Shown here: positions 1 through 64,000 of the stretch, in pieces
Layout of the letters: each line of letters begins with the position of its first letter
How positions within the stretch are numbered: the first letter of the stretch is position 1
Assembly: GCA_001244265.2 (NCBI GenBank)
Contig: CDLV01000006.1
Span: 2,108,001 to 2,172,000, forward strand
Origin: Microbotryum violaceum
Taxonomy: Eukaryota
Direction of reading: 5' to 3'
Length of the DNA: 64,000 bases
The notes under the pieces: generated by a model
What the model was told of the DNA's origin: nothing
The model's input: the letters and a program-made list of their open reading frames with translations, nothing else
The model's database searches: none
Program-made: the position numbers and the translations under genes

Positions 1-8
1 ATACACTG

Positions 9-1233
9 TTGAGTACGCCCACGTGGGCCTCGGTCGAGCCTTCGCCCGCGACTCTATCTACCTCGACGACAACGGGTCAGAAACGACGGAGATCAGAAGG
101 GCAGTCGTCAAAGAGCCGGAGCATCGAGAAGGCCAAACTGGTAGAACTCTTCATCCCTCCCTTCTCCGTCGTCGATCTGAGGAAAGCCTACGTCCGACCC
201 CCTTTGGTCGACGTACATTCCAACGCGGTCTATGAAGCCGTCTCGGCGATCCGATCAGCAGCACAAGCCAACGAGGCCGAATGGGGTCATCCGACACTCT
301 TTCTCGGTCGGATCATCTACGATCCGACGCTCAACGCCGCTGAGATGATCGACGGACAACTCCTGCGGCGCAATATCGGTGGTCGTCTCGAAGTGGTCGT
401 TGCAACAGGCTACCTCGCACCTTGTATGACAGAAGGGGAGTCAACGTGCCGATTCGAAGTAGGTAACCCTCTCGAGTACGATGGCCACGCCCTGCCCGGC
501 ACGAACGCTCTCGAAACCCAGGCTCTGCCGACGTGCATTTGGGACTTGGACGCGGTACGGAAGCGATGCGTATGGGGAACAGACGTTTACACCGACGACT
601 CGGACGTGGTCGCCATTTCGCTGCATTCGGGGTGGTTGCGGCTGTCGGACTCGAGCTCGCCCAAAGCCGGCGACCCTACGGCGGCTCAAGAGGCGTTGCT
701 GAGAGCCCGGACACCCTTGTTGGAACGCGCGAAGTCTTATGCTTGCAAGAAGGGGCGGTCTTTGATCGTCAAGCTCGTCGTCGCACCGGCGTTGGTCCGA
801 TACGAGGGGTCTCCTCGGCAGGGCATCAAAAGTCGGTCGTGGGGCAATGGCCACGATGGCGTCAGTTTCATCATTGAAGGGATCGAAGTCTGCGATGTGA
901 GTTTTGGTGATCTCGTCTGAATGTGGCGCGCGAGAAGTGTGTTCTGACTTCCCTCGAACTTCATCACAGTCCGACGTAGCTGCAAAGGGACACCGCTTCG
1001 TCAAACGTAGCGTTCGCGAGAGCGCAATCGAACTGGCGCAATCCTTCTCATCAACCAAACAGCGAAACCAGAATGGAGACCCTCAGTCTGCAGGGGAAGA
1101 AGGCAACGATTTGGCCTTTGAGACTTTTGTCATTGGGTTTGATCGTCGATCGTCTCGATTCTTGAGCGACTTGACGAACGGCACGGAAAGTTCGTCGGCG
1201 ACGAGTGGGGGAAAAGCTATGGAGACGGACTGA
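9..1233 (+). CDS. RXT3: Rxt3-like subunit of the Rpd3L histone deacetylase complex (5' end outside the window; one intron ~897-969)
   Basis: Motifs VWGTDVYTDDSDVVA..HSGW and YEGSPRQGIKSRSWG..HDGVSF are typical of the Rxt3 domain. Donor GTGAGT at 897 and acceptor CAG at 967-969 join into the 904..1233 frame. Confidence 0.85.
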
Positions 1234-1762
1234 AAGATGGGTGAGAGGGAGTGAAGTAGTAGCAGGTAGTACACATATTGGATGTCTAGATCAGGTGCTG
1301 TATAGGCCGTGTGCCGGACACAAGCTAAGCGTGTGGGCACTCGGCAATAACCTGTGCGGTAACGCCTCGACCGGCGAGATTTGTTTGTCTCCGTCGATTT
1401 AGCATGCTCGCTGAGTGCATGGACACTGCGATGTACATGTCTCAAACTCACCTCACCGGAAAGCACGGAAGCGGAGCCGGAACCTGGAACTCGATTCGCA
1501 AGTGGGGCATCACTTGGCTCCCGATGTGCATGCCCACTAGGGCAAGCCCCCTCCAAGAAACTCGTAAAGGTCAACGGTCAACAGGTCAACAGGTCGAATT
1601 ATCCCTCCTTCCACAGACTCGTTCTTCACTCCACGATCGATTGACTATCGTATTTTCACCACTCGTTCGACACGTAAGTCGCTAGTCTGTCCATCGGAGT
1701 CGCTCGGCGCGGCTCGTTACGTATCGCCCCACTTGCAGTTGAGGCTCTGCGCGAGCCCACTC

Positions 1763-3407
1763 TAAGCTCAACTAAGGCCTCCCTCTGGGAGGGGCTTACG
1801 AGTTATCGGCGCGCTTGGCCCAGTTGCCCTCCGAAATTTCAGGGCTATTGTGGGGTGGTTCTCTGTAACTTGGCAAGTAGGCGCATTCATGCAAAAGTGA
1901 GGGATACTTTTTTTTATGCTCTAAAAATGACATACCTAAAGTGGCGAGAGCTTTCATAAGCTGTGGGTAGAGCTGCAGCGATCCGAAGTCTGCGATTTCG
2001 GTCGATCGGGCCTCAGATGGTCCGAGCGCATCGTCTAATTGGCGCTCTCATTATCGGCGAGCCTGCTCCGTTCGGCTTGACCCCTTTGAGTACGCTTCGC
2101 TGCTCTCCTCTTTTCACGATGATCCGTCGGCCACGTCAAGCGCGACAATATCTAAAACCAAAAATGACCCGAATAAGCAGACGCCGTACCTCATCAACTC
2201 GCCAGAACAACCGCCGCGAGGCGGATCTATTCGCTGAATTTCGTAGCCGCGATCTCTCGCTATGTCAATACCTGTCGTGGTACTTCAGCCCATCCACACG
2301 ATTTGAAGGCGTTCAAACACACCGACCAAAGCTGTTCAACAGCAACTAGCCCAGCCTCAAGCGTGGGCTTGATCTCATTCTACGACTTGCACGCGAGGAT
2401 GGCGCAGACTCAAGAAGCCAAATCAATGACTGCCATCGCCGAGCAGGTGGGCAGCACTTCGTACTTCTCGGATTGATTCTCCGGATTCAATAAAGCTACT
2501 GAATACTTGCCTTGTCCGTGTGCAGGCCGACTCAATCATCATTCAAGCCCAGTCGGTAGAAAAACTCACCTGATCATTGCTTAGTGCATTCAGTGGACTG
2601 ACAACACTGGTGACGGCCCAGCGTCCATAAATGAGATACATTGCTTCGAAAACAACACTTTGCCTGAACCTGTTGGCGCTGTGACAAACACAGCGTCATA
2701 TCGATCCCGGTTCCCGAATTGATCGAGTTCGAAAAGTGCAGCAATGGCCTCCATCTGCACAGGCCGGGGGTAGACTCCTCGTCAAAACTTTCGCCCAGAA
2801 TAACTTTGATCTTCTTGCGTAATTCGCTGGAATCTCGTCAGTCCTCCTGAGTCAAACGTGGCCTCCAGTGACCGAGAACGGTTGTCGGTTTGGCTGAATG
2901 ATTCGGTGCTGGGGTCGTAGGACTGGCCCTTGAAGCTGATCGCAAGGGAGACGCCCTGAACTCAAATGATGGATGTCGACGGAACGGTCCCCTAGCCGGC
3001 CTGGGTGTTTGTACCGACATGGCTCATCATGAGAGAAGGTGCGATGTTGAGGGAGGAGAGAGAGGATGCGTGAGGCGCGGCCGGGCTTAAGTGACCTGGA
3101 TCTAGTATGCAGCCTTCGACGCGGACTGGACTACGATTGGTCCGTGCGCCTACCTGCGTCTCGTTTTAAATTAGTTGATTCAAGCTGCTGTAGCGAGATG
3201 AATAAGCGTTCCTAGACTTCAAGCTTCGGTGAAGCCTCATCAATAATAATTAAATAAAGACCTATCCCTCCAGTTTTTAGATAGCACCAATATATGCCAT
3301 GCTACAGCAAGGGGGCACTTTTCAGGGCCAAAATTTTGGAGGGCAATTGGGCCAAACGCGCCGATTACTCACAAGCCCCTCCCAGAGGGAGGGCTTAGTT
3401 GAGCTTA
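1763..3407. mobile_element. Non-autonomous TIR DNA transposon (~1.65 kb) with long TIRs and a 9-bp TSD (Mutator-like by TSD length)
   Basis: TAAGCTCAACTAAGGCCTCCCTCTGGGAGGGGCTT...GCCCTCC at 1763-~1838 is the near-perfect reverse complement of ~3330-3407. Flanks are AGCCCACTC (1754-1762) and AGTCCACTC (3408-3416). No intact transposase inside. Confidence 0.85.
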
Positions 3408-3529
3408 AGTCCACTCGGGACCGTGATCATTGTTCTATGAGGGCCAGCTAGCCAAGGCCTTCCCTTCAGCGCTATGTCCCTTCCTGCCCATTCATTCTCT
3501 GGCTTAAAAAGGTTGCTTACTGTTGCAGG

Positions 3530-4447
<918 letters not shown>

Positions 4448-5975
4448 AAGACATCATGGAAAAAATCAAGGCTTTCATCTAATCGCGCGTCACCAATCCG
4501 ACCGTCGACCTCCTCGAGAAACGTTGACCGCTTAGAAGGAGGCATCGCGGCGAGTTGGACTAGTTCAGGAAGCTCGGCAATTTTGACCCTCACTTCGTCC
4601 TTGTGCAGGACGGGGGACAAGGTTGTGTTGCCTTACAAGCTCTACGGCGGGAAGAATCATGCGTTCAAGAATTGGTACCCACGATTGGGCATCAAAGGCG
4701 GGATACATCAGATACTTGAATCATAGGTATATTTTCTGACCTTCGACTCCTCTCACTGCAAAATTTCGTCTACTACAGGGGTGTTCGTCGACTCAGTAGA
4801 CCCTAAGGACTTCGAAGCCGAAATCAAAGACAACAGTAAGTCTCAATTGTTTCTTGTAGCTTCGTTCGCAACGCTCGATGTTTTAACTATGTTCAGCGAA
4901 ATTCATCTTGATCGAAGCCGTGTCGAACCCCGCCTTGGAAGTTCTTGACATACTCAAATTCGCAGAGTTGGCTTAGAAGCATGAAATCCCTCTCGTGGTC
5001 AATGTGAGTCTTACATGCGCTGATCTGCTCTTGCCTCGTGCCCCCATGGTGGTGCGATCGTGAACTCGGGCAGGTTCAGCCTCACCTGAAAGAAATGGAC
5101 CGAATTCGATGTCCCTCTGCCCGATTACGGTCCTTTGATCTTGTCCCACTGAGTGATATGCCGGAAAATTTGGCTTTTGCTGAACTGATTCTGGGTGGAG
5201 CCTTTACAGCCTGCGGGCCAATGGCTGTGAGTTGGCTCGCCATCGTGCGCCAGAGTTGAAGCGTTCGCTCAGAGACGGCTCGTTAGTGCTGTGTGTGCCT
5301 ACTAGCTTGTGGTCAAGGTGCGTGTGGAGACCGTGAGTCTGGTCGTGTTTGAGGCCTAATAATATGGTGAACCCGATGGTGTATATTGCCCTTGGCAGAT
5401 ACGAGAATCGGGGGCTTGTCTCTCCCTCTTTGCTGCTTGGCCCTGGGTGTCCGCATGGAACGCCACACCAGGAATGCTCTTGCTCTCACGTAGTTGCTCC
5501 AACAGCAGGACGCGGTCGAATCGGTACCCCAGACAGCTCTTTCTCATTACCCGACCTACAAAGTCGCTCAACTTCTCATGCCCAAGGGCTCTGGCGGTAT
5601 GGTCTCGTCTGCGATGAAGAATGACTCGAAGGGTGACGTCGGACGAGCCATCGTTGCTGCCTGAAAGGTTGGCTACCATTGCGGTACGTGAGGTTGATTT
5701 ACTGGTTCTCGGGTATCATATCTACGCTCACGTTCCTCACATTTACAGGTAATATGGGAGATGTGCGCACGCTCGTTATCAGCCCAACGTTTTCCATTCA
5801 AAGCCAGTGAGTGGATATCGTCAAAATTCGATCGTCCAGAGGCCCAAGCTGAGCGCCGAACTTCCTTCGCACAAATTTCCGAAAGAGACGTTGATCCAGA
5901 ACGGGTCTCCGGACAATCTTATCCGAGTGAGTGCCGGGTTGAAAGACATCCAATACGTCATGCACGGTAGGTCAC
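4448..5975 (+). pseudogene. MET17: O-acetylhomoserine sulfhydrylase / Cys-Met metabolism PLP enzyme (MET17-like) pseudogene; 5' exon remnants probably at ~1650-1762 and 3417-3470
   Basis: Fragments FI*SRVTNPTVDLLEKR, LEGGIAA..SSGSSA, GDKVV..KLYGG, IEAVSNPALEVLDI..FAELA*KHEIPLVV, RMERHTRNALAL and LIRVSAGLKDI, with several stops and frameshifts. Confidence 0.8.
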
Positions 5976-6299
5976 ACGGTATGAATTTCGTCGCACCTCT
6001 GAAGCTGAGTGAGTCTCTGTCCCTCTTGCGGTGGCAGACTTTGCACAAGCCATAGAAAGCGTGCTCGCTCAGAAATCTTCAAAGCTGGCGTCCCTGCGTT
6101 CATATGTTCCATTTGTTAATGTGGGATCCGAGCAAATGTAAAGTCACCGATGATTGTACCAAGAGCGTGAGATTACAATCAGATGCCCGCAGTTCGAGTA
6201 GCGCAACTGACTCTAGTCGGCGAGCCCCCGTCAAGATGGAAGCGTATACAAGAAAGTGGATAATAAGCTAAGTATGAACGCGCGTTCCCATTGATGTAT

Positions 6300-9200
6300 T
6301 CACTGGAGTATACAGTCAGAGTCACTCGACGTCTTGCTTCTGCTGGGCTGGGCCGACTTAACCCTCCGATGACCCAGTCTTCGTAGCGCTGGTTGACCGC
6401 GGGAAGCGTCGGTTCTCTCGACTTGGTCGATAATGATCGGACCTCTTGGCTCGGCGAATGTTGGCACCACGCTCACGTCTTTGAGCGCGTTCGTTACCGT
6501 ATTTCCAGTGTTCGTGGGAATCAAACCCACGAATGACCGCAGTGCTGGAGTCGTCTTCATCGGAGAGAGAGGTGTCGTCGCAGCGAGAGGTAGGCTCGAG
6601 CTTGAGGACATGGCTCCTGCAGTCGGCCGCTTGGAGCACCTGATGAAAGGCAGCTTCTCGCCCAAGTTAAACGCCATCGAAGGGCTTTCCGGGCGGATAA
6701 CGCTGTAGGTTAAGCTTCGTGGACCACGAAGGTTCGAAGCTTGGTAGTCCAGCAAACTGCGTAGATCGCATTCTGGAGCAAACTCAGCGCAGCGGGTGTG
6801 AGCTACGAGTCCGCACTGCGAGCAAAGCACTGCTTGACGCTTCGTTTGTTCATCGCAGAGGCGGCAGTCGATCGCTGCAGTATAAGAAGATCTTATCAGC
6901 GATTAGGGACACGGGATAATCTCGAGTTACTGCTCAGTAAACGTACCTTTGCTGAAGGTGGTCTTGACGAATAAATGCGTTCGAATTGCCACCTCACTGT
7001 GATCGCTTGTGGTGGTGGTCTCTCGATTCTGTTGACGCAGTGATCAATTAGAACCTGCGTGCAGTATCTTCCGGAATTACTGTTCGGCGCTTACAAGTAT
7101 AGAAAGGGGCGTGTCTCCATCGATGAAAGTCGTAGCACGGGGAAATTGAACGAGAGGGATTGATATTTTCTCTCTCTCCGGTGATGGGGCTGGTGGATCG
7201 AATGGCAGGTCTGTTCCGAGGGGAGACGGCGCATGATCCTTCATAGTGTTTCGACGACGAAACGGAATCGAGTCGTAAACTTGCGTGTTCTGGAAGGAGT
7301 TGAGGAGCACTGTGTCAGTCAAACCGACTAAGAAGCTCAATTCCAGAAATCACTGACATGGCTGTCACTACAGTTCTTCTGCAGCCAAATGTGTTCGAGA
7401 AGCTCTTTTGCGGCCGCGCGGTCTGTAGGTTCCTTCGCGAAGCAGAAATGCAGGAAATCGCACAGTTCCGCCGAGCACCGGTCAGGGATAGGTGGGTGCT
7501 CGTCTGTCACGATGTGAAACATTGCGCTCATAGAGTTATGGTCGTAGTAGGGTGGTCTTCCGCAGTCGATGAGCTCGATGACTGTGTGCGCGAGGCGATC
7601 GTGAATGACAAGCTTGCGACGGAGATGATTTGCGCAGCTCACTCACTCGTGCAGCCAAGCGACCAAATGTCCGAAGCGGTCGTAGCACCTCTGAGTTCGA
7701 TCTGAGGGAGAATTCAAGTCTTGATAATCGAAACCCACTGCACGATTTTAGATGTCACCTACCACTTCCGGAGCCACTAGGAAGCAGGATATCACCTTCG
7801 ATCAGTGCAAGGCACGGGTGACGGGTTGACAACCTTACTCACTCCAATTTGGGGTTCCATACGCTTCGTGGTCATCTTTGCGCATGGTCGTCGTGACCAG
7901 ACTCGTTCCGAAGTCCGATAATTTGATGTTGCCGTGTTTGGTACTCAAGATGTTGGCAGCTGGAAGGCGAATGACGTGACGCTTCGAGGTCAGCACAATC
8001 ATCTTCGACCAGGATCCCCTCCACGACTCCCACCTTTCAGATCACAATGCACGACATGCATCGAATGCAGGTATTCGAGCCCCGCGAGAATCTTAACGAC
8101 GTAACTCGCTACAAGCGGCTCGGGTAGCTCCCCAAAGTGCTTGATCGTCTTCTGCAGCGATCCATTCTCGACGTATTCCAGTACGAGGTTCAAATAGTGC
8201 TCGGTCTTCACCAAGCCTTCGTATTTGACGACGCTCGGATGCTCGAGCCGCTGGAGCACTGCAACTTCGCTCGAGAGTTGCTCAATCTCCTCGTCCGTCT
8301 TTCCCGCCAGCGAAATTCGTTTTACCGCGACGACCCGTCCCGAGTTAAGATTCAACGCTCGATACACGCTGCCGAACTGTCCCTTTCCAATACATTCGCC
8401 CAATTGCTGATGAACGGAGGGAGTGTGGTCAGCTTCATCGAGAGTATAGGGCCGCGATAGCAATTCAGCTTACATAAGTCAGGGCAGGACGACCGTTCTC
8501 GCGGAGCACGAGTTTGGTCCGAGCGATGCGCGTCGGTCTGCCGTCTATCGATTCGTCGCTGCTGAAGCGATTCGAGGCGGCTGCAAGATTCCCCTCACTC
8601 GAGAAGGTGCTGCCTCGGCTCCAGTGTGGGTTCAGAGAGTTCCCATCCACCTTTTCCAGTACCACCTCCGATCTCCAGCGCTGGTGTTGACGTGGTCGAA
8701 CCGGCGAGGTATTGCTCGCTTGAGCGCATACGCCTTGAGTTGGTACGGTCAGGGGCTGGAGCTTCGATAATGACACGCCGCGTGGGATACCGACCCGCCC
8801 TCCGAGATGATGAACCGAGGTAATGTTGGGTGCGGAGTGTGAGGAGGAGTCATCGTCTTCTTGTATGCTTTCGTCGATGGAGCTGGCCGAAAGTGAACGG
8901 TACATCGCAAACGATGGTCTCACTGCAGTCGCCTCGTCGAACGAGCGGCGGCCAGGATAAACGGCGCCAGCGAGGACATTTCTGGAAAGCGCCTCCAGGC
9001 TCGACGAAGCGTAGGCCGCATCCGAGCTCAGCCGTTTTGAGGATCTTCGATTGCTGCGAGCATCGGAATGCAGCTGAGGAAGGATGTTTGTTGCGTCGTC
9101 TTCTTCAACAACGCTTAAAAAGTCGACCGCCGATTCTGCCCCACGTCGAAGGCTGTACAGCGGGTGGGGTCCGGGAGTGCCTCGGTCCTTATCGCCACTG

Positions 9201-10307
9201 GCAGCAGAGAGTCGTGGTCGGTCGCTGAACGTGACGGAAGGTCCGCGTGAGTCATTCCTACTCTCGAGCGATGGTTGACTGGCCCTTGTGAAGTCTTCCG
9301 TGAATCGCGAGACCGGAACATCAAGCGAGCTTTTGGGTCCACCAGCACTCGCGCTCGGGGGTGGGATGCTCTTGGGCCTCAGCTGACGACCGCGCGCATT
9401 GATCCCAAAGGCGATGATCGCCGAAGGACTTGTCGAAGCTGTCGAGCTTTGCCACGAGCCGGCCTTAAGTTGATCCACGGGTGAATTGGATCGGAGAGAG
9501 TTAATCTCAGCATCGGAGATCGAGCGTGTGTATCGATAGGCGAGACGATGCCGAGACGCTGCGGTGTCTTGCGGTGCAGCTGTCAGCTTGGCAAGCGCTT
9601 CGGCAACAGCTACATCGCGATGTGCGTCGGCCGAGGTTGCTGGTGACGATTCCGAAATCTCGAGTGAGAAACGCGAGTGCAGTGATGTGCCGGCTAGGGC
9701 TGAGCTCGTAGACGCTTTGGACGAGACGGACGCTTGTGCGCAGCTAGCAGGGGCTTTGATCGGGAACGGGGAGACGGTGACCTCGCAGAGCTGTTGTAAA
9801 GAGGGGTTGAAGAGGGACCGCAGTTCAGGAGATGACCTCGAGAAGCTAGCCGACCGTTGGCGATAGTCGTCGAGCGCTTCTGTTCTATGTGGCAAGTCAC
9901 CGTGCAGATTTTGCCCCTTGGCTTTGACGACGGCTAATCCCCAGGATGCTCACACCCAATCAGCATCGAATTCAGCTCAGCGTAGACCGGATAAGTGGCG
10001 ATAATATCATCCTACCTAAAGCGTCCGATCGATTCCGAATGTTCTCCTTGCCAGACGCGGGTTGATGAGATCGCCGAGTGACTGCTTTACTGGCCCGTGT
10101 TCCCGAGTTCATGGAAGCACGACGAGAGACTCCGTTGAGGGACGACGAGATGCGTGTTGAGACGGCGGAAAGTATTGACAGAGCCCTAGTCTTTTTTGAA
10201 GAGGCTGTCGAAGTTGTCCGCGCCCGGCTAGTGGATTCGTCCGCGCCACTTGATCCCCCCGCAGCGACAGAAACGTCCGGTGTGACCGAAGCTGACCCGA
10301 ACATCAT
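6300..10307 (-). CDS. Cdc15/SepH-like (STE group) Ser/Thr kinase with a long disordered N-terminus and a C-terminal C1-type zinc finger; multi-exon, start codon uncertain
   Basis: Kinase motifs IGKGQFGSVYRALN..VAVK, EYVENGSL, HCDLK/AANIL, DFG, GTPNW, and PPYYD..AMFHIV.DEHPPIP. C-terminal HLFVKTTF..C..C...CSQCGLVAHTRC......C. Stop at 6300-6302. Confidence 0.85.
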
Positions 10308-13300
10308 GCTGGGTATGAGCACGGCAGACACAAGCCTGGAGCCCCTTCGTGGCGCGGGAGTACAGTAATTGGATATTTGGTGAAGAAATAACGAGAACGA
10401 GAATCAGGCAGCGCCGCAATTCATTGACAAGAACACAGATCGACGGGCTTCAAGATGGGCAGAGAAGGCCCCTGCGGGGAGCCGTGCGATCCAGCGCCGT
10501 GCCCGGGGCGTCGTCTGTCAACGCGACACCACGACCTAGAGTTCGAATGCTGGCCTGTGAACTGCAGGATTGGTTGTGATACGCCGAGGTCACCACTTGA
10601 AGGAATGGGTTGGCAAGACACACTGAAAGAGTTTCCTAAGTGTACTGAGTGCACCTATCTCCGGAGTGCGTGATCCGGAGTCGACCGAGTCCTCCGGACG
10701 GTGGCACCGCGCAGTTTGATGACCAGTTGAAGCACGAGTTCCGGTTCTGGGTAGTAGGCGAAAAGAGTCGAGGCAGAAGACTGCCGAATTTGAGTGTGGG
10801 TGAAGAAGAAGGACAAGTAGTACAGCCACACGGCTACTGAAAAGTAGCGTGAAACAGGTCTTGTGACGCGACGTGGGTGGTCCGACGAGTGCGGCCAGGG
10901 ACGAACTTGAAGGAGCGATAGCGGGGGCGACGTTCGTCAAACCTGTCGCCGCCGAAAACCGAGGAGCAATTCGGCACCTTCCAGAAATTGGCGTCTTCAT
11001 TAAAGGCGAACACTGTTACAACAGAAGCAACCATTTGAAAGTCCACCAACCGGACGCACGGGACGCGCGGCGATCATCGATCACGGTTCCGGGTCGCACA
11101 AAAGAAAGTGAACGGCTCCCTCTTGGAATCTCCCGACCGCCGAGACCTTTCAGCACCGGCAGACGCTTGGCCTCAGTGAGTGCACCCAATGGCTCCCTGC
11201 TGCAGCAAATCGAGTGAATGGACCCATGTAAGCTGTGCGATCGGGAATTTAGGTCGTCACAGGACGTTCCCAACCTAGTCGCGTCGCGAGCTGATTTTCC
11301 TATCTGTCGCTGCACCTCGAGCAATAGGCCAAGCCTAATGAATTAATATTGCTAATTTTTTGTTTATTCTGTGTTTAATTCGGGCGATTTTAAAAAGAAC
11401 AGTCTTAGATGGAAAGACGGAAGATTTGAGATTAAAGATATAAGTTAATCCCAATGCATAAAGTTTCCTCGTCTGTAGAATCAATTGTAACGCTTTTTGC
11501 ACTAGCTTGTGTCGGGCAGAAGAGATTCAGACGCAACTCGCCTCAAGAAAAGTACACCAATATATATTCTGACGAGAACGGGTATCGACATTCCAGTACG
11601 GTTAATCCTCGGACTCTGTTCTACCCAAACCATGAGAAAACAAAGAAGAGGACACCAGTCGGAGTCGCTGTGCAACGCGGCCTGATACGTGCACGTGAGA
11701 AAAAAAACAAAAAAAGCAAACACAGCGAACCCACACACATCCGCTCCATCATCCCCATCCTCGAGTCTGACCTGTCCCGCCGCATTGCCAGTTGAAGCAG
11801 CTGTTGACAGCGGGTGACCACGTTAGCAGCAGCTCGCAACTTCACGTCGAGCAGACGGAACTGCTACACATCTCTGTGTGAAGTTCATGGCGCCCATTGG
11901 GTGACCGCCCGGAGCCCCGGTCGGTTTTCGCGCACGGAGTCCACGGGCGAATTCGTGCAATAGGGTTGTGGATCTCAGGCGGGCCAACTTGCTGGAAGCC
12001 GGGCGGGTGCCACGCCGATCGAAGGGCCTGTGCACCGGGAGTCTGTGTGGGCCTCCATGTCGCCTGGGGGTGTGATACCGCACCGACACCATGCAAAAGC
12101 TATGTGGATGCTATAGGGATCAGCCACGGCTCCCGCAACAACCCCATGTAGATCCTGGTGTTAGATACATCACCGTATGCAATCCAGCAGTTCTGTTGGT
12201 ACAGCTATTGTCGAGGAAGTAAAACAATATGAACTGCAATATGCCCTAGAGAACGTCCCTACTCAAGCGTGCTCTGCGAGGCTAAAACCCATCGCTGATC
12301 GGGCCTCGACGACACTGTCGTCCCGCCCACCCCCAGACCCCACGCGCTCTTTACCCTAGTCTGCCTGCACCATCTCCTGTCGGGCGGACGTACGTGGGGC
12401 GCCACGCGAGCTTTAGTGTCGGCGCGGAAGATTTTGCGCAGACCGGAAGAGTGGGTATGCACTCACGAGAACCAGACGTTGAAAGTCGGCGACGGGCTGA
12501 CAAGTCGTAATCACGGTCGTGCACTGTGCTTGAAATGTTGAGTCCATGGTCGAGACCTTGGGTCGGGTCGTCATGGGAGAGGTGTCGGCGTCATAGAACT
12601 GGGACACGACCGTGCGGTAGAGGAAGCTGATCAAGCAGGTGACCCAGCCAGTCAGCGGTATACTTGCTAACGGTAGGAGGCTACGAGGTAGTGGGCCAAG
12701 GGGCGTACATTGAACAGTCAAAAGCCCCGTTGGGGCAGTACCTGGCGTGGTAGAATCGTTGGGCGGCTTTTTTGGCGAGGGTGGTGGCGAAGCCGCTGAG
12801 GTGGAGCCAAAACTCTTGTTGTCCGCGAAGCCCCTCTCCACATCAGTCTGTTCGACGAGGCGCTGCGGATCAATCGAGGCACGAGATGTGTAAGCTCGCA
12901 GGGAGCTACGCAACTCGGCTATGCGGTGACTGACCAGAACAGACAACCATGCTCGTCCGTGTATGTGGTAGGGTTGTCCTTGTACCACGACTGCATTGCT
13001 CGCAGCATGTCGACCTCTTTTCGCTGCACTCGGCCGATCTGATTGTGCAAACGGGTTATGTCCAGCCCCCAAGGTCCCAAAGTCAGTACGATTGCGAGTG
13101 CAAGGTAGAATGCAAGGCGCGTACGAGCTTGTGCAGGTCGGAACGGGCCGTCGCGAGTGCAGTCGAGAAGATCGACAGGGCCTCGGTCTGAAACTCAAGA
13201 TTGGAGTCCCAGATGCCGCGCGTGACCGTGCCAAATCGAAGCAATGCCTCCTGCGAGCGAGCGTGTCTCGTTAGCGGATGTCGACAAGTTGGTCAGAGGG

Positions 13301-13314
13301 ACGCAGAGGAGACC

Positions 13315-15942
13315 TTACAGCGAAGATCGGCGCTGCATCCCGATGGCACAGAAGGAACGGGGTGCCCACAAAAATCTTGGCCCGTATCGCCGCCTTACGC
13401 TGTCGCCAACGGTTCGAGTTTTCGCAAGATAGTCAGTCTCCTTCTTCCTAAATAAGCGATTCTGCCGTTTGCGGAAAGAAGCACCAATCTTGAGATCAGT
13501 CACGCTCAACTTGACTACCGCTTCCTTCAACTTGGTCATTTCCTCCAAGAGAGCCTCGATCATACGTGAGTGAGTAATATGGTAGCGAAGGAGGCCGGGT
13601 CGCTCCTTCATGTCCGGATCCTCGAGCAACCCCTGGCGGGCCAAAGACCGATACCCAGAGAATCTCACATGAGTAGCCGCTTAAATAATCTCCACATAGT
13701 CTACAAACCCACTCACTTGAGCAATTTGCACAACATGTGGCGTTGCGGGAATACCCAAGGCCGCGAGGATGACGGCGGGGTCGTCCTCGCGCTGCCTAAA
13801 CGAGCCAGTCGCCCTTCCCTGTGGGATAAACTCAACCCATGTCAATGCAGGGTTCAAGACCGCAGTCAAAGAGGGGCCCCTGAGGTGTTAGCTGACCTGT
13901 CGGGGGGAGCTGACGCTCGGTCGCGGGGTCAAGGGTTGATGGGCGCCTTTGATCTGGATAAGACGCCGAAGTGACGTCAGTCGGTGCTGCATGCGACGGT
14001 AGAATGGGACACCTGGGTCACGCTCACCGGGGAATCATCGTCACTGAGGTCTTCAAGGTGTACATCGAGATCGCTGATCCGGGCGGCTTTTTTCCCCCTT
14101 CCCGACGGCTGGTGTGAGTCAGGCCGGTCGACCGCGGGCGACGATGACCGATCAGTCCAAGTCGTCAGCGAGGTCAGCCACCGCCGCTTTTGGTATCAGG
14201 CGGTATAGCAACGTATCAGGGGGAGATTGTCTTCCGAGCGGTCCGACAGGTCGTCCGGTGTGTCATTTACCTGTCTGTTTGAAGAGACCTGTGAGGTGTG
14301 CTGTGGTCGGGAAGGTGGAGGTGCACATGTAAGATATCCATCGGTCAGCTCTTTAGGAAAATTGCCTCGCACAACCGCAGTGGCCTCACCTTCTTCAAAG
14401 GTTGCTGCAAGTGGTCGCTCTCCGTCTCGGGGCCTCCTGAATCTGATCCCAACTGCATACCGCGCGTCGCGTCGTTAGTGCGGGTATAGGAATGTCGTTT
14501 TGGTTATACGTTCGATACTCACGGGAGATTTGTCCTCTTCGCCTTCATTGTCGCTGGTGGTGAGGGCATCGAGGCGGTGACCTGCCTCGTGCAGGTCACC
14601 GTCGCTGCTGTGGGGGCTTGGCTGGCGGACGACCCATCTCGCTGGGCAGCGGCTCGCCCTCGACTGGCCCATCATCCGCCACTCCAGTGGGTGACGTAAC
14701 CTTGTTTGCAGTTTTGTCAACAGACGATGTGTCCGTCAAGTTTCGTGGTCAACTGGGGAAGTCACCGAGAAGCCTCTGGAACTGCCGGGCTTGGGATATT
14801 TTAGGCCGCCCTGGATCGAAGGCCGCCGTGTAGGCCAGGAGCTCGTTCTCGACAATGTTGATAACCGCAGGACCACAGGATGAGGAGTCGAGTTGCTGTG
14901 GGGTCGAAGGCATGATCGGCTTGTTGGCGTCGAGCTTCAGGCCGAGCAATCGGAAGAGGTCGCCGAGCGCCGCCAAAACCCTTTCGTCGAGCGTTCGCGA
15001 GGCCATCGAATTATAGAGTTCCCATTTGTTGTTGGCGATGTCCAAGCGAGCGAGGAACCAGTGGGAACCATCACAGATCGGAAGAAACCAGATTGCCTCG
15101 GGATGCTTGATGATGTGTCGACGGATTGCCCGAGGGTCGCGCACGGCCATCCCGAGATCCGCACCAGCCAAGCCTCGAAGCAATACTTGTCCAGGGTCGT
15201 TCCCGTAGCGGATGGATGGATTGCAATTGTCAAACAATCCGACGGAATGAGTTCGTATCGTCTCGAAGGCAGCTCTGGGTTTGAGCGGGCAAGCTGGATG
15301 ATGTCCGCGATGGCGTAGTTGACGACAAATTCCCCCAATCAGTCGTCACCTGACGCGACCAACGGCAGGCAGGGGTAGGAGGGCCACTTGGATCAGTCAC
15401 GGAGCAACTCTACTAGAAGTTGGGGGTAATACCAATTGAGACGTACTGAGGAAGCTCACAAGTGACTCGAGCGACGGGCCTTCTTCCGGGGCGTTGCGGG
15501 CGTCCCAGACCGCCGTCCAAAGGGCGTCGGTCAGTACCTCCCTCGCATTCCCTTTAAGCTTGTCCAACCAGGCCAAGGATCGACGGAAGTGTGCCTGGAT
15601 GCGTTCCACGACGTCGAGCTCGGCCCACACGCGCTCGTAGTCGAGTGCGAGACGATCGTCGCCAACGGCCAAGGAACGGTAGCCGTCAGCGACCGCGCCG
15701 TGGAGGAGGTTGAGTTGTCGGAACTCGCGCCTGCTGGAGACTGTGGGTCTAGGTGGAGGAGCCATTTTGCCGAGCATGACAGGGTCGTCCTTTGTGATAA
15801 CGATTCGCAGCGAGGCGTCCGCTGCTGGCAGCTCGATCGCCAGCACTTCGGCAACAGTCTTGTTGGCGGCGAGGCACCATGTCGAGCGAGCCGACTGGTC
15901 CTGCTCCGAATCGGACGAGGGATCGAAGAAAAAATGCTCCAT
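13315..15942 (-). pseudogene. Degenerate transposon-associated gene containing a Ulp1/SENP-like (peptidase C48) SUMO-protease domain
   Basis: DD*LGEFVVNY (W-L-x-x-x-V-I-N-like motif, interrupted by a stop), FLPICDGSHWFLARLD....WELYNSM and PQQLDSSSCGPAV give the His/(Asp>Asn)/Gln/Cys arrangement of C48. A frameshift lies near 15237. Confidence 0.75.
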
Positions 15943-15989
15943 GGTAGAGTGGCGATGCAACGGCAAAAGTGAGGGCAAGGGGCACACTG

Positions 15990-17424
15990 GACGAATGCGC
16001 TCGAACATGCGGAGTCCAGCGCGGCACAGACTCACCGCGTACATGGGATTCCAGCGCTTGGACTCCGTTGCGGCCAGATTGTCGAGGAACATTCGAAGCG
16101 GCGTGACAAGCAGCAATTTCCCGCGCGCCAGAGTGCGATTGATCGAAAAGAGAGGCAGGGGGCGCTCAATGTCGACTGCGTCGGAGCTACGGATGTCTAG
16201 GGAATAGAGCGACCGCTGTGGTTACGAAGCAAGTCGCGCTACAGATGCGACCTGGCAGGAATACTCACTTATCCGTGCCGGAGACCCCTTTGGCCCAATG
16301 TCGTGAACTGGTTGACCGAGAGCCGAGACAGGAACCAGGCACCAGCTCGCTGGATTGAAATGGGGCTATGGCTCGATGCCGCGGCCGGCGGCCGGTACGA
16401 CGACGTCGATTCGAGAACCCTGGGCGACGGTGGCCGAACAAACGATAGCGTGGACCTCGCCTTTAAAAGACACAAAACATTCGACGAACCCGTATTGAGT
16501 ACTCCCTTTCAGCGTGACGATCTCATCGACAAAGTAGTCAGCGAAGGAGTAGACTCCACGGACCCGGGTCATGGGGGCGGAGAAGCGAGGGGGAAGGTCA
16601 CTGAGCCAGCGACGACTGTGGTGTGCCGAGTCGACGTGTGCGGGTTGAAGAATAGGGTAGTGCTCCATCGCTCGTGCGGTGGACGGCCTTGCAAAGTGCT
16701 GGGCGGGTGGGTGTGCTCCGCGTGTCTAGCGTCAGCGCGCCAGGTTGGACACGTTCGAGAGGCGACTCGAACTCACTGAAGCGATGTAGTCCCGAGGCGA
16801 CACGACGTATACCGACCGGTCCTTGTCCTTTTTCATCTCGATGGCCCTGAACAGCGGGACCTCCTTTTCCAACTTGTCAAGAAAGGTTCTGACAGTGGAC
16901 GCGGCCGGAAGCCCAGTGGTGCCGGTGGCCGCCGCAAAGTCGAGCAAGTCCTCCAGCTCTTGCACACCGACTCGACGTTTGAGAGACCGCACAAAGAGAA
17001 CAATAATCATCATCTGCGTCAAGCCGTCGCTCAGCCCGGTGTCCCCGACAGCTCGTAGTAGTCAGAACGTACCAACAGGTCGGGGAACGGATAAAAGGGA
17101 TGGTCGGGAGGAGGCACCGTCGACGAGTTGCGAGCACCTCGTCGATACCGTGGTGGAGACCGGGTCTCCACTGTGAGATACGAGTCGGATTTTGATCAAT
17201 ACCGGTGCTCGAGAGGGATAAGTCAGCGACTGCTCACCTCGACTCGGTTCGAAGGCGTCGCCGGGAAGCTCGTCCGAACCGGGCTGGACGTTGGCGAGAC
17301 CGGCGTCTCCGTCGAAGGGGTTGGAATTAACGAGTTCGATCTCGCTGCATTCATGCTTATCGTCGGAGTCTTCTTCGGAGGCCGCGTAAGCTTCGGTATC
17401 GAACGACTGCGATGCGTTGGGCAC
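15990..17424 (-). mobile_element. Truncated CACTA/EnSpm(CMC)-like transposase N-terminal region
   Basis: HSRRWLSDLPPRFSAPM...DYFVDE and PLRMFLDNLAATESKRWN...RAGL resemble the basidiomycete transposon family with the L(Y/F)xDDxSGNxSKKWN...aGLP motif. Recognised by eye, not searched. Confidence 0.5.
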
Positions 17425-18648
17425 TCAGCCCTCAGCACTCAGGAGGGATCAGCGCCATTCCAATTACGTCACGGGCGTACCGGTGTCTGATACGTATCCT
17501 GCTCCCACACACCCTGCTCGCACCCTAGCTCCGTACTGTCCACCCCTTGCTCGTCTGTTGAATCCAGGAAGGTATATTTGGCCAACGCGGGGGCGGAGAC
17601 GGCCCCGCGTCCCTGGCCCACGCCGGATACGTTCGCTTGGTGTTTCCCTGAAGCGGCATGCTTGATTGCACCGCTTCTCCTCAGACGCCCGAGCCACAGT
17701 ATTTGCACACGAATCCGATGGCTGATCGAACGGAAGAAGTTTGGATGACGAAGTCTGCGTGGGTTTGGCCAAGCGCAGCCCGCCCGACACGAGTCAGCTG
17801 TGCTGCGGCCCCGCGTTTGCGTATGGTGGATCAAGGGTTCGTTCAGGCGCTGACCTTTCTCGAGGATGGCGCCTGGGTCCATGATTAAGGGCGCGCCGTC
17901 CGGAATGTGGGGCACTGAGGACGAACACGACGCACGGCGGAAAGGCGGAAGGGGGACCAGGTGTGGGCGTCTCGCCGAACTGAGCCGGGGCGAGGTGTTT
18001 GGCAGTGCCTGGAGGTGCCTGGCGGAGCGGAACTTTCGGCCAAGCGGCCATTCGTCGGAGTCAGCCTGTGACCATCTTCACCGAGAGGCACCCAGGGGCC
18101 ACGAATTTCGGCTTCGGACGTGCTGTGCATCCAAGATCTCTCATCGCCGAGAGTCCCCGACCACCTGGGACCAATGAGACTATCGGGTGTACCGTTTCAG
18201 GATGATCTTGTATTTGGCGGCCGCCACAAGGAATCTATGCCGGGCCTACGTTGGTGACCGCAAAGGCTCTGCAGCGTATCCACCTGGCTTCCATGAAATT
18301 CATCTTTATCAAACCTATACGGTTCGCCATAGCGTGACTATGAGATGTCCACCTCGAGGCCATACGGTATGCCCATACAGCGCAAATGCGGGAAGCTACA
18401 TGGAACCTGCGCGAGATTCCAATGGGGCCCGTCTAAGTCCAAACCCGGTGGCCATGTGGGTGAGCGCGCTGGATCTCGATGGAGTCGGCGCGGAGCTCCC
18501 ATGGACACGCGCGAGTCGATTCCATGCCGGTCTGCAGGCTGAGCCCCACGCAAATCCCAGGCGGAGGCCAGGAGCCGGGCCCGCCCATGCAGAGCCCATC
18601 AGTTTCGCGCGGCGATGTGTAAGAAGTGGGTTACGGAGGCGCCATCTG

Positions 18649-18748
18649 ACCGCAGTTGCAACCGCAGTCGCAACCGCGCTAACCGCAGTTGTAGTAGATC
18701 AAGTGATTGCGGTTACACTTTTGTGACCGCGGTTGCAACCGCACCGTG
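18649..18748 (-). repeat. Subterminal ACCGCA/TGCGGT repeats ending in a CAC terminus (probable CACTA-like element end)
   Basis: Several copies of (A)ACCGC(A) in both orientations. The minus strand begins CACGGTGCGGTTGCAACCGC at 18748, upstream of the transposase-like gene. Confidence 0.5.
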
Positions 18749-18782
18749 ATTTGGCCGACTTGAAAAAGGAAACTCCTATTGG

Positions 18783-20201
18783 ATGGACAACAACAACAAC
18801 ACCAACAACGCCAGCCATGCTGCTATACCACCTCTTCGCCCTGACCCTCCCGATCCTCCCGGCCAAGCCCCCGCCACCACCACCAAATCATACTCCGCCG
18901 CGGTCGGCGCCCGCTCCGCTGCGAAGCACGGAAACGCCACCGCCAACGCCTCGACTGCCGTCGCCGCCCATCCACTGATGCACAACATCGAGAATTGTGT
19001 CATCATCAACACCCCACCCTCAGCCTCGGTCGAGCAAGTCCTCCTCGCGCTTGACAAATACTACCCTGGCCTTACCGGCGCAATGCCATGCGTCATCAAG
19101 GGTCAGCGCGGCCTCCGCTTTCCCAAGGCCGCCGATCTCGACACCCTGGTGGCCAACGGCCTCACTGTTGGCAAGACTCTGTACAAAGTCGAGAAGCTGT
19201 ACAGCTCTACTAGAGGAGGTGTTGTACAATGCACCCTTACGGGCTTTTTCTCCGACCCCGAGGGCCTCTGCCTATTCGATGAGCAGATCGCTGCCTATGG
19301 CACGGTCCTCCGTCGTCGCATCCAATACATTGGAAAGACGAAACACATCTCTGGGGTGTACGACTTTATCCTTGCCCTTAAGGATGTAGATGTTTTGCCC
19401 CCTGCCTCACTTTCTATTGCTCGTGACGGTGTCACTGAGCGAATCCCACTGAGGATCACCGGTGGCATGCGCCACTGCGTCTTCTGCCGTTCCGCGGCTC
19501 ACGTCCGTAAGGATTGCCCCGTCGCCCCGGCGTGCAAATCCTGCGCGAGCACCTCGCACGCCACCCAGCACTGCCCGGCCCGTCATGTGTCGAGCCTCCA
19601 GGGACCCCCACGTCACGTGCCCCGCAAGCCTCCACCGTTACCACCGCCGCCCCCGCCGCCGTGTCCAAGTCGATCTCCCCGGCCTCCGCCCACGACCGCA
19701 CGACCAAAAAACATCGAGTGGAACAGGATCTGGCTGCCCAGACTGAAGATCTGTCCAACAGAGCTCAACCCGATTCTCTGTCGAAGAATGCCCGCCCGAG
19801 TTCTCCTTCAATGTCCCTTGCAAAACTGCCACTCCTCCTGCCCCCAGCCTGCCTCCAATCAGGGAATTGCCTACTCCCTCGTTGAAAAATCCTCCGAGTC
19901 CCCCAGCTCAGAGACCACCTCTCCATCCCCAAGCCCTCCTCTGGCCACGCCAAAGTCGATCATAACTCGATCCAAGTCGATTGCCGCCCTCTCCAAGCCA
20001 GCCACTCGTGAAGCCCCTCCCACTGCGCCTGCCCTCGAAGCCTCCGAGCCGAGCCCCGAGCCGTCTTCGCCCACGCTGTTGCCCTCAGCCGCGCCCAAAG
20101 CCCGACCCGATGACGCCGACACCGACGACGAGGCCGAAGACCAAGAAGCACCTCCTAAGGACGTGGAAGACGCTATGGACCAAGATGATGAGCACAACTA
20201 A
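18783..20201 (+). CDS. LINE ORF1 (Gag-like nucleic-acid-binding protein)
   Basis: Zinc knuckles CVFCRSAAHVRKDC and CKSCASTSHATQHC. The ~19610-19880 segment matches copy 2 in another frame (compensating indels). The stop overlaps the ORF2 start. Confidence 0.85.
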   Translation: MDNNNNTNNASHAAIPPLRPDPPDPPGQAPATTTKSYSAAVGARSAAKHGNATANASTAVAAHPLMHNIENCVIINTPPSASVEQVLLALDKYYPGLTGAMPCVIKGQRGLRFPKAADLDTLVANGLTVGKTLYKVEKLYSSTRGGVVQCTLTGFFSDPEGLCLFDEQIAAYGTVLRRRIQYIGKTKHISGVYDFILALKDVDVLPPASLSIARDGVTERIPLRITGGMRHCVFCRSAAHVRKDCPVAPACKSCASTSHATQHCPARHVSSLQGPPRHVPRKPPPLPPPPPPPCPSRSPRPPPTTARPKNIEWNRIWLPRLKICPTELNPILCRRMPARVLLQCPLQNCHSSCPQPASNQGIAYSLVEKSSESPSSETTSPSPSPPLATPKSIITRSKSIAALSKPATREAPPTAPALEASEPSPEPSSPTLLPSAAPKARPDDADTDDEAEDQEAPPKDVEDAMDQDDEHN

Positions 20202-23200
20202 AATCCCAAACGTGTCTTTTGTTGCTGCCAACGTGCAGTCAATCAATGAAGACCGTAAGCGTGCCTCTCTTTTCTCCAATCTCCGCTCCCATAACGCCGA
20301 CGTCTTTCTCCTGAGCGAAACTGGCCGACCTTCCCCGAAAGGGTGGCCCAGTGGACTCAGGAGTGCCAAGACTTAAAGCTCTCCGCTCTTTTCACTCCTC
20401 TCAACAACACTGCCATACTCTGGAAGAGCGACTCTATGGTCATCACTATTGATCCCGAGTCACCTCCAAACACTCTTTGTGCCTCTTTCTCTTTCCCGGA
20501 CCGAGTCACCGACGCCACCTTTCGTGTGGGAGACTCAAAAATCCGGGTTGTATCAATATACGCGCCTTCCTCCGACAAGCCAGACAAAAAGCGTTTCCTC
20601 TCAGATCTCAGCACCGCCCTCCGACAAGTCGTGCGCGACGACCCCTCGCCGCCTGTGCTCCTAGTCGGGGGGGACTGGAATTGTGTTGAGTCCCAACCCT
20701 CGATTGGAGAACCAAAACGGGACGAATTATGGGGGCCAGGAGATGCGCGACCTTGCCACGGCCAACAACCTCTTTGACGCCTATCGGCTCCATCATCCCA
20801 AAGGACGAGCCACGACGAATCGCTCAGCGCCCGGCACGTGCCGTCGCCTTGACCGCATCTATGTCTCGCCTGATTGGGTCGACCTCTTCCATGATCACAA
20901 AATTTGGGCTCCTGTCCTCAAATCGACGCACTCAATGGTTGCGGCACGGTTCCAAGTGCCGGGCGCAATCGACATCGGTCCGGGCAAATTCAAGCTGGGT
21001 TTGCACGTGATCGAGGGCAACGCGACCTGCGAGTACCTCACCTCCATTGTCCGCACCCTCTACAACAAAGCCCTCCTCCAGACGCCCAACGATCCATCAG
21101 CAGCTTGGACGTCCACCAAACAACACTTGCTGCCCGAGCTGCAGGCTCTGGCCCGGACTTTCGCTCGGTTCCGTCGTGGCGGGTCGGAGCAAGAGAGGGC
21201 TGACCACTCGCGCTACGGCGCGGCCCTGCGGTCCCGCCTCGACCCATCTCTGGCGGGTCCCTCTTCCATCTTTGTCCGCCTGCGCAAAGTGCGAGCATCC
21301 GACCTGATCCCTTCGCTCACGGTCAACGATGTTGTTCATTCCAACCCTGATTCGATGCTCGGAGCGGCCAGCGACTACTTCGAGCGGGTCTATGAGGACC
21401 GCCCCATCGATGACGCGGCCCTGAAGGCAATCATCGACGGCCTCGCTTCAACTCGCCTCTCCCCGCGCGACTCACTCAAGCTCGAGGAAGCGTACCCGTT
21501 GGAGGAGATGACAAAGGCTCAAGAGGCGTTCCTCTGCGCCGTTGGCCTCGGCCCCGGAGCCCGCCAATGGTACCGAGCGACCTACACCAACCAATCTGCC
21601 TCGATCCTCCTCAACGGTTGGCTCTCTGCCACTTTCGACATCCTGTCGGGCGTTCGGCAAGGTTATCCTTTGGCTCCGTCTCTCTTCGTCCTGGCGATCG
21701 AAGGTTTTGCCTGTCAGATTCGATTGAGAGTCAAGGGCATCGATATTGCGGGCCTCCAAAACGTTCGCGAACTCCTTTTTGCCGACGACGCTTGCTGCGC
21801 ACTCCACAACCTCTCGGACCTCGACTACCTCAATCGGGCGATCGAGCTTTACGAACGGGCAAGTGCCAGCAAGCTCAGCAACGTCACATCTTTCCTCTAC
21901 CCCCTTGGAGCTTTTTGGGATCGGTCGATCGCCCCAGATCTCGGGACCTGGTGTCTCAGCGATTCGCAGTTTCGCTACCTTGGTATTTAGGTCGGGGTGG
22001 AGATCGCCGAGGATGCGGGCTGGGAAGATGTCAAGGCCTCGACCATCGCTCGGATACGCTCGATTCCGATGTACGATCTCCCATATGCAGCCAAGTGTTC
22101 GATCATCAACATCTAATGCTACACAAAGATCTTGTACTACAGCCGATTCCTTCCCGCCCCCAAGAGCGTTGTCAAGGAGATCGAGGAGGCCGCCATGCTC
22201 GCCATTCACGGTCGAGCTTCGGATGGTACTCAGCGACGTCCGAAGGTCTCCCGGTCGCGCCTCTGCACCCCTCTTGATCACGGCGGCTTCGGTTTGATTG
22301 ATCTGCCTCGGCGTCTAGCAATCGATCACGCGAAGTGGGTCTTCCAGCTCCGGGCCCCGGACGGCTGCTTCACACGCCACCTCTTTGACATCCGCATCCG
22401 CCTCCAGGCACCAAACAAACCAACCCCTTTCACCTTGTCCAGACCGGCCCCCAACCAGCATTGTTGCCCTTGGATTTGGATCTGGTGGGCTTACTTTTGC
22501 CATCCTCCCCAAAGTGGGACCATGCGGTGAGAAAAACGACAAAACTTCTTCCTGCTCGTTGGGTCCGATACTTTGAAGCCTGGGCATTGGTGACCACGCT
22601 CAATCCCCCGGAACTCTCCAAGAGCCAGAACCTCGAGCAATGGGCGACGCACGTACTCTATTTCCCAGCGGGCCACGGAATCCAACTCTCGGTAATCCCG
22701 ACGCTTTTTCGAGGGCCCGATGGCGAGGTGATGACCCCGTCTTCGTTTGTGAACGCGTCCAAACGCCACCAAGTCTTCATCTTCCCCCCTATCTTCCCCA
22801 AGGGACACCAGAAGGTATTCGATCTGCCTGAGCAACGCTGGAACGCTTGGTGGAAGGCTTTGCGCAAGGTTCGCCGGGTTCACTCGGACGCCGAGGATAC
22901 CGGCCACCTTCTCTCCCTGGGGTCCCTCCATCCGGGAAGCCAAGTCGTTTCCCCAACCAGCCCACATCCCAACAATCGATCTACCTCCTGTGTGATGTGC
23001 CTCTCGGAAGCACCCGAGTGCCTGGTTCACCTCGCGGTCGGCTGCCCATTTGCCCGGCGCCTCTGGTCTGCTCTGTCCCCGACCTCCCACCCAGTCTTTG
23101 TGGACTTTGTATGCCCGGTCGTGTCTCGCTCGGAACGTCGACTTGTAGAACTACGAGTCCTCTTCTTTCACTCGATCTGGAAGCTCTGTCGCCGTCGTCG

Positions 23201-23297
23201 ATTCTCGTCGGATCTTTTGGAACCGATCACCGAAACGGAGTTCGAGGGGCTTCGAGCCTCTATCCAGGAGTCCAAGGGTCGCCTAGTGTCTCTGTAA
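20188..23297 (+). pseudogene. LINE ORF2 (AP endonuclease, partial reverse transcriptase, zinc finger), disrupted
   Basis: NVQSIN, DVFLLSET, SIYAP, GGDWNC, RLDRIY, STH; GVRQG.PLAPSLF, FADD, FRYLG; CVMC...ECLVHLAVGC. Frameshifts and stops; the SPGPDG..DFEKAYD block is absent. Confidence 0.9.
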
Positions 23298-23477
23298 GAC
23301 ACCCAAGGGGTTTTTTTTTAGTGGGTATGGTTGATCCTGGTTCAGGGTCAATGAGTCCTACACTACTGGCTTCTGCCAGTGTGTGTAACAGCATTCCCTC
23401 CGACTTTTCCGAAGATTTCTAGGTATTAATATAATTATAATGTTAATGAAGTCTATCAAAAAAAAAGGGTGACTTGC

Positions 23478-23990
23478 GGGGTGACTTTTCAATCAAAGCG
23501 CATGCAATTGCTCGAGTACCTAGAATGTCTACCACGTGAAAATGGATGAGTGGGTTCGATCACTATATCTCTTACCCTCGGACCGGGTTGAATAGCAAAG
23601 ATGGCATGTGCGTGCAAGCCCTTCTTCCGAACAAGATGGCTCGGCGGTTTCCTTTACCAGTGCCGGGTGACTGTCCAATCAAAGCGCACGCAATTGCTCG
23701 AGTACCTAGAATGCCTTCCACATGAAAATGGGTGAGGGGGTTTGAGGAATATAGAGAATGTATTTCCTACCTTTGGACAGGGTTGAATAGCAAAGTTGGC
23801 ATGTGCGTGCAAGCCCTTCTTCCGAACAAGATGGCTCGGCGGTTTCCCTTACCAGTGCCGAAGGTCATTTCAGTCAAAACGCATGCAACTGCTCGAGTAC
23901 CTAGAAGGTCTGCCCCGTGAAGATGGGTGAGTGGGTTCGATCACTACAGAGAATGTATCTTCTTCCAAACAAGACGGCTGGGCGGTTCAC
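23478..23990. repeat. Imperfect tandem repeat, ~190-bp unit, about 2.7 copies
   Basis: CAATCAAAGCGCA(T/C)GCAATTGCTCGAGTACCTAGAA...AACAAGATGGCTCGGCGGTT recurs at ~23490, ~23677 and, diverged, ~23871. Confidence 0.85.
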
Positions 23991-25480
23991 TCTCTCTGAG
24001 AATTCCCGCTCGAAGGACTCGACTTTCTGCCATGGCGCGGCCAAAGAACCTTTGCACCAACCCCCATCCCTGCTACTGAGACTTGCGCCTGTTTTAAGAA
24101 AAGCTTGGTGTCAACAAGTCTATGCTTGACGGGAAGTCGGAGATCGTTTTTCCTCACCTCCTAGACTGCACACACCGGTGACGAACAAAACCTTTCATGG
24201 CGTCAAATCAATTAGATCCGCGCATACAGCAAACAGAGATGATGATGCAACTATAACCCTTAGTTAGGAGCTTCAGGAAACCCATCCGGGAAGTCAGGTC
24301 AACCATTAGTGGACCGCTCGATGCTGCGACACTCTTCGGACGGCTCTCATGGCCGACAATACATCAGAGCCCGGGTAATATCATAGAGTCATAATCTGAG
24401 AACATGCCTAACTCGAAGATCGCGATGAGAGCTGAATGGCCTCATACCGCCGAGTCTTTGTACATTCGGATTCACCAGATATGGCACTGACAATTCATCT
24501 TAGTGCGGCGAACTTAATGCAAGAATTCTCTCTGCTTTGAGCACTCACCATGTGGTCTGAGGATTGGCGGCCTATTTCATTGACGAGAAGGAATGTTTCT
24601 CAAGTAAGAGGTAGGTATGAGCGGCCCATCGAGCACTTTCCAGTTTCAGACGCTTTTAAGTCAGCCGCCAGGTACGGCTGCCGATTTGCCACTGCATCGA
24701 TTACTGTGTCTCGGAGTCAATTGGGCTTTTGGTTCAAAAGCCTGTTACAAGCCTAAGCCTTCCATGTTCTCACTGAATATATTATCGAGTACGACCCGCC
24801 TCTCATCAAGCACGTACTTCGTCGCTACTTCGCTACTTACGACTGATTTCCTACGTGTTCCGCTCCGCTTCATTTGCGCGTTCAGGCTCAGCTTCTTCTA
24901 GGAGCGCGCGCCGCTTGAAGTCAATCGGCCGGGTGTCGTCACCGTGGCCCAGCAGTTCTGATTGGCACTTTGGCGAAGACCGAGCCCGGCCAGATGCAAC
25001 CCTTGCCCGTTCACTTTAGTGCTGATAGATGATAAGAAGATGCTAACATACAGTGCAATTTGTGGAATCGCGTTGCGAATTCTGTTCATTCATTCTTTGC
25101 TCAAAGAGTCACTTCCGGAAAGCAGACGCTCCGTCTGGACCACGGATCAGGAGCACTCCATTCTCACTGGGCAATTCAACTCTACATAACACTTCGGAAA
25201 CAAAACAGAACAAGAAGGATGATGTTTGTGAGCAGGATTACGTCACTGGCACATCCCACGTCAACAAGGAGAGGTCGGTCTCGAGCGGCCCAGGGGAAGA
25301 TTAGGCACGAAGGGCCAACGAACAATAACCCTCTCCGCCTTTAGTCACCAAGAGCCGGATGCATATGAAGGAAAACTATGACATAGCGACTGTGGTGGCC
25401 TGTGTTGTCCAACGAATTCTGGCCCTTCAGCATGCGCGTCGACGAGTCCGGCTGGCCCTGAGCGCTCGGCCATCGTCACC

Positions 25481-27362
25481 TCACTCGCTGTCCTCGTCGG
25501 AGCTCGTGTTCCGAGTTCGTCGGTCAGCATCGCTGTCGCCACCTTCATCGCCGTCGGCCATTGCCTGGTCGGCACTTGACCCGATTACCTCTTCATCCAG
25601 CATGAAGCTCAGCTCGCCTGCACGCAGCAATGGGATGATCCGATCCAGGTCGGGTCCCAACAACTTGAGCTTGCCACTCGGGCTTCGAAAATCCGCTTTG
25701 CGAAGGAGCGCGCCGCGCTGAACAATGATTCTGGCGTTGTCCCGGAGGGCCTTTACGTTATAGACGAACTTGGGCGATTAGATTTTCTCGCCGTCTAGTA
25801 CGGAGCGTCGGCACAGCGCGGACTCTGAAGACAGTGAGCCGGGTCAAGATTAGGCACCGTGTATGGAAGAGTAGGCAGGTTGCACTCATTGTACTCACGG
25901 AACAATTCCTTGAGGATGAGGCTGTACCATTGGCGTTTGGTCTCAACGTTCTTGTCGGCCACGGGTGCGTTCCAAGCTGTGAGCAGACATTCGCGATACA
26001 TCAATTGACCTCTACTAGCTGTTGCCCTTTCCTGAGATCCGGTAAAATCTCGCCACTCACCGGCGCTGACAATGCCGGCCCGCTTGTCTGCTATAATCGC
26101 TGTGCCTGCGACGCAATGCGCAAAGTCGCGGACCAGCGGTCCCTGCCCCTTGTCGGCCCAACCCTGTCGAAGCGCAAACGCCGCCCCGCCCACGGAAGCG
26201 ACCACAAAGTGCTCCTTGTTGGTCTCGGGTAAATTCGAGGAGGCGATAGCAAACATCTCGATGCCGTAGTTGTCCGAAAAGATATTGGCCTTCCGAAAAG
26301 GGAAGGGTGAAGAATCGATAAGCAAAAGGGCCTCCGATCTGAGGCTTGGACTCAGAAGGACTCTCACCAAGGATGTCAAGGATGCTTGCAGTCCCTGCCT
26401 CGCCTTTTTGATCATGGCCAGGTTCTTCTGCTTCGAGGCTGCGGAGCCGATGCAAGGTGGGCCGCTCGAAGCGGTGGATCCGATGAAAGGTGCGCGGCCG
26501 CATCGTCCTCGGCCTGCTCCAATGCAAGAGCCGCGAGACACTCCGCCTTCTCAGCCTCACTGCTGCAGATTCTGTTCCAATACACGCGCGCTAGGTCCTT
26601 CCTTTGCATCAATTTGGTTGGAACTGAATGTACTTCTAGAATGCATTGCTCAGCGTTGAGTTGGTCAGGATAGACGAGAAGGCCGAAGTTGAAGCGCTGG
26701 CTTACCGGTATGCCCGTCGTTGATCAGAAACGCTGCAAAGAATCGACTTTTCTGAAAGTCGTTCCATGGGTTGCTCGCCGACAGCCGGCTAACGGGCGAA
26801 GTGACCTGTCTCAAGTCGTCCGGCCGAATCTTATTCTCGATGCAGTATTCGAATTCTTCGTACAACCTCTGCACAGCCCACGCCTTATGTTGTTCTCGTT
26901 CCGTCTTGTTGGGGTTGCGCGTATCAGCGGAGTACGCCTGCTCGTATAGCTCCTCCGGCAACAGCCTCTTCGCCGGCGTCCAACTTGCTGTCCTCCGCTC
27001 GGTCGTCGAAGCCGGGAGCTTTTTCGGTGCAGCATTGGATGGTATTCCGGTCGGAGCGAACTGGTAAGGTGCTGTGGAAAGGAACGACTGATGGACCATC
27101 GAAACGCCGGCACCGTCCTCTGCAGACACTGACTGCGGGGACGCTCGCGGGTGGTTCAGCGATGCGCGGCCTGCCTCCTCGTTTTGGGAAACTTGTGCGG
27201 CCCGCGACGTTTGGCGATTGTGAGCGGAAGGCTAAGTAGTATTTGGCAAACCTGCCGCGTCAAAGACAATACCCGTGCTGTCGGAATTGTTTCCTCCTTG
27301 TTCGACCATACTTGCGATGCTTGCGAAATTGTTGCTTGTTGGCGGAGCTAGATATGGGCCAT
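25481..27362 (-). pseudogene. Degenerate multi-exon hypothetical gene, probably a transposon accessory ORF
   Basis: Consecutive minus-strand coding-like segments (26665-27129 with SNPWNDFQK, 26412-26612, 25795-26300, 25481-25740) with GT..AG gaps, stops and frameshifts; lies in a TE island. Confidence 0.45.
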
Positions 27363-28683
27363 CGATGCGTCCAGGATCGGGGAACGTGGGACGGTAAACT
27401 GGTTGATTGGACGAAGCAGATCCCGGAGACGATGGATAGTTGTACGACGCAGGATTCGAGAGGGCCGTTACGCCAGCGGAAGTGGACGCTGGATCGGGTG
27501 CACGACGGTGTAACGTCAGAACAGACCGATGCTATACACGATCGACGCGACGGCCACCCACGGACCCGAACAGTCGTTATATGCGGACTGATAGGAAGTC
27601 CGAGGCAAGGTGCGCGACTCGTACCTAGAGGCAGCTTATGAACCTATGTGTCAGATGTGATCGTGAGCCGGTAGTCCAGGCAGAGCACCCGTGTCGATCG
27701 GCGGCAAACATACTGCTGTTCATCGCCGGAGCGCCAAACGTTGGCTGCGATTTGGAAGGTGGTTGATGGGATTGACTCATCATGACAGGAGCAGCAAGAC
27801 TATGACTGATCCGGTATTTCGAAGTGGGCGTTCGTTTCAGACTGTCGCAAGGTGACGGATGCTCGTTTCTAGTTCGTTACTTCGTATACGTAGTAGGGGG
27901 CGATTGAGCAAAGCAAAAGAATGGGCGGTATGCGCGAGCGCGACGCGTCGCGGCCCTCTCCAGCGTCTCCGGAGTCGTGACGCGTCGACGTCCCGGCCAG
28001 TCCCGGCCCCAATTGTTCCGCGCGACCCGTGCCGAATCACGTGTTCGAGGTAGCGCTCTTGTTCAGCTTGCAGAGGACAATAGTAACTCTCAAAAAATAT
28101 GCAAAAATCCGAATGCACTATTACTCGCCGACTGTGCCTTGGTTTCCAGGTTTCCACCGAGTTATAGTGGGAGTGAACGTCTCGGTAGCTCGACATCGAG
28201 GTGGGCATACCTTAACGGGGCCAAGTCGGCGCCCTGGGGTAGCAAGGGTACACCCCGCTGGGGCAGTGACTTGGAAGGCACGTGAGGGGGCGCTGCGCGC
28301 GCGCCGGTTCAGACGTATTTTTTATGTCTGCCCGAGGTGGGCCCAGTCACCGGCGTACCGGCGGGTCGGGGCGGGATCCGGCCGAATATTGAGTAGCTCT
28401 CAGCAACAGCCGTGTTCAATTTCCGGTATTTTTCAGCACGTCTAGCACGCGTAGCAACAACCAGAAAAATCTCAAAATTTGGAAACTTCGTCCGGCTGAT
28501 AAATCCGTTCACCCGCGGCGGCCAAAGCCTGCCAAAGCCTGCCAAAAGCCTGCCGAGGTGACGTGTTCGACCCGCCCGGAGCGCGATCGGTCGCTTCTCT
28601 CGCAAAAGCACTCGCATCGTGTGAACATCGAGGGAATACCTTTCCAGGGCGGCGGCAAGGTCCGCTCCACGTTCGTTCTAGCC

Positions 28684-31600
28684 ATGGCCACCGCCGACGA
28701 ATCCTACGAGGCGACAGGCACTACACCCAACACGTTGGACGAACTGCAATCGCTCGTCGCCTCGTCTCAGTTCGAACTCGCTCTTGCGCTCTCCCTTCGC
28801 CTCCAACTCGAACCGTCGTACACGTCCTACCTCGCCCAACGCGTGTACCTGAACCTAACACGTGATGGCGCAACCCCCAGCCTCGACGACCTCGAGCGAC
28901 TGTACCCTTTGATCGTCGACGATGAATGGCTCGCCATCGCCGCGTGCCATGTCCTACGTAGCAGCTCGTCCGTACCTACGATGCCGGAGTTACCCTCCAC
29001 CAAATTGGCGTTGTATGCGCTGGAAAAAGGTCTCGAGGCTTCGGACGTGTTGGCCTACCTCCGACCCGAACTGGGCGAACTGATCGAGGAGGCCGACTGG
29101 GAACGACTCGAGCAACTCGTGCACAAGGACCAGTCCGTCAAGAAGGCCGTCTTGGTCAGGAAAGCCCTGTTGGAGATGGGAGATCGGAAAAATACCTACA
29201 AACAGATTTGGGGGGCCGAGGAGCAGCAGGCTGCCGTAGCTCGAGAGGCCGGAGCCGAGGTCGGCGATGAGCACGATGACGAGTGGCGAGGGCTCGACAT
29301 TGAGCAGGACGATGACCCCGCGGATTCCAAGAAGCCATCCAAGCACACCATCACTCCTACCATCACCCTCCCCCTGTTCCTCTCCCAACCTCTGCTCGAC
29401 ACCGCGCTCTTTCTCGCGGCTTCGTCCCAACTCGACGCGCTCAAGGCCGTCGTTGCTCACCATGGTCCACAGCTATGGCCGCATCGCTTTACCATCCTCG
29501 GCGCCATACCGGAGTGGCAGGAACCGTCCTCCTATGCCAAACTACTCCCTTCGCTCGGCAGGGACCTCGTCGAGATCAAGTGGACGAGCAAACCGTGGAG
29601 GGAAGAGCAGGACTGGGTCGAACACTTTTCACTCCGAGAGGACGACGATGAAGCTGAAGGAGAGCAAGCCGCCTCTAAGAACGAGGATCTACCCCTTTCC
29701 GCAGATGGACTGGCAGAGTACTACATCAAACGCATCGAGCACGTCGCCTCGCTCGGCTTGGTCTCGACCGCGCTCTCGCTCGTGCAACACTGCGCTGCCA
29801 GTCTCAACATCTCGCGCTTGGAAGAACTCGGTGAAGAGTTGTCCTTGCTCAGTCGACTCGTCTACGATCGCCCTGATCGACCTAGACATGCTTCAACATC
29901 CCGTTCGACCCTCGATGATCTTGAAGAGACCTTTACCTTGACCCATTGGCGCTCCTTGGACCCTCCGGCGATCGTCGAAGCGTACCTCTCGACGTCGACC
30001 CCTGCCAACATCGCGACCTCGATCCGTCGACTGGTCCTGCCCTACCTCTCCGTTCTCGAAGCACGTCTCGAGCGACTCGGACATGCCGACGCGACGCTCT
30101 CGTCTCGACTCCTCATCGACTACCTCTTGGGTCTGGCAGCATCGACACCCCCTCAACTAGCCTTACTCGTCGCCGTCATTGAGGCGAGCAAGCCGACGCT
30201 CTCTTCCGTGATGCGACTGATCAAGTCGGACGAGGACCTCGCTCGACTTGCTCTGGCTTGCATTTATGGCTGTCGAGACTCGTCAGCCGAGACGCTCGTT
30301 TGGTTCGGCAAGATTTTCGAGTGCCTCCCCGCCTTCAACGACGCCTCCAACGACGATGAAGCGGCTCCTTCAAGCGACCCAAAAATGACGCTCTATTCGC
30401 TCGTCTCCTCCTCCACCTCAGCCGCGCCGACCCCTAAAACTCTCTACACGCACCTGCTCCCCTTTGCCGCCTCCCGTCTCTCCGCCTCCCTCGACCTCCT
30501 CGATCTCCACCTAGCCCAAGCCGAAGTATTTTCGCGCTACTCGTGCGCCGTCCCCCTCTCATGGTTCCTCATCTCCCACAATGATCTTAAAGCCCAAAAA
30601 GCCTGGGCGACTCGATTGGCTCGGACGGCGAGTACAGGTGGGGGAGGCAAGAGGGGTGAGGTAGGCGAATTTGAGAGTGAGGATGAATGGGTCGCTTTGA
30701 TGGAAGATATGGTTGGGTTCACGCAGGGGAGGGAGGAACAGGGGGACGGGTTGCGGAAGGCGTTTGGGTTGTTGAGTGAGGAGGATGTGCTGAGGATTTT
30801 CTTCGGAGGTTTGATCGCGGCGAGCAGTGAGTGGTTCGAGTGATGACATTCTACGTGATGTGTGCTGACTCCTCCTCCTCTCCATACTCGACCAGGGATC
30901 ACGCTGGCAAAAAGCTTGCTCCAACCTAGCTCTCGAAGTGCACCCCTTGAACCCGAAGCGATCGAGGAGTTGGTCATTGCCGCCTCTCGCGAATTCTATG
31001 ACAATGCACCTTCGGGTAACCTCAACAAGGGCGAAATGAAAATGGCTTTCGACTGGTGAGTCGCGCTTTCCATGCTTCATATTGTGTTGCTTCAGCGACT
31101 AAAGTGTTAAATCTCCTTTCCGCAGTTTATCGGCCGCCCCTCAAACCCTTCTGATCCGCCAAGAGCGCGACTTCATCGAAGCGACCTCGCGCCTCTGTTC
31201 CTACAAGATACAATCCCACCCTGGAATAGCCGTCGCCCCCATCGAGATTCGTCTATCCAAGGACCGGCTCGAATTCGTCTCCCGTCTCCTAGGCGCGAAC
31301 GAAGATGCCTATCGACATCCGGAAGTGATTTTGGATCTTGTCGCTAAATTGGGGTATCATCAGGATCGGTTGGCGATGGTGAGGACGATGGCGATGATCG
31401 CGGATTCGTCGCTGCAGGCGGGGGATTTTGAAAAGACCGTCGAGGTATGCGATAGAATGGTAGCCAAGGTCGAGGAGATACGGACAGAGTTGGCCTTGAC
31501 TGCTTCGGTGGTTGAAGGGGATCTGACGAAGCAGAAGAGACCCGTCGGAGACGAAGCCGCCGAATACGCCTGGCGAGAATGTTTCCAACTAGGCAAACAC

Positions 31601-32293
31601 GACCTCTTCCAAGACCTCGATCGGCGACTCGTCGCCTTGGGCCAAGCACTCCTCCTTTGTCCCGGTGACAAAATCGTCAACGTCCTCCCCGTATGGACCG
31701 CCTTGGAGCAACGTATTTCAGAACGACCAGCGCAATTATCGTCTCGTAAAGCAGGGGGAAGTCGATCCGGTCGTGCGGTCACTGAAGCGACCAAGATGGT
31801 GGAAGCGGGTGTTGGAGCCGCTTTGTCAAGTGGTGTGAAAGCGAAGGAAACGCTCTCGAGGGCAGCGGCATTCTTTTCGGGTCAATCACAGGCTCAGGCG
31901 CCTCAAAAGGCATTGCATCAACAAGATTCGTCGGGTTCGATGCATCCTCATCAACAAGGGAGAGAGAAGACTGCTGATCGACGATCAAGTATCTACGGTC
32001 TCGATCAAATCGCACCTGATTCAACCAACCCCAACCCCGCCACCTCTCGCGTACCCCCTTCGCCAAGGCGGACTCCCCTTTCACCACCCAAAACCCGAGG
32101 TGGTACTGGCGGAGCGGCAGGTCAGCCTCACGGAGGGTTCCGTGCGGGTCTTTCGGGTATGGCTGCAGCGGGTGTGGGGTGGCTTATTGGTGCGGATGAA
32201 GAGAGGGAGAGGCTGCATCAGCTGCAGGTCGAACGGGAGCAGCAGGGACAGGGTAAGGAAGAGGAGGAAGGAGGACCCTTGGTAGCCTGGTAG
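28684..32293 (+). CDS. SEC39: Sec39/NBAS-like subunit of the Dsl1/NRZ ER tethering complex (two introns, ~30828-30890 and 31056-31125)
   Basis: Long helical protein with LWPHRFTILGAIPE, EELVIAASREFYDNAPSGNL..GEMKMA, ERDFIEATSRL, and PIEIRLSKD. Confidence 0.85.
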
Positions 32294-32915
32294 GGATGGG
32301 AAGGTGGGGAAGAGAGTAGTAGCACATTCTTTTTTGGGTCTTCTGCAATGTTTCACTCTGGTACATAGGTATTGAAGACACGCTCTGATGTACAAACACC
32401 CTCGAGCTGAGCAGTGGCCAGTGAGCATACTCGTTTAGGCACGACCGAGATTGACAAGCGTGCCCATGAGCGAGCAGATCGACATGCCAAGTCGCGCCGA
32501 TCAGTATCACTCTTGCGTCGCCAGTCCGGGGACTCGCGGGGAGGCCCAAACAGACTGCTGGGAGTGGGTCACGTGAATACTCGAACCGAATCCAGGATCT
32601 TCAGAAGAGGCCTCATAACTGGAATTCGTAACCCTCTGACTTTGTTCGGTCACGTGCAAAACGCCGGGGAGTTGATATGAATCAGCCGGCCGCGGGGGCG
32701 GGACGGTCCAGACTCGCGCCGCCGATTCGATCTCGGAGGCATGTCAGCAAGTTGTCAGCAACTGACTCTGGATTGCTTTGTGCCCCGAAAGGCACCCCTG
32801 TCGCCATTAACCCAGTGCAGCGCATCTGTGCTCTCTTTTCTCCTTCGTCCTCTACTCAAGCACCAACGCGTCTCTACGAACCCCCCTTCAATAGACTCTT
32901 CTAACCTTCGCGAAC

Positions 32916-34434
32916 ATGTCCTCCGCTGACTCGCTCAAGAACGTCGCTGTGATCGGCCTGGGAGCAGCTGCCGTCGTCGCGGCGAAAGCACTCGCCGCTG
33001 GCTTACGCTCCGACTATCGCGTTGTAGCCATTTCGGATGTCGACTATACCGTAGGTCGTTCGCTATGCTCGCCCGATATACCCTCCGCTGAGCCCATTCC
33101 CATGCTTCCTCCGGCAGTACTACCACATCGCCGGCCTTCGAGCGCTCGTTCAACCCGGCTTCGAGGACAAGATCATCGGTCCATTGGACAACGTCTTCCC
33201 TTCCGGATCTCGTCACATCGTCAAGGCTGGTTCCAAAGCCATCAAGCTTGAAGCTCATTCCCTGACGCTTGCGAATGGCGAGGTGATCCCTTTCGCTTAT
33301 GTCGTGATCGCTACCGTACGTCGGTTCGCTGGAAATAAATTGACACCGTACTTTATGATTTATGAGACGAGGACTACCACTCAACCCCTTCTCTCATCTT
33401 TGTAGGGTTCAACATACGCTTTCCCCAACCGCGCCCCCTCAGATTGGTCTGTGGCGCAACTCAAGTCCGGCTTGAAGCAACTCCGGGCCCAAGTCGATGC
33501 CGCCTCGGAGATCTTGGTCATCGGTGGGGGAGCGACCGGCGTCGAGTTCGCGGGTGAAGTCAAGGGCCAACATGGGGATAAGAAGAACGTTACGGTTAGT
33601 CTTGTGACAAGCTTGGTGTGAACGTGATCGGCGACAGCGACTGATATAGAAAAATGAGTCGCTGCACAGCTCGTTCACCCTTCCAAGACTCTGTTCTCGA
33701 ATGGCTACAAGGAGAAGCTCGGCAAGAAGTGAGCGCTTCTAGCTCAGGCTTCGCCGCACTGGACTCACTCACTTGATCTAACCTGCTTCCGTTTGTTTAG
33801 CCTAACCAATTCGCTTACAGCGCTCAACGTTAAGGTCGTCGGCAACACCCGAATCGACGTAGGTGACCTCAAGACCGGCCCCAGCTCAGGTCGCACTTTC
33901 ACTCTTGGAGACGGATCTACCATCACTCGTGAGTCCCCGAGAGAAGATGGAAATGTTTACAAGGACCAGCGCTAAGTCACTGGCACATTCATCTTTCTCT
34001 CCACAGCCGACTTTGTCTTCATTGGCTTCGGATCGACACCCAACAGCGAACTCGTCAAGGCGTTCGATGAACAACTCGTGAACGAGAAGGGTTACGTCAA
34101 GGTCAAGCCGTCTCTGCAAGTTGCTGCTTCCACTCCCGAGCTCGATCACTTCTACGCCATCGGTGACGTGACGGACGTCAAAGAAGCCAAGCAAGCCGTG
34201 ACGGCCAAAGCGCAAGCCCCTATCGCTGCCGCCAATATCCTCGCTTCCATCAAGGGCATCAAGTCCCTCAAACCTTACAAGCCCGCAGGGGACCTGATCG
34301 TCGTCACCGTTGGCCCCAGACGAGGTGCGGGTCAGATGTTTGGTTTCGTGATTGGTGACTTTCTCACATCCAAGATCAAGAGTGGGGGTTTGTTCTTGAG
34401 CATGTGGCAGAAGGATTATGGGATCAAGGCATGA
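32916..34434 (+). CDS. AIF/AMID(FSP1)-like FAD-dependent pyridine nucleotide-disulfide oxidoreductase, multi-exon
   Basis: NVAVIGLGAA, YVVIAT/GS, ILVIGGGATGVEFAGEV, GYVKVKPSLQV, and FYAIGDV. Confidence 0.9.
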
Positions 34435-34784
34435 TCTTGTTCGTGGGGACATCTGATACCATATTATTCCAGAGCTTTGTAGTTGCAGTCTCTCCTCTTG
34501 CTTCGCTTGTTGTGAAGCTCTTGCTTAATAGTACCCCTTGCATAATGAAAAGGCCCCTCATAGGGAGTCCGAAATTCCAGCACTTGGTCTGTTTTCGAGT
34601 AACGCCGGTCCGTAGATATGACGAGACGCTTCACGCGAAAGTAGCTGTGTTGAGACCATTACCTTCCCTATCGTCGGAGCGCCAGCTCGAGCCCATCGCG
34701 GAACTTGAGGGGACCGTGCGCATTGTGGCCGGTCTCGGGTTCCCGCTCTCCCCGTTCATCGGGCGGTGATCCATCGCCATCGCC

Positions 34785-36653
34785 ATGGCCGACGCAGCTG
34801 CACCCGCCAAAGCTCATCGAAAGCGATTCGTAGGTCGCTCCGGTATCCCCCCATCTGGAGCTAATGGTGCACCGTCCTCATCAACCGCCCGGCCAAGCTC
34901 GAGCTCATCGACGTCCTTCGTAGCGCCCATCTCAGTTTCACCCGTCGTCGACCCGCTCCTCGCCGCAGCCATCGGCCATCTCCTGCCCGGGAACTACAAC
35001 TTTGAGATCTCCAAAACGATCGCGCAGATCAAACGTAACAATGCGACGCGCGTAGCATTACAAATGCCCGAAGGTCTGCTCATGTTCGCCTGTGCGATCG
35101 TCGACATCATTGAGCGTTTTAGTGACGGGGTCGAATGTGTGATCATGGGGGACGTCACTTATGGCGCGTGTTGTATTGATGATTATACCGCGCGCGCCTT
35201 GGGGTGTGATATGATGGTCCATTATGGTCATTCGTGCCTCGGTAAGCTGGCTTTCCTGCTCGGCCAAATCCTTCGGGAAGCTCATGCCCACGTTGGTTGA
35301 CCTCCCACAGTCCCCGTCGATACGACGACGATCAAGACACTCTACGTCTTTGTCGAGATCTCGGTCGACCGACCCCATCTCGCGGCTTCGATCCGCCACA
35401 ACTTCCCCCAGTGCATTCCGACGCCGAGCTCCTCCTCGGCACTCTCCGCGATCACACGTTCTTCGCAAGGCAAAGGGCCTGAATTGGAGATCGAAGTCGA
35501 AAGCACCCAGTCGGAACGTTCGACTGTGACGCCCACCTTGCAAGGGGAAGGAAAGAGGACCAAGCTTGCCGTCGTGGGAACGATCCAATTCGTCGCGGCT
35601 GTCCAGGGGCTCAAAGCCGACCTGGAGAAGGATCTCCCTGAGGAACAACAACCCGTCGAACGGCTCGCTATCGAGGCACCACGAACGAGTGGAGACGTTT
35701 CTTCAACACCAGACGCACCGATTGCCAATAGACAACGAGCCAGATTCGACGTCGTTGTACCTCAGGTCAAACCCCTCAGTCCGGGAGAAATCTTGGGCTG
35801 CACTGCTCCGAGGTTGTCCAAGGATGTCGAGGCGCTGATGTGAGTACAGAGTCGTCACCGGCACAGATTCAACGTGTCTAATCATTCTCGTCCTACTCCC
35901 CACCACAGTTACATCGGCGATGGTCGATTCCACCTCGAATCCATCATGATCGCGAACCCCCTGGTCCCCGCCTTCCGTTATGACCCCTACACCAAACGAT
36001 TGACGCGCGAGTTGTACGACCACGACGAAATGAAGAGCGTGCGCGCAGACGCGATCCACCAGGCGAGGGAGAGTCTCAAGTCGAGTTCGGTCAAGTCCTC
36101 GAACAACGACGATTCGGGTGTTTGGGCCGTCGTTCTGGGGACTTTGGGCCGACAGGGCAATTTGCGGGTCTTAAGATCCGTGACTAAACACCTAGCACCA
36201 TCTGCAATGCCTCAATCCGTGTCCGACCTCAAGACCTCCAGACCAGCCACCTCGACGTCGTTCATTCCCATGCTTGTATCGGAACTTTCCCCCGCAAAGC
36301 TGTCCTTGTTCCGTGGGATCTCGGTCTTCGTTCAAACCTCGTGTCCACGTCTTTCAATCGACTGGGGCTACGCATTCCCTCGACCCCTCCTCTCACCTTA
36401 CGAAGCGTCCCTCGCTCTGAACGTTACAGGCGCCAAAGGATGGAGTGGGATTGGGTTACCCGCCGTCGAAGAAGGACGAGCGATAGCGTCAGAAGCGCAA
36501 CATGTCGATAATTACCCAATGGACTTTTATGCCGATCAAAGTATGGGTGAATGGACGCCTAGGCATGGGATGGGGATCAAACGAGCGGGTGGGGAGAAAG
36601 AGCGACCCGTGCCCAGGAGTAAGAGACCTGTGGTCGTTCCCTTGTGTGCTTGA
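34785..36653 (+). CDS. DPH1: Diphthamide biosynthesis protein 1 (2-(3-amino-3-carboxypropyl)histidine synthase subunit)
   Basis: [81 protein letters not shown], and YPMDFY. Confidence 0.97.
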
Positions 36654-36709
36654 GTTTGGTAGGCGGTCACAATAGTGCTTTTGGCAATGCAAAGCGTGTA
36701 CTTTCATGT

Positions 36710-38607
36710 TCATATCCTTACATCCAATCCAATCTTCTTCAAATCCGCTGTCCACCTCAACACCTCCCCTCTCACTTCCTCCCTCACATCACCCAATAAT
36801 GCCCCTAAAATGATCGCCAACACTTCCTCCATGCCCTCGCATAGAAGCTCCCATCTCCATTCCGGCCATGTGTTGACTGCATCTGGATCGGCTCTTAGGG
36901 AAGTATGACCACCGGGGAGGAAGCGCGCCAAGGCCTGATGAAAGGTTTGTAGTTTCTGAAGAGGTGTCGTAGTGATCTTGGGGCGGTTCGGTTTGGTCGA
37001 CTGAATATTGGTTGCCGCTTCGGGTATAGGGGTTGCTGATGTGGTGCGAGGTCCAAGTGGGGTTGTATTGGATCCTGAAGGGGCCGATTTCACCGATCGG
37101 CCTGTCGACGCTTTCGTAGAAGTCGTTTCCGCTGCCCATCGTGACGAGTCGAGGTTCCGCGTGCCCTTCGACTGATTCCAATTCGATATCGGCGGTTGTA
37201 CAAGTGGAGGCTGCACCTGTTCAACGACAATTGGTACCTTCTCTTTCTCCTTCCCCATCTCCATCTCAATCCCTTTCAAACACACCCCTTTCAAGTCCCC
37301 CTCCTCCCACCACCTCTTAAGCACCTCCACGCACTCCGCCCCATCCCAATACCTCCAATCGCCCAACTCCTCCAATATGACCAGTTCTTCCTTGGGTCTC
37401 TTCATCATCCAGTGATCATAGACGTGCCAATAGATGTCAAAAGCCAAGAGGTGGGCGAGGATGTCGCAGGCGTTGTAGAAGACGTCGGAAGCGGTGCTTA
37501 CGGGGCGTGGAGGAGGTGGGGAGGAGGGGCGTTCTCTTGGGGGTGGGGGGAAGGCCGATTCGAGTTCCATCGAGTCTTGCGGCGGCATTGGTGGCATCGA
37601 CAGAGGAATAGGATCGATCTTGCGTGTCAATCCTGGACTCAGAGGTGTGGTCAATTTCGAGCTTCGATTCTTGTATGGCGACGAAGGTGGAGGGGATGCC
37701 GCTCGAACGACGGGCTCGGGTGCACGTTCAGCCAACCGCGGCTCGAACAAGGCCAACAGTGCACGAGCGGTCGTCGCTTTCGTCCGATCGATCGAAAAGG
37801 CCGCCACGTTGGACGAATGCGCCTTGACGAGTAGGATCTTGTCCTCCGTCAAGAGCACGGCCCGGTTCTTGTGATATTCGGCCGCGTCGAGCACCAGGTC
37901 ATCGTTCGAGCCGACGTCTTGTCTCTGGTGAGGCATTTTGGGATCGCGTAGAGTTTCCCGGGGTGTTTGGATCCGTATCGTAGGTCTGTTTTGGTTTGCT
38001 TGAGCCTCGATTCTTTCGAGAATGAAGGTCGTCGCTGTTCGTGCGAGGTTGTCGAGGTCGCGACCGTCCGAGGTGCTCCGTTGTTGGGTCTTGAGCCCGT
38101 CGAGTTCCCGTAGCACGATCGAAGGGATTAACAACACCGGTGTTGAAGTTGATGAGGGTTGTAAGGCCACGACCATTTCGACAAGCTGGCGTAGCAAGGT
38201 CAGATGTCGAATAAGGACATTTGTGTCTGGGCAGGTCGACATGCATGTGGGGGTCTGAGAGCTTCAGCGGAGTTATTCCTCCCTCAGCCAGTTCGAGCCT
38301 TGTATCACTACTGACCCAACACGACGACCTTCCCATCCTCGGTCCCTCCCAGCGACATCGACCCCACCACCTGCTGTTGCTGCCCCACGGGAGTGATGAG
38401 CTGCACGTCATCCATCTCGCCAAGCCGCTTCCTCACGTCCTCCAGAGCGGATCTAACGACCCTCTCCTCCTCCGTATCATCATCGATATCCATCATCTGG
38501 ATCTCGTGGTCGTGCGGCCCCAATGACATGGTGATGATCACCGGCGGTTCGTTCGGGTTCGACATCGAGTCCGGAGGGGGAACATACGTCGCGGCATAGG
38601 GGGCCAT
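36710..38607 (-). CDS. PIN-domain ribonuclease, Swt1-like (one intron ~38232-38314)
   Basis: VVVL/DTNVLI, IPSIVLRELDGLK, NDDLVLDAA and VLLTEDKIL.VKA are PIN_4 motifs. ATG at 38607. Confidence 0.8.
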
Positions 38608-40538
38608 CACTTCGTCGCAAGTGCGGGCACGAGTGCAAGCAGAAGAGATGGATCTTCCCCCCTCGAATACGCTCTGGCTGGCAACCCTTCGGATCGAAGG
38701 GGGAGGGGTCGCTCTCGGTTTGGAGGGGCCGAGCTGCGAAGTGCTCGAGAGGAGAGGAGCCACAGAGACAGAGGGATCAACGGTCCGAGCTCAGCGACCA
38801 AAATCCTTTTCGGCAATCCGTCTCGTGATGAGCACTATTCATCACATCCTTGTGTTTAGGTTAGCTCGTTGAACGCCCTTATTCCTATCCGCTTTACTCA
38901 AAGTATAGCTTCACATTGTTGCTCCTCGAAAAACTCAAAAGCGTACCAGCTCATGAAGTTGCTCAACCGGAAATGGAAACTTGGTTCGATTAAGAAATTG
39001 CTAATGTACACTCTTGTAAGACGAAACGGAAAAATTACACCGCCACATTCATCGTATGTCTTCCACTTCCAATCGCATTAAGCTCGCCGACATTCCACTC
39101 ATACACCCTTTAACCGCTTGCCGACGACGAAGACGGACGCTCTCTAAACCCTAGCACGACGCCTTCCTCCTCCACCATGAGTACCGCAGGAGAAGCATCG
39201 ACCCAGGCAGCTGAAAACGCCTGCGAAGGCACCCGCGATGGCGTTGACGATCGAGGAGAGGACGGAAGCGATCAGGCCAAAAAAACCGGAGATCCCTCGA
39301 CCGATGGCGGAGAAGATGTTCTGATTGTAGGAAGAGGTCGGAAGGGTATACGAAGGAAACGGTCAGTGAGTGCACTTGTGAGGAATAGTCATCAATACAG
39401 GGCATGCTGAGCGGTGACAGTACCCTCCAAGTCTGGGCAGCACGGAGCTCGGCTCTCGGTTAGGGGAGAGGCTAGACGTACAGCGATGGCGGAGCAGACG
39501 ACACCCATGTTTGATGTTGTACGTTAGTCAAAGAGGTGTTGAGGATTTGGAGACTTTGGAGAATCGAGTTCAAAATGGGATGAGTCATCGAGTGGCGAAG
39601 AACATGAGGACCTTTCCCATGAAGCGAAGCCTAGCGGGGCCACGAGGTCACGGGACGGGGGGCCGTCCGAGCCGGTGAAGCGAAACAGACAACTTACGGC
39701 ACGGGAGATGGAGGCCTCAAGAATCAGTATGCTTTGTTGGAGGTTGGGATGTGATGTGGAGGAGGGAAAGGGAAGGAGCTCCAGAGGAAAAGTCGGAACG
39801 TCAACGTTCTACTCGAGTTGTGCATCGGTGGGACGGAGGTCTGCCGCGGCCACGAGAGGTTCAAGGAGCTCCCGAAGAGTTCGACTTCGTCATTTCTGCT
39901 TCGCGAACGGGAGCCGTCAACTCGCGAGCGATCTCGCCACGCGCTTCGAAAAGCGCCCCCATACGTCATCATCGCATTCCTTACAAGCATACCTACCTAG
40001 GCAGACCAAACACCGGTGGCTTCTTTTCCGAATTCCGAGGAGGAACCAGCGAACGAGCGATGTCATCCCTGCTTGGCGATCTTCTCGCTAGCGGTCGCTG
40101 CCGGCACGAGGCGCGCTGGGCCACCACAAATGACGTAGCAGGTTCGAGAACTGTGCCGGCCGGCTTTGTCGACTCTGGAGAGGTCTGAGCTTTGAGAGTT
40201 GAGACTTACGGCACTTTATGGACGACTCGTGATCTGAAAACCTGGTGCAGTCCACATTGGAGATGGGAAAAATGAACGATCTCGGCCTCAGTGTGGATCG
40301 CTGCAACCCACCGTTCGTGCGAAAAGGTTGCCAAATCTGCAGCGTGAATGCGCGGTCGGGCTTCCTCTTGCTTTCTACAGCTTTCTCGGGCACCGCTCCG
40401 TCACCTTAGTCGAAGTGCTGGGCCACGCGGAAAGCGATTTTGCTCTCTCACACCAGAAGACGAGCAACACGCTAACCGCATACGCTATCGACGTGGCCCC
40501 TGTCGTCGCAGTGAACCGGTCTCTACGTACTTGTCACC

Positions 40539-42057
40539 ATGTCGTCCTCATCTAAGGCTTACGAGATCGTCGTCTGGGGCGCAACCGGGTTCACTGGCCA
40601 GCTCGTGGCTCAGTACCTCTCTACCTCCCCGACCGCGGAGGGCCTTAGATGGGCCGTGGCAGGTCGCTCCAAGGCCAAGCTCGAGCAACGCATGCAAGAG
40701 GTGGGCGTCGATGTACCTCTTATCATCGCTGATGCTGGGGATGCCGGGAGTCTCGATGACCTCTGCAAGCAGACTCTCTGCATCATTTCGCTGGTGAGTG
40801 CGACTGTGACCTGGTCGTGCCTGATGACGATGCACGCCAGCGATGCACCCGGCGTGCACTCCGGCTTCTGACACACAGTCCCAATCCTTCGCAAACGACA
40901 GGTCGGGCCCTACGCCCGATACGGTGAACCTCTTGTCAAGGCATGCGCCGAGAATGGCGTCCACTACGTCGACCTGACCGGGGAAGCCCCATTCGTTGCA
41001 CGAATGGTCAAAAATCACGGTCGAGCAGCCGTCTCGACCAAAGCCATCATCATCCATGCGTGCGGTTACGACTCGGTCCCTTCGGATCTATGCGCCTACT
41101 TGGCTGCACAACGACTCAAGGCCGCGGGTGCCGAGGTTGGTCCCGTCCGAGGGATCGCTAGTTTCAAAGGTGGCATGTCGGGGGGCACGTTTGCGTCCAT
41201 GTTGGATATCATCAAGGCCCCAAAGGAAGACAAGAAGATTGCGATGAACCCGTATGGTCTATCGCCCATTCAGGGTCAACACAAGCCTGGAGCCGTCATC
41301 GCAAAGAGTACTACTCTCAACGGCCGTCGCCACTGGGGCGCTTTCTGGATCATGGTGAGTCCAATCCAGGTGCTATCGATTTGTCTGTGTCGTTGAGATA
41401 GTGATTGTTAATTTTGACGCCACAGGGTCCTTTCAACTCTGCCATTGTTCGTCGTTCATGGGGAATTCTCCAAGGCGCCTCGGACTCATCCTCTCGCGTG
41501 TTCTCGTACGGGTCCAACTTCTCCTACGACGAATGGATGGGCGTAGCCAACCCCCTCTTGGGTCTCCTCGTCTCGCTCGCTCTCTTTGTTGTCTTTGGGA
41601 TCCTCATCTTCGTCCCTCCGATCCGCTGGTTGGCCGAAAAATACGGTCCTCAGTCCGGCGATGGTCCGAGTGAGAAGATGCAAAGAACAGGTTGGTTCAA
41701 GTTGTTGACGATCGCCAAGTCGACAGACGGGAAGCAAGAGGTGGCGGTGACGATGAAGGGTAAAGGCGATCCGGGGTATGCGGCGACGTCAAAGATGATT
41801 TCGGGTGAGGACTCGGAGGCTCTCTCGGGCATTGCATTTAGTTCGGATCAGGAGCAGGCTCTGATGGTGAGATGGTTCAATCTCTCGCAGAATGCGCGCT
41901 GGCGATTGTCAAGGACTATGAACGATTACCTCCTATGGCACGACATGGGGGGATGCTGACCCCTGCCACTGCTCTCGGTCCCGTCTTGGTTGAAAGGCTC
42001 GAAAAGACGGGCTACTTTTCGTTCACCACTTCTTCCGAGGGCAAGAGGATCGAGTAA
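40539..42057 (+). CDS. Saccharopine-dehydrogenase-like oxidoreductase (SCCPDH family), multi-exon
   Basis: IVVWGATGFTG, WAVAGRS..KL, GPYARYGEPLV.AC, HYVDLTGE, CGYDSVPSDL, GDPGYAATSKM, and GGMLTPATALG. Confidence 0.93.
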
Positions 42058-42779
42058 AGGGTATGCTGAATGGTCTGACATTGAATGTAATGATAAACGG
42101 GGTAGCTATAACAACATGCGTTCGGCCGGGTGAAGGGAAATCTGTGTCAGGGTCAGGCAGGATGAGTAGAGGTCAGCTATCGAGCACTCGGAACCTGCCC
42201 CTGCCCCCGCCCCCCCCCTCTGGAAACACCTAAGCGCCCAAGCAACAAGGAAGCAAAATCCCACGATCCAGTCCAGAAGGTTCAGGGTTGCATGTGTTAA
42301 GGATGCGGTTTTGTATCGTCGACAGAGTGTGGATTAAGACAGGGATAACTAATAAAAGCTCCGGTAGAAGGGAAAAGGAAGCTCGAAAGCAACCGCTTTC
42401 TCCTTCTCCGGAACCTTGTTGCTCATCATGCTTGGATTGGAAGAGTGGGACATTGATTTTGTTGTTGTTTGGGGTATGGGCTCCGGGGGTTGGGGCTGAA
42501 GTGTGTGAACGGGGTCGAGGGGAGAGAGGAAAAACGAAGCGTGCACCCGAGGGGTGCGTAGGTGTGCATGATGGTGAGTGACTTACGGCTTGATGAATAC
42601 GATCGTGATGATGGTGGTAGTTATTGTAGATTCAAGATTCATGGCTGTCGTCAACGTCGTCCATGAGGCCTGAGGTCGGACGTGTGAGCGGGAAGAGGAC
42701 AAAAGACGAGTCGCGAGCGCAGCGCAAAGTCGATCAGCCGTTCCACGCTCTTCCACGCTTGACTCTGCCAGACTCTGCC

Positions 42780-44789
42780 AGGACCCCCGAAAGCCCAGCC
42801 AGAGGCGCATGCGGAAAAACGCCCTTTTTTGGCCTTTTTGTCAAAGTGTTTTTACCCTATTTTGGCCCCAAAATGTCAAAATTTCGCATGCGGCTCGGAA
42901 ATATTATCAAAATGTGTTCTACATGCTCCAAAAATCGCTCAAAAGTCCTCGAAAACGCGTTCCGAGCGTTTGCGGGCGCGCGGCGGCCTATCGAAAGTGG
43001 CTCGCGGCGCGCATCGCTTCGGCTGGTGTTGCGCGTGGCTCCAGGCTTCAAACAAGCCTTCCTTGCTTGGCTGGCTGGCTCGCTGCTTCGTTGTCAGACT
43101 TCCTTTTTGCTGAAGTTGAGATCCTTGTTTCCGCGGTGGCATTTGTGCGGCTTGTAGAGGTTCTGCCGGCGGCATCTCGCAGGCCGGGCACGCTCCGAAG
43201 GCGGCAAACCTTTGCTCAGCATGTGCGCTCGTGCTGATTAGGCGCCGCGTCCGGGTAACATGAGGTAAGGTCCGTGGTTGAACGATATGTAGTCGTTGAC
43301 GGACCTAATGACTCGATGACCTGTCGACCATCAATCATGCGGAACGGCATAGTGCCATCAATGAGGTGTGTGGAATAGCATGTTTTCTTGATGAGGCGAA
43401 GCTCCTGTACGACGACATTTGAGAGTAAAACCAACGAGGCGAGCGTGTCTTGGTTGCAGTGGTTTGTTGTCACTTTGCTGTAGATGTATCGCACTGTAGG
43501 ACACAAGACTTGTGTCAAACGAGAACTTCACAGCTCAACTGCCATTCGAGGCATCGTACCAATTCCAATGAACAGCACTTCTTCTCCATAGGCAGTTTGA
43601 TCGCAGCTGATTGAATGCATGCCACGCTTGAGGCCAAAGCAGATCCGAGATCCAATCTCCAATGGTGTGGCAGCGGTTACAGCTCCGTCAAGCGATCCAA
43701 AATGAGGATAGCGTTGTGCTAGCGCTCCATACTGCTTGTCTCTCTCAGGGAGCTTTTCCTAAAAGTATAGGACCGGCAAAACATTAGCTCCAGTTGCCTT
43801 CGCTCCTAAATCCAGCAACAACTCACTTGAACACGGCCATCCTCAATATAGGCGTTCTTCTGAATCTCGTTCAAGCTCCTCGTCGTGTCCGCCATGTCTT
43901 CGCAGCGAGATGGTCCCATGGACTGTACCAACCCTTTCAAGACGCATGAATGTGTTGTACTGCGTCCTTCCTCTGTATTGCTAACCCTACGCCTGCCTCT
44001 CCGCGAGTTGGGTCGCTCGATTCCATCGGCCTCCCTTGAGTAGAACAGCTTGAGGTGGCTACACTTATGAGCAGCTTGATGGGCAATCAGGTTGGCCAGT
44101 TCAGCGAGAAATTGGTATCGCGAGCATCGACAACTTGAGGCGGAAGTTTCAAGTGTGTGGGCTGTGTAGAACCGAACACGCGTGAGCTTAGACCAAAATT
44201 TCGATAGTTGAGCTTGGTAGACGCACGATTGGTCGTGAGAAGCTGTTTGCCTTCTCAACGGCCTCGAGTAGATGATAAGGTCGAGTAGTGGGTGAGCTCG
44301 TCTTTGGACAACTCGATGTGAAGAGACGCGTCGGCGGGAGCGACATCGAAGGCGAGGAGCTCGGCGATCGTCATGTTCATGTTGGTGAGCGGCAATAATC
44401 AATCGAAGGCATCGTTCAGGGCCTGCATGGGATGATGTTGTCGTGCTATGCTCCAATCTCGGGCCGAAGTGAAGCGGAACGGAACCTGCGCCCTTTCAAT
44501 ATCTAATCGGCCTAATCCCTCACAGCCACTTAACTCAAGTGATTACGGAAGATGGCTAGTACTAAGTGACTTGTTCAAGCGCGAGCGTCGCGAAACGCGT
44601 CTCGAAGCGAAGGCAAACGGGCCCAAAGTCATGCCGTAGGCTGCTCAGGGTAGGCCAAAATTGGGCCGACTCACGGGAAAATGTCAAAATCTAGACATGC
44701 GCCTCGGGGGCGAAACGTGTGTTTCGTCCCAAAATGTCAATTTTTTGCAATGCGCCTTAGACGATTTTCAGGATTTTGGGTCCTCAAAA

Positions 44790-44833
<44 letters not shown>

Positions 44834-44860
44834 GCCTCCGGCTGGGCTTTCGGGGGTCCT
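42780..44860. mobile_element. Non-autonomous TIR DNA transposon, copy A (~29-bp TIR, 8-bp TSD)
   Basis: AGGACCCCCGAAAGCCCAGCC(A/G)GAGGCGC at 42780 and its reverse complement ending at 44860. Flanks are ACTCTGCC (42772-42779) and ACTCTGCT (44861-44868). Confidence 0.9.
44793..44830 (+). repeat. Poly(A) tract, 38 nt
   Basis: Uninterrupted A run next to the right TIR. Confidence 0.95.
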
Positions 44861-45007
44861 ACTCTGCTGCACTTGGCTTGACTTCGCAGCCGTGCGCCTC
44901 GACCGGTTCAAAATCGCACTCGTCCCGACCAGTTTCAGTCAAGCTCATCGTCCGGTGTCGGTCGAACCACTACTGCCTCAACAGTTGAGCCGCACTTCGG
45001 CGAGTGT

Positions 45008-47119
45008 ATGCCCCCCACTTTGCACCGTTTCCTCCTCCGCACCATGTCATCTTGCTCCATCTCCCAGGGTACCACCCGACCGAGCAAGAGCACGGGCATG
45101 GGCATGGGCACGGGCACGGGCAGCCGGTTCAACCGCGAAGTAGCGCCCCCTATCCATCGAGGCATGACCGAGTTAGACCGCTCGCGATTCTCGACCCGGT
45201 TACGCTTCGTCGCGGCCAAGATCCCGGCGAATGAGACGGGCAGGTTCAGGGATGGCGTCGCAAAGTCGTATGTGATCCGATCAACTCGGCGTCTTTCACT
45301 TTCGGGAAAGGCACGGACTGATCAAGTCAGCTCCCGGTCCCTCACTTGTGGGGCTCTCAACAGCTCCCTCCTTAGGATTCCAAGACTTCCAGCAGTGGTC
45401 AATGATCCCGACACGCAGACGCATCGACGGGTCATCCTCCAACTTCCGAGAGAAGGTAAGGCTCGAGAAGGTTTTTTACGAGACTCTTCCTACGCGAGAT
45501 GATGTTTACCCTGTCAGCCGTCACTCAAAGTCGTAGGAATGAGATCGTACGATGGCACTCACAAACTTTGACTTCTCTACCACTTGCTTGGCTTCCATAG
45601 AAATCACAAAGGACTCCCCACTTCAACGAGTGCTCGATGAACTCGGAGGCTCGTGGGTCGACCACGACATCACGTTAGACTACGAGTATTGGTCCGCAGG
45701 TAAGCGAGGTGGTCAATCATGAGAAGCAATGTCACGAAACTCGTGTTTGAGATGAGTTCATTGTGCTACAGACCAAATCCTTCAGTCGATTCTGCCCGAA
45801 GATTTGCTCGATGAATCGCCGACGTCGTTCACCCAAGTCGGTCATATTGGTGGGATGGGTCCCTCAACTTCAGCTATTGAGTATGCTATACCTTATTGAT
45901 GCTCACACTTTCTCTCAGCCCACCTCAATCTCCGAGACGAGTATCTGCCGCATCGCCATTTGATCGGTCAGATCATCCTCGATGTAAGTTCCCATCACGC
46001 CCGACAAACGACGAGTCGAGTTCGACCACCGCGTATGCTGACGCTGCTCACTCCTACAGAAAAATAAGGCGGTGCGTACGGTTGTCAATAAGCTCGACAC
46101 GATCGACAACGAGTTCCGCAACTTTGCCATGGAGGTCCTCGCCGGTCCCGCCGAATTCGTCGTCACGACCTCGGAAAGCGGCTGCACCTTCACATTCGAC
46201 TTTTCACAAGTCTACTGGAACTCGAGATTGCAGATGGAGCATCTGAGATTAGTGGAGAGCTTTGATCCCAAGGATGTCCTTGTTGATGCGTTCGCTGGGG
46301 TCGGACCGTTCGCGATCCCGGCGGGCAAAAAGGGGTGCGGTGTTTCGGCGAGCGACCTGAACCCTGCTAGTGCGAGTGCGTTGAAGGAGAATGCAACGGC
46401 CAATAAGGCGAGTCCTGCTAGATTTTGTCTTAAAGTCGTGAGCTGACTCGCAGGTTGATGTGCCCCGTACCCAGGTCGACCATATTGTCCGAACGGGTAA
46501 CGCCGACGGGAGGGATTGGATCCGCCAATCCGTTCTCAACATTTGGAATACACCCTTCCCAGCGTATACACCACCCTTATCCGCCAAAGCCCGAGGTAAA
46601 CTAGCTCGTCGTGCCAACGACCCCAAGGCTTCTCCATCTACCACCTCTTCTCCCCAAAAGCCAACCTCAGTAGCCCCTATGGACCTCGGGCCACCTCGAC
46701 GATTAGTCGATCATTTCGTGATGAACCTTCCTGAGTTGGCGATCACAATGCTGGACGCCTACAAAGGTTTGTATCACGAACTGTACAAGCTGCCTGGGGC
46801 GAGGCAGACGATCGAGAAGAGGGGTGAGGAGGGGTTGCCGATGGTGCATTGCTATTGCTTCACCAAGGATATGGACGACCAAGAAGGAGACATCTTGGCA
46901 GTGAGTATACCTTAATCGGCCGTGCTATGTCGTGCTTTGTTTAAAACTCGATTTGACATTCTTTTCCTTTGGACATCTGACCAGCGAGCGTCCCAAGCGC
47001 TCGGGATGCCGGTGACGAAGGAAGCGAGAGACTACAAGTTGAGGTTCGTGAGGGACGTTGCACCCAAGAAGGAGATGTATTGTTTGGAGTTTAGGTTATC
47101 CAAGGAGATGGTGGAATGA
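45008..47119 (+). CDS. TRM5: tRNA (guanine-37-N1)-methyltransferase Trm5, multi-exon
   Basis: LDYEYWSA, SFTQVGHI/AHLNLRDEYLP, TVVNKLDTIDNEFR, FDFSQVYWNSRL..EH.RL, DAFAGVGPFAIPAGKK, FVMNLP, and VRDVAPKKEMYCLEF. Confidence 0.97.
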
Positions 47120-48052
47120 AACACGTGGGGCCGTCGCGAACTCGGCGTTTCTGGGTGTTGGCATGTTGATCCAAACGGTGCCAGCAGTTTGGCGCGCCCA
47201 TATCTGCCCATACCCGAAAGTTCGGCAGGAGCCCTTTATGCCAGTTTTTGCCCGCGCCAAATCGGGTTCAGGATGAGTGCTGGCAGCCTTGGAGAGGTCT
47301 CCCAGTCCTGCACTGGTGTGCCTGGGCTTGGCGTGGTATTCGACTCATGGACCCAAGGCACCATCGATCAAAGCGACCATTGATCTCCAACATCTACCCC
47401 ATCATGGTTCGATGTTCTGAACCCATTAGATGGGGGGCACCCACTCTACCCTATGCTTCAAGCAAGTACGCCGGCGCCTCACTCCTGACTCTTGCGGCCC
47501 CCACCACTCGATGCGAAACCGGCCGAGATCGCGGATCGAGCTGTCGTCGCTGGGAGAGGAGTACGTTCTATGTCGCCCTTGCATACGTGTGATGCTATTG
47601 CACACTGATGCTATTGCACACCTATGCACCATCGCGCACGCTCGGATCGAATCGACCCTCCGTGACTGGCAGCTTCGTTGCGAAACCCGGTGAACCCCCA
47701 CCGTAGAGTACACGTCCAAACGAGGTCAAACAGTCATGCAGGCCATATTTTTTATATTGTACACCAGGCCATTTATTGACCTTATTTGAATATTGGGTGG
47801 TTCATTTGGGAAGCCTGCCAGTGGTGAGGCCTGCAGTGCGAGTGGCGCCAGCCTGGGGCTTCTTGGGGCTTTTTTTTTGTCCAGTTGGAGTCATAAATCC
47901 CAGCTAATTGTCTTTCCAAGACAGAAGCTAACAGACTTCAGATCCGCTGGACCACCATGTTATCTACCATGTATCAAATATCGATTCTCATATTGCAGCT
48001 TCGCTGGGACTAGGACTGATGCCCACCCCCCCACCCCGGGCCGGGCCACCCC

Positions 48053-48276
48053 TGTAAGGGGATGCCTTACAGAACAGCCCTATAAGTAGCCTCTGAGTAG
48101 CTAGAACTGCCGAGTTCTAGTTTTTATTATTATTACTGGGGCTCATAAATTGCAATCCTTCGGGTTGGCTGGGACCGCTACAAAAGAGCTAAAGAGTCTA
48201 GTCACGACTTGCTTTTAGTCTAGTGGTCAAGAACGACAGATTGTATTTTATGCACATCAGAGGCGCATATCTTACA
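48053..48276. mobile_element. Solo LTR (224 bp) with a perfect 5-bp TSD
   Basis: TGTAAG...CTTACA termini. ACCCC at 48048-48052 and 48277-48281. A related copy lies at 57431. Confidence 0.9.
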
Positions 48277-49539
48277 ACCCCAGGACCCCCGAAAGCCCAG
48301 CCATAGGCGGCCCTCTAAAAACGGCCTTTTTCGAGGCAAAATGTCCAGAATCTTTCCCGGATTCTGACTGATAATGTCCAAATATGAGGGCCGCCCAGTG
48401 TTGAATAATTTCTCAAAACTACTCTACAAGCTGTACAATGCTCAGAAAATTCTCTGCGCTACGCGCAGACTACATTCCCGCCGCGGGCGGGCGGGAAAGG
48501 TTGCGCGCGCACCAAGCACCAAGAGCGCCGCCAGCGCGACGGCCAGCGCGACCGCCAACTTACGAGCCTTTTTCCTAATGAAATGGACTCAAATAGGATC
48601 TCAGCTTTGTCTATTCATTTGTCATTTGATGTAAACTATCTACTAAACTACTAAAAAGAACTGTGTGGCTAAAGAATTTCAAAGAACGTCAAACAACGTC
48701 AAAGAACGGGAACCACGTGGCGTGACGTCATAACGATTTCGGTATACTGCAACGGCTCTCGGTCCACCGCGTCCCAACTAGCTAGCGCTGTTTCAGAACG
48801 GGTCCGCCAGCCAAGGGCCGTTTCGCCCACGTTTGCCGAGGTTCCATTTTCCAACAAAGCAGCCTGGCACATGCCTCTCTGCTTCCCAGACGACCGGTTT
48901 TGCGTGCCTGCCACATCGTAGTGTAGTCCCTTCAACCATCCAGTTCTGCCACTGCCGAAGAGTCATCTGCAAGCTTTCACCTCCCGTCTGCTGTACAACA
49001 ATCTTCACGGAGAGCAGCAGGGCAGCAGAGACGTCGGCGTCGGCAGCTGCTCACGTTCCTCCGCACAATCCGACTCCTCCCGACTCCCGCTCTAATCGCA
49101 CAGACGCCGCCGCCAGCAACCTCGAACAATCCCCGAAGCTCAGCGGCAACGATGCCTTCGCCAGAAGCAGCAGCGCGAAACCGATCAAGACGACGTCGCG
49201 CAAACTGGTTCGTCAAGTCAACCTGCACTGGCAGCAGGCAGTCTCAATGTCGCACGGCAAGTGCAACGGGCCCGCAGTTCTTCACCTCCAAGCTTGAGAT
49301 TCGTTCCTCCACGCTTTGAAGCAGTTCCAGACCTCGGGTAGCGTCGGCCAGTGCGCCAATGCCGCCGTTAGGGGCCCCGCCAGCGTGTCACGGGGCTTCA
49401 CTCCACGACGTTCCGCGGCCTTCCACGGCATTCTACGAGTCCGGTTTAAACTGAGGCGCAGGCTTCTCCATCTTCCTCCCTCCTGCTCTTCACACCTTAC
49501 CCATCGCACCTCATCCCATCGCCACCTCGAGCTCGCGAC

Positions 49540-51220
<1,681 letters not shown>

Positions 51221-51788
51221 TTCGTTGCAGTAATGTCGCCGCACAGTCACCGATTGCCCTGCGTCCACTGCCGGAGGATCAACTTCGTCCAATGGATCCA
51301 CCGCCTGTGAACGCTGCGATCTCTCGAAGGTCTCAAGGTCAGCAAAAGACGTCGTCAACGGGAAAGGCTTGAGCGAGAGCGTTCCGTTCCGGTCCCGCAC
51401 AGTTTTCCGCCCGACCCTGCCTTTGCCAAATCACGACGAATCAGTCCACCTCCAGGAGATCCCAAAATGATTGCGTTGGACAATCCCCTCCACCCCAGCC
51501 AACGCCCGATGCCAACGCTATCCCGCAGCGACGACCTACAGTCCGGAACCTCCGGGAGCGCGTTCAGTTCGCACACGGCGACATCCACCCGCCGCACGGA
51601 CACCGATTGCACTGCGTCCACTGCCGGGAGCCTACCCTCGACATGACTTAGGTGCAATAAATCTTCTGTGTCGGAAGCTCGGAACTTCTGTCCAGTCCTG
51701 CAAGAATTCCCGAAAACATAGATGAAGCAGCGTAGAACCGTAGCCATCTGCAATAATGTAACAGAAGTGCTGATTTTCAGTGTGAGGG

Positions 51789-54700
51789 TTTTTTTTTATC
51801 TAATAGATTTCATCAACAGCATATTTATATTAATGCCTAAAAATCCTCGGAAAAGACAGAGGGAATGCAGTTAAGCACACTGGCTAGGCCAGTAGTGTAG
51901 GACTCGTTGACCTTGGAACAAAATCAACCATACCCACTAAAAAACTCCTTAGGTGATTACAGCAAAACCAGTCGTCCTTTGGACTCCTGGATGGACGCGC
52001 GGAGCTCCTCGAATGCCGTTTCGGCGATCGGCTCCAGAGGATCCGACGAAAATCGGCGGTGACGAGAGAGCTTCCAGATCGCGTGGAAGAAGAGTAGACA
52101 CAGCTCGACGAGTCGGCGTTCCGAGCGAGAAACGACCGGGCACACGAACTGAACAAAGTCGGGGTGTGGGAAAGGAGTGAGCGCAGACCAGAGGCGGCGG
52201 GCAAACGGGCAACCGACCACTAGGTGTGCCAGGGTCTCCGGAGCCTCCGACAGGCACATGACACATGCGGTAGATCGATTGTGGAGAAAAGGGCTGTTTG
52301 GAGAAGCGAGTTGGCTACCTGGATGAAGTGACCCCAGGGAGAGGAGGTGGGCCGTGTCTTCGGCGTCCGAATGAACCCTGCGAACCTTGCGTAGCGCCTT
52401 CCACCAGGCATTCCAGCGTTGCTCAGGGAGACAGAAAACCCTCTGATGACCGACAGGGAGGATAGGAGGGTAAAGGAAGGCTTGGTGGCGTTTGGACGCG
52501 TTCACAAACGAATACGGAGTCATCACCTCGCCATCGGGTCCTCGGAAAAGCGTCGGGTTCACCGAGAGTTGGATTCCGTGGCCTACTGGGAAGTAGAGGA
52601 CGTGTGTTGCCCATCGCTCGAGATTCGGGCTCTTGGAAAGTTCGGGGGGGTTGAGCGTTGTCACCAAATCCAGGCTTCGAAGTAGCGGATCCATGGTGGA
52701 GGGAGCAGCGCCTTTGTCTTCCTCACCGCGCGTTCCCACTGTGGAGGAGGGTGGCAAAAGTAGTCCCACCAGATCCAGACCCACGAGCGACGATGCGGGT
52801 TGGGGCCCGATTTGGGCAAGGTAAAGGGGATGCGTTCGTTCGCCGCCTGAAGGCGAGTGCGGATGTCGAAGAGGTGCCGAATGAAGCAGCCGTCCGGGTC
52901 CCGAAGATGCAAGACCCACTTGGCGTGATCGATCGCGAGACGCCGAGGTAAGTCGATCAAACCGAAGCCACCGTGGTCGAGAGGGGTGCAGAGGCGCAGG
53001 CGAGAGACCTTCGGGGGTTTCTGAGATCCGTCCGAGGCTCGACCGTGGATAGCGATCATGACCACGTCCTCGATCTCCTTAACAACGCTCTTGGGAGATG
53101 GGAAGAAGCGATTGTAGTAGAGAATCTTCGTGTAGCAGTAGGTATTGATTATCGAACATTTCGCTGCGTACGAAAAGTCGTACATCGGGATCGGGATGGA
53201 TCGTATCCGGGCGACGGTCGCGGACTTGACCTCCTCCCAGCCCGCATCCTCGGCGATGTCCACCCCAACCTGCACTCCCAGGTAACGAAACTGCGAGTCA
53301 CTGAGACGCCAGGGCCCGAGGTGTGAAGGGATCGGACGGTCCCTGAATGACCTGAGGGGGTAGGGAAAGATTTGGCGTCGCTGAGCTTGCTGGCACTTGC
53401 CCGCTCGTACAGCTCGATCGCCCGATTGAGGTGGTCGAGGTCCGAAGTGTCGTGGAGAGCACAGCAGGCATCGTCGGTGAAGAGAAGTTTTCGTATGGTT
53501 GGGAGCCCCGGGCTCGCGATGCCCTTGACTTGTGATCGTATCTGTACGGCGAAGCCCTCGATTGCGAGAACGAAAAGCGACGGAGCCAGCGGATCGCCTT
53601 GTCGAACTCCCGAGAGGACATCGAACGCGGCCGAGAGCCATCCGTTGAGGTATATCGAGGCGGATTGGTTTGTATAAGTCGCTCGGTACCATTGGCGGGT
53701 TTTCGGGCCAAGGCCAACGGCGCTGAGGACGGCATCGATGTACGCGTGGGAAAGACGGTCGTAAGCCTTCTCAAAGTCCATCACTGCGAGCAGACCGGAC
53801 ACCTGCTCTGAACCCGGGAGCCCAGGATCCATGAGACACTGCACCTCGGCGATGTTCGTGCCAATCCAGCGGTTCGGAACGAAACCGCGCTGGGTCGAGC
53901 CGATCAGGGTCTCGAGCAGAGGGGCAAGGCGCTGGTTCTGGGCTTGGGAGATGATGCGATCATCAGCGTTGATGAGTGAGATGGGGCGTTTGTTCACCAG
54001 CCGATCCCTCTCGCCGCGCTTGTGGATGAGGTGGATGTGGGCAGTGTGGCGGGCCGACGTTCGAGAACTGGCGTCGTCGGTGGGGATCGAGTTGATGACG
54101 TCGCGGAGGATGGGGCCTGTGGCTGTCCACGTTGCGCGGTAAAACTCGACCGGGAGACCGTCGGGTCCAGGCGAGGAGTTCGACTTACACGCCTCTAGTG
54201 CCTTTGTCATCTCCTCTAGGGGGTACGCTCCTTCGAGCTTGTCCGAATCGGCATGGGATAGGCGAGTCGAGGCGAGGCCGTCGATGATCTTCTCCAAGGC
54301 GTCGTCATCGATAGCGCGATCCTCGTAGACCCCTTCGAAGTACTTGCTAGCGGCTCCAAGCATCGAGTCGGGGTCGGAGTGGACGACATTGTCGACCGAG
54401 AGGGAAGGGATGAGGTCGGATGCGCGCACTTTGCGTAGGCGGATGAAGATGGAAGATGGGCCCGCGAGGGAAGGATCGATGCGGGACCGCAAAGCCGCGC
54501 CGTAGCGCGAGTGATCTGCCTTCTCCTCCTCCGATCCTCCACGTCGGAAGCGGGCAAGTGTGCGAGCCAGAGCCTGAAGCTCGGGCAGCAAGTGTTGTTT
54601 GGTGGACGTCCAAGCTGCTGATGGATCGTTGGGCGTCTGGAGGAGGGCTTTGTTGTAGAGGGTGCGGACAATGGAGGTGAGGTACTCGCAGGTCGCGTTG

Positions 54701-56950
54701 CCCTCGATCACGTGCAAACCCAGCTTGAATTTGCCCGGACCGATGTCGATTGCGCCCGGCACTTGGAACCGTGCCACAACCATTGAGTGCGTCGATTTGA
54801 GGACAGGAGCCCAAATTTTGTGATCATGGAAGAGGTCGACCCAATCAGGCAAGACATAGATGCGGTCAAGGCGACGGCACGTGCCGGGCGCTGAGCGATT
54901 CGTCGTGGCTCGTCCTTTGGGATGATGGAGCCGATAGGCGTCAAAGAGGTTGTTGGCCGTGGCAAGGTCGCGCATCTCCTGGCCCCCATAATTCGTCCCG
55001 TTTTGGTTCTCCAATCGAGGGGTTGGGACTCAACACAATTCCAGTCCCCCCGACTAGGAGCACAGGCGGCGAGGGGTCGTCGCGCACGACTTGTCGGAGG
55101 GCGGTGCTGAGATCTGAGAGGAAACGCTTTTTGTCTGGCTTGTCGGAGGAAGGCGCGTATATTGATACAACCCGGATTTTTGAGTCTCCCACACGAAAGG
55201 TGGCGTCGGTGACTCGGTCCGGGAAAGAGAAAGAGGCACGAAGAGTGTTTGGAGGTGACTCGGGATCAATAGTGATGACCACGGAGTCGCTCTTCCAGAG
55301 TAGTATGGCAGTGTTGTTGAGAGGAGTGAAAAGAGCGGAGAGCTTTAAGTCTTGGCACTCCTGAGTCCACTGGGCCACCCTTTCGGGGAAGGTCGGCCAG
55401 TTTCGCTCAGGAGAAAGACGTCGGCGTTATGGGAGCGGAGATTGGAGAAAAGAGAGGCACGCTTACGGTCTTCATTGATTGACTGCACGTTGGCAGCAAC
55501 AAAAGACACGTTTGGGATTTTAGTTGTGCTCATCGTCTTGCTCCATAGCGTCGTCCACGTCCTCGGAGGGCGTTTCTTGGTCTTTGGCTTCTTCGTCGGC
55601 ATCTTCGTCGGCGTCGGTGTCATCGGGTCGGGCTTTGGGCGCGGCTGAGGGCAACGGCGAGGAGGGCCCGGGGGTCGGCTCGGAGGCTTCGGGGGCAGGC
55701 GTAGTGGGAGGGTCGTCACGAGTGGCTGGCGTGGAGAGGACGGCAATCGACTGGGAACGAGTGACGATCGTCTTTGGCGTTGGCGTGGCCGGGGGAGGGC
55801 TTGGGGGCGGAGGGTCGTCTCCGAGCTGGGGGACTCGGAGGATTTTTCAACGAGGGGATGGGTAGTTCCCTGGTTGGAGGCGGGCAGGGGGCGGAGTTCG
55901 GGAGGAAATTAAAGGAGAACTCGGGGCGAGGAGTCTCCGACAGGGGTTCGGGCTGAGCCCTGTTGGACGGATCTTGAGGCTGGGCAGCCAGGTCCTGGTC
56001 AGGGTCCACTCGACGTTTTTTGGTCTTCGACGCGCGGTCGGGTGCGGGTGGCGCAGGGATCGACTTGGAGGCCCGGGGGGCTTTGGTCCACGGTGGAGGC
56101 TTGCGCTGGACGTGACTCGGGAGTGCCGAGGCGGCGGCCCGGGCAATGCTGGCTGGCGTGCGAGGTGCTTGCGCACGACTTGCACGCCGGGCCGACGGGG
56201 CAGTCCTTACGGACATGGGCCGCGGAACGGCAGAAAACAGTGGCGCATGCCACCGGTGATCCTGAGCGGGATTCGCTCGGTCACGCCGTCGCGTTCAATG
56301 GAGATGGACGCAGGAGGCATTTTTTTGGGGTCCTCGAGGGAAAGAACAAAGTCATACACCCCAGAGATGTGCCTAGTCTTGCCGATGTAATGAGTGCGGC
56401 GAAGGAGGACCTTGCCGTACTCGGCAATCTGCTCGTCAAAGAGGCGGAGGCCCTCTACATCGGAGAAGAAGCCAGAGAGGGTGCATTGAATTACACCAGT
56501 AGTGGCTGAGAATAGTTTCTCGACTTGGCACAAGGTCTTTCCAACAGTCAGACCATTCGCGACCAGGCCGGCGATGTCGGCGTCCTTGAGGAATCGGATG
56601 CCGTGTTGTCCCTTGATGACGCAGGGCATGGCGCCTGCAAGGGACGGGTAGTGGTGATCGAGTGCTGAGAGCACTTTCTCAGAGGTGGTCGCGGGAGGGG
56701 TCTTGATGATTACACAGTTGGCGATGTTGTGAATCATCGGGTGGGAGGCGACAGTGGTCGCGGTGGCGGGGGTGGCGTTGGTCTTCGCATGGGACCGGGC
56801 GGAGACGGCCGCGGAGTACGACTTGGTTTGGGCGGTGGCGGTGACGCCGGTGGGGTCGGGAGGACAATTAAGTGCTATAGCACCAGGGGTGGCATTGCTG
56901 GTGTCGTTATTGTTGTGGTTGTTCATGCATGGCACTCGCTGTGTCGATCC
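51789..56950 (-). mobile_element. L1/Tx1-like non-LTR retrotransposon, copy 2 (full length, frameshifted); ORF1 56926-55520, ORF2 55533-51957
   Basis: CCHC ORF1; APE; complete RT (SPGPDG, RPISL, DFEKAYD, GVRQGDPL, FTDD); C-terminal CCHC. Poly(A) appears as the T run at 51789-51797. Candidate TSD GTGAGG at 51782-51787 and 56951-56956. Confidence 0.95.
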
Positions 56951-57051
56951 GTGAGGTGGCGAGCGCGCCGCCGAACCTAGTGACACTATAATAAACATCT
57001 ACCTAAAAGAATACACGACGAAATAAGGTTCACAGCCGCGCGCTATATCCG

Positions 57052-57400
57052 AATACCTAGAAATCTTTGGAAAAGTCGGAGGAAATGCATTTAAGCACAC
57101 TGGCTAGGCCAGTAGTGTAGGACCCATTGACCCTGAGTCAGATCAATCATGCCCGCCAAATCCCCCTTGGGTGATTTACAGAGACACAAGGCAAGCCTTG
57201 GACCCCTGAATTGACGCTCGAGCTCTTCGAGTGCCATTTCGGTGATCGGCTCCAAAGAATTCGACGAGAATCGGCGCCGGCGAACCCTGTGAATCTATCG
57301 ACCGACTAGGAAAAGAAAGATGTTTCTCGGCGAGAGAGCTTCCAGATCGAAAGGAAGAAGAGGAGACGTAGCTCGACAAGTCGGCTTTCCGAGCGAGAGA
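57052..57400 (-). mobile_element. 3' fragment of a third LINE of the same family (ORF2 end and 3' UTR, no poly(A))
   Basis: RASIQGSKACLVSL* and a 3' UTR homologous to 23298-23426 and 51830-51956. Confidence 0.85.
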
Positions 57401-57430
57401 GGATCAAAAACGGCGATAAATGATCGCAAA

Positions 57431-57574
57431 TGTAAGGGGATGCCTTACAGGAACAGCCCCCTAAGTAGCCTCTGAGTAGCTAGAACTCTCGAGTTCTAGT
57501 TACGACTTGCTTTTAGCCTGGCGGTCAAAAACAACAGATTGTATTCTATGCACATCAGAGGCGCATACCGTACA
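57431..57574. mobile_element. Solo LTR, internally deleted copy of 48053-48276
   Basis: TGTAAGGGGATGCCTTACAG...GAGGCGCATACCGTACA, about 80 bp shorter. Flanks GCAAA and GCACT match only partly. Confidence 0.8.
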
Positions 57575-58168
57575 GCACTGAATGCAGACAATAACGCGCT
57601 CCAAACGCAAACAGCGCGCCGCTGGGCCGGCTATGCCCTTCGCCTCCACCTCCCGCTACCCTGGTTTGCGCTTCAAAGTTCGACCGGAGGCAGGAAAATG
57701 TCCAAAAATGAGGTGAGCCTCGACCCATTTTGAGCCAAAAACGTCCAAATTTGCGGGCTGCCTAGCCGATTTTCCGGGTCCCAGAATGTCCAAATTTGCG
57801 GGCCGCCTCTGGCTGGGCTTTCGGGGGTCCTGCCACCCCCCATCTCTCAGACATGGTGGCCAGACGCAACTGGCGCGCTTGTCTCCTTTTTTTGTCCGTT
57901 ATTTTGGCGTAGATTTTTGATGGGCGACGGGCACGGGATCTACCCCTTGGTGCCACCATCTCCGCCCCAATCCGCCCCTCACCTCCCCTCACCGGCCTGA
58001 CCCGCTGGCGCACTCCACTCGCACTCCATCGCGACTGTGGCGCCTCCCTTTCAGCCGAGCTAGGAAAGCGTCCTTGTCGACGAACTTGCTGCTGCCCTGC
58101 GGGGTGAAGCAAGACGACGAAAAGGAACCCATTCACGGCCTCGTACACTACCGTCTCCATCAAGCGCC

Positions 58169-61100
58169 ATGTCACATTCGAGCGCCGATCCCCCTGCACC
58201 CGCTGGCTCAGCTGAGGTGATCATCCCCCGCTTACCTCCACCCCAGTTCGAGCCTCGCGAGAAGGGGCAGCCTCGACTGACCTTGTTCACGGGCACCACG
58301 GGCGAGTTCGAAGCGCTCAATCGGGCCTTCAAGCGACCACGGCATGTCCAGTCGGAACCCGTACCCTCGCCATCGCTCGAGACGGCTGGAGTCGATTCGA
58401 ATCAAGGATGCACGGCGACGGTAGATCAGCAGCAAACATCGGCAACGGCGGCGAGTGAAAGCGCGGGTGCGAAGCGACCCCGGCTCAGCTTATCGACCCC
58501 GTCACAGACCTCGCGTACACCCATCGTTCGACAACTTACACCCGGGGATCAGGACCAAAGCGCTCAACCCCTCCGATCCCAGGGCGTTGCCTTGGTGAAC
58601 GAGGTCCTGACTCGGATTGTGCTTTTCCGACCGGGAAACACAGAGCGCCGAGCGAGGTGGGGCGGCAACCCGAGGTTCTGGGATGAGTATAGCGCGATCG
58701 AGTGTGCACTCGTCACGTTTACTAACGACAAAGCCGCACACGCTGTGTTTTCTCCCACCCTCTTGGTCGAGTTCAAAAAGACTCTTCTGGGCCAAATGAC
58801 GCTCGCGTGCGTCAATTCTTCTCTGATCTCACATTGGCGGGATCTTGTTTCGCCGGTTCTCCAGTGTTTGAGCTGATACGCGAGCTTTGCCTCTGTGTAC
58901 CCATAGACAAGCAATACCCTTCTCCGGGCAGCAATTTGAAACCGCGATGAACCGCGTGCAATCCTTGATCAATCACCTCCGAGCGCTTTACTGCTCGACA
59001 TGCCTGTGTCGAGCTCTGCCCCTGGTCGTCGAGTCGCAATGGATCGACATCGTCCGTGCACCGTCGAACCCCCATTCGACAAGTCCGCAGAATTTTCCTC
59101 CTCCGACCCATGAACCGCCTCCGCTTCCATCCACGGCCCATTCTACAACGTCTCGCGCGACACCAGAGTCGGCGCCGGGAAACCAAGATTGTTCGCGATT
59201 TAGACCTTCGCCTCCCACATCGAGCTTGCTTAATACCGAACAGCCTTCCACCTCAGCAGTCAGCTCTCTGACACATTCTTTGGGCCAAAATTTGCCTGCG
59301 ATTGCGCCATCAAGCGTCATACTCCCTCCACGACATCGATCTCGGCTTGAAATTCCGGGATCTGCCGCTTCCCAGGGACCATCGCCTCCACCGACCAGCA
59401 CCACTTCACAAAGCTCAAAGCAGGGTTTCAACTCGAACCCTTCCCTAGGTGTCTCGTCTGGGATCGTGTACGGGACTAGTGCAAGCTGGAACGCTTCGCC
59501 ATTCCTCTCGAACAGCGCCAGGGAACCTCCCACCCAGGGATCACCGCTCAATCGCTCCCCGCCCCGATTCCAGTCCCAATTTGGACCGTCGCCCTCGTCC
59601 CTTCCTCCTCGCAGCTCTCATATACAAGAATCTTCACATTGGAGACAACCTCGACAGATACCCCAATCTCGGCCCGGCCCCGTACATCCGCATCCCCAAG
59701 GGCTATCAACGACGCACCGATCCCCTCCTCTCGGTGGATCGGCCGGCCCATTCCCCCCTCAACAACTTCAGATGCCGATCGAGGCCGAGTTGGAAAGAAT
59801 CTACCAGATGGGAATATCGGCGGGTCGACGTTATGAACATGAAAAAGTACATGGCAAGGAACGAGCCAGAGCGGAAGCGGAGACACCCTCTCAAGCCTCG
59901 GCTCCGCCCCGACTATCCCAGGACTTTGCCCAAGCGCTGGCGCAACCGCAAGCGTCAATGCAGGCGACGGAAAAGATGCAAAGCCTGGCAAAGGCCCAGG
60001 TGCAAGCTTCAATTCGAGCACCCGCCCCTCGAGTTGCTCCTCCGCCGAACGATTCCGGCCACGGGCAAATGCAGTCGCCCGCGCCGAATTATGTAGCCTA
60101 TCGAGGGAAGCTACCCCAGAACTCGGGACCCAACATGCTGCAGATGATTAATTCGAGGCCGATGCATTTTAGCGCCGATGTTTCGCCGACTCTACCACAT
60201 GATCAGCTTGTCGGTGTCCCCGCTCGAGTTCCTTCACCGACCGAACAGTTCCGCGCATCCCTGCATCGACCTCCCGCTTTCATCGAGGGCACCGAAGGTC
60301 TGCCGGAACATTTCGGCCCCGTCTATGTGCTCCTCAACTTGGCCGCCACGCCCGACGTTGCGAAAGGTGTCCTCGGCTTCCTATTGGACACTCTTCCCAT
60401 TTCGACTGCTTTGGACGTCATTGTCACGCGGCTGCGCGAAAGTGCACGTCGGTTCATTACGCGACCCCCGAAAGATCATCATCAGCTCCTTATGCGCGTG
60501 GTGCCGTTTTACAACGCGTTCGCCGATCACACAGCCGAACAGCTCAAGTTGGGCCGGATGAGCCTCCAAGCCTTCAACGAAGGTACTCTGCGCGTGGATC
60601 AGACCGAGCAGGCCAAGATGATGGGCGGCTTTGAGCAGGCTAAGTACGCCGACAGGGTGTGTGAGATTTTGGCGAGAGCGATCGATACGTGGCATGCGCA
60701 TGTCACCAAGATTCTTGGCCCGACGCCCGTTCCCGCGACTCCTCGTTCCCGTTCGCAGAGTGGTGAAGGGCAAGGAGTCCAGCTTCTTCAGAACGGTCAA
60801 GCGGGTGTTATGCCGTCAATTAGTCATCCGACGCGTCTGTCATCATCACTCGGAACGTCGAGCGTACCCCCCGCCGGGAATGATACTGGGGCACCGTTAG
60901 ATCGTGCGATCAAACGCACCCACCGATCGTCGCGCAGCGAGTCAAACGTGGCCGTTCAGCAAAACCCTCCTCCGTCAAACAATGCAGGAGCTGCGCCAAG
61001 GAGAGTGTCTGGTCCCTCACCCGTTCCTGCAGAGAAGAACCTTGCCGTGGCACCTCAGTCGAGGCCGTCGTCCCGTCTGAGCCCTCCACCTCAGCCTGTG

Positions 61101-61316
61101 CAACCACCACCGACGGCGCGAGACAGACTTCGAGCCAAACGCGAAGAACTCGTCCCTGCACTCGAAAAGGTGATTCAAGCTGTGGAGTCGTTCCAAACGC
61201 AGTCGTCAGCGCACGAAGACTATGCGGCACTCGTTCAACGCTTCAAAAAGGCCAAAATCGAGCGCGAACGACAAAAAAGCGCCGCCTCCGCCGCTTCTGT
61301 CTCCCCTACTTCTTAA
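58169..61316 (+). CDS. Hypothetical Pro/Ser/Gln-rich protein (two long exons, intron ~58847-58906)
   Basis: 235-aa and 809-aa ORFs joined across a GT..CTGAT..CATAG interval; no recognisable domain. Confidence 0.7.
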
Positions 61317-61339
61317 GATTCCCCCTTGACCATCCCCTG

Positions 61340-61340
<1 letters not shown>

Positions 61341-61396
<56 letters not shown>
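61341..61396. repeat. (CT)28 microsatellite
   Basis: Perfect CT dinucleotide run just downstream of the stop at 61316. Confidence 0.95.
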
Positions 61397-61401
<5 letters not shown>

Positions 61402-61886
61402 CGTTTTGCTGCTTGGCTCGAACCGTAGTGATCCTTTGTTGTTAGATTATGCATGCCGTACCTTTGTTTCACGTGTTCGCGAACCGTACGTAGGCGCCCG
61501 GATCGATCGGGCCCGGCACGACGACGCGCGTCAGGCGCTCAGATCCCCGGCGCCGTCGACCTGCCTCCTGTTTGACTTACCCCTGAGTATACTAGCGGTC
61601 AGTTCACTGTTCTGTATGTTTGGGCCGGCGTTTGGGCCGCCTGGAGCGCTTCCACCTTTTGCATCGACCCACCTCGCCGACACCACCTCTTCACGACATC
61701 ACACGACCATCACGACGCGGCCCATTCGCCTACGAAAATCTCGACAACACCTCTTCTGCGCCGCGCGCTCCTTGCCCAACCCTTCTCCTATCTGGTTCAA
61801 CGTCTCTCGCCGTCGGGTTCACTCAACATCCCCCCTCATCGACCCTCGATCGACGTATTTTTTGACGATCGGACGCGAAGTTCGGC

Positions 61887-64000
61887 ATGGCTGCGTTCGG
61901 ATCCAAGGTGATCATGGGCTCTGATACCCACTACAACGATGCCAATACTATCCTCTTTGTCACACTCGGTTGTACGATTGCTTCGTAAGTCGAGTTGAAA
62001 ACGGTTGAGCGGTACAAGCCGCACTTTGGCGACTGATACTCCTGTTGTGTACTCGCTCTCCACCTGCCCCAACTGTCCAGTCTCCTGTGCTCCATTTATA
62101 GCACTCTACGTACCCTCCTCCCCTTATTGGGTCCTCACCCGCTTCAACGACGCACGACGGGCTCCTCGGTCGGCCCCTACGACGCACCTCCTTCCGTCCA
62201 AGAGGAAAAGCGCGTGAGTATACTGCACGTTTTTGACCCTCAAGCCACGGGTTATTGACGTAACAAGAGGTCCTTTCTTACACCAGCCGAGGTTGAAGTC
62301 GGCGCAGCGGTTCACGACCTATCTTGCCGGGTTGGACATCATCGCTGTCTCAGTCTTGGTGTGGGAGGTGCGTCCTGTTCCCCTTTTTAGCAGTCGGTAG
62401 CACTTGAACCTAACCAATTTCACATTGTCACAGACCGCTGTGGCCTCATCTGCTGGCTCTGCGATCGGATCGAGTCGAGCCGGGGCAGCCAGGTTGACGC
62501 TTGCTTGCGCGGCTCGGCCTACTTTGCTCGTGGTGGTCGCTGTTCTCTCTTACGCCAATGTCGTCTTGGGTTGGCTTCTTTCTCTCGAGTTCAGTAATTT
62601 TGACGAAGAGCTGACTCCATGACTCGATCTCAACTCCCAGGACGATCGATCTCGCTCGGCCGTGTCGACTGGGTCGTCTGGTTGCCGGCGCTCTTTCTGG
62701 TGGGACTTGGGACCGGCCTTGCAGGTGCCATTTCGCGAGCTGCTCCTAAAGTATGGATCGGACTGGTCGCGTGGATTGGGCTGTTTGCTCTCATTGGTGC
62801 GTGGGCCGAATTGACCTGGCCGCGCGGATGTTTCATCAGTGAAAGCGTACTCATCAACCCCTCACCCTGTTGCGCAGTGACCATATGCTTTGGACGTATC
62901 CTCGTGGCCATCTTACGCGTTCGCAAGGAAAGTGAGCGTGAACGCAAACGCGACACCTCTCACTGGGCTCTCGAACAAGAGCGTGTCATCCGTAGTAGCA
63001 ACGGTACACGTAATTCGCGTCACTCGCGCCATTCCTACTTCAACCGGCCTCTGGGTAGCCCCTATCTTCCACCGATCCACAGCAACTTCTCTGGTCTGTC
63101 CACTTCATTTATCGGCACAGTCGGTCGTTCGGATTCCACTATCGATTTCTCGATCTATCCGGCGACCATTGAGCCTTCATTCCGGGATGCCAATACGCCG
63201 GCCGTCGGATACGCCCCTTCGCGACCCTCACTGGACCAGGATTTGAACGTCCGAGACTTCCGCTCACCCACCCCTGGTTCTAGTCGGGGCTTGCTTTCCA
63301 GTATGTTTGACACGTTATCTCGAGCTGCGACGCCGAACACGTTTTACACCTCCAGTCCTCCCCCTTCGTCGAAAACCGTTTGCGAGCCCGAGCCCCGTCC
63401 CTCACCAGGTGGCGGAGAACAACAGGGTCCGCATGAGATCCTGACATTCGAAGAACTGCCACGACCTTCTATGTCGTCCAATTTCCCTTCGACCTGCGGA
63501 GAAGGCTTCGTCGGCGGCCCAGCGATTCGAAATGCGATCGTGAAGGAGGTGTGGGCCGGAGCTCCGATTCCTGGGTCCGGCCATGGTCCAACGGTGGAGT
63601 TGTCGAGGAAGGAAGCACTTGGCGCGCTGGTGAGGATCGGAGGACATCTCGCTGGATGCCTCGTCGGATTTGTGAGTCTCGAGCCTGCTCCCTGAATACC
63701 CGACCTGGTGAGCTCACCTGGTCGCCTCTACCGTTTAAAGGCTTTCATCGCACCTTTTCTGTTTGCCCGAATCCTCCGCCCAGATGCGGTCCCCCCTCTT
63801 GTCTCGTCGATGCTGCTCGTGGTTGGTATCTCTCAACCAGGCATCATTCTCGCCGCACAATGCGCGCTCAGCGAAGGCTTCTGGTTCAAGCATCCTATCC
63901 CGCCGGTGCTCACGTCCTCTTCGGCGAGAGATCTCGAGCGCTCTCATGCTCATGATGATGACAATCCTTCGATGCGGGAACGCGCCAGCAGTTTTGCTTC
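61887..64000 (+). CDS. Multi-exon predicted seven-transmembrane protein (GPCR-like topology); runs off the window
   Basis: Splicing at GT..AG sites gives one open frame with seven hydrophobic segments and a long Ser/Pro-rich loop between the fifth and sixth. Confidence 0.7.

Follow-up and report, generated by a model that had tools for sequence, protein, structure and literature searches.

A decayed LINE copy in Microbotryum violaceum that probably descends from spliced element RNA

The window, that is, the whole 64,000-nt stretch of Microbotryum violaceum DNA analysed here, contains two copies of a LINE. Copy 1 (18783..23466, plus strand), which was delimited by blastn self-comparison, the list of open reading frames, and tblastn with the related proteins P0126 and P0127, is decayed and lacks a 459-nt segment of the reverse transcriptase (RT) region. 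Copy 2 (51793..56916, minus strand) bears this segment, belongs to a sister subfamily that groups with P0012 and P0140 in a protein tree, and is likewise frameshifted. Pfam searches detected RVT_1 in both window copies, and PF03372 together with PF00078 in the relatives P0126, P0127, and P0134. More distant protein matches were plant L1-type proteins. By its recognisable parts, the element can be classed as an L1-like (APE-type) LINE, with an endonuclease, an RT, and a C-terminal Cys motif in ORF2, and a separate ORF1.

ORF1 of copy 1 (18783..20201, plus strand) is open in the list of reading frames and encodes 472 aa. A Pfam search assigned it to no family; tblastn comparison revealed a CX2CX4HX4C knuckle in the ORF1 part of the relative P0127. 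The C-terminal Cys-rich motif CX2CX6CX2HX4C is retained at 22989..23045 (plus strand), as found by a regular expression on the translation of 22461-23297, and is also present in P0127. ORF2 of copy 1 is in frame 3 to about 20750, in frame 1 from 20683, and in frame 3 again near 22416-22509, with an in-frame stop at 21988-21990. Since the fused gene models gave long, low-identity overlapping ORF1 matches in tblastn on the window, this search was used for the ORF2 frames only. Copy 1 is dead; it has no working gene, and a protein cannot be made from it. The original prediction described a product that keeps the endonuclease region and the Cys motif and loses DFEKAYD. That structure stands, with the correction that copy 1 itself cannot encode the protein; the regulatory or dominant-negative role that had been suggested for such an isoform is hypothetical. 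Of the insertion hallmarks that had been claimed for copy 1, the intact ORF1 and a poly(A) tail (A9, 23458..23466, plus strand, by sequence reading) are present, and the candidate target site duplication is not confirmed: no repeat of at least 8 nt links 23455-23499 to 16500-18800, and the 6-nt GACTTG at 18757-18762 and 23471-23476 is within chance.

The loss from copy 1 is exact. At the junction (21529..21530, plus strand) copy 1 reads GAGGCGT/TCCTC, and copy 2, on the minus strand, reads GAGGCGT/GTAAGT...GATGCCG/TCCTC, where slashes mark the boundaries of the segment. The blastn alignment of the two copies breaks precisely between 21529 and 21530, equivalent to 54189 and 53729 in copy 2, and MAFFT placed a single 459-nt gap in copy 1 opposite 54188..53730. 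An in-frame loss of 459 nt, or 153 codons, had been read from the sequence earlier and is confirmed by both alignments. The junction can be placed in one way only and shows neither microhomology nor filler. In the translation of copy 2, the segment (53730..54188, minus strand; identified with MAFFT and Pfam) covers the RT motifs through DFEKAYD, from CKSNSSPGPDG to VMDFEKAYDRLSH. Positions 1-189 of the Pfam RVT_1 profile are accordingly matched in copy 2 and only 106-174 in copy 1. The Phe codon TTC at the junction of copy 1 takes its first base, T, from a Cys codon and its TC from a Val codon. Full-length relatives read A-C-K-S on the left and D-A-V-L on the right, and deleted ones read A/F-L. 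Because every relative that covers the boundaries shows Cys at the left one and Val at the right one, the Phe of the deleted forms can arise only as T/TC. The neighbouring CGT microhomology was considered as a cause of the deletion and was rejected, as it had been at the outset: it would leave one T where two are present, and it is also at odds with the Cys and Val in all relatives.

The segment has features of a spliceosomal intron. Its start, as originally noted, is a consensus donor, GTAAGT (54183..54188, minus strand), and this is the sole GTRAGT on the 5124-nt sense strand of copy 2. A segment starting at random would begin on it with a chance of 1/5124. The hexamer was read as DNA in copy 2 and as Cys-Lys-Ser residues in the other copies, and the differences listed between relatives (40 of 311) do not allow its conservation to be read. 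The branch-like motif and pyrimidine stretch that had been described near the end of the segment are present in copy 2: CTTAC (53761..53765, minus strand), within GCTTAC at 53766-53761, is followed by a C/T-rich run, and its branch-like A lies 32 nt ahead of the last base of the segment. The motif was recognised by eye, and we take CTTAC to resemble the fungal branch consensus CTRAY. A length of 459 nt is on the high side for introns of basidiomycetes.

The 3' end of the segment (53730..53731, minus strand) is CG in copy 2, and AG makes up 4.5% of the dinucleotides on its sense strand. The original prediction was that undeleted relatives would have AG at this boundary through a single synonymous change of Ala GCC to GCA. 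Precisely this change was seen in contigs of four public sequencing runs, in which the plus-strand G at window position 53731 is a T, so that the sense strand reads GCAG/TC. In run X1, which represents a near-identical genome, the AG-making letter accounts for 2331.5 of a depth of 2458.7 in two contigs, and further contigs of this run are one difference away from copy 2. The corresponding depths are 86.9 of 118.5 in X17, 114.1 of 114.1 in X15, and 110.9 of 808.6 in X6, where AG is the minority form.

Twenty-four runs were listed, none of which is recorded as RNA. Contigs that run through the segment unspliced were found in X15 (records 12 and 13) and X17 (record 22), and these two runs are guessed to be RNA. 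A 459-nt skip was absent among the seven joints listed for four runs, where the 80% identity cut-off may hide it; copy-1-type flanks are 78-83% like copy 2, so contigs with the skip could be missed. A 258-nt contig (X17 record 24) ends, judging by lengths, at the equivalent of 54189, which is a weak hint of two diverging continuations. A degenerate junction pattern gave 0 matches in a metagenome scan, and none of the protein candidates of 66-210 aa scored against a 120-aa query that spans the junction.

Eleven annotated gene models on other contigs share the junction of copy 1, ten of M. silenes-dioicae (P0013, P0024, P0025, P0028, P0123, P0124, P0126, P0128, P0130, and P0131, on eight contigs) and one of M. 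intermedium (P0134). All of them have the same chimeric Phe codon in a junction of the A/FL type. The expectation that independent insertions share the junction is borne out for annotated proteins, which are known as gene models, come from two species, and do not form one clade. In each model, the residues next to the junction are those of the full-length lineage local to it. The QES/FLRA of P0134 fits the full-length M. intermedium sequence QESC...AVLRA, and the QAA/FLCA or QEA/FLCA of the deleted M. silenes-dioicae forms fits QAAC...AVLCA. In one clade of the protein tree, 10 of the 17 M. silenes-dioicae gene models have the junction, a count taken from a biased set of such models.

The relationships were examined in an alignment of 50 database proteins and the two window translations. 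From its 52 rows and 885 columns, with the segment columns removed, a quick LG+G4 tree of gene models was calculated. P0134 falls into a clade (SH-aLRT 99) with four M. intermedium proteins, of which P0018, P0035, and P0142 have the segment and P0044 does not extend over its boundaries. The remaining deleted rows belong to a group of 18 rows that forms a clade with a support of 98 and includes seven full-length rows, and full-length P0125 is joined to deleted P0024, P0123, and P0124 with a support of 100. The branches of the tree force at least three changes between the deleted and the full-length state. AU tests rejected the monophyly of all 12 deleted rows (lnL 589.1 lower, p 6.4e-5) and that of the 11 deleted rows without P0134 (lnL 175.2 lower, p 7e-83), the latter being a group picked after the tree had been seen. 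Pairwise identities follow the same pattern. P0134 is 79-89% identical to full-length P0142 of M. intermedium and 66% to deleted P0126, and P0125 is 95-99% identical to deleted P0123 and P0124 and 93.5-96% to full-length P0127. P0125, P0123, and P0124 also have in common a further gap, some 320-340 aa long.

From the sequences, the intron-like segment in the RT region is probably spliced out at times, and the RT-less RNA then inserted by an enzyme supplied in trans. As an identical cut is found again in further copies and in other species, these elements seem to have been pasted back from spliced RNA. We infer that the spliceosome was the cutter, that mobilisation took place in trans, and that the junction models of the other species are genomic deletions. 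The proposed course of events would begin with a full-length element in which a 459-nt stretch in the RT part of ORF2 has the anatomy of a spliceosomal intron, opening with GTAAGT, bearing CTTAC some 33 nt from its end, and closing in most copies with CAG. Part of the transcripts would be spliced at this segment, in frame, and the spliced RNA would still code for ORF1p, together with an ORF2 protein in which the endonuclease region and the C-terminal Cys motif are retained. Since the RT motifs through the first catalytic Asp are gone, the spliced form could not copy itself. Reverse transcription and insertion would be carried out in trans by the ORF2p of full-length elements, giving rise at new loci to copies with a poly(A) tail. 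Copy 1 is likely to be a decayed member of such a recurrent Microbotryum class of LINE copies made from spliced RNA. The CG end of the segment in copy 2, the minority of the AG form in X6, the contigs of X15 and X17 that run through the segment unspliced, the negative search for a repeat of at least 8 nt, and the length of the segment speak against the splicing reading.

A further-reaching reading holds that the GT..AG boundaries at synonymous RT positions are maintained in deeply diverged Microbotryum lineages, that the spliced mRNA gives ORF1p and an endonuclease-only ORF2 isoform that could have a self-limiting or regulatory role, and that trans-mobilised RT-less copies could make up at least one third of the family. 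Given the amino acids and the codon usage of the element itself, the codons TGT, AAG, TCN, and GCA have a joint chance of about 4%, and the junction is present in both the M. intermedium and the M. silenes-dioicae lineages. We regard this reading as rather unlikely. If it is true, splicing would make the element a constant source of non-autonomous parasites of its own, and its cis-preference would be weak.

One old deletion of non-spliceosomal origin, for example by a template jump of the RT, may have founded an RT-less subfamily that was carried along in trans, with recombination between copies mimicking polyphyly. Exchange between copies is directly seen in the window. A tract of copy 1 (20187..21140, plus strand; MAFFT alignment and identity count) is about 99.5% identical to 55534-54578 of copy 2 over 954 nt, within elements that are otherwise 75-84% alike, which points to recombination or gene conversion between copies; the tract stops 389 nt before the junction. 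Recombination of this kind can mimic multiple origins in a tree of gene models. Small groups of deleted rows (P0013 with P0130, and P0024 with P0123 and P0124) are also in line with an old deletion, as possible secondary amplification. However, a single clade is rejected by the AU tests, and species-specific residues stand one position to the left and two to the right of the junction, so that any exchange would need breakpoints only a few bases from the junction, left and right. An old deletion also leaves unexplained the match to the sole GTRAGT and to the AG of the relatives, and the junction is without microhomology. An origin of this type appears improbable.

Similarly low is the probability that copy 1 holds the sole genomic deletion and that the 11 proteins come from full-length DNA with software-predicted introns. 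The same annotations do contain other odd skips (P0008, P0010, P0136, and a 29-aa skip in P0134) as well as fusions of ORF1 and ORF2 such as P0127, and the joints listed for the four runs include no skip of 459 nt. Should the junction models stem from introns predicted within full-length DNA, they no longer testify to many re-inserted copies; such predictions would still require GT..AG at these places. However, gene predictors rarely excise 153 codons from an open, coding-like frame, and would need to have done so in 10 of the 17 M. silenes-dioicae models that belong to one clade. The deletion is present in the genomic DNA of the window, and the predicted introns must equal it to the base. Base-exact predicted introns would imply a canonical GT..AG there, which again favours a splicing origin of copy 1. 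The contig end at the equivalent of 54189 is a weak hint in the same direction.

An ordinary deletion in copy 1 alone after its insertion, by replication slippage or end joining, is very improbable, for although both copies are old and decayed and an in-frame outcome has a one-in-three chance, the junction is common to 11 proteins of two other species, lacks microhomology, and starts on the single GTRAGT.

An origin from spliced RNA has a parallel in human L1. The relevant passages of Larson et al. (2018, PMC5860796) describe spliced integrated retrotransposed elements (SpIREs), which account for 131 of 6,609 full-length L1PA1-6 copies (~2%) and for which splicing was shown experimentally. In SpIREs, as in the Microbotryum copies, the missing segment lies between a GU donor and an AG acceptor present in the RNA of the element itself, one junction recurs at many loci and across subfamilies, a poly(A) tail is present (read in copy 1 for Microbotryum), and copies with damaged coding capacity depend on protein supplied in trans. 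In contrast to SpIREs, which lose the 5'UTR or the 5'UTR and the start of ORF1, the Microbotryum copies lose the RT core of ORF2, in frame. Because the lost piece is this core, it is ORF2p rather than ORF1p that must come in trans. The Microbotryum form also seems commoner, at 10 of 17 gene models, in a biased sample, for M. silenes-dioicae and about 2% of copies for SpIREs, and the host is a basidiomycete fungus. For L1, splicing was demonstrated experimentally; for the Microbotryum LINE it is proposed from the sequence.

Belancio et al. reportedly described cryptic splice sites in L1 RNA in 2006 and 2008. As in the Microbotryum LINE, signals within the coding or leader sequence of a LINE would divert some transcripts, but the element and the position are different, and the Microbotryum case is known from genomic letters. 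Mammalian HAL1 is an RT-less, ORF1-bearing, non-autonomous LINE derivative that is moved by the enzyme of its parent. Like the deleted Microbotryum copies, it keeps ORF1 and the LINE ends and has no working RT. HAL1 is taken to be a deletion lineage that evolves by itself, whereas the RT-less form in Microbotryum is seemingly re-created from full-length lineages with one exact junction. Penelope-like elements retain spliceosomal introns, according to the part of PMC4209133 that concerns them. As in the Microbotryum LINE, an intron persists there despite RNA-based replication. Penelope-like elements are, however, a different class, and the intron-like piece of the Microbotryum LINE is itself essential coding sequence; only unspliced RNA can therefore found an autonomous copy.

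Spliced and re-inserted LINE copies are documented for human L1, where they are infrequent, concern the leader or ORF1, and count as dead ends. The literature searched yielded no report of such copies in fungi, nor of any splice inside the RT core, which is not proof of their absence. Every copy that has lost the catalytic core of the RT through this cut would have been made by the enzyme of another element. Such RT-less copies could count trans-mobilisation, and with it weak cis-preference, naturally in a fungal LINE. Microbotryum is a model genus for the build-up of transposons on non-recombining mating-type chromosomes. A junction that seemingly keeps arising in different lineages and species would supply independent, dated markers for the transcription and splicing of the element in this genus.

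In a self-comparison of the window, one LINE family is represented twice, by copy 1 (about 18783-23466, plus strand) and by its sister-subfamily relative, copy 2 (56916-51793, minus strand). Their alignment breaks exactly at 21529/21530 in copy 1 and 54189/53729 in copy 2, and global alignment places a single 459-nt gap (153 codons, in frame) in copy 1 opposite 54188..53730 of copy 2. The raw sequences read ...GAGGCGT/TCCTC... in copy 1 and ...GAGGCGT/GTAAGT...GCTTAC...GATGCCG/TCCTC... in copy 2, which bears out the junction given in the original prediction. In translation, copy 1 has lost the reverse transcriptase (RT) stretch from ...CKSNSSPGPDG... to ...VMDFEKAYDRLSH..., and the Pfam RVT_1 match spans profile positions 1-189 in copy 2 versus only 106-174 in copy 1.

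Both copies are decayed. ORF2 of copy 1 shifts frame at around 20700 and 22450 and is interrupted by an in-frame stop at 21988-21990, and the C-terminal Cys motif is retained. Copy 1 had been described as keeping ORF1, a poly(A) tail, and a candidate target-site duplication; the open ORF1 (472 aa) and a 3' end of nine A agree with this, but no duplication of 8 nt or more was found in the flanks, where the sole candidate, a 6-nt GACTTG on both sides, is within chance. Tandem units of about 190 nt (82-90% alike) lie at 23475-23966, immediately 3' of the A-tail. A LINE 3'-end fragment at 57052-57398 (minus strand), resembling both LINE tails (copy 1, 23124-23427; copy 2, 51832-52130), adjoins the 5' head of copy 2 and gives a stack of a LINE on a LINE tail. 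Short tandem or dispersed repeats (81-96% alike) occur at 50017-50726 and 49525-49579/50177-50231, upstream of the 3' flank of copy 2, and two stretches of 70-80 nt, 89-93% alike, occur both at 48053-48276, 3.5 kb beyond the 3' end of copy 2, and at 57431-57574, just upstream of it.

Of two protein searches, one gave 249 matches at E <= 1e-5 (120 listed) and the other 56 at E <= 1e-30. Among the matches listed, the closest proteins are gene models of Microbotryum silenes-dioicae, M. intermedium, and M. saponariae, the best of them at most 88% identical to copy 2 where aligned; farther matches are L1-type proteins from plants and from other fungi. Pfam detects an APE-type endonuclease and RVT_1 in the relatives P0126, P0127, and P0134. 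The reference stretch of P0127 was matched by 60 proteins; P0017, P0029, P0030, P0033, P0038, P0145, P0146, and P0152, in each of which the match covered under 430 residues, were removed and non-Microbotryum matches excluded, leaving 50 database proteins and the two window translations. The junction is present in 11 of these 50, hence in at least 11 database proteins: P0013, P0024, P0025, P0028, P0123, P0124, P0126, P0128, P0130, and P0131 of M. silenes-dioicae, spread by name over eight contigs, and P0134 of M. intermedium. The expectation that other insertions share the junction thus holds at the protein level in two other species. No M. saponariae model among the matches listed has it.

These 11 are annotators' gene models, known as proteins rather than DNA, and their junctions could be predicted introns in full-length DNA. 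Odd skips do occur in these annotations, for example in P0134, in P0010 and P0136 of M. intermedium (other skips near the same region), and in P0008 of M. saponariae, which has the same left boundary and a skip ending about 30 residues downstream, with the right boundary nearer; an alternative acceptor might explain the P0008 skip, as might a separate deletion or an artefact of the annotation. However, it is rare for a predictor to cut out 153 open, coding-like codons, and this would have had to happen in 10 of the 17 models of one clade, so predicted introns are the less likely reading and genomic deletions the more likely. Even with predicted introns, GT..AG would still be needed at the exact bases of the window's real genomic deletion; this would favour splicing, but the evidence for many re-inserted copies would be gone.

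A tree was built by a quick LG+G4 search with the segment columns removed (52 rows, 885 columns); P0039 and P0044 are labelled full-length in it, although neither covers the boundaries. P0134 falls inside a clade (support 99) with M. intermedium P0018, P0035, and P0142, which keep the segment, and P0044. The remaining deleted rows, including copy 1, form a clade of 18 (support 98) together with seven full-length rows, and within it full-length P0125 groups with deleted P0024, P0123, and P0124 (support 100). The starred branches require a minimum of three state changes. In AU tests, grouping the deleted copies as a single clade is rejected, both for all 12 deleted rows, a group set before the tree was seen (lnL 589.1 lower, p 6.4e-5), and for the 11 without P0134, a group picked afterwards (lnL 175.2 lower, p 7e-83). 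Pairwise identities agree with the tree: P0134 is 79-89% identical to full-length P0142 versus 66% to deleted P0126, and P0125 is 95-99% identical to P0123 and P0124. Relative to P0126 and P0127, these last three also have in common a second gap of about 320-340 aa, from the end of ORF1 to the endonuclease, and no endonuclease was found by Pfam in P0125; P0125 keeps the RT segment that P0123 and P0124 lack. The second gap may mark a further deletion lineage or, possibly, a different splice form.

Recombination within the family is real and might mimic many origins. Over 954 nt, positions 20187-21140 (plus) of copy 1 and 54578-55534 (minus) of copy 2 are separated by no more than 5 substitutions and 3 small indels, while outside this sharp-edged tract the copies are 75-84% alike; this suggests either recent gene conversion between the inverted copies, which lie about 33 kb from each other, or a recombinant element. 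Against such mimicry, the residues specific to each lineage stand no more than one to two positions from the junction, and those flanking it in deleted forms are those of the local full-length lineage: ...QAA/FLCA... or ...QEA/FLCA... beside ...QAAC...AVLCA... in M. silenes-dioicae, and ...QES/FLRA... beside ...QESC...AVLRA... in M. intermedium.

Every relative covering the left side reads ...A-C-K-S... and every one covering the right side ...D-A-V-L..., and deleted forms read ...A/F-L...; the Phe codon is therefore composed of T from the Cys codon and TC from the Val codon. The placement of the junction is unique, with neither microhomology nor filler. As originally argued, the neighbouring CGT microhomology is ruled out as the source of the deletion because it would leave one T where two are present.

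The segment ends resemble splice sites. The 5124-nt sense strand of copy 2 has a single GTRAGT, at the first base of the segment; the whole window has 62, both strands counted. The segment of copy 2 ends in CG, not AG, and a synonymous GCC to GCA change yielding CAG had been predicted. Contigs of four public sequencing runs were compared with window 53300-55000 at an 80% likeness cut-off (40 of 311 base differences from copy 2 listed; donor hexamer DNA known from copy 2 alone), and exactly this change, plus-strand G read as T at 53731, was found in all four. The AG-making letter has a depth of 2331.5 (two contigs) of 2458.7 in X1, 110.9 of 808.6 in X6, 86.9 of 118.5 in X17, and 114.1 of 114.1 in X15, so the segment ends in CAG in most of the related full-length cover, X6 excepted. 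X1 has contigs one difference from copy 2 and thus represents the same or a nearly identical genome; the CG form there is at 127.2, the depth of a single contig. A contig in X15 that is 96.5% like copy 2, and most cover in X1, X17, and X15, have the AG form, and copy 2 has GCC. The acceptor may have been lost in copy 2 or its close kin. The branch-like motif CTTAC, whose A lies 32 nt ahead of the segment end, precedes a C/T-rich run and would fit the fungal branch consensus.

None of the 24 sequencing runs is on record as RNA. In X15 and X17, guessed to be RNA, contigs cross the segment unspliced. The 459-nt skip is not among the seven listed joints of the four runs at the 80% cut-off; because flanks of the copy-1 type reach only 78-83% likeness to copy 2, contigs with the deletion may have fallen short of it. 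One 258-nt contig of X17 (record 24) matches 54447-54255 over 192 nt and has 66 loose letters; judged by length, its end corresponds to 54189, the base immediately 5' of GTAAGT. Two continuations there would stop a de Bruijn contig, and this end is a weak hint of them.

On the sequence evidence, the best-supported origin of the deleted copies would be splicing of some element transcripts at an intron-like segment within the RT-coding region, followed by insertion of the RT-less RNA by ORF2p from full-length elements. The copies would work like the human SpIREs described by Larson et al. 2018 (PMC5860796). The cut in SpIREs lies in the 5'UTR or ORF1, whereas here it lies in the RT core and ORF2p is the protein needed in trans; SpIREs make up about 2% of full-length L1PA1-6 copies, whereas the deleted form is apparently more frequent here, at about half of one clade's gene models in a biased sample.

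Our literature search found neither spliced, re-inserted LINE copies reported from fungi nor a splice reported inside the RT core. The four needed codons, given the amino acids, have a joint chance of about 4% from the element's codon usage, and two deeply diverged lineages have the junction; together these are suggestive, no more, of maintained splice signals. The predicted spliced isoform may, as originally proposed, have a regulatory or dominant-negative role of its own.
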